Notes under the pieces: model-generated
What the model was told of the DNA's origin: nothing
The model's input: only the letters and a program-made list of their open reading frames with translations
The model's database searches: none
Position numbers and translations under genes: made by a program
Source of the DNA: Bacilli bacterium
Lineage (GTDB): Bacteria; Bacillota_I; Bacilli_A; RF39; UBA660
NCBI GenBank assembly: GCA_051872635.1
Contig: JBJEEA010000042.1
Location: 24,822 to 88,821 of the forward strand
Direction of reading: 5' to 3'
DNA length: 64,000 bases
Shown: in pieces, positions 1-64,000 of the stretch
Layout of the letters: the number at the start of each line of letters is the position of its first letter
Position numbering within the stretch: position 1 is the first letter of the stretch

Positions 1-1437
<1,437 letters not shown>

Positions 1438-1464
1438 TCACAAATAAAAAAAGAAGGTCAAGTA

Positions 1465-2223
1465 CTAATAAAAAAGTGACATTTGGCCTTCAATTTCTGT
1501 AGGATATTTTCTACTTCTTTTTTTTACTTTTGGAGTTTCTACTTTTGGTTCTTCTTCACATATTATAAAAGCTTTTAAACTACGTAATGATTCTTCTTTT
1601 ACCTGTTTATATGTTTCAGGTAATAAACCATTTCTTTCTAGTTCTTTTCTTTCATCATAACGACATATAAACATAGCTAGATCATGAAATGATTTATATT
1701 TTAATTTGAATGTCTTACTTTTTGAATCAAAAGAATATACCTCACGTTCGTAAAAATCTCTTAAAGCAAGATATAAATTTGTAAAGTCTTTTCTGTTTAA
1801 CATGGACTCTATTATTCCGATATTAACTCTATTACAATAACTGTTTCGATAATATGAAATAAGTTTTTGTAAAAAATCAAAATCATTTTGTTTACTTAAT
1901 AATATATATCTTAAATTAGTTTTATCTAAGTATTTTGATTCACCACTATAAGCTATTCCATTTCTAACAATTACTAATGAATCTTTTTGTTTATGTCTAA
2001 TTGTTATGTTTTTAGTTATATCATCTATATTGATAATTCCATATTTATATAGAGTTTCACGAAAAGTATACTCACTATCATATTTAGAAGTACATGAATC
2101 TATTTCTTCTAAAGTATAAGAAGTATTATCTCTTAAATTAGAACTTCTTTTAAATTCTGGTAATGATGATATATCTAAAGGTCTATAATTATTTTTATCT
2201 TTAATAGTTAAATAATATGCCAT
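1465..2223 (-). CDS. hypothetical protein (252 aa) with a basic C-terminal tail ending GQMSLFY
   Basis: Intact ORF with an SD-like sequence (aggaggaat) upstream of the ATG. I recognise no family. Confidence 0.55.
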   Translation of the reverse strand: MAYYLTIKDKNNYRPLDISSLPEFKRSSNLRDNTSYTLEEIDSCTSKYDSEYTFRETLYKYGIINIDDITKNITIRHKQKDSLVIVRNGIAYSGESKYLDKTNLRYILLSKQNDFDFLQKLISYYRNSYCNRVNIGIIESMLNRKDFTNLYLALRDFYEREVYSFDSKSKTFKLKYKSFHDLAMFICRYDERKELERNGLLPETYKQVKEESLRSLKAFIICEEEPKVETPKVKKRSRKYPTEIEGQMSLFY

Positions 2224-2329
2224 ATTTTAATTCCTCCTATTAACTTTTATATTAACATTTTTATAAAATAAATACTATTTATTCTTCAGAATCTTTATCT
2301 TTTGTTTTTACTAATTTATTATACTTTTT

Positions 2330-3012
2330 TCTTAGTTACAATAAGTTTTAATCCATAACAACCAATTTGGATACCTCCTAATGCAAGTCCTGATAAGAAA
2401 GGGACTTCATCAATATTAATTCTAGAAAATGATTTAATTAAAAATTCTTTAGAAACAGTATAATTATTATATGATTTTACATAGCAGTAATTTAAATCAA
2501 CGAAATTGTTACTATTTTGAATGCCTATATCTTGGCAAGTACTTGAGACTTAGTGCATATAACAATTAATAGTTATATCATTATAATAGCTTTTGACCTA
2601 GGATTTTCTATTTCATTATTGGTTCAATATTTAAATATATTGGTCCGATTTTATAATTGGAAATTAAATTCTTAGTGTATTCAATGTCATCACAAATTTC
2701 TAATTATTGTTTTATTACTAGGTGGAATAATTATAGCAACATCATCTTTTGCTTCATTGCTTTTTCTATATATTTTCATGCAGAAGATATATTTTTATTT
2801 TCATGGTCACCAACATTATATATATTAATACTGTTAGCGGTCATCGAAACAATCTTGATATTCTTATCTTTAGATTTTTTATAATAGGTATTGCAATAAA
2901 TGTTGCTGCTAGATCTAAAGATGCTGTTTTTGATGCTATTTTCTTTGTACTTTTCATGACATGACTTCCAAAATAGTATTAATATGATAGCATAATTAAA
3001 AATTATTGTCAA
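2330..3012 (-). pseudogene. stop-riddled remnant sequence between the hypothetical gene and rplQ, possibly a decayed gene
   Basis: Only short mutually overlapping ORFs of 71-78 aa on both strands. Minus-strand translation gives protein-like runs (MKSTKKIASKTASLDLAATFIAIPII..., ...DEVPFLSGLALGGIQIGCYGLKLIVTK) broken by many stops. Confidence 0.25.
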
Positions 3013-3028
3013 ATTTCTTATTTATATA

Positions 3029-3057
3029 TAAAAAAAGAAGATATTTTTTATACCTTC
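3029..3057 (-). terminator. rho-independent terminator after rplQ, at the end of the ribosomal cluster
   Basis: On the minus strand, GAAGGTAT-AAAAA-ATATCTTC (8 bp stem with one G-U pair) is followed by an 8-nt T-run directly downstream of the rplQ stop. Confidence 0.6.
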
Positions 3058-3060
3058 TAT

Positions 3061-3402
3061 TTATACTAATTCTAAAATTACCTTTAAAGCTCCATCGCCT
3101 TTTCTTTCGGTCATCTTAATAATTCTAGTATATCCACCATTACGATCTTTATATTTTGGTGCTAATTCATTAAATACTTTGTCAACTGCTTTCTCATCGT
3201 TATGTAAGAATGCAAGGGCTAGTCTTCTTGAAACTAAAGTACCTTTTTTTCCATATGTTATCATTTTATCAAAACTTTTTCTAACTTCTTTTGCTCTAGT
3301 TTCAGTAGTAATTATTCTTTCGTTTTCAATTAATTGTTTTGTCAATGTAGCTAACATACTTCTTCTATGTCTAGTTTCTCTACCTAATTTTCTGTATGCC
3401 AT
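3061..3402 (-). CDS. rplQ: 50S ribosomal protein L17
   Basis: [33 protein letters not shown]... is a typical L17. It sits after rpoA. Confidence 0.97.
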
Positions 3403-3417
3403 TAAATATACCTCCTA

Positions 3418-4377
3418 TTAATTTTCATCTCTAAATGAAAGCCCCATATCTTTTACTTTGTCCATTACTTCTTTAAGTGATTTTTTACCTAAATTTCTAA
3501 TTTTCATCATTTCGTTTTCTGACTTTTCAACTAAATCTTTAAGTGTTAAGATATTTGCTCTCTTTAAACAGTTATAAGCTCTTACTGAGAAATCCAAATC
3601 ATCAATTGATGTCTCTAATATTTTAACATTTGGATCTTCTGATTTTGATATCATAAGTCCAGTTTCATCGGCTATTGAATTTAAATCAGTTAAGATTTCA
3701 AAGTGTTCTATTAAAATTCTTGAAGCAAGGGCAACAGCTTCTTCTGGAGTTATTGAACCATTAGTCCATACTTCTAATATTAATTTATCATAGTTATTAT
3801 TTTGCCCTACTCTAGCTGATTCTACTTCGTAGTTAATTCTCTCTACTGGAGAATAGATGCTATCAATTGCAATTGTATTAACTTTTGATTTATCTTGAGA
3901 TAATAATTTTTTATTTTCATCTGCTACTGTATAACCTCTTCCAGAGCCAACAGTCATTTCCATATGCAATTTGCCACCTTCAACAAGTGTAGCTATTTCT
4001 TGATCTGGATTTAGGATTTCTATATCTGCATCTGGTTCAATATCAGAAGCTTTTACTACACCAGGTGTGTCTTTATTTATTCTTAAAACTTTGCCTTCCT
4101 CTTTAGAATGGTTTTTAATAACTACTGACTTTAGATTTAATACTATTGCAGTAACGTCTTCGATTACTCCATCAATTTTTTGGAATTCATGTGCTACGCC
4201 ATCAATCTTAACTGAAGTTATTGCATCTCCTGGAAGTGAAGATAACATAACTCTTCTAAGTGCATTTCCTAAAGTTGTTCCGAAACCTCTCTCTAATGGT
4301 TCAAGTTCGAACTTACCATAGAAAGAATCTTTTAAATATTCTTTTACCTTATAATCAGGTTTTTCAAATTTCAACAT
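3418..4377 (-). CDS. rpoA: DNA-directed RNA polymerase subunit alpha
   Basis: YGKFELEPLERGFGTTLGNALRRVMLSSLPG is the canonical RpoA N-terminal domain. The C-terminal domain (LDFSVRAYNCLKRANI) is also present. Confidence 0.97.
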   Translation of the reverse strand: MLKFEKPDYKVKEYLKDSFYGKFELEPLERGFGTTLGNALRRVMLSSLPGDAITSVKIDGVAHEFQKIDGVIEDVTAIVLNLKSVVIKNHSKEEGKVLRINKDTPGVVKASDIEPDADIEILNPDQEIATLVEGGKLHMEMTVGSGRGYTVADENKKLLSQDKSKVNTIAIDSIYSPVERINYEVESARVGQNNNYDKLILEVWTNGSITPEEAVALASRILIEHFEILTDLNSIADETGLMISKSEDPNVKILETSIDDLDFSVRAYNCLKRANILTLKDLVEKSENEMMKIRNLGKKSLKEVMDKVKDMGLSFRDEN

Positions 4378-4399
4378 TTGTACGCGCTTCCTTTCTTAA

Positions 4400-4786
4400 T
4401 TATCCACGTCTTCTTTTGGGTGGACGACATCCGTTATGTGGAATTGGTGTTACATCTGTTATTGATTCTACTTCTAATCCAACTGTTTGTAATGATCTTA
4501 TTGCTGCTTCTCTTCCTTGGCCTAAACCTTTAACTTCAACTTTTACTTTTTTCATACCAGCTGCTACTGCGTCTCTTCCTGCTGCTTCAGCAGACATGCC
4601 AGCAGCATATGGAGTTGATTTCTTACTTCCCTTTACTCCTTGTGTTCCAGCAGAAGCCCAACTTACTACATTTCCTTCTAAGTCAGTAATTGTTACTATG
4701 GTATTATTAAATGTTGAATGGATATGCACAATTCCAGTAGGAATATTCTTTTTTGTTTTTCTTTTTCTTGAATTATATTTTCCCAT
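4400..4786 (-). CDS. rpsK: 30S ribosomal protein S11
   Basis: [18 protein letters not shown]...[12 protein letters not shown] matches S11. Confidence 0.97.
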
Positions 4787-4799
4787 ATTTTCCTCCTAA

Positions 4800-5165
4800 T
4801 TATTTTTTCTTATTAGCAATAGTTTTTCCTTTACCTTTACGAGTTCTAGCATTTCTACTAGTTCTTTGACCTCTTACAGGTAAATTCTTTTTATGTCTAG
4901 TACCTTGATAAGAATTTATTTCCATCTTTGTTTTAATATTCATATTGACTTCTCTTCTTAAGTCACCTTCTACTAAGTAATTATCTACTTCTTTTCTGAT
5001 ACGAGAAAGTTCATCATCGCTTAAATCCTTAGCTTTTTTATTTAAATCGACATTAGCATTTTTTAGGATTGTTTTTGATAATTTTCTTCCTATTCCATAG
5101 ATATAAGTAAGAGATATTTCTATTCTCTTGTCGTTTGGTATATCTACACCTTTAATTCTTGCCAT
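4800..5165 (-). CDS. rpsM: 30S ribosomal protein S13
   Basis: [26 protein letters not shown] matches S13. Confidence 0.97.
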
Positions 5166-5183
5166 ACTATTTTTCCTCCTATA

Positions 5184-5297
5184 TTAACCTTGTTTTTGTT
5201 TGTGTTTTGGATTTTCACAAATAACCATGACTTTACCTTTTCTTTTTATTATTTTACATTTGTCACAAATTTTTTTAACTGATGCTTTTACTTTCAT
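5184..5297 (-). CDS. rpmJ: 50S ribosomal protein L36 (37 aa, Zn-ribbon form)
   Basis: Own translation: [37 protein letters not shown]. It is below the ORF-track size cut-off and lies in the expected position between infA and rpsM. Confidence 0.93.
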
Positions 5298-5308
5298 TTT
5301 CATCACTC

Positions 5309-5527
5309 CTATTTTTTATTATATATTATACGCCCTTGTGTTAAGTCATAAGGTGACATAGCTATAACCACTGTATCACCTGGTAGAATACGTATGTTAT
5401 TCATGCGCATTCTACCAGAAACATGGGCAACTACGATGTGGCCTCCATCTAGTTCAACTTTAAATTTTCCTTGAGGTAAATTATCAAGTACTTTTCCTTC
5501 GACTTCAATTGTATCGTCTCTACTCAT
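5309..5527 (-). CDS. infA: translation initiation factor IF-1
   Basis: [52 protein letters not shown] prefer the start at MSRDD; the track ORF extends to 5536. Confidence 0.93.
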
Positions 5528-6278
5528 AATTATCATCTCCTGTTAATATTTTATAACCTTCTTTTGTTACAACTATTGTATGTTCAAAGTGAGCTGATGG
5601 TTTATTATCACCTGTTACTATCGTCCAGTCGTCATCTAGTAAATATACTTTTCTAGTTCCTAGATTGAGCATAGGCTCGACGGCGATAGTCATTCCTTCT
5701 TTTAAAATTATTCCAGAGTCTTCACTACCATAGTTTGGCACTTCTGGATCTTCATGTAAATTCTGTCCAATTCCATGACCGACGAGTTCTCTTACAACAC
5801 CTAGTTTATGCTTTTTTGCATATTCTTCAATGGCATGAGATACAACTCCTAATCTAACACCGGCTTTTACTTTACTAAGTCCTTCATATAAAGCTTTTTC
5901 AGTGTGATAAAGTAGATACTCTTTTTCTTTAGAAATATCTCCAACAGCATAAGACCAAGCAGAATCACCATGATACCCCTTGTAGCAAGCACATATATCA
6001 AGGGTTACGATGTCACCATTTTTAAGCTTTCTCTTGCCTGGTATTCCGTGAACGACTTCTTCATTTACAGAAATACAGATACTACCTGGATAACCTTCAT
6101 AATTTAAACATGATGGATAAGCGTTTCTGCTTATAATATAATCATGGGCTAGTTTATCTATTTCTAAAGTAGTTATACCAGGTTTTAAAAATGGCTTTAA
6201 ATATTGATGAGTATCATAGACAATTCTTCCAGCTTCTTTCATTAAAGATAATTCATAATCACTTTTGATAGTAATCAT
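5520..6278 (-). CDS. map: type I methionine aminopeptidase
   Basis: 252 aa with the pita-bread fold motifs ([26 protein letters not shown]). Confidence 0.93.
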
Positions 6279-6928
6279 TTTAAGACCTTCTCTACTTCTT
6301 TAAATACTTCGTCGCTACTTAAATTATCGACACTAATTCTTATTAGATTACCTTCTTTTTCATAATATTCTATTAATGGATAAGTCTCTTTCATATAAGT
6401 ATCGAATCTCTTATTAAATGTACTTTCGTTATCATCATCTCTTGCTTTTAAAGTACTACCACATCTATCACAAATGTTTTCGCACATGGGAGATAGTTCT
6501 TTTACTGATAAGTTATATGATGAACCACACTTGGGGCAGACAATTCTAGAGGTCATACGCTTTAAAGCTACATCTTTAGAAATATCTAAGAAAATTATTT
6601 TTCCTATATCATAAGATAATTCTTCTAATAATTTATCATAGGCTTTAGCTTGCTCGACATTACGAGGATAACCGTCTAAAATATAGCCTTTTTTAGCATC
6701 TTTACAAGATAATCTTTTAGTTAAAATTTTGGTAATGATATCATTAGTTACTAATTCGCCTCTTGCAATGATATTTTTTATTTCTGTGCCTACTTTGCTA
6801 CCACGAGCAATTTCATCACGAAGTAAATCGCCAGTGCTGATATGAGGAATATTATATTTGTCACAAAGCATCATCGATACTGTTCCTTTTCCCGCTGCTG
6901 GAGGGGCAATAAATATAATATTCTTCAT
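6275..6928 (-). CDS. adk: adenylate kinase with a four-Cys Zn lid
   Basis: P-loop PPAAGKGT and lid CPKCGSSYN...CDRCGS. Confidence 0.95.
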   Translation of the reverse strand: MKNIIFIAPPAAGKGTVSMMLCDKYNIPHISTGDLLRDEIARGSKVGTEIKNIIARGELVTNDIITKILTKRLSCKDAKKGYILDGYPRNVEQAKAYDKLLEELSYDIGKIIFLDISKDVALKRMTSRIVCPKCGSSYNLSVKELSPMCENICDRCGSTLKARDDDNESTFNKRFDTYMKETYPLIEYYEKEGNLIRISVDNLSSDEVFKEVEKVLK

Positions 6929-8190
6929 TATCTTGCTCCTTTATAGTTTCTATTTAACAAACTACTTTCTAATTGCTTATAGGTTTCAATAGCAACACCG
7001 ACAACAATTAGCAATCCAGTTCCACCAATACTAACAGATGATGGAAGTCCGGTGTCGATAAAACTACTAAATATAATTGGCAAACCTGCTATTATGGCAA
7101 TAAATATTGTTCCTAAGAAAGTAATTCTATTTAAAATTTTCTTAATATATTTTTCAGTTTCTACTCCTGGTCTGATACCTGGAATATAACCACCATTTTT
7201 ATTTAAATTACTTGCGAGTTCTTTTGGATTAATCTGCAAATTGGTGTAAAAGAATCCAAATATAAATATTAATAATATATATATAACAAATCCAGTTGGA
7301 GTTGTATAATTTATATATTTGGAAACAAATATTGAAAATCCTGATTCTTCACCAAGCAGACCTGCAATAAATGTTGGTATGGATAATATTACTGATGCAA
7401 AGATAACGGGCATAACACCAGCAGAATTTAATTTGAACGGAATATAATTTTGTTTTTGTCCATAAGCTGATGATGTACGATTGGAATACTGAATTGGAAT
7501 TCTTCTCTCCGAGCATTCTTCAAATACAACACCCACGACAATAACTAAATATAATAAGACAAATAAGATAAAACCTAATATTCCTAAAAATAGTGATCCA
7601 CTACGACTAATAATTAAACTATCAAATGTATCAATAAACATTTTTGGTACAGTTGATATAATACCAGCCATAATGATTAATGAGATACCATTTCCAAGTC
7701 CTTTTTGAGTAATTTGATCACCTAGCCATAGTAAGAAGGCAGTGCCACCTGTTAAGATGAGGGCAATTTTTAAATACTCAAGAGTTCCAGCTCCTTTTAC
7801 AAAGGTAAATGCCATGGCAAAACCTTGTAAGAAGGCTAAAACTATACCAATGTATCTATTTATTTGATTTATTTTTTGTCTTCCTTGTTCTCCTGATTCT
7901 TTCAATTCTGTAAAGTATGGAATAATATCCATCTGTAATATTCCAGTTATAATGCTAGCAGATATGTATGGCATAACACCAAGAGCAAATATTGAAAAAT
8001 TCTTTAAAGCTCCTCCGCCAATAGCATTATATAATTCCCATAATCCTAAATTAGATATTGCGCCTTCAGTTCCTGGTACGGGAATAGTTGTACCAAGAGC
8101 AAATATTAGTAGTCCAAATAAGGTAAATCCTATTCTTTTCCTAATATCTTTATTTTTAGGACTAAAGATTAATTTTAGATTTTTGAACAT
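6928..8190 (-). CDS. secY: preprotein translocase subunit SecY
   Basis: 420 aa polytopic protein in the canonical position between rplO and adk. Confidence 0.95.
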   Translation of the reverse strand: MFKNLKLIFSPKNKDIRKRIGFTLFGLLIFALGTTIPVPGTEGAISNLGLWELYNAIGGGALKNFSIFALGVMPYISASIITGILQMDIIPYFTELKESGEQGRQKINQINRYIGIVLAFLQGFAMAFTFVKGAGTLEYLKIALILTGGTAFLLWLGDQITQKGLGNGISLIIMAGIISTVPKMFIDTFDSLIISRSGSLFLGILGFILFVLLYLVIVVGVVFEECSERRIPIQYSNRTSSAYGQKQNYIPFKLNSAGVMPVIFASVILSIPTFIAGLLGEESGFSIFVSKYINYTTPTGFVIYILLIFIFGFFYTNLQINPKELASNLNKNGGYIPGIRPGVETEKYIKKILNRITFLGTIFIAIIAGLPIIFSSFIDTGLPSSVSIGGTGLLIVVGVAIETYKQLESSLLNRNYKGAR

Positions 8191-8634
8191 CTAAATCACC
8201 TCAGTTTTTCCACCAATAGTTTCTATTTTTTCTTTAGCAGCTTTAGAAAAAGCATTTGCTCTAACTGTTAACTTCTTTGTTAATTCGCCACCTGCTAAAA
8301 CTTTTACTCCATCTAATTCTTTTTTTATTAATCCTACTTCTTTAAGAAGTTTAGTATCTACTACGGTACCATCTTCAAATCTATTTAAATCTGAAACGTT
8401 GACAGTACTGTATACTGTTCTAAAGTTATAATTATTGAATCCTCTTTTTGATAATCTTCTAAATAGTGGAAGTTGACCTCCTTCAAAGCCAGGTCTTACA
8501 CCGCCACCACTTCTAGCGTTTTGTCCTTTTTCACCTTTACCACTTGTCTTACCAGTTCCAGAGCCTTGTCCGCGTCCTACTCTTTTTCTATCTTTAACTG
8601 AACCTTCTACTGAATATAATTCATTTAATTTCAT
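8191..8634 (-). CDS. rplO: 50S ribosomal protein L15
   Basis: [27 protein letters not shown] matches L15. Confidence 0.96.
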
Positions 8635-9209
8635 TATCTTAATTCCTCAACTTTCTTATCTCTTAAATAAGCAACATGGTCAGGAGATTTTTGATCTTTA
8701 AGAGCTCTTAAAGTAGCTCTAGCAGCATTAATCTTAGTACTTGATCCAAGTGATTTTGATAAGACATCTTTTACTCCTGCTAATTCTAGTACATCTCTAA
8801 CTGGTCCACCAGCTTTAACTCCAGTACCTTCTTTAGCAGGTTTAAGCATTACACGGCATGCTCCTTCTTTAACAATAATATCATGTGAAATTGTACGATT
8901 ATCAATTAGTTCTACTTTAATTAGATTCTTTGATGCTGCATCTTTAGCTTTCTTTACTGCATCTGGCATTTCTTTAGCTTTTCCTGTTCCTAAACCAACC
9001 ATGCCTTTTCTATTTCCAACTACGACAGTAGCGGCAAAACGAAATTGTCTTCCACCTTTAACAACTTTTGTTACTCTTCTAACTTCGATAACTTTATCCT
9101 CTAAGTCAGATTTTGGTTTTGAAAAGTTATTATTTCTAGGTTTTCTTTTATCAAATTTACGAGGCTTAGTTTCATTTAACTTCTCTGTTTTTTTATTTTC
9201 TTCGTTCAT
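8634..9209 (-). CDS. rpsE: 30S ribosomal protein S5 with a basic N-terminal extension of about 35 aa
   Basis: [27 protein letters not shown] matches S5. It abuts rplO directly, leaving no room for rpmD. Confidence 0.95.
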
Positions 9210-9229
9210 CCTTAAGTTCCCTCCTCACT

Positions 9230-9592
9230 TTAGAATTCTAATCCATTTTCTCTTGCAGATTCAGCAAGAGCTTTAACACGTCCATGATAAAGATATCCTC
9301 CTCTATCAAATACAACGGCTGTTATTTTAGCTTTTTTAGCTCTCTTTGCAATTTCTGCTCCTACGACTTTAGCAGCTTCAACATTTCCACCATTTTTAAG
9401 ATTTAATTCTTTTTCAAGTGAAGAAGCGCTAACTAAAGTAACTCCTTTTACATCATCGATGATTTGAGCTTCAATGTTTGCATTAGATCTAAATACGCAA
9501 AGTCTAGGTCTTTCACTTGTACCTGAAAGATTTTCTCTTATTCTTTCGTGTCTTACTTTTCTCATTTCATTTCTTGAAACTTTCTTTATCAT
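9230..9592 (-). CDS. rplR: 50S ribosomal protein L18
   Basis: [20 protein letters not shown]...[18 protein letters not shown] matches L18. Confidence 0.96.
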
Positions 9593-9613
9593 ATTTAAGT
9601 CTCCTCCTATTTA

Positions 9614-10153
9614 TTATTTAGAAGCTTTCTTTCCTTCTTTACGACGAATTTGTTCACCTTTGTATTTAATACCTTTTCCTTTATATGGTTCAGGTTGTCT
9701 TACTTTTCTTATATTTGCGGCAAATTCACCGATTTTCTCTTTATCAATACCTTCTAGTTCGATTTCTGTATTGCTAATAGCTTTAACAGTAATACCCTTT
9801 GGTACTTCTAAAATAACAGGATGTGAATAACCAGCACTAATGGTAAGTTTATTTCCACTTGCGGTAAACTTATAACCAACACCAACTATTTCTAATCCTT
9901 TTTTATAGCCTTCACTTACACCTACTATCATATTTTTGATATTAGCATTAGTGGTTCCATGCATTGCATGGGTAAATTTATCTTCTTTTAAAGCATTTAC
10001 GATAACGGTATTATCTTCTACTTTTACTTCGATATTTTTAACTAAATCTAAAGTAAGTTCTCCTTTAGGTCCTTTTACTGTTACTACATTATCATTAACA
10101 TTAACATTAACATTTTCTGGAATAGATAAAACTCTTTTACCAATACGGCTCAC
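9614..10153 (-). CDS. rplF: 50S ribosomal protein L6
   Basis: MSRIGKRVLSIPENVNV...VKGPKGEL matches L6. Confidence 0.96.
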   Translation of the reverse strand: MSRIGKRVLSIPENVNVNVNDNVVTVKGPKGELTLDLVKNIEVKVEDNTVIVNALKEDKFTHAMHGTTNANIKNMIVGVSEGYKKGLEIVGVGYKFTASGNKLTISAGYSHPVILEVPKGITVKAISNTEIELEGIDKEKIGEFAANIRKVRQPEPYKGKGIKYKGEQIRRKEGKKASK

Positions 10154-10163
10154 TTTTTATCAC

Positions 10164-10553
10164 CTACCATATATAAGCAATTACTTCTCCACCTAAAGAA
10201 TTCTTTCTAGCTTCTTTATCAGTCATAACTCCTTTAGATGTAGATATAATAGCAATTCCAAGACCATTTAGAACTGTTGGAAGTTCATCGGCCTTAGCAT
10301 ATACTCTAAGACCTGGTTTTGAAATTCTTTTAAGTCCAGTAATTACTCTTTCTTTATTTTTATATTTTAATGTTAATGTAATAACACCTTGAACTGTTTC
10401 GTTATTTATTTTATAATCTTCAATAAATCCTTCTTCTTTTAAAATTCTAGCTATTTCTTCTTTCATTTTCGAAGCTGGAACTTCACAAGAGACGTTTCTA
10501 TTTTGATTAGCATTACGTATTCTCGTAAGCATATCTGCGATTGGATCTGTCAT
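10164..10553 (-). CDS. rpsH: 30S ribosomal protein S8
   Basis: [17 protein letters not shown] matches S8. Confidence 0.96.
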
Positions 10554-10583
10554 TTAAAATCCCTCCTTCTTATTATTCAAATC

Positions 10584-10769
10584 TTACCAACTTGATTTCT
10601 TTACACCAGGTATTTGACCTTTGTATGCAAGATTTCTAAAGCAAATACGACAAATGCCATATTTCTTTAAAACTGCATGAGGTCTTCCACAAATTTTACA
10701 TCTAGTGTATTTTCTAACCTTAAATTTAGGTTCTTTTTCTGATTTAATAATCATTGATTTTCTAGCCAT
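10584..10769 (-). CDS. rpsN: 30S ribosomal protein S14, type Z (61 aa, Zn-binding)
   Basis: [22 protein letters not shown] contains two CxxC pairs. Confidence 0.95.
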
Positions 10770-10786
10770 TTTTTAGCACCTCTTCC

Positions 10787-11326
10787 TTATTTCCTAAAAG
10801 GAACTCCAAGTTCATTTAATAAATCAAATGCTTCTTCATTAGTTTTAGCAGTTGTAACGATTACGACATCCATACCTCTTACTTTTTCAACTTCATCAAA
10901 ATTAATTTCTGGGAAAATAATTTGTTCTTTAATACCAATTGTATAGTTTCCTCTTCCATCAAAACTCTTAGGAGATAATCCCCTGAAATCTCTTACTCTA
11001 GGTAAACCAATACTAATTAATTTATCTAAGAAAGTATACATTCTGTCTCCTCTTAAAGTTACTTTACAACCAATTTTATGTCCTTCTCTTACTTTAAATG
11101 AAGCTATTGATTTTTTGGCAGTAGTTTCGACTGCCTTTAATCCAGTTATTTTTTCTAACTCATGAACAGCATTTTCTAAGTTTTTAGAATTTACAGTAGC
11201 ATCTCCAACTCCCATATTAACGACAATTTTCTCAATTTTTGGGACAAGCATTGGAGTAGTATAACCATATTTTTCTGTTAAACTTGGAACAACTTCTTTA
11301 ATATATTTTTCTCTTAGGCGGTTCAC
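10787..11326 (-). CDS. rplE: 50S ribosomal protein L5
   Basis: [14 protein letters not shown]...[10 protein letters not shown] matches L5. Confidence 0.96.
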
Positions 11327-11347
11327 TTTCTTCGCCCTCCTTCCAAA

Positions 11348-11653
11348 TTAGTCAATCTTCTCATTAGATTTTTTTGATATTCTAATTTTCTTTCCTTTAC
11401 TATCTTTTTCAATTTTAACCTTCGTAGGCTTTTTTGTCTTTGGATCAAGAAGCATTACATTAGATGCATGAATTGGTGCTTCCATTTCGATAATTTCTCC
11501 ATTACCATTATTGTTTTTAGGTTTTAGATGTTTTTTTACCATATTAACACCTTCAACAATAACTCTATCACCAGTTATTTTAGTAATTTTGCCTTCTTTA
11601 CCTTTATTAGAACCACAAGTAACTACTACTTTATCACCTGTTTTAAGTTTCAT
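11348..11653 (-). CDS. rplX: 50S ribosomal protein L24
   Basis: MKLKTGDKVVVTCGSNKGKEGKI is the KOW motif. Confidence 0.95.
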   Translation of the reverse strand: MKLKTGDKVVVTCGSNKGKEGKITKITGDRVIVEGVNMVKKHLKPKNNNGNGEIIEMEAPIHASNVMLLDPKTKKPTKVKIEKDSKGKKIRISKKSNEKID

Positions 11654-11676
11654 ATGTTTTTCCTCCTTTGATAGGC

Positions 11677-12045
11677 CTATAGCACATCTTTAGCTAAACT
11701 TACGATCTTTGTGAAATCTTTATCTCTTAGTTCACGTGCTACTGGACCTAAAATACGTGTACCTACTGGACTCTTATCATCTTTGATTAAAACGCATGCA
11801 TTATCATCAAATCTGATATAACTTCCGTCGTCTCTTCTAACTCCTCTTTTAGTTCTTACTATAACGGCTTTAACAACTTTACCTTTCTTTATAGTACCAT
11901 TAGGAGTAGCTTTCTTTACTGTAGCAACAACTATATCTCCAATATTACCAGTTTTAACTTTACTTCCACCGAGAACTCTAATTACTAATACTTCACGAGC
12001 TCCACAGTTATCCGCTACTTTTAAGCGGGTTTCTTGTTGTACCAT
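11677..12045 (-). CDS. rplN: 50S ribosomal protein L14
   Basis: [28 protein letters not shown] matches L14. Confidence 0.97.
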
Positions 12046-12073
12046 ATTTATTTTCCTCCTTCCGAGCTAAGAG

Positions 12074-12328
12074 TTATAAAATAACAGCTTTTTCTATTAC
12101 TTCAACTAATTCATATCTCTTAGTTTTAGATAATGGTCTAGTTTGGGCTAAGCGAACTTTATCACCAACGTGAGCGACATTGTTTTCATCATGAGCAGCA
12201 TATTTCTTTGAATACTTTACTCTTTTTCCATATAATGGATGTTTCTTATAAGTTTCAACTTTAACGGTGATAGTTTTATCAGCTTTATCTGAAACTACTA
12301 CACCAATTAATTCTCTCTTTTGCTTCAT
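12074..12328 (-). CDS. rpsQ: 30S ribosomal protein S17
   Basis: [28 protein letters not shown] matches S17. Confidence 0.96.
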
Positions 12329-12342
12329 ATTCTTCTCCTCAC

Positions 12343-12534
12343 TTACCCTTCTTTTCTCTCATTTAGAATAGTATTTATTCTAGCTACGGTCTTTCTTAGT
12401 TCTCTAATTCTAGAAGGTTTTTCTAGCATTCCAGTAGCTTTTTGCATTCTTAAATTAAATAGTTCTTCTTTACATTCTAGAACTTTTTTAGTAAGTTCTT
12501 CTGTGGTTAAATTTCTAAGTTCATTAGTTTTCAT
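12343..12534 (-). CDS. rpmC: 50S ribosomal protein L29
   Basis: [32 protein letters not shown] prefer the start at MKTNE; the track ORF extends to 12546. Confidence 0.93.
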
Positions 12535-12955
12535 CCATCTCACCACTTTCTTCTTTCTTTACAAATTTACATTTGATAGGTAATTTGTGTGATGCAAGTC
12601 TAAGTGCTTCTCTAGCTGTTGCTTCATCAACACCATCTATTTCAAACATAATTTTTCCCTCTTTAACAACAGCAACCCAAAGTTCTGGATTTCCTTTACC
12701 TTTACCTTGTCTTGTTTCTAGAGGCTTTCTTGTTAGTGATAAATTAGGGAATATATTAATCCATACTTTACCACCTCTCTTCATATATCTAGTCATAGCA
12801 ATTCTGGCTGCTTCGATTTGTTGAGATGTAATCCAAGCTCCTTCTTTGGCCATAAGTCCATATTTACCGAAATGAAGGCTTGTATTTCCTTTAGCCTTTC
12901 CTTCATATGGAAGACGGAAAGTTTTTCTATGCTTAGTTCTCTTTGGCATTAACAT
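12524..12955 (-). CDS. rplP: 50S ribosomal protein L16
   Basis: [24 protein letters not shown] prefer the start at MLMPKR; the track ORF extends to 12985. Confidence 0.95.
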
Positions 12956-13595
12956 GAGAATTACCTCCCTTACCAAGTATTTCACCTTTATAGATCCATA
13001 CTTTTACACCAATTTTTCCATATGTTGTATCAGCTTCAGCAGTAGCATAATCGATATTAGCTCTAAGGGTATGAAGAGGAATTGTTCCTTCTGAATATCC
13101 TTCACCACGAGCGATATCTGCTCCTCCTAGACGACCTGATACTAATGTTTTAATACCTTTTGCTCCAGCTTTCATAGTATTTCTAATAGCTTTCTTCTGT
13201 GCTACTCTGAATGAAACTCTATTTTCAATATTATGAGCAATATTTTGTGCGACAAGTTCCGCTACCATATCTGGGTTTTTAATTTCTACTACTGAGATTT
13301 GTACTTCTTCAGATACAAGTTTTGAAACTTCTTTTTTAATTTTTTCAATTTCAACACCGCTTTGTCCAATAATTAAACCTGGTTTTGAAGCGTAAATAAA
13401 TACTTCGCATCTCTTTGGATTTCTTTCAATAACGATTTGTGCAATACCAGCATTTTTAAATTTGTTATTTAAATACTTACGAATTTTGTAGTCATTGTTT
13501 AGGTATTTAGCATAATCTTTTTCAGCATACCACTTAGATTCCCAGTCTTTATTGATACCAATTCTAAGTCCTGTTGGACTAACTTTTTGTCCCAT
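12933..13595 (-). CDS. rpsC: 30S ribosomal protein S3
   Basis: [24 protein letters not shown] matches S3. Confidence 0.97.
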
Positions 13596-13613
13596 TAAAG
13601 TGTCCTCCTTCTT

Positions 13614-13955
13614 TTATTTTTCAGCCACTACAATAGTTATGTGACTTGTTTTATGATCGTTTCTTCCTGTACGACCTCTTGAATCAAATTTAATTCTTTT
13701 AATTACTAATGCTTCATCAACGAAACATGTCTTCACATAAAGGTCTTCTTCCTTCATGCCAAAGTTATTAACAGCATTTGCTGTAGCAGACTCTAGTACT
13801 TTAGAAATTACTCTAGATGCTCTTTGTGGTTGATTAGCAAGAATAGCCCTTGCTTCTTCAACGCTTTTACCTCTTATTAAATCAATAATAAGTCTAGTCT
13901 TTCTAGGGGAAATTCTAACTGTCTTAGCTACTGCTTTTGCTTCAGTTCTTTCCAT
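13614..13955 (-). CDS. rplV: 50S ribosomal protein L22
   Basis: AKTVRISPRKTRLIIDLIRGKSVEEA matches L22. Confidence 0.96.
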   Translation of the reverse strand: MERTEAKAVAKTVRISPRKTRLIIDLIRGKSVEEARAILANQPQRASRVISKVLESATANAVNNFGMKEEDLYVKTCFVDEALVIKRIKFDSRGRTGRNDHKTSHITIVVAEK

Positions 13956-13975
13956 TTTTTTCCTCCTTTAGAAAA

Positions 13976-14242
13976 TTATTTCTTATCTGATCCGTGTCCG
14001 CCAAATTTTCTAGTAAGGGAAAATTCACCTAATTTATGTCCAACCATATCTTCAGTTACATATACAGGAATGAATTCCTTACCATTGTGTACGGCGAAAG
14101 TATGACCAATAAATTCAGGATAGATTGTCGAACGACGAGACCAAGTTTTAATAACTTCCTTCTTACCAGATTCATTTAATGCTCTTACTTTCTTTAATAA
14201 TCTATCAAAGACATAAGGTCCTTTTTTAATACTTCTAGCCAT
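13976..14242 (-). CDS. rpsS: 30S ribosomal protein S19
   Basis: [11 protein letters not shown]...[23 protein letters not shown] matches S19. Confidence 0.97.
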
Positions 14243-14259
14243 TTTTAATCTTCCTTTCT

Positions 14260-15090
14260 TTATTTCTTACGACGAGTCACGATATATTTATCTGACTGCT
14301 TTTTATTTTTTCTTGTCTTATATCCAAGAGCAGGTTTACCCCAAGGTGTCATAGGTCCACTTCTACCAATTGGAGCTCTACCTTCACCACCACCATGTGG
14401 GTGATCATTAGGGTTCATAACAGAACCACGTACAGTAGGTCTAAAGCCTTTATGTCTAGTACGTCCTGCTTTACCAATCTTAACAAGTGAATAATCTTCA
14501 TTTCCTACTACACCAACAGTAGCTCTACAAGTACCTAATACTTTTCTAGTTTCACCACTAGATAATCTTATTAGTACATATTTATCTTCTCTACCAAGGA
14601 TTTGAGCTGATGCACCAGCACTTCTTGCAAGAGTAGCACCTTTACCAGGTTTAAGTTCAATATTATGAATTACTGTTCCAACAGGAATATTCATTATTGG
14701 AAGAGCATTTCCAACTTTTATATCAGCATTTTCTCCAGACTCTACTACATCTCCTACTTTTAAACCTTTAGGAGCTATAATATAAGCTTTTTCTCCATCT
14801 TTATATGTAAGTAGTGCAATATTAGCACTTCTATTAGGATCGTATTCGATAGCAGATACCATAGCAGTAATTCCATCTTTTCTTCTCTTGAAGTCGATGA
14901 TTCTGTATTTTCTCTTAACTCCGCCACCTCTATGTCTAACAGTTATTTTTCCTTGATTATTTCTACCATTAGTCTTCTTTTTAGTTACTGTTAGACTTTT
15001 TTCTGGAGTACTTTTAGTAATTTCTTCACTTGTCAAAACAGATCTTTGTCTTGTACCAGGTGTATTTGGTTTATAAACTCTTATTGCCAT
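14260..15090 (-). CDS. rplB: 50S ribosomal protein L2
   Basis: [15 protein letters not shown]...[16 protein letters not shown] matches L2. Confidence 0.97.
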
Positions 15091-15108
15091 TTTATTTTCC
15101 TCCTTTTA

Positions 15109-15384
15109 TTAGTCAAAACTAATAGTATTTCCTTTCGCCAAAGTTACGATGGCTTTTTTATATTTATTAGTCATGCCTGTATATTTTCCAACTCTCTTTT
15201 TCTTTGGATGAGAGTTAACAATATTTACTGAAACAACTTTAACATTGAATTTCTTTTCAACAGCTTGTTTAACTTCTGTCTTGTTTGCTTTATTTGCTAC
15301 TTTGAAAGCATATTTGCCTTCGGCTTCCATACCGGCTGTTTTTTCAGTAATTATTGGTGCTAAAATTATATCTAAATAATTCAT
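15109..15384 (-). CDS. rplW: 50S ribosomal protein L23
   Basis: [10 protein letters not shown]...KYAFKV matches L23. It lies between rplD and rplB. Confidence 0.94.
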
Positions 15385-16013
15385 TATTTAAGCACCTCCT
15401 CTAAAGTTTTTAAAGCTTCTTCTTCGATAAGTAAATTATCAGATGAAACTAAATCGTATGTATTTACTTCACTTGGAAGTACAACTTTAATATTAGCTAA
15501 GTTTCTAGCAGCTAAGCAAACATTATCAGTAAGTTCATTTACGCATACTAGTACTTTATTATTAGTTATATTTAAACTTCCTAGCAATTCTAACATTTCT
15601 TTAGTTTTATTAGTTTCAAATTTAATAGTATCTACTACGATAAGTTCTTTATCTAATACTTTATAAGATAAAGCACTCTTTAAAGCTAATTTTTTTTCTT
15701 TTTTATTCATTTTCTTTGAATAATCTCTTGGTACTGGTCCAAAGACGATTCCACCATGGCGATATTGTGTTGCTCTTATGCTTCCTTGTCTTGCATTACC
15801 AGTTCCTTTTTGTCTATATGGTTTTCTGCCACCACCAGATACTTCGCTTCTAGTTTTAGTTTTAGCAGTACCTTGTCTTGCTCCTGCCATAGCTGCTACT
15901 ACAGCATCTTTAACAACAGCATCATTAGGTTCTACATTAAATATGTTATCTTCTAATTTTATATCCTTTACCTTTTCGCCTTTTATGTTTAAAACATCTA
16001 TTTTCTTAGACAT
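15384..16013 (-). CDS. rplD: 50S ribosomal protein L4
   Basis: [30 protein letters not shown] matches L4. Confidence 0.96.
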
Positions 16014-16078
16014 AATTTCCTCCTTTTATCATCACAATTTTATTTTTTGCTCAACTATTATAATTTAGACAATAATAT

Positions 16079-16840
16079 TTAAGCATTTTCTTGTTCTTGT
16101 GATGTTTCTTCACTCTCTAGTTCTTCGTTAATAGTTTCCATAGTTTCTTCTACTACATCTTCAGTAGTTTTACCATCTTCATAAACTACTAACTCTACTG
16201 GAGTATTTGCTTTATCACCAGTTTTAACAGCAGTCCTTACAAGTACTAAAGAGTTTTTAGGTCCAGGAACGCTTCCTTTAATTAAGATAACATTATTTTC
16301 TAAATCAACCTTGATAACTTCTAGGTTTTGAATGGTAACTTGTTCATGTCCCATATGTCCAGGTAATTTCTTTCCTGGTAAAACTCTCATGGGAAGCATT
16401 GTTCCCATTGAACCTACTCCTCTATGGTATTGTGAACCATGGCTCATAGGTCCTCTACTTTGGTTATATCTTTTAATAACACCTTGAAAACCTTTACCTT
16501 TAGAAGTGCCGGTTACATCAACCATTTCTCCTGCTGTAAATGTGTCTGCTTTAAGTACATCTCCTAAAGCATAAGTTTGTACATCCACACCTCTAATTTC
16601 TTTTAAGAAGCGCTTAGGGGTTGTCGATGCTTTCTTTAAATGACCTGTTTCAGGTTTATTACTACGAGAAGCTTTTTTCTCTACTGTTGCAAGTTGAATT
16701 GCTTCATATCCGTCAGTTTCTTTAGTTTTAATCTGTGATACAACATTATCTTCAACTTCGATAACAGTTACAGGAATAAGTTTTCCATCAGTAGTAAATA
16801 CTTCAGTCATTCCTTTTTTTCTTCCTAAGATTCCTTTCAT
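16079..16840 (-). CDS. rplC: 50S ribosomal protein L3 with an acidic C-terminal extension of about 45 aa
   Basis: [16 protein letters not shown]...[12 protein letters not shown] matches L3. The tail reads ...[23 protein letters not shown]. Confidence 0.95.
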
Positions 16841-16852
16841 TTTTTCCTCCTA

Positions 16853-17161
16853 CTATTTTTTAATTTGAATATCAACACCACTTGGTAAATCTAAATGAGC
16901 TAGTGCGTCAATTGTTTCCTTACTAGGGTTCTTGATATCAATTAGTCTTTTGTGAGTTCTCTTTTCGAACTGTTCTCTTGAATCCTTGTACTTATGTACC
17001 GCTCTTAAAATTGTAATTTTTTCAATTTCAGTTGGTAGTGGTACAGGGCCAGATACTTCTCCACCAGTTCTCTTAACAGTAGCTACTATTTTAGCAGCAG
17101 CATTATCAAGAACTCTATGGTCGTAAGCTTTTAATTTGATTCTCACGATTTCTTTTGCCAT
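16853..17161 (-). CDS. rpsJ: 30S ribosomal protein S10
   Basis: [14 protein letters not shown]...GPVPLPT matches S10. Confidence 0.97.
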
Positions 17162-17295
17162 TGTTGTCCTCCCTTCGCCTATATCTTGGTATAGACATAG
17201 CTCCGAACGAATTACCTGATAACCCTATATTTTATTTGACAACTTAACCGGGTGTATCAGCAACTTCGCACATCTAAGCCAGTCACACTTCTACA

Positions 17296-17324
17296 ATTAT
17301 ACCCTATTATTTTATTAAAATCAA
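17296..17324 (-). promoter_or_regulatory. SigA-type promoter of the ribosomal cluster
   Basis: On the minus strand, TTGATT (17319-17324), a 17 nt spacer and TATAAT (17296-17301). A leader of about 130 nt follows before the rpsJ ATG. Confidence 0.55.
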
Positions 17325-17421
17325 GCAAAATAATGACTTTTTTTCAATTTTTTTGTTGCTACTGCATCATAATTAAGGTAGAAAATATAAAAAGCATGAC
17401 TTTTTAAGGCCATACTATTTT

Positions 17422-18693
17422 TTATCTAGTCCATTCAAATTCAAAATCTAATATTTTAACTGTATCTCCTTCTTTAATACCCATTTTTTCAAGTTCTTCA
17501 TCAACGCCTAATTTTCTAAGTCTATTTGAAAAATGTTCATAGGCTTCTTCGGTATTAAAGTTTGTCATTCTAAATAATTTTTCAACAGTATCTCCTTTTA
17601 TAATATAAGTGTCATTATCATTTATTATATTAAAGGCTTTTTCTTTTTTGAATTTATATAAAACGTGGCTTTCTTGAATATTTTCTTCATACAGATCTTC
17701 ACGTTCTAATGACTTAGTCATATCAGACAATTTATTTATTACTTTATCTAATCCTTCATTTACTAAGGCAGTAACTTCAAAAATATCTTTATTGTTTACT
17801 TTCTTTCGAAACTCTTTTAAGTTATTTTTTGCTTTTACTCCATCCATCTTGTTAGCAATTATTATTTCTGGTTTCATAAGAAGTTTGGGGCTGAATTCTT
17901 CTAACTCTTTTCTTATTTTTATATAATCATCATAAGGATTTCTGCCTTCTTCACCAGCCATGTCAATAACATGAGCAATTATTTTAGTTCTTTCTATATG
18001 TTTAAGGAACTTATGGCCTAAACCTACTCCCGAACTTGCTCCTTCGATAAGGCCAGGAAGATCAGCAACAACGAAATCATTATCTTCAGTTTTTACTACA
18101 CCTAAATTAGGTGATAATGTAGTAAAATGATAACTTGCTATTTTGGGATTTGCATTAGATATCATTGAAAGAATGGTACTTTTGCCAACTGAAGGCATAC
18201 CAACTAGACCAACATCGGCCATCATGCGAAGTTCTACTTTGATATTTCTAACTTCGCCTGGTTCACCTTTTTCGGCATATGATGGACATGGATTGCTTCT
18301 TGTAGCTAGACTTACATTGCCTCTTCCACCTCTTCCACCATAAGCAATAGTGGCCTCCTCTCCAACTTTTGTTAAATCAGCTATTATAACACCAGTATCA
18401 GCATCCTTTATCGTCGTACCAATGGGAACTTTTACTTTGATATCATCACTATTACTACCATTTTTATTTTTACCTTCACCATTGCTACCATTATTTCCTT
18501 TGATTCTTTTTTGATATCTTAAATCTATTAGTGTATGAAGGCCAGGGTCAGCTTTAAAAATTATATCTGAACCTTTTCCACCGGAACCACCATATGGTCC
18601 ACCCATAGGAATATATTTCTCACGGCGATATGCCATACAGCCATTTCCACCACTACCAGCTTCAACGGTCATAATTACTTCATCGACAAACAT
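17422..18693 (-). CDS. obg: GTPase Obg/CgtA
   Basis: MFVDEV...EAGSGGNGCMAYRREKY is the Gly-rich Obg fold. G-domain motifs GMPSVGKST and DLPGLIEGA are present, plus the C-terminal OCT domain. Confidence 0.95.
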   Translation of the reverse strand: MFVDEVIMTVEAGSGGNGCMAYRREKYIPMGGPYGGSGGKGSDIIFKADPGLHTLIDLRYQKRIKGNNGSNGEGKNKNGSNSDDIKVKVPIGTTIKDADTGVIIADLTKVGEEATIAYGGRGGRGNVSLATRSNPCPSYAEKGEPGEVRNIKVELRMMADVGLVGMPSVGKSTILSMISNANPKIASYHFTTLSPNLGVVKTEDNDFVVADLPGLIEGASSGVGLGHKFLKHIERTKIIAHVIDMAGEEGRNPYDDYIKIRKELEEFSPKLLMKPEIIIANKMDGVKAKNNLKEFRKKVNNKDIFEVTALVNEGLDKVINKLSDMTKSLEREDLYEENIQESHVLYKFKKEKAFNIINDNDTYIIKGDTVEKLFRMTNFNTEEAYEHFSNRLRKLGVDEELEKMGIKEGDTVKILDFEFEWTR

Positions 18694-18786
18694 ATTATCA
18701 TCTACCCTTCATATTTTACTTTATAAATAACTACTAATGCTAAAATAATAATTAATATTAAGTATATTCCTGTTACCCATATAATT

Positions 18787-21099
18787 CTAGGAATATTTAG
18801 TTTTCTTTTTTCTTTCATTTATAAATCCTCTCACTTTCAATATAACTTTATCGTACATTTCTTCAAGAAAATCGATAATGTACGTATCAATAAATCCAAG
18901 TAGAGAAATAAAAATAATACTTACTATATCAAATTTTGTCACTAAAAACAAGTCTGGAAGTAATATTAATAACTCAAAAAAGGATATACTGCAAAAAATG
19001 AGTAATATTTTACGCCATAGATTTAATGGTTTACATATTTTATATAGTAACCTAAGTGTAATTAAACCTGTTAGAGAGACTACTACTAACCTATAGTCTT
19101 CAAAGTTTTTATTAAAAATCGTGCAAAACATAATTACAATAAAGACATTTAAAACAACGACTATTCCATTTGGAAGAGCGTTTCTAAATACTTTTTCTAT
19201 AAATCCTTTGGATACTTTTGTATAATTAGGTTCAAGAGCTAAAAAGAATGATGGTAGTCCTACACATATTGAACTAATAAGGGATAATTGTATTGGATAA
19301 AATGGGTACTCATAAGTTAAGATAATTGATAATAATGACAGTAAAAGTGAATATGTTGTCTTAATTAAATACATAGAAGATACTCTTTCAATATTATTAA
19401 CAACTCTTCTTCCTTCATTTACAATACTTGGAAGTACTGAAAAGTCACTGGTAGTTAAAACAACGTCTGATACGCTTCTTGCAGCATTAATTCCCGATGC
19501 TAGAGCAATTCCACAATCAGCTTCTTTTAATGCTAGAATGTCGTTTACGCCGTCTCCAATCATTGCAGTTGTACTATTTTCCTTAAGAGCTTTTATAACC
19601 ATTTGTTTTTGCTTAGGCGTCATTCTGCCAAATATCTTCATTTCATGGGCTACTTTAATAAGCTCTTGATAATCATTTGGTAAATCTTTGCCTTCAATAT
19701 ATTTATCATAACCATTAAAATCTAAGCCTTTTAATATGTTAGATACAGTGATGGGATTATCTCCAGATATTATTTTTAGTTCAACACCTTGCTCTTCAAA
19801 ATATTTTAAAGTTTCTTTAGCAGATGGCCTTACATTATCTTTTAAAATTATAAAGGCAATTACTCTTAGTTCTTCTTTCTCTCTTGCTAAAGTTATAATG
19901 CGGTATCCTTTTTCTAAGTATTTTTTTAATTCTATATAGTTAGTTATTTTTTCATCTGTTATGTATTCTAATGCTCCAAGATAATATTTAGTATCATCAA
20001 TAGTGGTAATACTACATTTTTTTTGAGATGAAAAAGGTATTCTATCTGTGACATTTAAGTTATTTTTAATACCATATTTATTTTTTAAGGCAATATCCGT
20101 AGAGTTATTAGCTTCTTTGGTACATATATTGCTAATTATATCTTCAACATTAATTCTTTTATCTAGTGAAATTAAATCTACTACTTCCATTGTTCCATCT
20201 GTTATTGTACCAGTTTTATCTAAGCATAGAATGTCAGTGCATGATAAAATTTCAATACCATGAAGTCTTTCTATCACAACATTTTTTTTAGCCATTTTAA
20301 TTACTCCTGCAGTTAGAGCAATAGAAGTTAAAAGTACTAGCCCTTCAGGAATCATTCCAATGATACCAGCGACTACTCCTAAAATCGCTTCACTATATGT
20401 TTGATGACTATAGAAGTATTGAGTTATAAAAAGAAGAAGTCCTACTGGAATAATTAATACTGTAACAATTTTTAATATTTTATTAATAGCATTTTGCAAA
20501 TAAGAAGAATTATCCCCAATAGTAGTGGCCTCTTTAATTAAATTGTTGGCATAATTATTTCTGCCAACACTAATTACTTTGGCATAAGCATTTCCACTAG
20601 TTACTACTGAACCAGATATAATCTTATCACCCTTTTTCTTTAATATAGCATCGGGTTCTCCAGTTATAATTGATTCATCGACTTCTAAATTACTTGATTT
20701 TAGCACTTCTAAATCTACTACTATAGAATCTCCTGATGACAAGTAGACAAGATCATCTATTACTATTTCTTCTTTTAAAATTTCTTTTTTTTCACCATCT
20801 CTTATGACTAAGACTTTATCTTGATTAGTAACTTTTATACTGTCTAATATTTTTTTAGCTTTTATTTCTTGAAAAATGGAAATAAAAGTATTAAAAATAA
20901 TAGTTCCGATAAAAAGGGTGTTTTGAAATGATCCTGTTGTTAAAACCAGCACAGCAAGTGATAAATTTAGAATATTAAATAGTGTAATGGTATTTGATAA
21001 AATTATTTCTTTAATACTTCTTGTATATTTTATTTTTTCATTATTGGTCATGCCATTATTTATTCGATATTCAACATCTTGTCTACTAAGTCCATTCAT
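18787..21099 (-). CDS. cation-transporting P-type ATPase (770 aa)
   Basis: Motifs TGEPDA, PEGL, CLDKTGTITDG and GDGVNDILAL, with multiple TM helices. Confidence 0.85.
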   Translation of the reverse strand: MNGLSRQDVEYRINNGMTNNEKIKYTRSIKEIILSNTITLFNILNLSLAVLVLTTGSFQNTLFIGTIIFNTFISIFQEIKAKKILDSIKVTNQDKVLVIRDGEKKEILKEEIVIDDLVYLSSGDSIVVDLEVLKSSNLEVDESIITGEPDAILKKKGDKIISGSVVTSGNAYAKVISVGRNNYANNLIKEATTIGDNSSYLQNAINKILKIVTVLIIPVGLLLFITQYFYSHQTYSEAILGVVAGIIGMIPEGLVLLTSIALTAGVIKMAKKNVVIERLHGIEILSCTDILCLDKTGTITDGTMEVVDLISLDKRINVEDIISNICTKEANNSTDIALKNKYGIKNNLNVTDRIPFSSQKKCSITTIDDTKYYLGALEYITDEKITNYIELKKYLEKGYRIITLAREKEELRVIAFIILKDNVRPSAKETLKYFEEQGVELKIISGDNPITVSNILKGLDFNGYDKYIEGKDLPNDYQELIKVAHEMKIFGRMTPKQKQMVIKALKENSTTAMIGDGVNDILALKEADCGIALASGINAARSVSDVVLTTSDFSVLPSIVNEGRRVVNNIERVSSMYLIKTTYSLLLSLLSIILTYEYPFYPIQLSLISSICVGLPSFFLALEPNYTKVSKGFIEKVFRNALPNGIVVVLNVFIVIMFCTIFNKNFEDYRLVVVSLTGLITLRLLYKICKPLNLWRKILLIFCSISFFELLILLPDLFLVTKFDIVSIIFISLLGFIDTYIIDFLEEMYDKVILKVRGFINERKKKTKYS

Positions 21100-21138
21100 A
21101 TTTTTCCTCCTATGTAAAAAGGGGCTATAGCCCTCTTT

Positions 21139-22344
21139 TTATCTTCTAAAATATCCACCACCACTATATATTAGGCTTGGAAAGTTAAATAAATTTCTTG
21201 GATTAAATGAATTACTGTTAAAGCTGTATGCATTATGTCCATAAGCTAAACCAAAGTGTAAATGAGCTCCACTTGTACAATTGTCGTAAGAAGAAGTACT
21301 TCCACCTCCAACACCACCGATTACAGTAGTCGGAGTGACAACCTGATTTTCAGATACATTAATATAGAGTAAATGCATATATACGGAAGTATATGGTATG
21401 CCATTTACACTATGATAAACATATACCATATTTCCGCCACAGCTTGAGCGGTATACAACTCTTGCTACTACTCCATTGGCAGCTGCATAAACATTTGTAC
21501 CTTCACTTACACAGTCTAAGTCTATTCCATGATGTGAGCCACCACCAGACCAGTCATCTCTAATATTATAACCAGTATATTCACTAGTTACACATCCCCA
21601 TGTTAATGGATAATTCCAACCCGTTGCATTAATTATTGTTCCGCTGCTTTGACCGCATGTTAAAATATTCTCATTATTCTTACAGCCTTTATCTTCATAT
21701 CTTTTAATTTCTTTTTTCATGTCAGCAATATCTTGTTCAACTGTAGTTCCTTCTTCTTCATAGCCTGCTAGACTAGTCCTTAATGTAACTAGTTTACTAT
21801 TTAACTCAGAACTAGTATTTTGTAAATTAGCTTGTTTTGTATTTAATTCTGTTTTTTTAGTTTCAAGTTCACTTACTAAACTTTTTAATTCTTCCATTAA
21901 ATTATTATTATATTCAGTAAGCTGAGATACAACAGAATACCTATATATAAAGTCAGTGTAAGAATCAGCTTCAAAAATATATTCTAAGTAAACATTCTCA
22001 CCAGATGAAACCTGAAGAAACTTGAGAAGTTCATCTGTTTCTTTTCTTTTTTCCTCGATTTGTTTTTCATTATCTTGGATATCTTGCTCTGTTTTGGCTA
22101 TATCTGACTTTATTGCATTAAGATTAGCAGTAATAGTATTTATTTCACTTGTTAATGAGTCTATTTGATCTTTAGTTAGATTTTTGTTATTCTTAGCCGT
22201 TTCATACTTTTTTTCTAAATCTGCCAATTCATTTTTTAAATCACCAAGGGTTTTAGCAGAAACATTATAGCTTGGAATAATTAGCATAATTAACATAGTT
22301 ATTAGTGTAAATAGTATTATTTTTTTACTCATTTTATCACACAT
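21139..22344 (-). CDS. secreted M23 family metallopeptidase with an N-terminal coiled coil
   Basis: Signal or TM segment, a long heptad-like region, and C-terminal GGSHHGIDL ... HLHFG, which are M23 HxxxD and HxH motifs. The start could instead be MSKKII at 22332. Confidence 0.8.
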   Translation of the reverse strand: MCDKMSKKIILFTLITMLIMLIIPSYNVSAKTLGDLKNELADLEKKYETAKNNKNLTKDQIDSLTSEINTITANLNAIKSDIAKTEQDIQDNEKQIEEKRKETDELLKFLQVSSGENVYLEYIFEADSYTDFIYRYSVVSQLTEYNNNLMEELKSLVSELETKKTELNTKQANLQNTSSELNSKLVTLRTSLAGYEEEGTTVEQDIADMKKEIKRYEDKGCKNNENILTCGQSSGTIINATGWNYPLTWGCVTSEYTGYNIRDDWSGGGSHHGIDLDCVSEGTNVYAAANGVVARVVYRSSCGGNMVYVYHSVNGIPYTSVYMHLLYINVSENQVVTPTTVIGGVGGGSTSSYDNCTSGAHLHFGLAYGHNAYSFNSNSFNPRNLFNFPSLIYSGGGYFRR

Positions 22345-22449
22345 CTTTCATAACTAATTATATAGTAAATATTATTTTTAGTCAACTAAATAAAATTAAG
22401 TTTTCATGTATTTACACTTATAATGATTATTAATTTAGATTATTTTATA

Positions 22450-23535
22450 CTATTTAACTTTTGGATTTTCTCGATTAATAAAGCCTACTACTAATATAAA
22501 TGCTATAGAAATGTATAAAATTATTTTTATATTATTAATAAAATAACTAATTATACAAATTAAACATCTAACTAAGCAAAAAATAGTTTCTGTGATAATG
22601 AGATATCCTTTGATATTTACATTTCTATTAACATTATAAATATTTTCAGCTGATACTATATCAAACATTTTAATACCAAGTCCTTCAAATAATACTATGA
22701 CTAACATTAAATATTTATTTTTTACATTTAACTTTAGAATTAGGAATATGCAAAATATAATATTTAAATATTTAAAATATTTTTTATCATTTATTTTTCT
22801 TACAAAGAAATATATAAACAAACAAGAAGATATTCCCAAAAATACATTAAATAGACCAATATATTTAAGACTACCATCAACGTATAAATATAAAAATAAC
22901 GGTTGAAGACTTAGATTAATAACTTTTGCCTGTTCAAAAATAAAAAAGAGAGCCTTTTTTATAGAAATATGAGGATACTCTATTTTATTTTCTTCGCAAC
23001 TTTCATTAAATTTAAATAAGAAAATAGTAGCTATGACGGAAATTACAATTATGATAATAGCTAAAGTGATAAGAGATAATTTACTTTGAATATAAGAAGC
23101 AATGAGTGAAGAAAATATTACAGCTATATTTGTATAAATAAGAATGCTACCTATGTCTTCTTTTTTATGTTCATGCATTGCTTTAAGCGCAAAATAGTGC
23201 CTTAAGATATGATAAGTATAGGATCCTATTCCGTATATAATTCCAAATATTATAAGGTTAACTATAGTTTTATCCATAACTGACATAAAATAGAAACTAA
23301 AGCTAAATATAATAGAGGATAACATTAAAATGTATTTTTCTTTTATTATTTTAGTTAAATACATTGTTATAATACTGGTAATAAATCCGGTAAAATATAG
23401 TACACTAAAAAATAGTAAAATATTTTGTAGTGTATAACCCATCTTATATAATAATACTGAAGAGAATACTTCAACTATGTTTCTAGCTATTGTCGACATT
23501 AATATAAATAAATTATATCTCTTCATATTAGACAT
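22450..23535 (-). CDS. polytopic membrane protein, MFS-like transporter
   Basis: 361 aa with about 10-12 hydrophobic helices. The family assignment is tentative. Confidence 0.5.
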   Translation of the reverse strand: MSNMKRYNLFILMSTIARNIVEVFSSVLLYKMGYTLQNILLFFSVLYFTGFITSIITMYLTKIIKEKYILMLSSIIFSFSFYFMSVMDKTIVNLIIFGIIYGIGSYTYHILRHYFALKAMHEHKKEDIGSILIYTNIAVIFSSLIASYIQSKLSLITLAIIIIVISVIATIFLFKFNESCEENKIEYPHISIKKALFFIFEQAKVINLSLQPLFLYLYVDGSLKYIGLFNVFLGISSCLFIYFFVRKINDKKYFKYLNIIFCIFLILKLNVKNKYLMLVIVLFEGLGIKMFDIVSAENIYNVNRNVNIKGYLIITETIFCLVRCLICIISYFINNIKIILYISIAFILVVGFINRENPKVK

Positions 23536-23593
23536 CTTATCACCTTACTTATAGTATGTATTTTTTTTATTTTATGATACAATATAACTTGAG

Positions 23594-24535
23594 GTGAATT
23601 TCATGTTTAAATATACTCTCGATAATAAAAGATATCATACCCTTAATTATTATTTAAAAAATAAATTTAATTGTAAGGTTTATAAAGTTAGTTTAAATGC
23701 TGGTTTTACTTGTCCTAATATTGATGGTACTAAAGGTTATGGCGGTTGTATATACTGTTCTAGAAGTGGTTCGGGAGAACACGGTGGTAATCCCAAAGAT
23801 AATTTAGTAAAACAATTTTGCGATGTTAAAAAGGTCATTGATAAAAAATGGCCAAATAGTAAATATATTGCCTATTTTCAAGCTCGAACTAATACTTATG
23901 CTCCATTAGAAGAATTAAAGGAAAAATATGAAACAGTTCTTAAAATAGATAATGTTATTGGACTATTTATTGCAACAAGATGTGACGCTATTAGTGATGA
24001 TACTCTAGATTATTTAGAAGAACTTAACAAAAGAACTTTCCTTACTATTGAACTTGGTCTTCAGACAATTCACGATAAAACTTCAAGACTAATTAATCGA
24101 TGTCATTCTCTTAAAGAATTTGACAATATGGTAAAAAAATTAAGAGATAGAAATATCAATGTTGTTGTGCACATTATTAATGGTCTTCCTTATGAGACCG
24201 AAGAAATGATGATAGATACAGTGAAGCATTTAAATAATTTAGATATTCAAGGTATTAAAATTCACATGCTTAATATTGTTAAAGATACTCCTTTAGAAAC
24301 TTTATATAAAAGAGAACATTTTCATATTCTTAGTAAAGAAGAATATATTGATATTGTAATTAAACAATTAGAATTACTAAATCCTAAAATAGTAATACAC
24401 AGAATTATGTCCGATCCTGATCGCAATACCTTAATAGAACCAACTTGGCTTTTAAAAAAATTTTGTGTTCTAAATGATATTGATAAAGAGATGAAAAGAA
24501 GAAATACTTATCAAGGTAAATATTATAAAAATTAG
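23594..24535 (+). CDS. TIGR01212-family radical SAM protein (YtqA-like)
   Basis: CPNIDGTKGYGGCIYCS cluster motif near the N-terminus. Size and layout are typical of the family. Confidence 0.8.
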   Translation: MNFMFKYTLDNKRYHTLNYYLKNKFNCKVYKVSLNAGFTCPNIDGTKGYGGCIYCSRSGSGEHGGNPKDNLVKQFCDVKKVIDKKWPNSKYIAYFQARTNTYAPLEELKEKYETVLKIDNVIGLFIATRCDAISDDTLDYLEELNKRTFLTIELGLQTIHDKTSRLINRCHSLKEFDNMVKKLRDRNINVVVHIINGLPYETEEMMIDTVKHLNNLDIQGIKIHMLNIVKDTPLETLYKREHFHILSKEEYIDIVIKQLELLNPKIVIHRIMSDPDRNTLIEPTWLLKKFCVLNDIDKEMKRRNTYQGKYYKN

Positions 24536-24561
24536 TACTATATACACCAAGTACTAATTTT
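24531..24561 (+). terminator. rho-independent terminator of the radical SAM gene
   Basis: TTAGTAC ... GTACTAA stem followed by TTTTT, overlapping the stop codon. Confidence 0.45.
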
Positions 24562-24702
24562 TATAATATTGATATTAATGTGAAGTAAATTTTTTATATT
24601 TTTATTCTAAATATTTTTGTTAACATAAATAAAAATAGCTTAATAGAACCATTTAAAGCTATTTTTAGTTTAAAATCTTATATATTAGTTTGAATAATTT
24701 AT

Positions 24703-25743
24703 TTAAAATAATCTTACTATATCGTTAAATGTTACATATATCATTAAAAGCATAAGAAGAGCAAAACCAATACTATTTATCATGGCTTCTGTTTTAGCTT
24801 TTATAGGTTTTCTTCTTACTTTTTCAATAATTAAGAATAATACTCTTCCACCATCAAATGCTGGGAATGGAATTAAATTAATGACACCAATATTCATTGA
24901 TAGATATGCTGTTAAATACATTATATTTTGAAAGCCTTGTTTGGATTGTGAATCTACAACACTGTATATACCAACTGGACCAGATAAATCTGAAGCTGAT
25001 ACGCCACCAGTAAATAATTCTTTTAATGTGGTAAGCATTAATTTGTATAAACTAACAGTAGTTTCACAAGCGTATGATATTGATGTACCAAGGCCTCTTC
25101 TTCTAGTAGAATCTAAGCCTATGCCAACTATATAGCTTTTACTTCCATCATCATTTGTAATGGTGTCTGGTGTAAGTTTTACTGTTCTTTTGTCACCATT
25201 TTTATCTTTTAAAACAAACTCTATCTCTTTTCCTTCACTTGTTTGAATATAAAGCTGAAGCTCACTCCAACTGGATACTTTATTTCCATTTATAGAAACA
25301 ACAGTATCTCCTTCTCTAATACCAGATTCATAAGCAGGGTAATTGCTGTTGACACTTGCTACTATCGGCTTAGTAGAAGTACTTCCATATATTAAAGCCA
25401 TAATAAACAAAAGGGCAAAAGCAAAGATAAAATTAAATGAAGCTCCTGCAATCATGATAATAAATCTTTTCCATACTGGTTTGTTATATAATTTACGATC
25501 ATCTGCTATTTTTGAATTATCATCTGCGTCTTCTCCAGCTAAGGATACAAATCCTCCAATTGGTATTAGTCTAAGGCAGTATTCTGTCTCACCATTTTTC
25601 TTCTTAAAGTGGAGTAATTTTGGACCCATTCCTATAGAAAATTCATAAACATAAACACCAAAAAGTTTTGAAAAAATAAAGTGTCCAAATTCATGAACTA
25701 AAATAATTGCTCCTAAAATTAATATAAACCATATAATTCCCAT
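24703..25743 (-). CDS. rseP: RIP metalloprotease RseP (site-2 protease)
   Basis: HEFGHF zinc motif in TM1, a central PDZ-like segment and a C-terminal FDGGR-type motif (AFDGGRVL). Confidence 0.9.
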   Translation of the reverse strand: MGIIWFILILGAIILVHEFGHFIFSKLFGVYVYEFSIGMGPKLLHFKKKNGETEYCLRLIPIGGFVSLAGEDADDNSKIADDRKLYNKPVWKRFIIMIAGASFNFIFAFALLFIMALIYGSTSTKPIVASVNSNYPAYESGIREGDTVVSINGNKVSSWSELQLYIQTSEGKEIEFVLKDKNGDKRTVKLTPDTITNDDGSKSYIVGIGLDSTRRRGLGTSISYACETTVSLYKLMLTTLKELFTGGVSASDLSGPVGIYSVVDSQSKQGFQNIMYLTAYLSMNIGVINLIPFPAFDGGRVLFLIIEKVRRKPIKAKTEAMINSIGFALLMLLMIYVTFNDIVRLF

Positions 25744-25755
25744 ATAATCCTCCTA

Positions 25756-26535
25756 TTAAAATATGCTAACTAATAATGCCATCCCGAGAGATACAAAAAT
25801 GACACTATCAAATCTATCTAAAATTCCACCATGTCCTGGTATTAAATTAGAATAATCTTTTTTTCCATAGTATCTTTTAATACTACTGAAAACTAAATCA
25901 CCCATTTCGCTAAGTAATGTCAATATAAGTGACATAATTATTACTTTAATTAGACTTAGATCAGAAACGAATCCCAAGTAAAATACCGTTCCGATAAATA
26001 CTCCCATAATAGTTCCAATTACTGATCCTTCGATTGTTTTCTTAGGTGATATATCGGTAAAATGATGTTTGCCAATTAATATTCCACCTATATAAGCATA
26101 TGTATCTGTTATAAAAGAAATTATAAATATATATATACATTTATAAATACTTATTTCTCGCATATCTATTATTGTTTTAAATGAAAAAGCTAAAAAATAG
26201 ACAATTCCAAGAAAGTATAAAGCATCATTTATATTATATTTACTTTTATCATTATAAAAAATAATTGGAAGAACAAGAGATAATATTGAAAGAATAATAA
26301 TAGCTTTATTATCTAACCTAAATATTGTATTGTTAAATAGAAATAAAACTAGTAAGATGCCTGACAGCACCTTAATGAAATCTATTTTTTCATTTTTATA
26401 CTTTATATCAATAAGTTCTTTTAGTCCACAAAGAGCAACTATTGACATAACAAAAGTAAATACTTTACTACCAAGTAATAATGATAAAATAAGTATAGTA
26501 ACAACTATCGTTCCTCCTAAAATTCTCTTTTTCAT
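25756..26535 (-). CDS. cdsA: phosphatidate cytidylyltransferase
   Basis: CdsA signature [28 protein letters not shown]. Confidence 0.9.
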
Positions 26536-26545
26536 ATTTTCCTCC

Positions 26546-28453
26546 TTAAGCTATTTTATAATCATCTTCCAATGAGAAAATAACATTTTCTTCTATCCAA
26601 TTTTTTCGCGGTTCAACAGCATCTCCCATTAAAACAGATACTCGTTTTTCTGCTAAAGCTGCATCTGTAATATTAACTTTAATAAGTTTTCTGCTTTTAG
26701 GATCCATTGTCGTTTCCCATAACTGACTAGCATTCATTTCTCCAAGTCCTTTATAACGCTGAACACGATAATTACTGCGGTTTTTAGTTTCTTCCTTTAA
26801 TTCTTCGTTAGACCAAGCATATATATGTTTATTTGAGTAACTTACTTTGTATAATGGTGGCATAGCTATATATAAATGTCCTTCTTCAATAAGTGGTTTC
26901 ATATAGCGATAGAAAAATGTTAAAAGTAAGCACTGGATATGAGCTCCATCATCATCAGCATCGGTCATAATAATTACTTTACCATAATTTATGTCTTTAA
27001 CATTAAAATCACTACCAACACCTGCTCCAATAGTATAGATTAATGTATTGATTTCTTCATTTTTAAATATTTCTTCCATTCTAGCTTTTTCAGTATTTAA
27101 TACTTTACCGCGAAGAGGAAGAATTGCTTGTGTTTTTCTATCTCTTCCCTGCTTAGCACTACCACCTGCACTATCTCCTTCGACAATAAATAGTTCTTTT
27201 TCCATAGATTTTTTACTTTGAGCGGGAGTAAGCTTTCCAGATAATAGTCTTTCGGTCTTTCTACTGTCTTTTCCTTTTCTTGTTTCTTCTCTAGCTTTTC
27301 TTGCAGCTTCACGAGCTTCTTTTCCTTTTACAGCTTTTCCAACTATTTTGGTAGCAATTTGTTTATTTTCTTCAAGAAAAAATTTAAGCTTTTCTGTAAC
27401 AATTGCCTCTACTATTGTTCGTGCTGCTGGAGTGCCTAATTTTGACTTTGTCTGTCCCTCAAATTGAAGTAATTCTTCTGGTATTTGAACAGATATAATA
27501 GCAGTTAATCCCTCTCTAACATCAGAGCCATCAAAACTTTTATCTTTTCCTTTGAGATAGTTATTAACTTTAGCATAGTCATTTAATACTTTAGTAACCG
27601 CTGTCTTAAAACCAATTTCATGACTTCCACCATCACTAGTCTTAACATTGTTAACAAAAGATACAATATTTTCAGCATAACTATCAGTATATTGCATTGC
27701 AACAGAGACATTTATTTTATCTTTACTAGCACTGAAGCAAAGTGGTTTATGAAGAACTTCCTTACCTTCATTTAAATATTCACAGAAAGATTCAAGACCA
27801 TTTTCATAACAATATTTTTCACTTCTTCCACCTATTTCGTCAACGACTTCAATTGTAAGTCCATCAATTAGAAAAGCACATTCTTGCATTCTTTCACATA
27901 TAGTGGAAAAATTAAAAGTTGTAACTGGAAAAATAGTGGGATCTGGTTTAAATTTAACGGTAGTTCCAGTTCTATTGGTTGTACCTACTTTTTTAAGTGG
28001 TACAGTAACCTTACCACCATTTTCAAACTTTATATAGTATTCTCCACCATCTCTTCGAGTTACTACTTCCATAACTGAGCTTAATGCATTAACAACGGAA
28101 CCACCAACACCATGCAAGCCACCCGAAACTTTATAACCACTATCTGTAAATTTTCCACCAGCATGTAATACTGTATATATAACTTCTGGAGTTGATTTAC
28201 CTGATGAATGCATCCCAGTTGGAAGTCCTCTTCCTTTATCAGTAACACTAATTGATCCATCTTTATGAAGGACTATTTTAAGGTGATTACCATATCCATT
28301 TAAGGCTTCATCTATTGAATTGTCTACTATTTCCCATACAAGATGATGTAGTCCTCTTTTATCAGTTGATCCTATATACATACCTGGTCTTTTTCTGACT
28401 GCTTCTAGGCCTTCAAGTATTTTAATTGAACTCTCATCATATTTCGCTGTCAT
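26546..28453 (-). CDS. parE: DNA topoisomerase IV subunit B (type IIA topoisomerase B subunit)
   Basis: [39 protein letters not shown] ... [28 protein letters not shown] follows the B. subtilis ParE pattern (RGMPTGMH..GKPTPEV) rather than GyrB. 635 aa. Confidence 0.8.
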
Positions 28454-28551
28454 ATACTATCACTCTTTCTATTAATTCATATTAATTATACAATAAAAAA
28501 AGATTTAGGGCAAGCTTCTTGTCATTTTTATTGACAAAAAAGTAATCTAAG

Positions 28552-29853
28552 TTAATTTAGATTACTTTCTAATAATTCTTTAAATTTGCGACAATCATCA
28601 AAGCTATAATTACTAATTAAACTAATAGCAATTGCATCATCAATACTAATATCAGAGTGTCTTGTATAATTTTTTAATTCTTTTAGCATTTTGACCATTT
28701 TCTTATACTCTTCAACACTATAATTACCTATAATGGTATTTTCCTCTTTTTTATCATCAGTTATATCTAAAATAGGTTCTTCTTTTTGGAATACACCATT
28801 ATTGTTTTCATCTAATATATCGTCATTAATGTATTCTTCTTTTATAGATATATTATTTTTTTCAGAAATACTAGTAGTTATATTTTCATTACTAGTTTCT
28901 ATTGATAAATCAAGACCATCTTTTTGGTTACTTTCTTTAATACTTTTGTCTTTGCTTTTATCTTCTGTTTTTGAAAGTAGACTATTATATTTGTTTTCAT
29001 ATATTTCTTGAGGGTCGGCTACTTTAAGGGAAGTGGGAGGTATATTATTTTCTATTTCATAATATGTAGCTTTTATATTGCCATTTATTATATTATTGAA
29101 ATTACTGTCTATTTTACTGTTAGCATCTATAGTATTATTTTTGGTTTTATTAACATTCTCATTAATGGCTAGTGATGGTTTATAATCATTATTATTTTTA
29201 ATTTTAGGTTCTTTTATTTCACTAGTCATTTGCTCTATGGAAGGGGTAATTATTGGTACTGGAACTCTTACTTCTTTTTTATTCTTAATTCTATTACATA
29301 TAGTGTTAGTAATATATATAATTACAATGGCAAAAATCCATATTAGAACTAGGTTTATATCTAATTCTAAAATAGCAACTAATTCAGTACTAGTATAAAG
29401 TGATGATATTTCAAATACATCTATTTTCTTTTGAGCTATTAAATTCAAAATAATAGCAAAGATAATACTATTTAATACGAACATAATACTATTCGCAATT
29501 TTATATGATTTTTTAGTCTTCTTACTTAATAAACTTGTAATAAATACAATAGTTATAAAATTAAGCAAGGCTATATATACATATATAGAGGGAAAATAGA
29601 TATTTCTAAAAAATATAGTCGTAAAATTATCAAAAGTATTAAATAATATTTTATGATTAATAGTAATACTAATAGCAAATAATAGTGTTAAAAGTAAAGT
29701 CATAGATAATAAGTATTTTTTATTATTTATCTTTTTAAATATATATATTAATGTTAACACAATCATTAAGATGATAAAAACCAATACGAATTTTAATTCT
29801 ACAACTACATTAAATAGTATTTTTAGTTTGTCAAATAAAGATAAATAAGTCAT
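28552..29853 (-). CDS. hypothetical membrane protein: about 6 N-terminal TM helices and an Asn/Lys-rich C-terminal region
   Basis: Intact 433 aa ORF. I recognise no family. Confidence 0.5.
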   Translation of the reverse strand: MTYLSLFDKLKILFNVVVELKFVLVFIILMIVLTLIYIFKKINNKKYLLSMTLLLTLLFAISITINHKILFNTFDNFTTIFFRNIYFPSIYVYIALLNFITIVFITSLLSKKTKKSYKIANSIMFVLNSIIFAIILNLIAQKKIDVFEISSLYTSTELVAILELDINLVLIWIFAIVIIYITNTICNRIKNKKEVRVPVPIITPSIEQMTSEIKEPKIKNNNDYKPSLAINENVNKTKNNTIDANSKIDSNFNNIINGNIKATYYEIENNIPPTSLKVADPQEIYENKYNSLLSKTEDKSKDKSIKESNQKDGLDLSIETSNENITTSISEKNNISIKEEYINDDILDENNNGVFQKEEPILDITDDKKEENTIIGNYSVEEYKKMVKMLKELKNYTRHSDISIDDAIAISLISNYSFDDCRKFKELLESNLN

Positions 29854-29878
29854 ATTTACTTTCCCCCCTTTCTCATTA

Positions 29879-30526
29879 CTAATTAACCCCTTCTAATTCA
29901 GCAATATAAATAGTTTGATGATATTCATCATCCTTAGTACAAGTTATTAATGTAAGAATAGTTTTTTCACTGTCTCTGATTATTTTAATCATTCCTGTTT
30001 TTTCTTCATTATAAATATTAACTATTTTATAGGTATATTTTGAATTATTGTAATAAATATTTATTTTATCACCTTGCACTAGTTTATATAAGTCTTTAAA
30101 ATAACTATTATTATAATTACCAGAATGTCCCGCAATTATAAGATTACCTTTGTTTACATTAGGGTAATTTGATTCTGGTAATACATATAAATTGAATTTT
30201 ACATTATTTAAATTAGAACTCTTACTATAAAAGCCTTTATATAAATTTATCTTTGGAATTTCAATAATTCCCAAATATTCTTCATATGTGTAGTTATTAT
30301 TACTTTTTTCTTCTTTTTCATGATTTTCTAAGTTTTCTGCTGGTATAACACTATCATCTTGCTCTTTTTCATTAATGCCTTGATTTAATTGAGATAGTGT
30401 CAAATTCATTTCACTAAATACAACATCCCTTTTATCTTTAATATAATTAGAAAGTAAAGCGAGAGTTCCAATTATTATTAGTGTTACTCCCGCTGCTACT
30501 TGGTATTTAAAATTAATTTTCTTCAT
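29879..30526 (-). CDS. sortase-family transpeptidase
   Basis: N-terminal TM anchor, LGIIEIPKINL, active-site His (IIAGHSG) and Cys (TLITC). It overlaps the upstream surface protein gene by 14 nt. Confidence 0.8.
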   Translation of the reverse strand: MKKINFKYQVAAGVTLIIIGTLALLSNYIKDKRDVVFSEMNLTLSQLNQGINEKEQDDSVIPAENLENHEKEEKSNNNYTYEEYLGIIEIPKINLYKGFYSKSSNLNNVKFNLYVLPESNYPNVNKGNLIIAGHSGNYNNSYFKDLYKLVQGDKINIYYNNSKYTYKIVNIYNEEKTGMIKIIRDSEKTILTLITCTKDDEYHQTIYIAELEGVN

Positions 30527-32084
30527 TCTTTTTATAATTTTTGTATATTATCATAGCACCAAGGCCGATAATAATAATTCCAATTAAGGATGCTGTAATT
30601 GTCTTAAATGATGATGTACTAGGAACAGATATATATGTTTCTGGTTTATTATACATTACTATTTCACCATCTACTGTTCCATCTTCTTTAACCGTAAACT
30701 CAACTGTTTCTGTACTTAATTCATATCCTTCTGGTGCGAGAGTTTCAGTTAAATAATATTTTCCTGGTTCTAGGTTTTCAATTTTATGTGGTTCTTCAGA
30801 AGATATCCATGCTTCAATTAAGTTTCCATCTTTATCTTTAAGTTCAAGATGAGCCCCTGGAAGTTCATTTCCGCTCGTAATATCTTTTTTACTTATATAT
30901 ATTGATTTCTCTGATACTTCTTCAGGGTTATTTTTCATAACAACTTTAGTAACACTTCCATCAGACTTTAGCTCAAATTCTATCTTTTCTGAACTTAAAA
31001 TATAACCTTCTGGTGCGATAGTTTCAGTTAAATAATATTTTCCTGGATTTAATCCTTTAATAACTTTAGGTTCACTAGTAGAAATCCACGAATACTCATA
31101 GCTTCCATCGGCTGATTCAAGTGTTAATTTTGCTCCTGGTAATTCGCTTCCTGTTGTAGCATCAATCTTGCTAATTTGAACTTCAGTACTTACATTAATT
31201 TTTAAAGTAGTTGAATCTTTTAAACTTTTATTTTCTGGATATAAGGCTGCTGTTGATTGATAATATGAATGAGCTGGAGTATACAAATAAGCTTTATTTA
31301 TACTTCCTGTTCCTGATATATTAATTTTAAACTCTGCATTAAGTGTAGTAATACTTGATACAGGAACTTTTACTATAAACTGCTCATCAGTAGTAAAAGT
31401 TGATTTTTCTTTACCATTACTATCAGTAATAATTGTATTCTTTGGTGCATTTTCTAAATTTACAGTATAACTGTTATTTTTTATTTTTCCAGTAGTGGTT
31501 ACGCCAATATTAGAGCTTACGTAATACTTTCCATCACTAGACAATGTTAAATTATTATTTGAAATACTAACTTTCATATCTGGATTTGGATTTGAATAAT
31601 TTTTTGCCCCTTTTACTAATTTTGCTATTTCTCTTACAACATCAGAGCTTTCTCCTCTATATGTACCATTAGTAAGATTAAAATAAGTAAACGTAGTATC
31701 ATTTGGAGCAACTAAGTACCAAACTGCCAAACCGGTGATAAAGTAATCTTTATTTTTATTACCAGTTATGCTTTTTTGTGGATAACCATTTTCTAAAACA
31801 TAAGCAAATCTATCATCTAGCTCTTTACTTAAAGTATATTTTTCGGTTCCATTAGCGATCATTGAATCGTGTATTTCAGTACAATAAACAACTTTTCCAT
31901 CCGTATTTTCTTTATAAGAAAATCTAAGCGTACTATTTTTTAAATAGTTTGAACCTTCAATTAAATATAAATCTTTAGCATTGATATAGAAACTATTAGG
32001 TGCTGTCGTTGATGCTTTTACGGTAATACCAAAAATAGTACTAAAAACTGCTATTAAAATAAATAAAATTTTTTTTAATTTCAT
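30513..32084 (-). CDS. cell-surface protein with a TQXA-like N-terminal domain, two SpaA/Cna-B-type repeats and a C-terminal sorting signal
   Basis: Start chosen at MKLKKILFIL (GGGAGGG SD upstream); the track ORF extends to 32144. It contains VVYCTE ... YVLENGYP ... ITGLAVW, two GKYYLTET.APEGY repeats, and a C-terminal VPSTS motif followed by a TM helix and a KNYKK tail. Confidence 0.8.
   Translation of the reverse strand: MKLKKILFILIAVFSTIFGITVKASTTAPNSFYINAKDLYLIEGSNYLKNSTLRFSYKENTDGKVVYCTEIHDSMIANGTEKYTLSKELDDRFAYVLENGYPQKSITGNKNKDYFITGLAVWYLVAPNDTTFTYFNLTNGTYRGESSDVVREIAKLVKGAKNYSNPNPDMKVSISNNNLTLSSDGKYYVSSNIGVTTTGKIKNNSYTVNLENAPKNTIITDSNGKEKSTFTTDEQFIVKVPVSSITTLNAEFKINISGTGSINKAYLYTPAHSYYQSTAALYPENKSLKDSTTLKINVSTEVQISKIDATTGSELPGAKLTLESADGSYEYSWISTSEPKVIKGLNPGKYYLTETIAPEGYILSSEKIEFELKSDGSVTKVVMKNNPEEVSEKSIYISKKDITSGNELPGAHLELKDKDGNLIEAWISSEEPHKIENLEPGKYYLTETLAPEGYELSTETVEFTVKEDGTVDGEIVMYNKPETYISVPSTSSFKTITASLIGIIIIGLGAMIIYKNYKKNEEN
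30639..31181 (-). repeat. tandem in-frame duplication encoding two SpaA/Cna-B-like domains of about 87 aa each
   Basis: Residues 322-408 and 415-502 align well (SK.D..(T/S)G.ELPGA.L.L...DG...W.S..EP..I..L.PGKYYLTET.APEGY). Confidence 0.8.
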
Positions 32085-32198
32085 AATAAAACCCTCCCTT
32101 GAAATTCGGTTATATATATTAACACTTTTTTTTATGTTTGTCAAGGTAACAATTTGCCACTTATTATAAGTAGAAAGTAGAAGAACTTTTATTTCCTT

Positions 32199-33089
32199 CT
32201 ACTTTTCTTTTTTATTTATCATTTCATCAATAACAGTTCCAATTGTTGCTACATTTTGTAAATTAGATGGTATTATTATCTTTGTGGCTTGGCCACTAGC
32301 TACTTTTTCTAATGCTTCATAACTTTTAAGTGTAAGAACAGAAGTATCTGCTTTTGCTTCTCTAAGAAGTTTTATACCATCAGCTTCAGCCTTTTTTAAT
32401 TTAAGCATAGCTTCTGCTTCTCCTTCAGCCATTTTAATTTGAGCTTCTTTATGTGCCTCAGCTTTTAGAATAGCGGATTCTTTTTCACCCTCTGCTATTA
32501 AAATACTAGATTTCTTTTCACCTTCAGCTTGAAGAATTTTTTCTCTTCTTTCTCTTTCAGCACGCATTTGTTTTTCCATGGCTTCTTGAATATCTCTTGG
32601 TGGAAGAATATTTTTTACTTCTACCCTATTTACTTTTATTCCCCAAGGATCAGTTGCCTCATCAAGTATACTTCGCATTTTGGCATTAATAATATCCCTT
32701 GAAGTTAGAGTTTGGTCGAGTTCTAATTCTCCAATAATGTTTCTAAGTGTTGTAGCTGTTAAATTTTCAATAGCGTTAATTGGATCTTCAATACCATATG
32801 TATATAATTTAGGATCAGTTATCTGAAAATAAACAACGGTATCAATTTGCATTGTAACATTATCTTTAGTAATAACTGGCTGTGGTGCAAAATCTTTGAC
32901 AATTTCTTTCAAAGTAACTTTATTAGATACTTTATCAATAAAAGGTATCTTAAAATGTAAACCATTCCCCCAAGTAGCAAAATAACTACCAAGGCGTTCA
33001 ATAACATAAGATTTTGCCTGTGGTACTACTTTAATATTTGGAATAATAAAAAGAAGTACCAATACTAAAATAACAATTAAAATTTCCAT
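32199..33089 (-). CDS. SPFH/band-7 (stomatin/prohibitin-like) protein
   Basis: N-terminal TM helix, an SPFH core (VDTVVYFQITDP..., TSRDIIN) and an Ala/Glu-rich coiled-coil C-terminus. Confidence 0.88.
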   Translation of the reverse strand: MEILIVILVLVLLFIIPNIKVVPQAKSYVIERLGSYFATWGNGLHFKIPFIDKVSNKVTLKEIVKDFAPQPVITKDNVTMQIDTVVYFQITDPKLYTYGIEDPINAIENLTATTLRNIIGELELDQTLTSRDIINAKMRSILDEATDPWGIKVNRVEVKNILPPRDIQEAMEKQMRAERERREKILQAEGEKKSSILIAEGEKESAILKAEAHKEAQIKMAEGEAEAMLKLKKAEADGIKLLREAKADTSVLTLKSYEALEKVASGQATKIIIPSNLQNVATIGTVIDEMINKKEK

Positions 33090-33090
33090 A

Positions 33091-33510
33091 CTATTTTTCC
33101 TCCCATTTTTCTACTTTTATTTTTGTGCTATTTATAGAAAGTACTCTGACTATTTCCCCTTTTGAAATGTTGGTATCTGAATAAGCTGACCACTTCTTAC
33201 CATCTACCTTTACTTCACCAATGCTATCTTTGGTAATACTTTCTGTAACAATTCCTTTCATTCCAAGTATTCTATCAATATTAGTTTTTACTTTATCTTT
33301 TTTTATCTTTTTATATATTTTCTTACTAAGTGGCATAAGCAATACTCCTAGAATAACAAAAAGACCAAACTGAATATATAAGTTATCACAAAATAGTGAT
33401 ACAATCATAGTAGCAATCCCACTTATAACAAACCAAATACTAACTAAATTAGTAGTTAACATTTCAAATATTCCTAAAATGATGACAATAATAAGCCACA
33501 TATAAACCAT
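33091..33510 (-). CDS. NfeD-family membrane protein, partner of the SPFH protein
   Basis: Three TM helices plus a C-terminal OB-like domain (GEVKVDGKKWSAYS). The classic nfeD-SPFH gene pair. Confidence 0.85.
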   Translation of the reverse strand: MVYMWLIIVIILGIFEMLTTNLVSIWFVISGIATMIVSLFCDNLYIQFGLFVILGVLLMPLSKKIYKKIKKDKVKTNIDRILGMKGIVTESITKDSIGEVKVDGKKWSAYSDTNISKGEIVRVLSINSTKIKVEKWEEK

Positions 33511-33637
33511 TTTATCACCTATTCCCTTATATGCATATATTCAAATAAATATTATACTTTTTTTCAAACTAATTATATCAGAAAAATTCTTTTATTACAA
33601 TGCTTTAATATAATTATTGTTTATAAGAATGTATTTT

Positions 33638-34522
33638 TTAATTATTATCGATTGAAATTAATTCATATTTTTTAGTACCAATATGCATTTTTTCAGCATA
33701 AGTGGTAATATATCTACCATTTTGTCTTTCAATTCTTTCAATCATATGATTTCTTCCATTATCACTAGAATTATATATTAAATCAAGACAAGCTTCATCT
33801 AAAGCAACAGGATCTAAAGAAGATAATATACCAATATCTTTCATACATGGTTCTTCAGGATTACTATCACAGTCACAATCAACAGATAAATTATTCATAA
33901 CATTAATATAGATAATATTTCCTTGCATATAGTCAATAACAGACTTATCAGCTTCAACCATAGATTCTAAGAAGCTATTTTGCTCTGAAAGATTATTCCA
34001 AACTTTATTTATATTTTTGGTCTTTCCAGCACTGTGAATAAAAGCTTTTCCACTACTTGAAGCAATACCAATACTCATGTTTTTTAGGGCACCGCCAAAG
34101 CCTCCCATGGCATGTCCTTTAAAATGTGATAGCATTAATATGGAATCATAATTAGCTAAATGACTACCAACATAGTTTTCTTTTAAATGTTTCCCATCTT
34201 CTACAGAGATAGCTATTTCTCCTTCACTATCCATGATATCGACATTTGCTATTTTAGTAAATCCATGTTCTTCTGCTACTTTTAAGTGGTCTTCTGTAGT
34301 CATTCGCATACCATTATATGCAGTATTACATTCAATTATAGTCCCATGTAATTTTTGAACTATACCTTTAATTAATCCTGGTTTTAGATAGTTATTACCT
34401 CCTTTTTCCCCAGTTGATATTTTTACTCCAATATTTCCTGGTAATTCTTTATTTAATATTTTGTACATTTTAATTAAACTTTCTTCATTTATTTCTTTGG
34501 TAAAATATACCTTTGATTTCAT
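33638..34522 (-). CDS. DUF362 domain protein
   Basis: MKSKVYFT..., LSHFKGHAMGGFGGALKNMSIG is the DUF362/COG2768-type core. Confidence 0.75.
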   Translation of the reverse strand: MKSKVYFTKEINEESLIKMYKILNKELPGNIGVKISTGEKGGNNYLKPGLIKGIVQKLHGTIIECNTAYNGMRMTTEDHLKVAEEHGFTKIANVDIMDSEGEIAISVEDGKHLKENYVGSHLANYDSILMLSHFKGHAMGGFGGALKNMSIGIASSSGKAFIHSAGKTKNINKVWNNLSEQNSFLESMVEADKSVIDYMQGNIIYINVMNNLSVDCDCDSNPEEPCMKDIGILSSLDPVALDEACLDLIYNSSDNGRNHMIERIERQNGRYITTYAEKMHIGTKKYELISIDNN

Positions 34523-34565
34523 ATTATTTCTCCTTATGATATATACTTTATCAATTATTTCTTTG

Positions 34566-35048
34566 TTAATTCATTATTATACTATAAAGCATTTCAACAG
34601 CTTTGATTACGACGATATCTTTGTTATCAGCTCTAAGATTCTCTGTTACAATTACTTCTTCTTCATAGTATTTATCGATATTTTTGTCATAAATACTAAT
34701 ATAGACAGTATTATCTTTACCCATTAAATTATTTGGATCTTTTTCTCTTAACTTGCCTGTTATACCAATGCCATAATTAGAACTTGTATATTCAGTTATT
34801 GCTCTACTCATTTCTCTTGCCACTTCAGAACTATAAACGCTATATTTTTCTATTATGTTAGCGTTTACTCCCATTTTAATTTTATATTCATTGGAATAAG
34901 TTACTGCTCCAAAATTAAATACTAAACTAGATCCTGAAATATTGGTAATAGCACTAGCTAGAGCTCCACCAGTACATGATTCCATAGTACTAACTGTTTC
35001 ATTTTGCTCTGTTAATGTCTTTGTTATTTCTATTAATTTTTCTTCCAT
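34566..35048 (-). CDS. pncC: CinA C-terminal domain / nicotinamide-nucleotide amidohydrolase PncC-like protein
   Basis: ESCTGGALASAITNISGSS motif. 160 aa. Confidence 0.8.
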   Translation of the reverse strand: MEEKLIEITKTLTEQNETVSTMESCTGGALASAITNISGSSLVFNFGAVTYSNEYKIKMGVNANIIEKYSVYSSEVAREMSRAITEYTSSNYGIGITGKLREKDPNNLMGKDNTVYISIYDKNIDKYYEEEVIVTENLRADNKDIVVIKAVEMLYSIIMN

Positions 35049-35180
35049 CTTTTACCTCCTTTATCTTGTTTTATCTAAATATATTTTAATACTTTTTCTT
35101 TTGATTTACAATTAGTTTTAAGCATTTTATTTATTTTAAAAAAATAATATATATAACTATAGCAAAGGATTAATAATTTT

Positions 35181-35214
35181 AAAAAAGACAAATCATTTAT
35201 TAAAATGACTTGTC
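35181..35214 (-). terminator. rho-independent terminator after the P-type ATPase gene
   Basis: On the minus strand, GACAAGTCATTT-TAAT-AAATGATTTGTC is followed by TTTTTT. Confidence 0.6.
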
Positions 35215-35227
35215 TCATAGATTAATT

Positions 35228-37711
35228 TTAATGGTTATTTATTTTTTTTAATATATCAAAAGGAAATGTTGCTAAGCTCGAAAATAATACCGCTAATAAT
35301 AAATAATTTATATTTAGAGGACTTGTTCCGACTATATTATTTAAATATGGTACATAAATTACTAGGAAAAGTGCTACTATTATTATGGAATTTATTATAA
35401 CTATTGTTTTATCTTTTGAACTAATAATTAAATTTTTTATAGCAGAGGAATCATAGGCTAATACATATACTACAAATATGTTAGACAAAACTAAAGTTGT
35501 AAAAGAAAAGGTCATAGCTAGAGATATAGATTTACCAGCTTTTATAAAATAGTAATAACTTCCAAAGAAAACAAGAAATATTATTAAACCTTGTAATATA
35601 CACTTTATTAAAGTTTGACTACTAATTATGGATTCATTTATTTTTCTAGGGCTTTTAGTCATTACATTTTCATCTGGCTTTAACCTTTCGAAGATAATTG
35701 ATGAAGTTGGATCAATAATTAGTTCTAATAATACAATATGAATTGGGAGTAAAAGTGATGGTAAATTAAATAAAGGTACAAATAACGATGAAAGGGCTAT
35801 TGGAATATGAATAATTAATATATATGATATGGCTTTTTTAATGTTATTATAAATTGTCCTACCATTTTTTATAGCTTCTACTATGGTGGTAAAATTATCG
35901 TCCATAAGAATCATATCAGAAGCTTCTTTTGCCACATTAGTACCTCTTTTGCCCATAGCTATTCCTATTTCTGCTTTTTTTAGGGCTATGGCATCATTCA
36001 CTCCATCGCCTGTCATTGCAACAACCTCGCCATTTTCTTGAAGAGCTTTGACAATCCTCATTTTATGACTTGGATATACCCTAGCAAAAATATTAGTATT
36101 AACTACTTTTTCTTTTAATTCTTGATCATCCATCTTTTCTAGTTCTATTCCAGTAATAATATTTTTACTATTTGTTAAGCCTATTTGTCTTGCAATCCCT
36201 TTAGCGGTCTCACCACTATCTCCTGTTATCATTATGACTCTAACGCCAGCATTATGGCAAGTTTTTATTGCTTCTTTTACTCCTTTTCTAGGTGGATCTA
36301 ATAAAGCTATTAAGCCAGTAAATTCTAAGTCAATATCTTTTAAATTTCTAGGAAGAGTTTCTATGTTGTTCTTTTTCGCTACCGCTAAAACTCTATAACC
36401 TTGATGCGAATAATCATTTATTTTCTTTTTTATAAAAAGATATTGGTCTTTATCTATATGGCAAAGAGGGAGAACATTTTCACAAGCTCCTTTTACACAT
36501 AATAAATTTTTATTATCTATTTCCCATACTTGCCCCATCATTTTATCCTTATTATTAAAAATGTATTCATGAATTAATTTGTTGCTATATATTTCTTTAG
36601 TTATGTTTTGATTTAAGCAGTATTTTTGAATAGCTATTTCCATAGGGTCATAAGGGTTTTTAGAGCATGCTAGTGAAGATATTAAGAAAAAATCTTTATC
36701 AAATGAAAATGTATCTTTAACAGTCATTTTGTTTTGGGTTAAGGTACCCGTTTTATCAGTACATAAAACAGTTACTGCTCCTAAAGTTTCAACTGCTTTC
36801 ATATTTCTAGTTAATGTGTTTTTTTTGGAAAGTTTAAAGGCACCTAAAGCTAGAAATACTGTCAATACAACAGGTATCTCTTCTGGTATTGTAGCCATAG
36901 CAACAGTAATTCCAGATAATATAGAATTAATTATTCTTTCTTTTAGTATTAAATCTTTATTATTAATAAAATTAATAACCACAACTAAAAATAAAAATAT
37001 TAGACTTATAACAGTGCAAATGACTACTAACTTATTTATTTGCTTTTCAAGAGGTGTTTTGTTTTTTTTAACTTTGCTTAAAGCTGTGCCGATCTTACCA
37101 TATTCAGTATTAATACCAACAGAAGTTATTTTTATAATAGCACTACCACTTGCTACATCTGTAGATGCATAACACATATTAAGCTTAAAGTTATTCTCAT
37201 CATTATTATCTTTTAATTTTTTATATACAACTTCGGACTCACCTGTAAGAGTAGATTCATTAATACCTAAACCTTGACACTCTAAAATAATTCCGTCAGC
37301 GGGTACTTTATCTCCTTCTTCTAAAATAACTATATCTCCTACTACTATATCTCTACTATTAATTACAGTAATTTCGTTATTTCTAATAACTTTTACATTT
37401 AATGAAGATAAAGTATCTAATTCATCTAATGCTCTACTTGTCTTTTCTTCTTGAATAAACTCAATGCCACTTATAAATAAAACAAATAAAAGCATTATTA
37501 TTCCATCACTAATTTCACCTAATATAAAGTATATACTTGCTGCAATTATAAGAAGCAAAAACATTGGTTCTGTAAATATATGGATTGCTTTTTTCAATAT
37601 ATTTTCTTTTTTCTTTTTTTCAAGTTCATTTATACCATATAATTCTTTTGATTTTATTACTTCCTTATCATTTAGTCCAATATAGTTATTATTTTTGTTC
37701 ATAATATTCAC
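35228..37711 (-). CDS. cation-transporting P-type ATPase, P2 (Ca2+-ATPase)-like, 827 aa
   Basis: Motifs TGESEV, CTDKTGTLTQNKM, MITGDSGETA and TGDGVNDAIALK, with 10 predicted TM helices. Confidence 0.85.
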   Translation of the reverse strand: MNIMNKNNNYIGLNDKEVIKSKELYGINELEKKKKENILKKAIHIFTEPMFLLLIIAASIYFILGEISDGIIMLLFVLFISGIEFIQEEKTSRALDELDTLSSLNVKVIRNNEITVINSRDIVVGDIVILEEGDKVPADGIILECQGLGINESTLTGESEVVYKKLKDNNDENNFKLNMCYASTDVASGSAIIKITSVGINTEYGKIGTALSKVKKNKTPLEKQINKLVVICTVISLIFLFLVVVINFINNKDLILKERIINSILSGITVAMATIPEEIPVVLTVFLALGAFKLSKKNTLTRNMKAVETLGAVTVLCTDKTGTLTQNKMTVKDTFSFDKDFFLISSLACSKNPYDPMEIAIQKYCLNQNITKEIYSNKLIHEYIFNNKDKMMGQVWEIDNKNLLCVKGACENVLPLCHIDKDQYLFIKKKINDYSHQGYRVLAVAKKNNIETLPRNLKDIDLEFTGLIALLDPPRKGVKEAIKTCHNAGVRVIMITGDSGETAKGIARQIGLTNSKNIITGIELEKMDDQELKEKVVNTNIFARVYPSHKMRIVKALQENGEVVAMTGDGVNDAIALKKAEIGIAMGKRGTNVAKEASDMILMDDNFTTIVEAIKNGRTIYNNIKKAISYILIIHIPIALSSLFVPLFNLPSLLLPIHIVLLELIIDPTSSIIFERLKPDENVMTKSPRKINESIISSQTLIKCILQGLIIFLVFFGSYYYFIKAGKSISLAMTFSFTTLVLSNIFVVYVLAYDSSAIKNLIISSKDKTIVIINSIIIVALFLVIYVPYLNNIVGTSPLNINYLLLAVLFSSLATFPFDILKKINNH

Positions 37712-37883
37712 CTACTTTATATATATTTTATGTTTTTTATTTATTATTGATAAACATAATTTTAGTAATTTAATTGCAACTCAATTTCTTAATATGCTTA
37801 TTTATGAAATGTGTATTTTAATATGTTATTCTTATTAATAAAAGACTCAGAAGATAGTCCACTAAGTCTCATTTTTATATAGA

Positions 37884-37960
37884 TGGCGTCCTTGGGCAGA
37901 ATCGAACTGCCGACTTTCCGCTTAGGAGGCGGATACTCTATCCTACTGAGTTACAAGGAC
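37884..37960 (-). tRNA. tRNA-Arg (anticodon CCT) with encoded CCA
   Basis: Minus-strand sequence GTCCTTG-TA-ACTC-AGTAGGATA-GAGT-A-TCCGC-CTCCTAA-GCGGA-AAGTC-GGCAG-TTCGATT-CTGCC-CAAGGAC-G-CCA folds as a perfect cloverleaf by hand. Confidence 0.9.
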
Positions 37961-38011
37961 ACAAGTTAATTATATATCAAAAAGAGAAAAAATGAAAGTG
38001 CTTTTTCTCTT

Positions 38012-38767
38012 TTATAATATATATTTAGTTATAATTAGATAAGTTATAGCTGCTATTAATAAGAGACCAATAATTATAAAGAATACTTTAATACCAGTGT
38101 GCCTTTTTTCTTCAATAAATGGTTCATCATCTTCTTCATTAAAGAAATCTTTCTTTGAAAAGGAATAAGATCCACTATAGAACGTTTCACCATCTTTTAT
38201 TTTTTTTATCATTGTAACTTCATCTTTGACAATTGGATCTGTAACAATAGTATTATCATTTCCTTTTAAATCTGCTAAAATGTCTAAAGGTAATGAATCA
38301 GTGTTACTAGAAGAATTCTTAATATCATCTTTATGTTCTATAATTTCAGATGATAATTCTACAGCATCATCGTTATTTGGAATATTAGCATCCTCTAAAT
38401 CAGTTAAAAAATTTGTACCTATTTTTTTCTCTCTCATGATATCATTACTTCGATTAATTTCACTTTTGGCATTTTCTAACAAAATATTTATATCATAAAT
38501 TTTGTTTTCTTTTTCTTCTTCTTTTTCAATAAAGGATTGTTCATTTATGAAAGTTCTATCTATTTCTTTTGCTTTTCGATATTCATCTCTACTAGAAATT
38601 ATTTTTTTTAATCCATTCATATCTATTTCATTAGAATTATCAGGAATTGGTAAATTGTCATAATCAGATATTTCTTTAGATATTTCTTTATAAAGTTTTT
38701 CATTTTTTTTGCTTCTCTCAAATGTACTTAAATCTTCTTTATAATATTTTTCCATTCTACTTTCCAT
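38012..38767 (-). CDS. hypothetical C-terminally TM-anchored protein, acidic and Lys-rich
   Basis: Intact 251 aa ORF with a single C-terminal TM helix (VFFIIIGLLLIAAITYLII). Confidence 0.5.
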   Translation of the reverse strand: MESRMEKYYKEDLSTFERSKKNEKLYKEISKEISDYDNLPIPDNSNEIDMNGLKKIISSRDEYRKAKEIDRTFINEQSFIEKEEEKENKIYDINILLENAKSEINRSNDIMREKKIGTNFLTDLEDANIPNNDDAVELSSEIIEHKDDIKNSSSNTDSLPLDILADLKGNDNTIVTDPIVKDEVTMIKKIKDGETFYSGSYSFSKKDFFNEEDDEPFIEEKRHTGIKVFFIIIGLLLIAAITYLIITKYIL

Positions 38768-38876
38768 ATTGTCTACCTCTACTATATATATAATAACATA
38801 TTTTTATTCTAAATAAAAGATTTTGTTGATTTTTTTTTGATTTTTGATATAATTAAATAGAAAGAAGGTAAATGAA

Positions 38877-39065
38877 ATGAAACTTAGTGTTAATAAAGAA
38901 AAATGTATTGGTTGTGGTTTTTGTGTAAGTACTTGTGAAGAAATTTTTAATTTTGATGACGATAGTCAAGCAAAGGTAATAGTTAATCCTATTCCAGAAG
39001 ATAAGATAAATGAGGCCAAAGCTGCTAAAGAAGGATGTCCTACTGAAGCTATTGAAGAAGAATAA
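38877..39065 (+). CDS. small ferredoxin (62 aa)
   Basis: CIGCGFCVSTC ... CP cluster-binding pattern. Confidence 0.85.
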   Translation: MKLSVNKEKCIGCGFCVSTCEEIFNFDDDSQAKVIVNPIPEDKINEAKAAKEGCPTEAIEEE

Positions 39066-39069
39066 TATT

Positions 39070-39097
39070 AAAAATCGCATATATATGCGATTTTTTT
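39070..39097 (+). terminator. rho-independent terminator of the ferredoxin gene
   Basis: ATCGCATAT/ATATGCGAT palindrome followed by TTTTTTT. Confidence 0.7.
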
Positions 39098-39111
39098 AAT
39101 AAATTATATAT

Positions 39112-39140
39112 AAAAAGAGTCTATATAAAGTAGACTCTTT
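39112..39140 (-). terminator. rho-independent terminator of the two-component operon
   Basis: On the minus strand, AAGAGTCTA-CTTTATA-TAGACTCTT is followed by TTTTATAT. It overlaps the HK stop codon. Confidence 0.5.
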
Positions 39141-40404
39141 AACTGATTATAAATTTTACGCCAGTCTTTTCATTTTCAATACTAATATCATAATTTAGAA
39201 AAGAAAGCGTTTTTTTGACAATAGATAGTCCTAAGCCAAAGACGCCTTTAACACCTTTTTCGTAGGGAGTGAAAATGTTATTTAATATATCTTTATCAAT
39301 ATTTGGACCATCATTATATAATATAATTTTGTTATTTTTAATAGTTATTTTTATTTTGGTTTTAGCATAGCGCATAAAATTATTAATAATATTGTCAATA
39401 ATTGCTTCCCACATTTCTTCGCTTCCTTTGAATATGTTACTTTTTTTGTCAAAGTCTAAAATGAACTCTACTTCTGGTCTTGAAGGATTAAATTTTTCTA
39501 CTGATGCTAAGACTATTTTACTGACATCGCATTTTTCTTTAATATTATCTTTCTTTTCACTGAAGTAATTTAATTTATTTAGATATAATAAGGAGTGAAC
39601 TTTTATTTCTAATTTATCTAATTGTTCTTTACATATTTCTAAGGCTTTTTCTTTGCTTTGTACGCCATCTTCGGAAGCTTCAATGTAAGATTTCATAACT
39701 GTAATAGGAGTTTTAAAATCGTGAGAAATATTTTGATACATTTGATTTTTATATTCCTCTTGTTCCTTTAAGTACATTCTCATATTTTGAGTAGCGACTT
39801 CAAGGGTATATAACTCATCATCATAATCATAATTAATACTATGATCATAATCATCATTATCTATATTATCAATTTTATCTTTAAGTTTTTTTATTCTATT
39901 AACTAAGTGATTAGACCATACAATTATGAGTGCCGAAATTATTATAAATGTTATTCCAACTACTATTAAGATGATTTTAAGAACTTCAGCTTTCATAGAA
40001 TTTATATAATTACTTCCTGTAATGGCAATTTTACTTAAGTTATCCGTAGTTACGACTACATAGTAATATACTTTTTTATTATAAATAAATTTGCCATTTT
40101 TATCATTAATAAGTTTTAGTATAGTAGTGATATTGTCAGTATCCACTATTGAGTATACATTTTCGGATACGATAATATCATTATTATTAGCTATATAAAC
40201 ATAGTATACTTCACTATTTATCTTACTAGAAATATTATTTGGACTTTCTAATAATGTAAGTGATTGATTTAAATAATTATATAAATTATCTTCATAAATT
40301 GGAAGCAAAGTCTTAGGTAGAATAATTCCAAGGGATACAAAAACTATAATAATTATAGCAACGCATATAAGAAGGAGTTGTTCAGTAAGAGTTGGCTTTT
40401 TCAT
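39139..40404 (-). CDS. sensor histidine kinase (HisKA/HATPase_c)
   Basis: Two TM helices, H-box SHDFKTPIT, N-box IINNFMRYA and G-box GLGLSIVK. Confidence 0.88.
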   Translation of the reverse strand: MKKPTLTEQLLLICVAIIIIVFVSLGIILPKTLLPIYEDNLYNYLNQSLTLLESPNNISSKINSEVYYVYIANNNDIIVSENVYSIVDTDNITTILKLINDKNGKFIYNKKVYYYVVVTTDNLSKIAITGSNYINSMKAEVLKIILIVVGITFIIISALIIVWSNHLVNRIKKLKDKIDNIDNDDYDHSINYDYDDELYTLEVATQNMRMYLKEQEEYKNQMYQNISHDFKTPITVMKSYIEASEDGVQSKEKALEICKEQLDKLEIKVHSLLYLNKLNYFSEKKDNIKEKCDVSKIVLASVEKFNPSRPEVEFILDFDKKSNIFKGSEEMWEAIIDNIINNFMRYAKTKIKITIKNNKIILYNDGPNIDKDILNNIFTPYEKGVKGVFGLGLSIVKKTLSFLNYDISIENEKTGVKFIIS

Positions 40405-41057
40405 ATTAGACGATATCCATAACCATATATAGTATTAATATCCAAGAGTGGCATTTTTTTTCTTAGTCTTCTTACAAGATCATCTACTACTCTGTCTGTA
40501 CCAAAATAATTTTCTCCCCAAATGTTGTTTAAAATATCATCCCTTGAGAAAGATCTTTTACGATTAGTAACAAACATACATAATAAATCAAATTCTAAAG
40601 TTGTTAGATTTAGATCTTGGTTATTAAGAAGGGCCATTCTTTTATCTAAATCAATGATATAATCTTTATATGTAATTTTTTTATTATCTTTAGCATATAC
40701 TCTTCTTATAATATTGTTAACTCTAAGTACTAATTCTTTAGGAGAATAAGGTTTCGTAATATAATCATCACTTCCTAATTCTAGTCCTATTATTTTATCA
40801 AGGTCTTTATCTCGTGCTGATGTGAAAATAACGGGTACTTCTTCATTAGTTTCTCTTATCTTTTTTATAATATCATAACCACTTATATCATCACCAAGCA
40901 TGATATCAAGTATCCATAAATGGGCGGGTTTGTTGACATTATTGATAGCATCTGTGCCATTTAGATAACTAGTAACAGAATACCCTTCTTTTTCCAAATA
41001 TGCTTTAATAAGACTATTTAAATCCTTCTCATCTTCTACAAGAACTATATTGTACAT
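40401..41057 (-). CDS. OmpR-family response regulator
   Basis: MYNIVLVEDE... receiver domain plus a winged-helix C-terminus (YGYGYRL). Start chosen after the GAGGGTG SD; the track ORF extends to 41090. Confidence 0.9.
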   Translation of the reverse strand: MYNIVLVEDEKDLNSLIKAYLEKEGYSVTSYLNGTDAINNVNKPAHLWILDIMLGDDISGYDIIKKIRETNEEVPVIFTSARDKDLDKIIGLELGSDDYITKPYSPKELVLRVNNIIRRVYAKDNKKITYKDYIIDLDKRMALLNNQDLNLTTLEFDLLCMFVTNRKRSFSRDDILNNIWGENYFGTDRVVDDLVRRLRKKMPLLDINTIYGYGYRLI

Positions 41058-41226
41058 ATTATTCACCCTCTTAAGTATAGTATAACACAAAAATTAATAG
41101 TTTTCTTTATATTTATTCATCTATCACTTCCTTTCATATTAAAATTATATTATTATAAGTTGGATTAATTATCAAATAATTGTGGTAAATTATGGGATAA
41201 TTAAATATACTATATTGGTGATATAA

Positions 41227-41835
41227 TTGAAAGAATATGAAAGAATAAAACTTGACTATACAAGTTTAGAACCTGTAATAGATGATAGAACACTTAATTT
41301 ACATTATAATGTTCATTATCGTAACTATACAGATAAATTAAATGAACTGCTTAGAAAAATTAATTATGATTATAAGAATACCGCTATATATTTAGCAAAA
41401 AATATTGATATTATACCTATGGAAGAAAGAGATGAAGTATTATTTAATCTAGGAGGATATCTTAATCATAGTCTTTATTTTTATAATTTGACAGATAAAA
41501 AGAAAAAGATTCCTGATGAGATGATTGAATTAATAAATAAGCATTTTGGCTCTTTTTCTCTATTTAAAGAAGAATTTATTAGTATGGCTAAAGAGGTAAA
41601 GGGAAGTGGTTATACTTTTTTAGTTCTTGATAAAAATAATAAACTTAGAATAATTAATACTTCTAATCAAGACACTCCTTATTATTATGGATTTATTCCA
41701 ATCATGACAATTGATGTATGGGAACATGCTTATTATCTTAAATATACTTATGAAAGAGGTAAATACTTGGAAAATATATTTAATATTGTTGATTTTGAAA
41801 AGGTCTATAATTTGTATTTACATAGTATAAAATAA
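41227..41835 (+). CDS. sodA: Fe/Mn superoxide dismutase
   Basis: LDYTSLEPVID, LHYNVHY and DVWEHAYYL motifs. Apparent TTG start. Confidence 0.88.
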   Translation: MKEYERIKLDYTSLEPVIDDRTLNLHYNVHYRNYTDKLNELLRKINYDYKNTAIYLAKNIDIIPMEERDEVLFNLGGYLNHSLYFYNLTDKKKKIPDEMIELINKHFGSFSLFKEEFISMAKEVKGSGYTFLVLDKNNKLRIINTSNQDTPYYYGFIPIMTIDVWEHAYYLKYTYERGKYLENIFNIVDFEKVYNLYLHSIK

Positions 41836-41896
41836 TAGTTTTATATACTCTAAGAGAACTTTTCAATAATTTTATTTTATAAATTTTTTATGCAAT

Positions 41897-41933
41897 AAAA
41901 AAACACAGTAATTAAAGTCATTACTATGTTTTT
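41897..41933. terminator. bidirectional terminator between convergent sodA and paralogue 3
   Basis: CACAGTAAT ... ATTACTATG stem with one mismatch, flanked by an A-run and a T-run. Confidence 0.5.
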
Positions 41934-41952
41934 ATTTACTCTCTTTATGCTA

Positions 41953-42627
41953 CTATGCTGAGAATGTAGCAGATACTTGACCGCCAGCAGCGTTCATAGT
42001 AACAGTGCCACTGTATGTACCAGTTTCACTAGTATCTCCAGCTTCGTTCTGAGAAGATTCAGTATTAGTTAAATATACTAGTAAGTAATATGTAACTGGA
42101 GTATTAGCTGTTAATGATGCATTTTTATGCATATCATCAGGTGTAGCTAAATCTAAATTACCTGTGCTTACAATGTTAGTTGCTGAAGTTTCTGTTCCTG
42201 TGTAAATAGCATAATGCCAGTTAGTTTTAACTTTTGCATCTACTGTTAAAGTTTCAAGTCTAACGCTTGCATTAGCAACGGTTTGAGTAGATTTTGCCTC
42301 TATTTTGTATAGATGGCAACCAGTATAACCATTAGAAGCACAGTTTGCTTTTACAGCATTATTAACAGTATCAAGTGTACCATCAATATTAGCTGGTACT
42401 AAATCTATGCTAGCAACTCCGTCTTCTGGTGTTTTGTTAACTCTTGTTACAGTTACACTAAGTGCAGTTGCAAGATCATTATTTGTACCACCAGTAACAG
42501 TATCACCAGTAGCAGTAGCAGCAGCACTAAAGTATGCAAATGTTGCACCAATAATAGCTACTACCAATGTAGCAACACCTATTACAGCGTAAAATACGCC
42601 AGGTCCCTTTCTCTTTTCATCATCCAT
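41953..42627 (-). CDS. secreted protein paralogue 3 with a SipW-cognate (TasA/CalY-type) signal-peptide motif
   Basis: MDDEKRKGPGVFYAVIGVATLVVAIIGATFAYFSAAATATGD. Start chosen after the AAAGGAGG SD; the track uses a TTG at 42636. Paralogous to the next two genes. Confidence 0.65.
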   Translation of the reverse strand: MDDEKRKGPGVFYAVIGVATLVVAIIGATFAYFSAAATATGDTVTGGTNNDLATALSVTVTRVNKTPEDGVASIDLVPANIDGTLDTVNNAVKANCASNGYTGCHLYKIEAKSTQTVANASVRLETLTVDAKVKTNWHYAIYTGTETSATNIVSTGNLDLATPDDMHKNASLTANTPVTYYLLVYLTNTESSQNEAGDTSETGTYSGTVTMNAAGGQVSATFSA

Positions 42628-42728
42628 TATTTTCAATCCTCCTTTACAATAATAATTGTAACAAATATTGTATTAAAATGCAATACTTTTTTTATCTTTA
42701 TGGAAAAAATTTAATGATAAATTTTTAC

Positions 42729-42757
42729 AAAAAAAATGAAGAGAGCACGGAGCTCTC
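42729..42757 (-). terminator. rho-independent terminator after paralogue 2
   Basis: On the minus strand, GAGAGC-TCCGT-GCTCTC is followed by TTCATTTTTTTT. Confidence 0.65.
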
Positions 42758-42775
42758 AATTAATTAATATTTATT

Positions 42776-43501
42776 TTAGGCACTTGCTGAAAATGAAGCA
42801 ACTACTTTTCCCCCTAATACATCCATACTAATTGTGCCATTATATGTTCCAGTACCACTATTTAAATTTGTGGTATCTTCTGGATTTTGAACTTGATCTT
42901 TGTTAGCTAAATAAATTAATAAGTAATAATAAACTGGATTATTAGCAGTTAGTGATGAATTATTATGAATGTCAAAGCCGGTTTTGCCTTCACCGGTATA
43001 TGTTGTAGCAAAAGTAGCAAAATCTCCTAGGCCACCATCTACTATTGATGTGGCATTATAAGAAGTACCATCATTAGTATAAATAGCATATTTCCAACTA
43101 GCTGTATCAGTAGCATCAGTAGATAATGTTGTAAGTCTGACACTGGCATTACTAATATCTTGAGTTGATTTAGCAGTTATTTTGTATAGATGACATCCAG
43201 TATATCCATTAGCAACACATTTTTGGTCAATTGCTGTATTGATACCATCTACAGTGGCTGTCATATCGGTAGGGACTAAATTATCACTGTTTGCTCCAGT
43301 TTCATCGAATATAACTTTTTCAACATTTAATGAAAGCGCGCTTGATAAGTTATTCTCTGTCTGCCCACTAATTTCATCTCCATTAGCAGTAGCGGATGCA
43401 CTAAAATATGCAAATGTTGCACCAATTATAGCCACTATTAATGTAGCAACGCCTATTATTGCATACAAAGTATTAGGTTTATTTCTGTTTTCTTCTTTCA
43501 T
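42776..43501 (-). CDS. secreted protein paralogue 2 with a SipW-cognate-type signal-peptide motif
   Basis: MKEENRNKPNTLYAIIGVATLIVAIIGATFAYFSASATANGD. AAAGGAGG SD upstream; the track ORF extends to 43534. Confidence 0.65.
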   Translation of the reverse strand: MKEENRNKPNTLYAIIGVATLIVAIIGATFAYFSASATANGDEISGQTENNLSSALSLNVEKVIFDETGANSDNLVPTDMTATVDGINTAIDQKCVANGYTGCHLYKITAKSTQDISNASVRLTTLSTDATDTASWKYAIYTNDGTSYNATSIVDGGLGDFATFATTYTGEGKTGFDIHNNSSLTANNPVYYYLLIYLANKDQVQNPEDTTNLNSGTGTYNGTISMDVLGGKVVASFSASA

Positions 43502-43569
43502 TATTTTAAATCCTCCTTTATTTGATTTTAACAAAAATTATTGATAATTACAATATGATGCTTATATAA

Positions 43570-44187
43570 TTATGCATTAAAAGTTGCCGTAACTTGTGAA
43601 CCAGTGGATGCTGAAACAGTTATTACTCCACTAAAAGAAGCTTTATCAGTGGTATTTTGGGATTCTTGAGTTTCATTTATATAAATCATTATATAAAATT
43701 TTGAAGTTTGACCTGCCACTAAAATGATATTAGATGATACATCAGTATCCGTACTATCATGTACCGATAAAACAGTAGTAGCATTACTCATGGAAGCCCA
43801 TTTTAGATTAGTTACTGTTTCTTTATTTAAAGCTATACTTATGTTAATATTAGTATCATCACTACCTGTATTAGCAGTAGTTATTTCATAAATTTGACAT
43901 ACAGTATTTCCATTGGAATCAATACAGTTCGAAGAAGCTGCTTGAGGTAATTGACTAGTGGTTCCACTTTTAGAACCATCAAGTATTGGTACTAATGATC
44001 CTGTAGATGGGCTAATCATCTTTACTGATAATTCCAAGTTTATATCTAATGCTTCACCATTAATTCCATCAGTGGAAGCTTCAGCACTAAAATAGGCATA
44101 AGTAGATCCAACTATTGAAATAATGAAAATGAAAACACCAATTATAGCGTAAATAAGTCCAGGACTTTTTTTCCTATTTTCTTCCAC
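43570..44187 (-). CDS. secreted protein paralogue 1 with a SipW-cognate-type signal-peptide motif
   Basis: GTG start after an AAAGGAG SD. MEENRKKSPGLIYAIIGVFIFIISIVGSTYAYFSAEASTDG. Shares the C-x6-7-C loop and the C-terminal ...VSA(T/S)F(S/N)A end with paralogues 2 and 3. Confidence 0.65.
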   Translation of the reverse strand: MEENRKKSPGLIYAIIGVFIFIISIVGSTYAYFSAEASTDGINGEALDINLELSVKMISPSTGSLVPILDGSKSGTTSQLPQAASSNCIDSNGNTVCQIYEITTANTGSDDTNINISIALNKETVTNLKWASMSNATTVLSVHDSTDTDVSSNIILVAGQTSKFYIMIYINETQESQNTTDKASFSGVITVSASTGSQVTATFNA

Positions 44188-44225
44188 TTTTTCTCCTTTC
44201 AGCTTTATAATCTAGATATTAATTT

Positions 44226-45056
44226 TTATTTTTCTACATAATCTTTGCCATTAATATTAATATTAGTATCTTCACTAATATCTGGTAAATTTAAATCATT
44301 AAATAGTACATTATCTTTTGAAGATGTTAAAGTACTATTTTCTATTGGTATACTATTCTTAATATTAATAAGATTTCTGTTATCAGAAAACAATTTTTCT
44401 CGATCTACTTTTTTAGGGTCATAACTATCAATAATCCAAAATTCATACAATAGTTTTAAAATTCCGTCAGTCATAACAGAATTTTCAATAATTGCTAATT
44501 TTTTTTCTTCAACTTTAATATTATTTTCTACTATAAAAATTTCGTCTAAAATACTAGCTTGTTTTTCTATTAAAATATCTTGACTAATAATAGTACTATA
44601 TGTTCTAGGATACTTAACCTTATCTAATTTTTCTTTTAATATATTTCTTTTCTTAACAAGTTCTTGATAATTGCTCTCTTTTTCAAATAATAAATATAGA
44701 ATGTCTTTAATACTATTATCTTGATATTTTATATCTTCATATAAAATATTTTTATATTTATTGTTTGTATCTTCATTAAATTTAGATAATAAAGTATCTT
44801 CAAGCAAAATATTATCAAGTGAATATTCTTCCTTCTGAATAAGTAAATTTTCTAATTTAGATTTATCTTCTTGAATATTTTTAAATGTATTAAGATATTC
44901 TTTCTTAGCAGTTAAATATTTTAAAATATTATTATATCTTTCTCTATAAGGTATTAATTCTTCATCCTTATCATTTTCCTTTAAATATGTAATAATTTTT
45001 TCAACTCGATCTTTTTCTTCCTCAATTGTCGTAGTTATATAATCATACTTATCCAT
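44226..45056 (-). CDS. coiled-coil protein of unknown function, last non-secreted gene of the F1-like ATPase operon
   Basis: Preferred start MDKYDYITT (ATG within ...GAAAATGGATAA, an 8 nt overlap with the gamma-like stop, GGAGGAAG SD upstream). The track ORF extends to 45095. Lys/Glu-rich and heptad-like. Confidence 0.55.
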   Translation of the reverse strand: MDKYDYITTTIEEEKDRVEKIITYLKENDKDEELIPYRERYNNILKYLTAKKEYLNTFKNIQEDKSKLENLLIQKEEYSLDNILLEDTLLSKFNEDTNNKYKNILYEDIKYQDNSIKDILYLLFEKESNYQELVKKRNILKEKLDKVKYPRTYSTIISQDILIEKQASILDEIFIVENNIKVEEKKLAIIENSVMTDGILKLLYEFWIIDSYDPKKVDREKLFSDNRNLINIKNSIPIENSTLTSSKDNVLFNDLNLPDISEDTNININGKDYVEK

Positions 45057-45843
45057 TTTCTTCCTCCAATGGTACTGTTTTTTTAAAGTTTTCAACTGTT
45101 TTTAATATTAACTTATCTTTTTTTTCTTTTCTTTGTTTATTGGACTCTTCTTCTTCAAGTTCTTCTATTTTATCTAAAGCCTCACTTGTTATTTGGTTTC
45201 TAAGAACATTTTCTGCTGCTCTTGAAATACACTCACACATTCTAAGTTCATATAAAATATAAAATGACAAAAGACTATGGAGCATACTTGTTATATCGGT
45301 TTCAATTACAAAATCGTTCTTTTCATCATAATCACCATCAAATTCGATTGGAAAAAGAGTAAGTTTTCTAAATTCAAAAGATGTACTGGAATTATAGTGA
45401 TTATAATATAAATTTATTTCGCTATAAGTAGAATTTCTTATAGCATCATCAATTGTTCTTTCAATTTTAGAAAATTCTTTATAAAAGTCGTCTTTATTTA
45501 TTTTTAAAATTACTCTACTGTCATTATAAGTAATCTTTTTGCCAATAATAATTTTATAGTCATTTATGTCTTCTTTTATTTGCTTTGCTACTTGAGAATT
45601 AAAATTGCCACAAAAACCGTAATCATTTGCTATATAAATATTAAGCTTTGCCATATTAGGATCTGGCATAATTACTTTTTTGTCTAAAATGAGATTTTTA
45701 TTATAGACTATTGTCTTAATAATTTTAGTTATTTCATTACCAACGTTTCGGTAAGTTTCCGCCTGCCTTTTTGATGCGTCTACTCTAAGAAGGGAATGGA
45801 AATTCATTACTTTAACAACATTTTTAATGCGCATTTTGACCAT
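45049..45843 (-). CDS. F1 ATPase gamma-subunit-like protein
   Basis: The N-terminal helix (IKNVVKVMNFHSLLRVDASKRQAETY), IANDYGFCGNFNSQV (compare canonical SDRGLCGGFN) and the C-terminal helix (SRAAENVLRNQITSEALDKIEEL) follow the gamma layout. Confidence 0.7.
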   Translation of the reverse strand: MVKMRIKNVVKVMNFHSLLRVDASKRQAETYRNVGNEITKIIKTIVYNKNLILDKKVIMPDPNMAKLNIYIANDYGFCGNFNSQVAKQIKEDINDYKIIIGKKITYNDSRVILKINKDDFYKEFSKIERTIDDAIRNSTYSEINLYYNHYNSSTSFEFRKLTLFPIEFDGDYDEKNDFVIETDITSMLHSLLSFYILYELRMCECISRAAENVLRNQITSEALDKIEELEEEESNKQRKEKKDKLILKTVENFKKTVPLEEENG

Positions 45844-46331
45844 CCTTTCTTATATATTTATTAGAAGTAACAACGGCTTTTAGATTCTTAAGAAGTGTAT
45901 AGGATAAATATAGAAAAACAAATATCATAACAAAAACAAGGAGTAGAAGCATCCACATTGACATATATTCATTTTTTATATAATCATGAATTAAATAGGT
46001 AATTTTAAGTCCTCCTAATGATATTAGTGATAATATTAGATTTAATATTATGTATTTGTTTTTTATTAGAATGTCGCTTATTAGGGTCAATAGAATAACA
46101 ATAATTATTATGTACACGTCTATATTAATAAAGGATACCATTAGATAAATTAAAAAAATGTAATTTATTATTGATGAAGAAATACTTATTATTTCTCTAT
46201 TCGTCATTCCCTGCATAAGGCCATATAATCTAACTTTTGAATTTTTTGGATCAAAGCTCTTAATTAATATCTTTAAGATAATATATAGGGATATAATAAC
46301 AATTAATGCAACAAAGGCAAAACTAAATATA

Positions 46332-46339
<8 letters not shown>
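45824..46339 (-). CDS. small polytopic membrane protein (171 aa, about 5 TM) embedded in the ATPase operon
   Basis: Intact ORF overlapping both neighbours by 8 and 20 nt. Contains KVRLYGLMQGM. Confidence 0.55.
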
Positions 46340-49253
<2,914 letters not shown>

Positions 49254-49270
<17 letters not shown>

Positions 49271-50012
49271 TTAGACTAAAATCATAAACTTTATTTCGAT
49301 ATAAAATTTTAATTCCTTTGTAAATTTTTTCATCAACAACAGTTTTTACTTTATTATCAATATAATTGTAATTTATATTTTTACTTGGAACAAGTATAGT
49401 TATGGTAGGATTATTAAGTTCAATAAGTCTATTTAAATAATCAATAAAATCTTCCATATTAAACTTATTACTAGATAAAAATATTTCATATACCTTGTAT
49501 TCTTTTTCACTTAAAAATTTTTTTAAATATTTAGTTTTCTCTTCTGGCAGTAATGTTTCTATTCTATAAATTTCCTCAGGAGTAAATTTTTTTCTTAAAT
49601 TAAGGCAAAAATCATAATTATTATTATCTTTTACATTTTTTAAAAAATCTTTTATTAGTCCTTCGTAATCAATAATAAATCTTTCTTCTATCTTTTTATT
49701 TATATCAAAAATATTTTTATCGAGATAATTAGTTTCAGTAAGTAAATCTATTATACTGCTATCAAAGTCATAATTAGACTTTGTTTCTGATAATTCATTT
49801 TCTTTTAATCCACTTTTCCTTTTTTCTAATTCTTGATCTAGATCTTTTAATTTTTTTTCTTTTTCATCAATTAAATAATCATACTCTTGTAGTTTATCAA
49901 CAAAATACGACTTGGATTTATCATCAATTGTCTTAACGGTATTTTTTAATATTAAGCTCATTGCCAAAACAAGAAGTATTATAACTATTAATGACAAGAC
50001 AAATAATGGCAT
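49254..50012 (-). CDS. single-pass membrane protein with a coiled coil, a candidate b-like peripheral-stalk subunit with an extra C-terminal domain
   Basis: N-terminal TM helix (MPLFVLSLIVIILLVLAMSLIL), then a charged helical region (EKEKKLKDLDQELEKRKSG). It sits between the c-like and alpha-like genes, where atpF and atpH normally lie. Confidence 0.5.
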
Positions 50013-50014
50013 AA

Positions 50015-50272
<258 letters not shown>

Positions 50273-51007
50273 TTAAATTTTTCCTATTTCTTTATTTATC
50301 GTCGGTGTTATCTTTTCTTCAGCAATATGATAGCAAATATCATTTATTTCAAATAAATTAACTGAATAGTATATTGTGTTGTTATCAATATATATATTTA
50401 TAATATCAGGTAGTTTTTCTCTGATTCTGATAATGTATTTTTCTCTGTCATTATTGAATTCGCTACCAGTAAGTTCCTTATCGCTTACTGCGTCTACTAT
50501 AATTCTTTCAGTGTCAGTTAATTTTATATAATCATCAAAAATTTCTGTAGCTATGTCTTTATAGCTAGTACCTGCGATTTGAAGAAGCTCATCATTATTA
50601 ACTATTCTATTTTCCTTTAAATTAAAATTTAAAGTTAATATTTTGTCATGATTAGGAATAATGTAATTTATTTTTACTGATAAGATATTACCATATATTC
50701 CATAAGTAATATTGGTATCGATAATTTCATGTTTTAAAATTTCATTTTGTTTATTTAAAAAATCATCACTTATTTTTGTATCAATATTATTTAAAAAGAC
50801 TCTGTTACCATTAATGTCTATATAGTAACTAATCTTATTATTTACCAAAGTTAGTTCTTTGGAAAGATTTCCATATTTATGATGGTATGCATATATCCAA
50901 TAGGCAATCATTGATATAGCGATGCAGAATATCATTATAAAGAGCAAAATAATTTTTTTATTATTATTTTTATAAATATTTACTTTATTCTTTTTCTTCA
51001 CAGTCAC
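50273..51007 (-). CDS. N-terminally anchored protein of unknown function, first gene of the F1-like ATPase operon
   Basis: GTG start. A basic N-terminus is followed by one TM helix (IILLFIMIFCIAISMIAYWIYAY) and an extracytoplasmic domain of about 195 aa. Confidence 0.5.
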   Translation of the reverse strand: MTVKKKNKVNIYKNNNKKIILLFIMIFCIAISMIAYWIYAYHHKYGNLSKELTLVNNKISYYIDINGNRVFLNNIDTKISDDFLNKQNEILKHEIIDTNITYGIYGNILSVKINYIIPNHDKILTLNFNLKENRIVNNDELLQIAGTSYKDIATEIFDDYIKLTDTERIIVDAVSDKELTGSEFNNDREKYIIRIREKLPDIINIYIDNNTIYYSVNLFEINDICYHIAEEKITPTINKEIGKI

Positions 51008-51024
51008 ACTTTCCTACTGTATAC

Positions 51025-51053
51025 AGTATATCATTTTAATATTTATAAGTCAA
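51025..51053 (-). promoter_or_regulatory. strong SigA-type promoter with an extended -10, driving the F1-like ATPase operon
   Basis: On the minus strand, TTGACT (51048-51053), a 17 nt spacer ending TGA, then TATACT (51025-51030). It lies 18 nt upstream of the first gene's start. Confidence 0.6.
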
Positions 51054-51078
51054 TTGTTTTTATTTAAATTTAGATATT

Positions 51079-51125
51079 AAAAAAAGCACTTTTTATCAAT
51101 AAATGCTCGATAAATATGTGCTTTT
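51079..51125 (-). terminator. rho-independent terminator after the SGNH hydrolase gene, insulating the ATPase operon
   Basis: Long imperfect hairpin AAGCACATATTTATC...GATAAAAAGTGCTT followed by TTTTTT on the minus strand. Confidence 0.55.
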
Positions 51126-52389
51126 AATTTAAACATTCTTTTATTTTATTGTAGATTAAATTATAGGTTGTTGCTGTATAATGAATACCATCAGTAGTTT
51201 TAAAATTGCCAGCTATTTTGGAATATACATCACAATATACAATATCATTACTTAACCCTTGCTTTAATTTTTCATTAAAATTATAAACATCACTATTTTT
51301 AACTTTATAGCCATGACTACTAGCTAATGCATCATCAATTTGAGTTACTGACATAACTACAATTTTAGCTGTTGGATAATTTTTAGCTAGATTATTATAA
51401 AATTCTGGATATTTTCCACCTGTATTATATAAGTCATTTGTTCCCATGTTAATAACCACGTAGCTATTGGGGTATTTATTTAGTGTGTCTCTCAATTTGT
51501 TCTTTGCCTCACCAGCTAACCATGAATATCCCATTCCAACTTTAGATATACAAATTTCTGAAGAACTCATTTTTACACTCTGACACATACCTTCAGTTCG
51601 TGAGTCTCCAACATAAATAATTGTATCTTTTTTTGACTGTGTATTACCACTATTGTTATTTCCATTGTTATTGCTATTGCTATTGTTATTATTGTTATTA
51701 TTGTTACCGCTGCTGTTATTACCATTATTATTACTGCTATTATTTGATGAGCTAGCAGCTTTTTCTTCTAACGCTTTGATTTTATCTTCATTGGCATTTT
51801 CTAAACAGTCAGTGAAATTAACACCTTCGGTTAAATTTCCCAAACTTACGATAAGAGTTTCGACAATCCAAGGAACCGCAAAGACAAGAACAGCACATAT
51901 AATTCTTTTTACAAAAAGGCTTACATTTTTTTTCTGAACTTCTTCATTACTAGTTGCAACTGATTTAGAAAAATCTATCATTCCAATGATAACTAAACCA
52001 ATTGGAACAACAATTTTTACAATATTTATTATTAACTTAACAAAATATATAACTTTAAGGATATCTGGATTAGTGCAAGCATCAACTATTGAATCATTAC
52101 TACTGTTTTCACTACTATTAGTCATAGTATCAATTGTTTTAATAATAGCATTTTCTTTGTTAAGATTATTATCTAAATAATTATAGAAATCCTGTGTTTC
52201 TACATCAATTTGGTAATTGCCAATAAGTGAATTACTGTCTTCAAAAGATGAATTTGATTCTGTTTTTTGATTTATTTTTACAGTATGTGTAGTTAAAACT
52301 TCTTCAGTGGTATCAGCTTGAGTTTTAGTGGTAATAGTGCCAAAGAAAAAAGTAAAAATTCCCAATATTAAAATAAATTTCTTTTTCAT
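51124..52389 (-). CDS. secreted or membrane SGNH/GDSL-family hydrolase with an internal TM hairpin and a poly-Asn/Ser/Gly linker
   Basis: Signal peptide; two hydrophobic helices at about aa 110-182; low-complexity run at aa 213-249; C-terminal IIYVGDSRTEG ... NMGTNDL ... DGIHYT (SGNH blocks I, III and V). Confidence 0.75.
   Translation of the reverse strand: MKKKFILILGIFTFFFGTITTKTQADTTEEVLTTHTVKINQKTESNSSFEDSNSLIGNYQIDVETQDFYNYLDNNLNKENAIIKTIDTMTNSSENSSNDSIVDACTNPDILKVIYFVKLIINIVKIVVPIGLVIIGMIDFSKSVATSNEEVQKKNVSLFVKRIICAVLVFAVPWIVETLIVSLGNLTEGVNFTDCLENANEDKIKALEEKAASSSNNSSNNNGNNSSGNNNNNNNNSNSNNNGNNNSGNTQSKKDTIIYVGDSRTEGMCQSVKMSSSEICISKVGMGYSWLAGEAKNKLRDTLNKYPNSYVVINMGTNDLYNTGGKYPEFYNNLAKNYPTAKIVVMSVTQIDDALASSHGYKVKNSDVYNFNEKLKQGLSNDIVYCDVYSKIAGNFKTTDGIHYTATTYNLIYNKIKECLN
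51643..51753 (-). repeat. in-frame low-complexity AAT/AGC/GGT-type codon repeat tract (SSSNNSSNNNGNNSSGNNNNNNNNSNSNNNGNNNSGN)
   Basis: Visible as (attgtt/attgct) reiterations on the plus strand. Confidence 0.8.
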
Positions 52390-52454
52390 AATATCTCCTA
52401 TTAATATAATTAAAGTTTACCACATGTAAGTCAAAAAATCAATAAATAAGATAT

Positions 52455-54488
52455 CTATTTTTCATAACTACAATTCATACATTTTAATTTACCTTTTTTC
52501 TTGATAAGAAGATTCCCACAATCAGGGCATTTTTCTTCTGTTGGCTCATCCCATGAGGCAAAATCACATTTTGGATAGTTAGTACATCCATAAAATATTT
52601 TACCTTTTCTTGTTTTCTTTTCAATAATTTTACCATCACATTTAGGGCAATCAATTATTATCTTTACTTCTTTTTCTTCTTTATCATTTTTAATATATTT
52701 GCAAGTTGGATAATTGGAGCAAGCGGTAAATTTACCATATCTACTCTGTTTTATAACTAAAGGGCTACCACAATTTGGACACATTTCTCCAGTCTCTATA
52801 GGAGCCTTTTTCTCCATTTCTTTAAAGGCAACTTCTACCTTTGGTTCAAAATCTTTATAAAATAAGTCTAATAATTTATTCCATTCTAAGCTCCCCTCTG
52901 CTATTTTGTCTAAGTCGTCTTCCATATTTTTGGTATATTCGACATTAATAATATCTTTAAAAAATTCTTGTAATTTGTCTGTTGTTTCAATACCAATTTC
53001 AGTAGGAATAAATTTTTTTTCAACTAATTTTACATAACCTCTTTCTTCGATTGTATCAATGGTTTTAGCATAGGTAGATGGCCTTCCAATACCTAATTCT
53101 TCCATCTCTTTGATAAGTTTACTTTCAGTATATCTAGATGGTGGCTTAGTAGTATGAGAAGTATATTCTATTTTATTTGCGGCTATTACTTTACTATTAT
53201 AATTATCAAAGTCTGGTAATATAATATCTTCACTATCTTCATAATCACTATATACTTTTAAATATCCATCAAAAGTGATTATTTGTCCAGTAGCTTTAAA
53301 CTGATAGTTACTATTATCTAAAATTATAGTTGTAGCTAAAACTTTAGCATCTTTCATAAGTGAAGATAAGGCCCTATAGTAAATAAGGCGGTAAAGTTTG
53401 TACTCATCATTTGTTAAATATTCTTTGATATCTTCAGGATTTCTATTTATTGATGTCGGTCTAATAGCTTCGTGAGCGTCTTGGACATTTTCAGTTTTAG
53501 TGCTCTTTTTAACATAGCCAACATATTCACTTCCATATTTATCTTTAATATATCCATATGTTTCTTTGATAAACTCATCAGATAATCTTACTGAATCTGT
53601 TCGCATATATGATATTAAACCAACGGTTTCATCTTTTAAACTAATTCCTTCATATAATTTTTGAGCAATCATCATTGTTTTTTTAGAAGTAAAGCCAAGC
53701 TTGGTCGAAGCTTCTTGCTGAAGAGTGCTCGTTATAAATGGGAATTTACTTTTTTTAACTTTCTCCTTTTTGTCTACTGATTCTATTCTAAAAGCATTAG
53801 AAAGCCTACTTAATATTTCTTTAGCTTCTTCTTCTTTTTTTATGTCAATTTTTTTATGATTATACATACATAGTTTAGCAGAGAAATCACTAAAATAAGC
53901 ATCTATTTCAAAATACTCTTCAGGTATAAAAGAGACAATTTCTCTCTCTCTATCGACAATTAATTTAAGGGCTACTGACTGAACTCTTCCAGCAGATTTT
54001 CCACCGGTTTTAGACTGCATAAGTTTACTTAATCTAAAGCCAATAATTCTATCTAGAATTCTTCTGGTCTCTTGTGATTTTACTAAATTATCATCAATTT
54101 TTCTTGCTTTGGAAAATGAATCAATAACAGCTTTTTTTGTTATTTCATTAAAGACAATACGATCATAGTTTTCTTCTTTTAATCCTAAAGTATCATACAA
54201 ATGCCAAGATATTGCTTCTCCTTCACGATCGGGGTCGGTAGCTAGATAGACAAAGTCAGCATCTTTAACATCTTTTTTTAGTTCTTTAACAAGTTTATTT
54301 TTACCTTTAATTATCTTATAATCTGGTTTAAAATTGTTTTCAATATCGACTCCAAATCCATACTTACCTGATGTTGATAAGTCTCTTATATGTCCTAGAG
54401 AAGAAACAACTTTATATTCTTTCCCTAAATATTTTTCAATTGTTTTACTTTTGTGTGGGGACTCCACTATTACTAGTTTTTTTCCCAT
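52455..54488 (-). CDS. topA: DNA topoisomerase I
   Basis: Toprim N-terminus LVIVESPHKSKTIEKYLG, the active-site region and three C-terminal CxxC...CxxC zinc ribbons. Confidence 0.95.
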   Translation of the reverse strand: MGKKLVIVESPHKSKTIEKYLGKEYKVVSSLGHIRDLSTSGKYGFGVDIENNFKPDYKIIKGKNKLVKELKKDVKDADFVYLATDPDREGEAISWHLYDTLGLKEENYDRIVFNEITKKAVIDSFSKARKIDDNLVKSQETRRILDRIIGFRLSKLMQSKTGGKSAGRVQSVALKLIVDREREIVSFIPEEYFEIDAYFSDFSAKLCMYNHKKIDIKKEEEAKEILSRLSNAFRIESVDKKEKVKKSKFPFITSTLQQEASTKLGFTSKKTMMIAQKLYEGISLKDETVGLISYMRTDSVRLSDEFIKETYGYIKDKYGSEYVGYVKKSTKTENVQDAHEAIRPTSINRNPEDIKEYLTNDEYKLYRLIYYRALSSLMKDAKVLATTIILDNSNYQFKATGQIITFDGYLKVYSDYEDSEDIILPDFDNYNSKVIAANKIEYTSHTTKPPSRYTESKLIKEMEELGIGRPSTYAKTIDTIEERGYVKLVEKKFIPTEIGIETTDKLQEFFKDIINVEYTKNMEDDLDKIAEGSLEWNKLLDLFYKDFEPKVEVAFKEMEKKAPIETGEMCPNCGSPLVIKQSRYGKFTACSNYPTCKYIKNDKEEKEVKIIIDCPKCDGKIIEKKTRKGKIFYGCTNYPKCDFASWDEPTEEKCPDCGNLLIKKKGKLKCMNCSYEK

Positions 54489-54509
54489 CTAATCCTTCCT
54501 TTCTGTAAC

Positions 54510-54539
54510 ATTATATAATATCTTTTTGGTAAAATGCAA
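54510..54539 (-). promoter_or_regulatory. candidate topA promoter
   Basis: On the minus strand, TTGCAT, an 18 nt spacer and TATAAT, about 20 nt upstream of the GGAAGGA SD. Confidence 0.4.
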
Positions 54540-54764
54540 GTCTTTTTTATCTTTTACTTTTTTTTGCATGAAAAAGGCCCCTAGTGATGGAGCCCTTTAT
54601 ATATAAACATAAGCTTTTGCTTATGACATTATATACTATGCTTTAATTTATAAAATGGTGAATAGTTTCTGTAAAAAACATATCAGTCACAGAATAAAAT
54701 TTTATATTTTATTATTAACAATATAAGAATTTAAATAATTCTTTTTAAATCTCTTACTGCTTTA

Positions 54765-54814
54765 ATAAAAAAGGCAACAATTATTACTTACAATAGTTCG
54801 TGATAATGTTGCTT
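54765..54814 (-). terminator. rho-independent terminator downstream of the N/Q-rich membrane protein gene
   Basis: On the minus strand, GCAACATTAT...ATAATTGTTGC is followed by CTTTTTTT. Confidence 0.5.
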
Positions 54815-54918
54815 AAATGAGTCCCCAAATACTCTCTTTTGGCACATATCCTAGATGGTTTTAGTCCACTTTAGTAATATGCTACATATTTGTATTATAA
54901 ATATATTTTCTCAACTTA

Positions 54919-55638
54919 TTAATTTAGATTAAAATAGTATTCATCTCCAGTTACAGTATATCCACCAGTATTATTTGTGCTTACATTAGAAGGAACATTT
55001 ATATTAAGTATTGTTCCAGAAGTTGAATCTGTTTCACAATATACATAGCCGCTTACTGTAGAATTGGCAGGTATTGTATCTGGTAATTTTTCATTTGTCA
55101 ATTTTTCATCTTGCAGTGTTGATCCGTAATTGCAAGAAGCAATTTCTGTTTTGGAAGAATCCATCAAGTTAATAGGAATTAACAAATTACCTATTTCTTC
55201 CTCACTATTGCTGTTGTTTTTAATCGTTACCTTAACTTTGGTATATGTTCCATCCAAATCGAAAACGGATAATACTGTTCCATCAGTAGTATAAACTACT
55301 CCTCTTTGAACATCTCCAACAGAAATAGTTAGATTATATAATTTGTTTTTTACAGTAATTTCTTTGCCTAATTCAACTGCTGTGCCATCAGATGATGAAC
55401 CACCAAATATTTTAATAGCAAGAAGTATTATTACTATTACAGCTACTACTACTAATACTATTTTTAATATATTTTTATTTTTTTGGGGGCCCTGTTGTTG
55501 TAAATTTTGCGTTTGATTATTTTGATTTAAATGATCCTGATGACCATTATAATTTTGTTGGTCATTTATTACATTATTATTAGCATTCTGATATTGTTGA
55601 TTATTTTGTTGATTATTAAAATTTATATCATTATTCAT
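54919..55638 (-). CDS. single-pass membrane protein with an N/Q-rich cytoplasmic N-terminus and an extracellular beta-rich (DUF4352-like) domain
   Basis: MNNDINFNNQQNNQQYQNANNN..., TM helix ILKIVLVVVAVIVIILLAIKIF, then a domain with the pattern ...YTKVKVTIKNNSNSEEEI.... The family call is tentative. Confidence 0.55.
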   Translation of the reverse strand: MNNDINFNNQQNNQQYQNANNNVINDQQNYNGHQDHLNQNNQTQNLQQQGPQKNKNILKIVLVVVAVIVIILLAIKIFGGSSSDGTAVELGKEITVKNKLYNLTISVGDVQRGVVYTTDGTVLSVFDLDGTYTKVKVTIKNNSNSEEEIGNLLIPINLMDSSKTEIASCNYGSTLQDEKLTNEKLPDTIPANSTVSGYVYCETDSTSGTILNINVPSNVSTNNTGGYTVTGDEYYFNLN

Positions 55639-55659
55639 CTTTCTTTTTCCTCCATTATT

Positions 55660-55851
55660 TTATTTTTTTCTTACTGCATTTCCTACTATAAATATTCCAA
55701 CGGAAAGTACTGGTAGTAATAAATTACCAATCCATTCTGCTAAACTTGTTGGTGCATTTCCATATTTAATTAACTTTACTTCTGCTACCATTAAAAGGCA
55801 AAAAAACAATCCGCCGGCAAGCATGAGAATAATTCCTATTATTTTCTTCAT
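55660..55851 (-). CDS. small two-TM membrane protein (63 aa)
   Basis: Intact ORF with an AAAGGAG SD and two hydrophobic helices. Confidence 0.45.
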   Translation of the reverse strand: MKKIIGIILMLAGGLFFCLLMVAEVKLIKYGNAPTSLAEWIGNLLLPVLSVGIFIVGNAVRKK

Positions 55852-55899
55852 TTTTTATACTCCTTTTATTTTAAAATCAATTTTTTTACTTTAACCGTA

Positions 55900-56700
55900 T
55901 CACTACTAACTGCTTTCATATTTGATCTGTATAATAATTTGTCAGTATCATTAACTAGAAAATTAATATATCTTATAAACAGTTTTTTTATGCTACAATA
56001 TCTACTTGTAAAACATTATATTTGGCTAAAGCTTTTAATGATGGTAATTCGTCACCTAATGAAAATTTTAATGATGTTAAAGTATATATATATCACTATC
56101 ATAATTTTCTAAAGTTATTTTAGTTTTAATGTATTTTTCATTTTTTAAATATAATTCTCCATCACTAATTTTAACTTTTTCTGACTTAATACTGTTAATT
56201 TGATTTTATCTACTTCTATATTATCATTTTTATTTACTTTTAAACTTTTTTGCTCATCAAGTTAAAGGCTAATATAAAAATAATGCAATAAGTGTAACTA
56301 TTAATTCTTTTCTTCCTAATATAATATTATTTTTTTATCATTTAAGAATGTATATGTGCAATAGCACATACCAAACAAATGAATATTAATATAAGTCAAT
56401 TACCATATTAACACCACTAGTACTTTTAATACTTTAAAAGTACTATATAAAAATATAAGCTTACCAATGCAAGATGATATTAACGAAATTTTATCTTTTT
56501 TTCAAATACACTAATACTGCAGATATAATAATATCAATTAATAATATTTTTCCATCACCATTAATATAATTTGCTTATATTCCAAATTCGCTAGAAAATG
56601 GTAGAAAACATCTTACTATTGCAAGTGCACATACTCCTAGTCAAATGTATTTTTTATTTTCTATTAAAATTTCATATATCATTTCTTCCTTTCGAGCAAA
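55900..56700 (-). pseudogene. decayed coding sequence with multiple stops and frameshifts adjacent to the IS element
   Basis: Minus-strand translation gives protein-like runs (DEQKSLKVNKNDNIEVDKIKLTVLSQKKLK; ISDGELYLKNEKYIKTKITLENYDSD; MIYEILIENKKYI*LGVCALAIVRCFLPF...) interrupted by stops. No ORF of 60 aa or more appears in the track across about 1.2 kb. Confidence 0.35.
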
Positions 56701-56934
56701 TTTATTTTTAATCGAGATAAGAACATCTTCAAAATAACAATAGAATTACACATCCCATACTAAAAAACCTGCTTATTTTTATCTATCACCTACCTTTTAT
56801 ACAAGATAATAATTTTTGGATATTTTTATACCTCAAAAGTATTTGATTTATAATGTATTATCAATCAAGTAAAACATCTATCCTAAACTCTATCATTGCA
56901 ATTCAATTATATACTTTTTTTGCATTTTTGTCCA

Positions 56935-56949
56935 CATTTTCTTTCGCTG
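56935..56949. repeat. left flanking direct repeat (putative target-site duplication) ACATTTTCTTTCGCT
   Basis: The identical 13-15 nt sequence recurs immediately outside the right IR at 58404/58406-58418. Confidence 0.7.
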
Positions 56950-58405
56950 TTAATATAAATTTGAAGTGCAACACTTCACTATTGAAAAAGACACGTGAAT
57001 AATCTATAATATCTTTTCGCAGAAAAAAGAAAGGAAGATTCACATGTCTGATACAAATAATACTACAAAATTAAAGAAAAAGCAATACCATCATCTCACA
57101 AAAGAACAAAGAGTACAAATAGAAATTCTATTAAATCAAAAAGATAAAAATGGTAAAAGATTATTTAGTAATAGTTATATTGCAAATGCCATTGGTGTTA
57201 ACAAATCAACTATCTCTAGAGAACTAAGAAACAGAATTAAATCAAAAATAAATGTAATGAGTGGAAAAATAAAAAACAAGCCTTATAATGCTGTAGATGC
57301 ACAAGACGATTATAATTATAAAAGAGGTTTATCTAAAGCACAATATAAACTTGAAAAATATCCTCAAATGGCAAAATTTATTGAAGATAAAATTAAAATT
57401 GATAAATGGGCTCCTGATGCTATAGTTGGTTACATGAAAGTTCATAATATGTTTGAACGAGATGGTTTTTGTGAAATAACAACACCTACAATTTACAATG
57501 CAATTAGGTATGGAATAATAGATGTTAAGTTATCTGATACAAGAAGAATGAAATATGATCCTAAATATGAATATAAGCGAGAATATCAGGTTTCAGAATC
57601 AAAACTTGATTATAGTATTGAGAAAAGGCCTGAAGAAGTAGATAAACGTTTAGTTTTTGGCCATTTTGAACTTGATACAGTAGTTGGAAAAAGAGATGGT
57701 ATTCATGAATGCTTAATGACTTTAACAGAAAGAAAAACGAGATTTGAAATGGTATTTAAATTACAAGCTAAAACGGCTAAAGAAGTAGTTAATAAATTTA
57801 ACGAAATCAAGATATTCATGAAGAAAAATTTTAATAAAGTATTTAAATCAATAACAACAGATAATGGTTCAGAGTTTTCAGATTTCTTAGAAATAATTAA
57901 AGATACAAAAGCAAAAATTTATTTTTGCCATCCATATTGTTCTGGAGAAAAAGGAACTAATGAAAAAAGTAATAGTATGATTAGATATTTTATTCCAAAA
58001 GGAAAATTAATAGAAAATTATAGTTATGCAGATATTAATGACATTGTAAAATGGATGAATAATTATCCTAGAAAAATTCTGAATTACAAAACTCCTCTAG
58101 AAGCATTACTAGAAGAGTTTGATGATAAAAATGTAATAAATAAAATTTATAAATTGCAAGAAAAGGTAAATTGTTTATAGATATATTTATTCCAATTTGC
58201 CTCTTGACTAAATGATTTTATTTGAATTAATTGTAGTCGTTTAACTGATTGACTTTTCAAAAAAAAATGAAAAATCAATCATTAAACTCCTTCTTAGGTA
58301 ACAAATAAAATCATCATTAATCAAGAGTTTTCTCGGCATAAAAATATCTATAGAACAATATTATAGTTATTCTAAAAAGTTGCACTTGACTTTTTAATTA
58401 TTAAC
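56950..58405 (+). mobile_element. IS30-family insertion sequence, about 1456 bp
   Basis: Imperfect terminal inverted repeats GTTAATATAAATTTGAAGTGCAAC (56950-56973) and GTTGCACTTGACTTTTTAATTATTAAC (58379-58405), which share a GTTAATA terminus and an AAGTGCAAC core. They enclose a single IS30-type transposase gene and are flanked by direct repeats. Confidence 0.75.
57044..58180 (+). CDS. IS30-family DDE transposase
   Basis: N-terminal HTH (LTKEQRVQIEILL...ANAIGVNKSTISRELRNR) and a catalytic core with ELDTV..., TDNGSEF and GTNEKSN (the DDE residues). Confidence 0.9.
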   Translation: MSDTNNTTKLKKKQYHHLTKEQRVQIEILLNQKDKNGKRLFSNSYIANAIGVNKSTISRELRNRIKSKINVMSGKIKNKPYNAVDAQDDYNYKRGLSKAQYKLEKYPQMAKFIEDKIKIDKWAPDAIVGYMKVHNMFERDGFCEITTPTIYNAIRYGIIDVKLSDTRRMKYDPKYEYKREYQVSESKLDYSIEKRPEEVDKRLVFGHFELDTVVGKRDGIHECLMTLTERKTRFEMVFKLQAKTAKEVVNKFNEIKIFMKKNFNKVFKSITTDNGSEFSDFLEIIKDTKAKIYFCHPYCSGEKGTNEKSNSMIRYFIPKGKLIENYSYADINDIVKWMNNYPRKILNYKTPLEALLEEFDDKNVINKIYKLQEKVNCL

Positions 58406-58418
58406 ATTTTCTTTCGCT
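58404..58418. repeat. right flanking direct repeat (AC)ATTTTCTTTCGCT
   Basis: Matches 56935-56949. The first two bases are shared with the IR terminus. Confidence 0.7.
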
Positions 58419-58487
58419 TTGCTAGTAAAGACTTTATTTTTGTTAAAATATAAAATAATTTTAGTTGTTTAGTTTGGAGGTAAAATT

Positions 58488-58766
58488 ATGAATTTGTGTG
58501 AAATTTTATCAATAAATCTTAAATATTATCGTAAAAAATACAATTTATCTCAAGAAAAATTTGCTGAAATATTAGGCACGACATTATCTTACTTAAATCA
58601 AATAGAAAATAATAAAGTAGACGTTAAATGTTCAACAATTGATAAGTTTGCTCAAAATATCAATGAATATGATAAAAAAGCACATATAAAATCTGAAGAT
58701 TTAGTTAAATTTAACAAAGAACATATAACAAATTTTTCTAGAATTGATGAAAGAAAAAAGAACTAA
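58488..58766 (+). CDS. XRE-family helix-turn-helix transcriptional regulator
   Basis: LKYYRKKYNLSQEKFAEILGTTLSYLNQIENNK is an HTH_3 motif. GGAGG SD upstream. Confidence 0.8.
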   Translation: MNLCEILSINLKYYRKKYNLSQEKFAEILGTTLSYLNQIENNKVDVKCSTIDKFAQNINEYDKKAHIKSEDLVKFNKEHITNFSRIDERKKN

Positions 58767-58995
58767 TTTGCTTTTATTAGTAAATTAGTTATTTTTACAA
58801 TATATTTAATGAATAACAATAGTCATATTCTTATTTAATTGAAGCAATTGATAATTCTTCAATATCTTTTAGGTCTATTGGTTTTCACCAGAATATTTAG
58901 CAATTCTTTCACTCAAATCCAAATTAGGATTTTATTTAATTAGCTAAATTGTAACAGTTATTCTAGTCATTATTATCAATTCCTGTGACTATTTA

Positions 58996-59877
58996 TCACA
59001 CTAATTCATATTCTCTTGCTATTATTCTCTTATCACTACAATATTCGATTACATATTTATTATCTTTCTTACAAATAATTATTCCAATAGTTTTATCTTG
59101 AGTAATTTTCTTTAAATTATTATCTATATAATTCATATAAACTTCTATTTGACCAATATGCTCTTTCTTTAATTCTGTCACTTTAAGTTCTACAACTACA
59201 TAGCAATTAAACTCTATATTATAAAGAAGTAAGTCTATATAGTTATATGTATCTCCTAATTTAATCTTATATTCGCTACCAATAAAGCAAAATGAATTAC
59301 CTAATTCTTTCATAAAAGATTCTATATCTTCTAATATTAACTTTTCAAGTATCTTTTCAGATATTTCTTCACAGTTATATGTATTTTTAATAAGAATAGG
59401 ATTTTTAACAAAATCAATAACATTTACTTCTTCTTTATTAATTAATTTATCCCTAGTTATATTATCAAGTCTTTCATATTCCTTACTTTTAATCAAATCA
59501 ATTAGTTCTCTTTTACTTAATTTTCTTTCTATTACTTGACTTATGTAATAATCTATTTCATTGTCATCACTCAGTGCGAATAAAATCCTATAATGTGATA
59601 TTGTTAATTGTGCATCCAGTGGATGCACTTTTGAAAATAAATATAATTTTCTCATTTCAAATAAATATCTAACACTATATTTTTGATTTAGTTCTTCCTT
59701 TAGCCTTTTAGAATATTCTTTTATAATTCCTTCTCCATAATGCTTACCTGCTTCATTAAGCATTTTTCCGACATTGTAATAAGTATTTAAATCGCTTCTG
59801 TTTTTACTGTAATCTTTTACTCTTTTAGTAATTTCATTATTTATTAATTCTTGTTTTATATCTTCATAGTAATTCAT
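58996..59877 (-). CDS. DUF1016 / YhcG-like PD-(D/E)XK nuclease domain protein
   Basis: The N-terminus MNYYEDIKQELINNEITKRVKDYSKNRSDLNTYYNVGKML and the C-terminal IDLLLYN...YVVVELKVTELKKEHIGQ (a D...ELK nuclease core) are typical of the family. TGA stop. Confidence 0.75.
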   Translation of the reverse strand: MNYYEDIKQELINNEITKRVKDYSKNRSDLNTYYNVGKMLNEAGKHYGEGIIKEYSKRLKEELNQKYSVRYLFEMRKLYLFSKVHPLDAQLTISHYRILFALSDDNEIDYYISQVIERKLSKRELIDLIKSKEYERLDNITRDKLINKEEVNVIDFVKNPILIKNTYNCEEISEKILEKLILEDIESFMKELGNSFCFIGSEYKIKLGDTYNYIDLLLYNIEFNCYVVVELKVTELKKEHIGQIEVYMNYIDNNLKKITQDKTIGIIICKKDNKYVIEYCSDKRIIAREYELV

Positions 59878-59897
59878 TCAAAACCTCCATTTATATA

Positions 59898-60788
59898 CTA
59901 ACTTAGCGCATAAGTAGTTCGATATATTCTTTTATCACTACAATATTCGATTACATATTTATTATCTTTCTTACAAATAATTATTCCAATAGTTTTATCT
60001 TGAGTAATTTTCTTTAAATTATTATCTATATAATTCATATAAACTTCTATTTGACCAATATGCTCTTTCTTTAATTCTGTCACTTTAAGTTCTACAACTA
60101 CATAGCAATTAAACTCTATATTATAAAGAAGTAAGTCTATATAGTTATATGTATCTCCTAATTTAATCTTATATTCGCTATCAATAAAGCAAAATGAATT
60201 ACCTAATTCTTTTATAAATTAAGATATATCTTCCAATATTAACTTTTTAAGTACCTTTTCAGATATTTCTTCATAATTATATGCATTCTTAATAAGAATT
60301 GGATTTTTGACAAAATCAATAACATTTGATTCTTCTTGATTAATTAATTTTGTTTTGGCATTCTCATCGAGTCTTTCATATTCTCTATTTTTTATTTTTT
60401 CTCTTAATTGTCTAACTGACAAATTTTGTTTTTCAATAATCTTAATATAATAGTTAATCACATTGTCATCATTTAACTTTAACAATTCATCATAATGGCT
60501 CCAAGATAATTTTGCCGACACTGTCGGCACTTTTTGATTATTTACATAATTAAAATATTTAACCATTTTATATAATGTTCTTGCACTATATTTTATATTT
60601 AATTCAACTGTTAATCTTTTAGAATATTCTTTAATAATTCCTTCTCCATAATGCTTACCTGCTTCGCAAAGTATTTTTCCGACATTGTAATAAGTATTTA
60701 AATCGCTTCTGTTTTTACTATAATCTTTTACTCTTTTAGTAATTTCATTATTTAAAAGTTCGTTCTTTATTTCATTATAATAATTCAT
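59898..60788 (-). pseudogene. second tandem DUF1016/YhcG-like gene interrupted by one in-frame TAA
   Basis: The 891 nt span stays in one frame. Codon 60219-60221 is TAA (EDIS*FIKELGNSF) where the intact paralogue reads EDIESFMKELGNSF. The track splits it into 60219-60788 and 59898-60083. Confidence 0.7.
59925..60210. repeat. block of about 286 bp nearly identical to 59023-59308, covering the 3' parts of the tandem DUF1016 genes
   Basis: By-eye alignment shows only 2 mismatches over the block. The 5' two-thirds of the genes are visibly more divergent. Confidence 0.75.
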
Positions 60789-60801
60789 AAATTGCTCCTT
60801 T

Positions 60802-62832
60802 CTATTGTTGGCATGTTCTTATCTTGCACCCATTTTTATTTAGTTTTATTTCTATACTTCCATCAATATCAGTTCTATATATCTTTGAATTCGATAATAT
60901 ATCTAATACACTATCTTTGGGGTGACCATATCTATTATTTTTACCTACTGATATTAGGGAATATTTAGGATTAATACTATCTATAAAATACTTGCTTGAT
61001 GAGGTGTTTGATCCATGATGACCTATTTTAAGAAAATCTATATCTTTAAGATAATATTTTTCTAATATATCTTTCTCTTTTTCAGTTCCAGCATCGCCCA
61101 TAAATAAAAATTTATAATTATTGTAATTAAGATAAATAACATTAGAATTATCATTTTCATTATCATATTCTTTCGTATTTAGAAACTCTAATTTATACTT
61201 ATCGATATTTAATTCTTTAATACATGAATGATACTTAATATTTTTATTATCTAATACTTTTGTTAACTCTTTTTCCAAATCATTATAAGTTCCACAGTTA
61301 AATATAACTTTATCTACTTTAAAATTATTTACTAGAGTTATGGCTCCTCCAATATGATCTTCATCACCATGTGTAATAATTAAATAGCTAATTTTACTTA
61401 TACCAATACTTTTTAGATAAGGAATTATACCATTTTTTACTTTATAATCACTGTAACCAGTATCTATTAAGATATTACCTTTATTATTTGGAAAACTAAT
61501 TAAATGAGAATCCCCTTGGCCAATGTCAAAAGTTGTTATTTTGAGATTATTATCTAAAAAAGGAAGAAAATAATGAATTATAATACAGATAATTAAAAGA
61601 TAATAATTCTTTTTCCTTTTGAGCAAGATAATTATTAAAAGATAATAGAGAATTATGAAGAAAATATTTATTTTAGGAAATATTACTTTAAAAAAATTTA
61701 TTTGGGAAAAAAAGAGGGAAATACTTTCTATTTTACTTAATACAAAGAATAAAATATTATCGAGGAAAGGGAATATAAAAGTAAGAATTGTAAATGGTAA
61801 AATGATAGTACTTACTAACGGAACTAAGAAGATATTCATGATAATAGTTAAAAAGTTTATTTCATAATTATAATATGTAGTAATAGGGAATGAAACTATA
61901 AAAGATATTATAGCTGTAGATATAATATTTTTTATTTTACTATTATACTTACGTGAAAAGATAATTAGAAAGAAAGTAATAGTATAAGAATATATAAAAC
62001 CAATATCATAGATAATAAAGGGATTAACAATAATAGATATAATAAGGGTGATACACATTATATTGGTTTTACTTATATTTAGTTTAAAAATAGAATTAAT
62101 ACTTAAAATAATATTCATAATAACGCTTCTTAAAAGAGAAGATGAATAAGCAATACATAAATAAAAGATAAGAAAAATATTAGTAATTAAATGTTTAGCT
62201 TTTTTATGATATGATACTCTATCTAAATAGAGATATATTATTCTTATAAAGAGGCTTAAATGCATACCAGATATGGAAAATAAATGTGATAGTCCATTTA
62301 TCTGATAGCTTTCTCTTACTTCTTTATTTATAGTATTATTTCCTAGTAAAAGAGTCTGAATATAGGGCTTTGATTTTAAATTTTTTATTCTCTTATTAAT
62401 TAAATTTTTTATGGTATAAAAATAATTACTGTTATTTTCTAGTTTATCAATACTAGTGGCGGTTACTATATAATATATTTTTTTATTATATAAGTATTTC
62501 TTATAATTAAATGTATTTGGGATATTATTACTACTTATTTCTTCTAGAGTTCCTTTTACTAAAACTTTATCACCATAAGATAGGCTATTAATTGATATGC
62601 TGTCATCATATGCATAATTTATGATAAGTTTTTCTTTTCCTTTAATATAGAGTGTTAATTTTTTATCTTCAATTTTATAATTATATATTACTCCTGTAAA
62701 AGTATTATCTTTAAAAGTATATTTTGATGTGAATTGATAATGTTTTGTAAAAATAAGAGAAGATATTAAAAATAATATGCTAAATATTTTTAATAGATAT
62801 TTAGACTGTAATATATTCCTTAATTTTTTCAA
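60802..62832 (-). CDS. comEC: DNA internalization competence protein ComEC/Rec2
   Basis: Polytopic competence domain plus a C-terminal metallo-beta-lactamase domain (ITHGDEDHIGG, GDAG, GHHGS). Confidence 0.88.
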   Translation of the reverse strand: MKKLRNILQSKYLLKIFSILFLISSLIFTKHYQFTSKYTFKDNTFTGVIYNYKIEDKKLTLYIKGKEKLIINYAYDDSISINSLSYGDKVLVKGTLEEISSNNIPNTFNYKKYLYNKKIYYIVTATSIDKLENNSNYFYTIKNLINKRIKNLKSKPYIQTLLLGNNTINKEVRESYQINGLSHLFSISGMHLSLFIRIIYLYLDRVSYHKKAKHLITNIFLIFYLCIAYSSSLLRSVIMNIILSINSIFKLNISKTNIMCITLIISIIVNPFIIYDIGFIYSYTITFFLIIFSRKYNSKIKNIISTAIISFIVSFPITTYYNYEINFLTIIMNIFLVPLVSTIILPFTILTFIFPFLDNILFFVLSKIESISLFFSQINFFKVIFPKINIFFIILYYLLIIILLKRKKNYYLLIICIIIHYFLPFLDNNLKITTFDIGQGDSHLISFPNNKGNILIDTGYSDYKVKNGIIPYLKSIGISKISYLIITHGDEDHIGGAITLVNNFKVDKVIFNCGTYNDLEKELTKVLDNKNIKYHSCIKELNIDKYKLEFLNTKEYDNENDNSNVIYLNYNNYKFLFMGDAGTEKEKDILEKYYLKDIDFLKIGHHGSNTSSSKYFIDSINPKYSLISVGKNNRYGHPKDSVLDILSNSKIYRTDIDGSIEIKLNKNGCKIRTCQQ

Positions 62833-63472
62833 ATAGGGAGTCTCCTATTCCTGGTACATTTTTGATATCTTCAATACTTTTAAAACTACCATTTTTATTT
62901 CGATAGTCAATAATAGATTTAGCTTTAGCTTCTCCAATGCCATTTAGTTTCATTAAATCTTCAATAGTGGCAGTATTAATATTTACTAGAGATATTTCAT
63001 TACTAGCATTATCTGTAATTTCTTCTTTATCAAAGCAAGCATTATTGTCAATTAACGAGCAGTCACAAAGGCATTCTTTGTTCTCTTTTTGACTTTCTAC
63101 TTCTTCGTTAGAATAAATAATAATTATCATTTCGTCATAAACTTTTTTAGCAAGATTTATTAAACTAGTATTGGCATTTTCTAAAAGGCCTCCTGCTAAG
63201 GATATGACATCACTAACTGTTAGAGTGCTATCTACTTCATAAACACCTGGATTATTGACCATGCCTTTAATATCAACACGTACTTTTTCTTTACTTAAAC
63301 TTTCTTGCTCTTCGATATCTTTTTCAACACTTTCTTCTTTAAAAATCTCAACAACTTCTTCATTACTACTTTGATTATTTTTATATAATACAAAAATAAA
63401 TAAAAATAATATAATTGCTATACCTGATAAAATTAAAATTGTCCTTTTCAAACTACTCCTTTCCTTCTCCAT
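62801..63472 (-). CDS. comEA: competence protein ComEA (helix-hairpin-helix DNA receptor)
   Basis: N-terminal TM helix, a SLBB-like region (VDIKGMVNNPGVYEV) and C-terminal NINTATIEDLMKLNGIGEAKAKSIIDYR...IPGIG. Confidence 0.88.
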   Translation of the reverse strand: MEKERSSLKRTILILSGIAIILFLFIFVLYKNNQSSNEEVVEIFKEESVEKDIEEQESLSKEKVRVDIKGMVNNPGVYEVDSTLTVSDVISLAGGLLENANTSLINLAKKVYDEMIIIIYSNEEVESQKENKECLCDCSLIDNNACFDKEEITDNASNEISLVNINTATIEDLMKLNGIGEAKAKSIIDYRNKNGSFKSIEDIKNVPGIGDSLFEKIKEYITV

Positions 63473-63566
63473 CTTATAGTTGTTTATTATAAGTAATTGT
63501 TTTTAGATAGTCAATAGGTAAATTGCTATTTTTAATTTTATATTGTATAATTATTTTGGTGATTGA

Positions 63567-64000
63567 ATGCTAAGTATTAAAAATAGTGATAAATATGAAG
63601 AGACTATTAAATATTCAAAATTTATATCTTTAATATTTAGGGTAAATAATATTAAAGAAGTTAATCTTTATTTAGACAAAATAAAAAAAGAATACCCTCT
63701 AGCTAGCCATTATTGCTACGGATATGTTATTGATAGTAATATGCGTTTTTCGGATGATGGAGAACCCGCTAAAACAGCAGGAAATCCTATTATTATGCAG
63801 ATACAAAGTCATAATTTAAACTATACTTTAATAGTGGTAGTTAGATATTTTGGAGGAGTTAAACTAGGAACTGGCCCGCTTACTAGGACATATAGTAAAA
63901 TGGCGAGAGAAGTTATTAGGAAAGATAATATAATAGAGCTTATTAAAGGATATAGTGTTACTATTATCTTTGAATATTCTGATATTAAAGATATTGATTA
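63567..64000 (+). CDS. YigZ/IMPACT-family (UPF0029) protein, N-terminal part; continues past the window end
   Basis: Own translation from ATG 63567: MLSIKNSDKYEETIKYSKFISLIF...SHYCYGYVI....FSDDGEPAKTAGNPI...VVVRYFGGVKLGTGPL. Confidence 0.75.
   Translation, partial: MLSIKNSDKYEETIKYSKFISLIFRVNNIKEVNLYLDKIKKEYPLASHYCYGYVIDSNMRFSDDGEPAKTAGNPIIMQIQSHNLNYTLIVVVRYFGGVKLGTGPLTRTYSKMAREVIRKDNIIELIKGYSVTIIFEYSDIKDID

Follow-up and report, generated by a model that had tools for sequence, protein, structure and literature searches.

A large unannotated family of putative SipW-processed beta-sandwich proteins encoded behind an atypical F-type-like ATPase operon in uncultured low-G+C Bacilli

In the TasA/TapA/SipW system of B. 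subtilis and the CalY-SipW system of B. cereus, an archaeal-type signal peptidase is encoded beside its substrates, and the locus contains several paralogous substrates that carry a SipW-cognate cleavage motif, GGGTWAAF in TasA. These systems are not linked to an ATPase operon, and an ATPase is dispensable for them. The leader of CalY presumably reads GGTFAYFSD and is presumably cleaved at TFA|YF. BsaA of Clostridium perfringens is likewise presumed here to be a TasA-family protein. BsaA proteins are described as matrix (EPS) components that are needed for biofilm morphology (PMC7395162). The donor strand of TasA is formed by residues 28-38, directly after the site cut by SipW (PMC9674648). 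Small beta-rich secreted subunits also build the AbpA/AbpB bundling pili of Pyrobaculum and other donor-strand fibres, and the processing peptidase of AbpA is not encoded nearby (PMC9245690). A different type of surface-associated system is represented by the F1-like X0 ATPases of Mycoplasma, either Type 2, which is that of M. mobile gliding, or Type 3, which is that of MIB-MIP. These ATPases combine a non-canonical membrane sector with an F1-like alpha/beta/gamma/epsilon set, and their genes are tightly linked to surface-protein genes. MIB-MIP depends on the Type 3 F1-like X0 ATPase for its function (PMC12994834).

The window, which is the whole 64-kb stretch of DNA analysed, contains three tandem paralogous genes on the minus strand, as claimed in the initial annotation. 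Paralogue A (43570..44187) encodes a protein of 205 aa and starts with GTG at 44187. Paralogue B (42776..43501) encodes a protein of 241 aa and starts with ATG at 43501, with the mechanical ORF extending to 43534. Paralogue C (41953..42627) encodes a protein of 224 aa and starts with ATG at 42627. The sequence AAGGAGG is located 8-9 nt before the ATG of both B and C. B and A show 57% and 37% identity to C, respectively, and 51 columns are invariant across the three proteins. B is identical to NCBI MGM9882127.1, which is annotated as 'hypothetical protein', and C is identical to NCBI MGM9882126.1; MGM9882126.1 and MGM9882127.1 carry the locus tags ACI31S_04720/04725. The GTG of A lies 38 nt downstream of the stop codon that ends the last gene of an ATPase operon, without an intervening terminator. 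A terminator-like hairpin (GAGAGCTCCGTGCTCTC followed by a T-run; 42741..42757, minus strand) is detected 3' of B by the hairpin scan, in agreement with the terminator previously proposed at 42729-42757 ahead of C. A promoter-like site of C (TTGCAT, a 17-nt spacer and TGtTACAAT; 42655..42683, minus strand), which lies outside the scan-listed sites, was read by eye; as judged from these letters, C probably has its own promoter. An AT-rich hairpin located 3' of C (ACATAGTAAT-GACTTTA-ATTACTGTGT followed by a T-run; 41895..41929, minus strand) was also read by eye and is not among the output of the terminator scan, which demands three G-C pairs. The codon adaptation index of C is 0.747 (rank 16 of 73), which is in the range of ribosomal proteins, but this index discriminates poorly at 27% G+C.

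The leaders of the three proteins, residues 1-31, are MEENRKKSPGLIYAIIGVFIFIISIVGSTYA for A (44095..44187), MKEENRNKPNTLYAIIGVATLIVAIIGATFA for B (43409..43501) and MDDEKRKGPGVFYAVIGVATLVVAIIGATFA for C (42535..42627), all encoded on the minus strand. Each leader starts with a basic N-terminus, which is followed by a hydrophobic helix of about 16-20 residues and the motif G(A/S)T(F/Y)AYFSA. B and C share the form GATFAYFSA of this motif, whereas A has GSTYAYFSA. Cleavage is predicted before YFSA, with residue 31 at the -1 position in A, B and C alike, and the predicted N-terminal semi-tryptic peptide of mature C is YFSAAATATGDTVTGGTNNDLATALSVTVTR. When the three proteins are compared with the TIGR04088 profile (curated cut-off, 19 bits), B reaches the cut-off (19.0-19.2 bits), whereas C (14.3 bits) and A (13.3 bits) score below it. 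Among 48 relatives, 45 are matched by this profile with E<=1, the best E being 6.6e-5, and one relative (P0217) carries the NCBI name 'SipW-dependent-type signal peptide-containing protein'. These matches, together with the SipW-class peptidase genes found inside or at the end of sister arrays, support the assignment of the N-terminal module of A, B and C to the SipW-cognate class, as initially proposed from the motif. In the family, G-A-T-F-A-Y-F-S/T is near-invariant across 171-181 ORFs, and a conserved K-G-x-G sits ahead of the helix. On average, pairs of family members are 58% identical in the leader and 27% identical in the mature part. The helix is conserved far beyond the ordinary need of a signal peptide, so that a retained anchor or a docking element would fit too.

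A signal peptidase gene is absent from the window, as had been noted previously. The SM.P motif is present in none of the six frames, tblastn of the window with eight SipW-class sequences from relatives gives zero matches, and neither the S26 nor the A24 family is found by Pfam among the 34 window proteins scanned. No peptidase is encoded either in about 14 kb of DNA of the same organism past the window ends (about 4.4 kb and 10 kb) or within 10 kb in the closest syntenic relatives (L004 and L005). Of 159 related loci, 14 contain a SipW-class peptidase gene next to arrays of the family. The peptidases of related loci read T-G-S-M and were recovered by a looser motif scan. One of them (L012:63-725) scores 90.5 bits with TIGR02228 (cut-off, 51.85) and is also matched by the SipW model and PF10502. 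The gene order is ATPase operon, two to six family genes, small family-like gene and peptidase at L024, L051, L074 and L148. At L007, L008 and L012, which share the SOD/response-regulator/kinase flank of the window, a cassette for the peptidase, a DUF5305 protein and a Gly-rich protein is located directly ahead of a B-type gene, and this cassette maps to the A|B junction of the window. The small proteins adjoining the peptidase prove homologous to the family by hhalign (probability 97.5%, E 7e-12). The sister genomes resemble those with TasA/TapA/SipW and CalY-SipW in that a dedicated archaeal-type peptidase is encoded beside its putative substrates, but sipW is not in this 64-kb window.

Thr, Ser and Asn account for 33-37% of the mature parts of A, B and C, as compared with 20% of the window's proteome, in line with the richness in these residues noted at first, and the mature parts are poor in Lys and Glu. 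The mature parts contain two Cys residues, both of which are invariant in 103 relatives. The Cys loop had been read as C-x6-7-C, but B and C actually have C-x7-C, and A has C-x8-C. The composition and the two invariant Cys residues fit an extracellular location. A common C-terminus, as described earlier, is found in VSATFSA, VVASFSASA and VTATFNA. A YYLL(V/I)YL block had been assigned to all three proteins; it is present in B and C, but A reads FYIMIYI. The AF2 models of C (pLDDT 85.2, pTM 0.75) and A (pLDDT 84.5) are models of monomers. The pLDDT value is higher than 90 in residues 56-224 of C and 50-205 of A, and is about 50 in the arm after the motif, yet this arm contains near-invariant residues. 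The best 50 Foldseek matches of each model are generic Ig/FnIII/macroglobulin sandwiches, such as GH123/GH3 accessory sandwiches, complement MG domains, and Ig-like domains of integrin and PAD4, and the query-normalised TM-score is <=0.43 among these best 50 matches per model. These confident models indicate that mature A and C would be Ig/macroglobulin-like beta-sandwiches. A chain of TasA, AbpA or camelysin is not present among the best 50 matches for either model, nor is a fibre-forming homologue among the matches listed. Comparison with viral structures by Foldseek gives only weak collagen-repeat/tail-fibre-like matches. Of the Pfam and NCBIfam profiles, the leader model and, below its threshold, PF12389 are the only ones taken as matching the three proteins; weak matches to Shiga-toxin B, SctI, CbiN and PilX were treated as noise.

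It is reasonably likely that A, B and C are SipW-processed pre-proteins and belong to a large and so far unannotated family, made up of small extracellular proteins with a beta-sandwich, in uncultured low-G+C gut Bacilli. This family comprises 1,874 representatives at 50% identity, which come from MAGs of uncultured gut "Bacilli/Tenericutes". The members named by their sources are all 'hypothetical' save one, which is named for its leader only. The number of tandem copies varies among arrays and reaches 13-14 (L017). The near-invariant N-terminal 31 residues, with a basic start, a Gly/Ala/Val/Ile helix and the motif G-A-T-F-A-Y-F-S/T-A, form a sorting module, and the motif is of the class on which SipW-like signal peptidases of the archaeal/ER type act. 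According to this reading, a SipW-class peptidase would then cut the pre-protein at Ala31|Tyr32, by analogy with TWA|AF of TasA and the presumed TFA|YF of CalY; the small residues Thr and Ala, at -3 and -1, respectively, agree with the rule for this cut. The peptidase gene of this genome would have to lie beyond the 64-kb window. The mature protein is predicted from the models to begin with a conserved, flexible arm of about 25 residues (YFSAxATxxGDxIxGxT), which is followed by the Ig/macroglobulin-like beta-sandwich with one disulphide loop. In the last and most tentative step, the N-terminal arm may act as a donor strand as in TasA, and the subunits may build a surface fibre or coat. A may then be a base or adaptor linked to the ATPase operon, and C may be the bulk subunit, given its probable own promoter and its ribosomal-protein-like codon usage. 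Both fibre formation and ATPase coupling are no more than inferred. Arrays of 13-14 tandem copies and fast divergence would be expected for variable surface antigens equally well as for fibre subunits. The family resembles AbpA/AbpB and other donor-strand fibre proteins in its small, beta-rich, secreted subunits and in an N-terminal arm with the potential to serve as donor strand, and it resembles AbpA in that the processing peptidase is not encoded nearby. It differs from them in that no likeness of AbpA to the family is found, and in that its polymerisation is putative.

It is quite improbable that A, B and C belong to the TasA/CalY superfamily (Peptidase_M73) as genuine but remote members, in which a jelly-roll core like that of PDB 5OF1 and 8AUR has diverged past recognition. 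The PF12389 profile of Peptidase_M73 (gathering threshold, 22.5 bits) matches C below the threshold, with 11.4-11.5 bits (E 0.27) and at profile positions 5-66 only. Such sub-threshold matches are given by 46 of 103 family members, with a best E of 1.2e-3, which points to a distant relationship. So do the hhalign comparisons of the family profiles, built from 103 and then from a broader set of 148 sequences, with a 46-sequence TasA profile, in which the leader and the first strand are aligned with E 0.0015-0.0019. However, these alignments cover 47-49 N-terminal columns only, with a probability of 14-16%, and the hhalign probabilities against TasA as a whole are just 14-26%. Comparison with TasA alone, for which the query sequence is 100% identical to 8AUR, gives 26 columns. 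The small peptidase-side proteins, which may bridge the two families, match the TasA profile weakly (E 7e-4, 90 columns) in a region that spans the leader, the donor strand and the next strands, with one motif aligned with N-x-G-S-L of TasA. For A, B and C, the likeness is confined to the N-terminal module, and similarity to TasA past this module is absent in every hhalign comparison (single TasA, 46-sequence and 148-sequence profiles). In addition, the two confident models match Ig/FnIII/macroglobulin sandwiches instead of TasA, AbpA or camelysin among the best 50 matches. The initial proposal that the mature proteins are TasA/CalY-like is thus not supported. The family is better placed outside TasA/Peptidase_M73, as TasA-like in processing, possibly in assembly, and unlike TasA in the mature fold. 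It shares with TasA and CalY the SipW-cognate motif (GATFAYFS in the family) and the presence of several paralogous substrates per locus, and its conserved stretch is located directly after the cut, where TasA has the donor strand. It differs from these systems in its mature domain, which shows no detectable likeness to TasA either in sequence or among the best 50 Foldseek matches, in its arrays of up to 13-14 copies, and in its linkage to an ATPase operon.

SipW processing has also to be weighed against the possibility, which is rather unlikely, that the helix remains uncleaved and anchors A, B and C in the membrane, in type II orientation, as surface antigens that evolve fast, like the variable surface proteins of Mollicutes, with the motif used for membrane docking or partner binding. 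A retained anchor would agree with the absence of a peptidase from the window and its flanks (about 14 kb), with the near-invariance of the helix beside an ectodomain that diverges to about 27% identity, with the large arrays of variable copy number, and with the scores of A and C under the TIGR04088 cut-off. However, sister arrays contain SipW-class peptidase genes, and the motif agrees with the presumed CalY-type cleavage site in seven of eight positions and has Thr and Ala at -3 and -1, respectively. Furthermore, conservation runs past the cut site, as in TasA, where the donor strand lies. The same SipW context speaks against a type IV pilin-like protein, which would be processed by a prepilin peptidase behind the K-G near residue 8, with the hydrophobic helix retained to form the core of a filament. 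This possibility is suggested by the conserved K-G-x-G ahead of the helix and by the sole PDB sequence match of the family profile, which is to the N-terminal helix of the archaeal pilin-like 'flagellin' 8fk7. This match is not significant (E 0.42). An A24 peptidase, a PilB/PilT ATPase and PilC are absent among the window proteins scanned and the recurrent neighbours, and the helix of about 20 residues is followed by a Gly/Thr-rich linker and is not packed on the sandwich. The pilin-like arrangement is very improbable and was rejected.

The three genes had been described as lying behind an F1-like ATPase operon, and an atypical F-type-like ATPase operon (44226..51007, minus strand) is indeed located directly upstream of A, with a promoter-like site at 51025-51053. 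This operon encodes, in this order, a 244-aa TM protein, a c-like subunit of 81 aa, a 252-aa b-like subunit, an alpha-like subunit of 448 aa, a beta-like subunit of 452 aa, a protein of 87 aa, a 171-aa membrane protein, a gamma-like subunit of 264 aa and a 289-aa protein of unknown type. In the c-like subunit, Ala is aligned with the Glu that is conserved in the c subunit of chloroplasts, and this ion-binding Glu/Asp position is occupied by Ala, Ser or Thr in 20 of 20 distinct relatives. The motor appears to be unable to pump ions, because its c-like ring lacks the carboxylate. The 171-aa membrane protein was considered as an a-subunit on the basis of the Arg in 'KVRLYGLM', but this assignment was rejected, because the Arg is not conserved in relatives. 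[quoted passage not shown] When compared with the models for mycoplasma Type 2/3 (MSC_0619/0618, MMOB1660/1670), the alpha-like subunit scores 310 (cut-off, 520) and 370 (600), and the beta-like subunit scores 413 (570) and 364 (850). None of the subunits reaches the NCBIfam cut-off of a genuine F1Fo ATPase, an N-ATPase or a mycoplasma Type 2/3 ATPase, and the ATPase fits none of the known subclasses. A genuine F1Fo ATP synthase was rejected on the basis of the c-like subunit without Glu/Asp and the alpha, beta, gamma and c scores below the equivalog cut-offs. The mycoplasma Type 2/3 F1-like X0 system was also rejected, because the alpha and beta scores are below the cut-offs and the layout of seven genes with a 12-TM protein is not found; the 12-TM protein is absent from the operon and a c-like subunit (PF00137) is there instead. 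The operon resembles the Mycoplasma F1-like X0 systems in an F1-like alpha/beta/gamma/epsilon set joined to a non-canonical membrane sector, in its tight linkage to surface-protein genes, and in a host lineage related to Mollicutes. It differs from them in its gene order and in the presence of c-like and b-like subunits without the 12-TM protein. A, B and C are unrelated to the MIB, MIP and Gli proteins.

Family genes are located just downstream of the ATPase operon in 42 of 44 metagenomic loci that were picked solely by the gamma-like gene and for which at least 3 kb of downstream DNA was available, 40 of them being recognised by the family motif (same strand, within 6 kb) and two by tblastn. 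When loci are picked by the family, the ATPase is adjacent in 34 of 79. In 28 of 35 related loci, an A-type gene comes first among the family genes after the operon, and it is sometimes the sole family gene there. A is the conserved positional member of the family. Of the initial suggestions that the three paralogues could be major, minor and anchor subunits that may polymerise by donor-strand exchange, the first position of A does fit a special role for this protein. A possible, if doubtful, interpretation is that A, B and C are extracellular working parts or clients of the atypical F1-like ATPase upstream, in which a non-pumping motor would transmit motion powered by ATP through the membrane, whereby the surface proteins would be exported, mounted, moved or reset. 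This interpretation adds to SipW processing and does not compete with it. It is favoured by the linkage at the gamma-picked loci, which persists at gamma identities of 62-86% with differing outer flanks, by the position of A as the first and at times only family gene, and by the distance of 38 nt between A and the operon, with no terminator between them. Replacement of the c-like Glu/Asp by Ala, Ser or Thr at every locus, the Arg of the 171-aa membrane protein that is not conserved, and the scores of the subunits below the cut-offs of F1Fo, N-ATPase and mycoplasma Type 2/3 point in the same direction, as do the comparable Mycoplasma F1-like ATPases for gliding legs and MIB-MIP, of which Type 3 provides the precedent (PMC12994834). 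However, the linkage is not exclusive, because arrays are also found after PolC and after ABC transporters, and in the array of 13-14 copies. In addition, the sampled genomes all belong to one clade, so that inherited gene order may explain the linkage, and TasA-type systems do without an ATPase. It is similarly doubtful, though conceivable, that the ATPase forms one machine with the A-type protein and the variable proteins of the B/C type, and in some genomes with SipW. In this machine, a rotary ATPase without ion binding in its c-like ring would spend ATP on assembly, movement or turnover of a SipW-processed surface fibre or coat.

The hosts of this family are uncultured Bacilli with small genomes and a poorly characterised cell surface, which are common inhabitants of the guts of humans and animals. 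If A, B and C are SipW-processed as proposed, SipW-type processing would act on a second class of surface subunits, which differs in structure from the first, and the TasA paradigm would extend beyond the TasA fold. The tight link of the family to a seemingly non-translocating F-type ATPase would provide a concrete, testable case for the way in which F1-like motors came to be coupled to surface proteins. If the two do form one machine, its hosts would be wall-bearing gut relatives of Mollicutes, and it would be a third kind of surface-coupled F1-like motor after those of gliding and MIB-MIP, and possibly their evolutionary antecedent. Proteins of the A, B and C types would probably be abundant, variable surface antigens of gut commensals, and would as such be relevant to host-microbe recognition.

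Three tandem open reading frames, A, B and C in that order, follow the last gene of the ATPase operon on the minus strand. A (43570-44187) starts with GTG and encodes 205 aa, B starts with an ATG at 43501 and encodes 241 aa, and C starts with an ATG at 42627 and encodes 224 aa; AAGGAGG is located just upstream of both ATG codons. B and C are identical to the NCBI proteins MGM9882127.1 and MGM9882126.1 of a Bacilli bacterium MAG, both named "hypothetical protein". The sequence identity is 57% between B and C and 37% between A and C. The leader (residues 1-31) of all three consists of a short basic segment, a hydrophobic helix and G(A/S)T(F/Y)AYFSA. These reading frames and starts, read from the DNA, confirm with small corrections the initial annotation of three tandem paralogues with a SipW-cognate-type motif. 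The Cys pair is present without exception among 103 relatives; its spacing, annotated as C-x6-7-C, is x7 in B and C, but x8 in A. The YYLL(V/I)YL(T/A)N block assigned to all three is common only to B and C, as YYLL(V/I)YL, whereas the C-terminal strand is indeed common to A, B and C. Thr, Ser and Asn account for 33-37% of the mature parts (the remainder of each protein), as compared with 20% of the window proteome, and Lys and Glu are at half of their usual level.

The leader of B matches TIGR04088 at the cut-off (19.0-19.2 bits against 19), whereas those of C (14.3 bits) and A (13.3 bits) fall below it. This model matches 45 of the 48 relatives tested, and one relative is named a SipW-dependent-type signal peptide protein by NCBI. 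When 2.2 Mb of related loci were scanned with a loose signal-peptidase motif, an ORF containing TGSMSP...GD, IVHRI and TKGDNN was detected in L012. It scores 90.5 bits with TIGR02228 (archaeal-type signal peptidase I; cut-off 51.85) and also matches the SipW model and PF10502. Of 159 loci, 14 have a homologue of this ORF next to a family array, and these homologues occur in two forms. One is classic SipW-like, 225-236 aa long and terminal in the array (L024, L051, L074 and L148), where the order is ATPase operon, family genes, a small family-like gene and the peptidase gene. The other (379-391 aa) has a multi-TM N-terminal extension and is followed by a DUF5305 protein and then a Gly-rich protein. 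It directly precedes a B-type gene in L007, L008 and L012, in which the downstream superoxide dismutase, response regulator and kinase genes are those of the window. The equivalent site of the window is the 68-nt spacer between A and B, from which this cassette is absent. In L007:5807-6946, L049:13324-14499 and L098:13801-14940, the extension of about 250 residues is fused to an S26B catalytic domain, and the DUF5305 protein is followed by one of 622-625 aa, which has an ALK/LTK-type glycine-rich domain and a leader containing ...SLT(I/V)GY(A/S)...

The gene context is the decisive evidence, at the sequence level, for reading the leader as SipW-cognate; with the TIGR04088 matches, it bears out the initial annotation on this point. 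The absence of a signal peptidase gene from the window, also proposed there, is upheld by a motif scan of the window, a homologue search and Pfam scans, and none is found within 4.4 kb and 10 kb of adjoining sequence beyond the window ends. The peptidase genes of the sister loci thus show that the lineage has the cognate enzyme; in this genome its gene must either lie outside the sequence covered or be missing altogether.

In contrast to the leader, the mature proteins give no support to the TasA fold proposed in the initial annotation. PF12389 gives only sub-threshold matches, confined to profile positions 5-66 (11.4 bits for C; best E 1.2e-3 among 103 relatives). The family was compared by hhalign with TasA (a query identical to 8AUR) and with a 46-sequence TasA profile, also using a 148-sequence family profile. 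The alignment never extends past 26-49 N-terminal columns, and the probability is 14-16% in both comparisons with the TasA profile. The AlphaFold models of C (pLDDT 85.2, pTM 0.75) and A (pLDDT 84.5, pTM 0.77) both contain a beta-sandwich with pLDDT above 90, preceded by a helix and an arm of about 25 residues, both of low confidence. Foldseek matches these models to PDB chains of GH123/GH3 accessory sandwiches, complement macroglobulin domains and the Ig-like domains of integrin and PAD4 (E about 1e-4, query-normalised TM-score at most 0.43), and neither TasA nor AbpA chains are among the best 50 matches of either model. There is one bridge to TasA: the small proteins encoded beside the peptidase gene, which are clearly homologous to the family (probability 97.5%, E 7e-12), align with the TasA profile somewhat further, over 90 columns (E 7e-4, probability 26%).

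The family is large. Searches with B and A give 924 and 104 relatives respectively, the former without any Pfam domain, and an exhaustive profile search gives 1,874 representatives at 50% identity with E<=1e-3 (891 with E<=1e-10). The family occurs in gut MAGs whose labels are Bacilli, Tenericutes, Clostridium sp. CAG:302 and CAG:914, and Firmicutes CAG:321. Family contigs in L012, L044, L047, L059, L062, L063, L075 and L078, several of which also carry the ATPase operon, are filed under Paludibacteraceae, Muribaculaceae and Methanobacteriaceae MAGs, probably because of binning errors. In 78 of the first 79 related loci, 232 family ORFs were counted, usually in tandem same-strand arrays of 1-6 genes. 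One locus, L017:6649-17024, has 13-14 same-strand copies in tandem, adjoined by a response-regulator/kinase pair, and could be a hotspot of family expansion or variation. Conservation is concentrated in the leader (mean pairwise identity 58%, against 27% for the mature part): G-A-T-F-A-Y-F-S/T is nearly invariant, and much of the helix stretch V-A-T-L-V-V-A-I-I-G is 75-98% conserved. Certain members of 300-750 aa are homologous to the family only in their N-terminal region.

The initial annotation placed the paralogues behind an F1-like ATPase operon, and A does begin 38 nt after its last gene. This operon (44226-51007, minus strand) contains nine genes, four alpha-, beta-, gamma- and c-like and five without a family match, in the order TM protein, c-like, b-like, alpha, beta, 87 aa, 171-aa membrane protein, gamma and 289 aa. 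Every subunit scores below the NCBIfam cut-offs for genuine F1Fo, alternate N-ATPase and mycoplasma Type 2 and Type 3 F1-like enzymes. The c-like subunit has Ala at the position of the ion-binding Glu in solved c-rings, and the equivalent residue is Ala, Ser or Thr in all relatives. An Arg residue first taken as that of the a-subunit was rejected, because it is not conserved in relatives. Canonical ion translocation thus looks impossible from the sequences, and the enzyme is apparently a novel, non-pumping F-type ATPase. In L027, a closed 1.46-Mb MAG chromosome (CP091726.1), tblastn matches to the ATPase subunits and to the 289-aa protein are fragmented, the latter into five pieces, pointing to frameshifts there or to TGA being read differently.

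The ATPase operon is present in 34 of 79 loci selected by the family, always on the same strand. A less biased, reverse comparison used 80 metagenome loci picked by the gamma-like gene alone. In 44 of them the downstream sequence is 3 kb or longer, and 40 of these carry the family motif no further than 6 kb downstream; among the remaining four, tblastn detects it in two, a third shows it 7.8 kb away and the last has none. In 28 of 35 loci, an A-type gene comes first among the family genes behind the operon; in four loci it stands alone. In one sub-lineage (L029:3032-8638, L023 and L028), the array is upstream of the operon, with a surface protein of about 1,850 aa between them and an FtsX/MacB-type ABC transporter ahead of the array. 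In mycoplasmas, the MIB-MIP surface system depends for its function on a genetically linked F1-like X0 ATPase (PMC12994834). The present operon resembles that ATPase in the genomic link with surface proteins (the family here), but the gene sets are not alike. Another mycoplasma F1-like ATPase powers gliding legs. Coupling of the ATPase to the family proteins would account for their near-constant position downstream of the gamma-like gene, which is kept even though the outer flanks vary among ATPase-linked loci. A strict functional link is opposed by other family arrays, which follow PolC or ABC-transporter genes, and by the relatedness of all the genomes. Coupling is considered rather unlikely.

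The 38-nt gap ahead of A contains no terminator, and A, and probably B, would therefore be cotranscribed with the ATPase operon. The terminator annotated ahead of C is represented by a terminator-like hairpin 3' of B (42741-42757, minus strand). C has terminator-like signals on either side, a candidate promoter by our own reading of the sequence (TTGCAT-17-TGtTACAAT; 42655-42683, minus strand) and ribosomal-protein-like codon usage, and is likely the bulk subunit for these reasons.

The window (G+C about 27%, TGA used as a stop codon) also encodes a ribosomal-protein operon. At 29879-32144 (minus strand), a sortase gene overlaps the gene for a 543-aa protein that combines one thioester and two SpaA-type domains. 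This protein resembles an adhesin or pilin anchored to the wall, so that the organism would have a peptidoglycan wall. The 239-aa protein at 54919-55638 (minus strand), with a Gln/Asn-rich N-terminus, one TM helix, a beta-rich C-terminal part and no Pfam match, is putatively another uncharacterised surface protein. An IS30-like transposase gene (57044-58180, plus strand; HTH_38 and rve domains) adjoins a full-length DUF1016/YhcG nuclease gene (58996-59877, minus strand), and a neighbouring 189-aa ORF (60219-60788, minus strand) closely resembles the N-terminal two-thirds of the latter; transposases and nucleases of these two families are found again next to the arrays of L001-L003. Past the low-coordinate end of the window, the same organism carries an AbiEi/AbiEii, DUF7695 and ThsB-like TIR defence-type cluster (L162:9381-12334) after ligA, ftsA, ftsZ and recG.

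[quoted passage not shown] This accounts for the conservation of the motif on either side of the cut. The same logic fits the family. Tyr-Phe follows Thr at -3 and Ala at -1, and the 25 residues after the predicted cut, which include the nearly invariant I44, G46 and T48 (B numbering), are nevertheless disordered in the monomer models. SipW-type cleavage of A, B and C after residue 31 is favoured on the basis of the motif and gene context, and by analogy with TasA the cleaved proteins may then assemble through strands into a fibre or coat. A, B and C are best filed as members of a large unannotated family of the SipW-substrate kind, with a predicted fold that differs from that of TasA.
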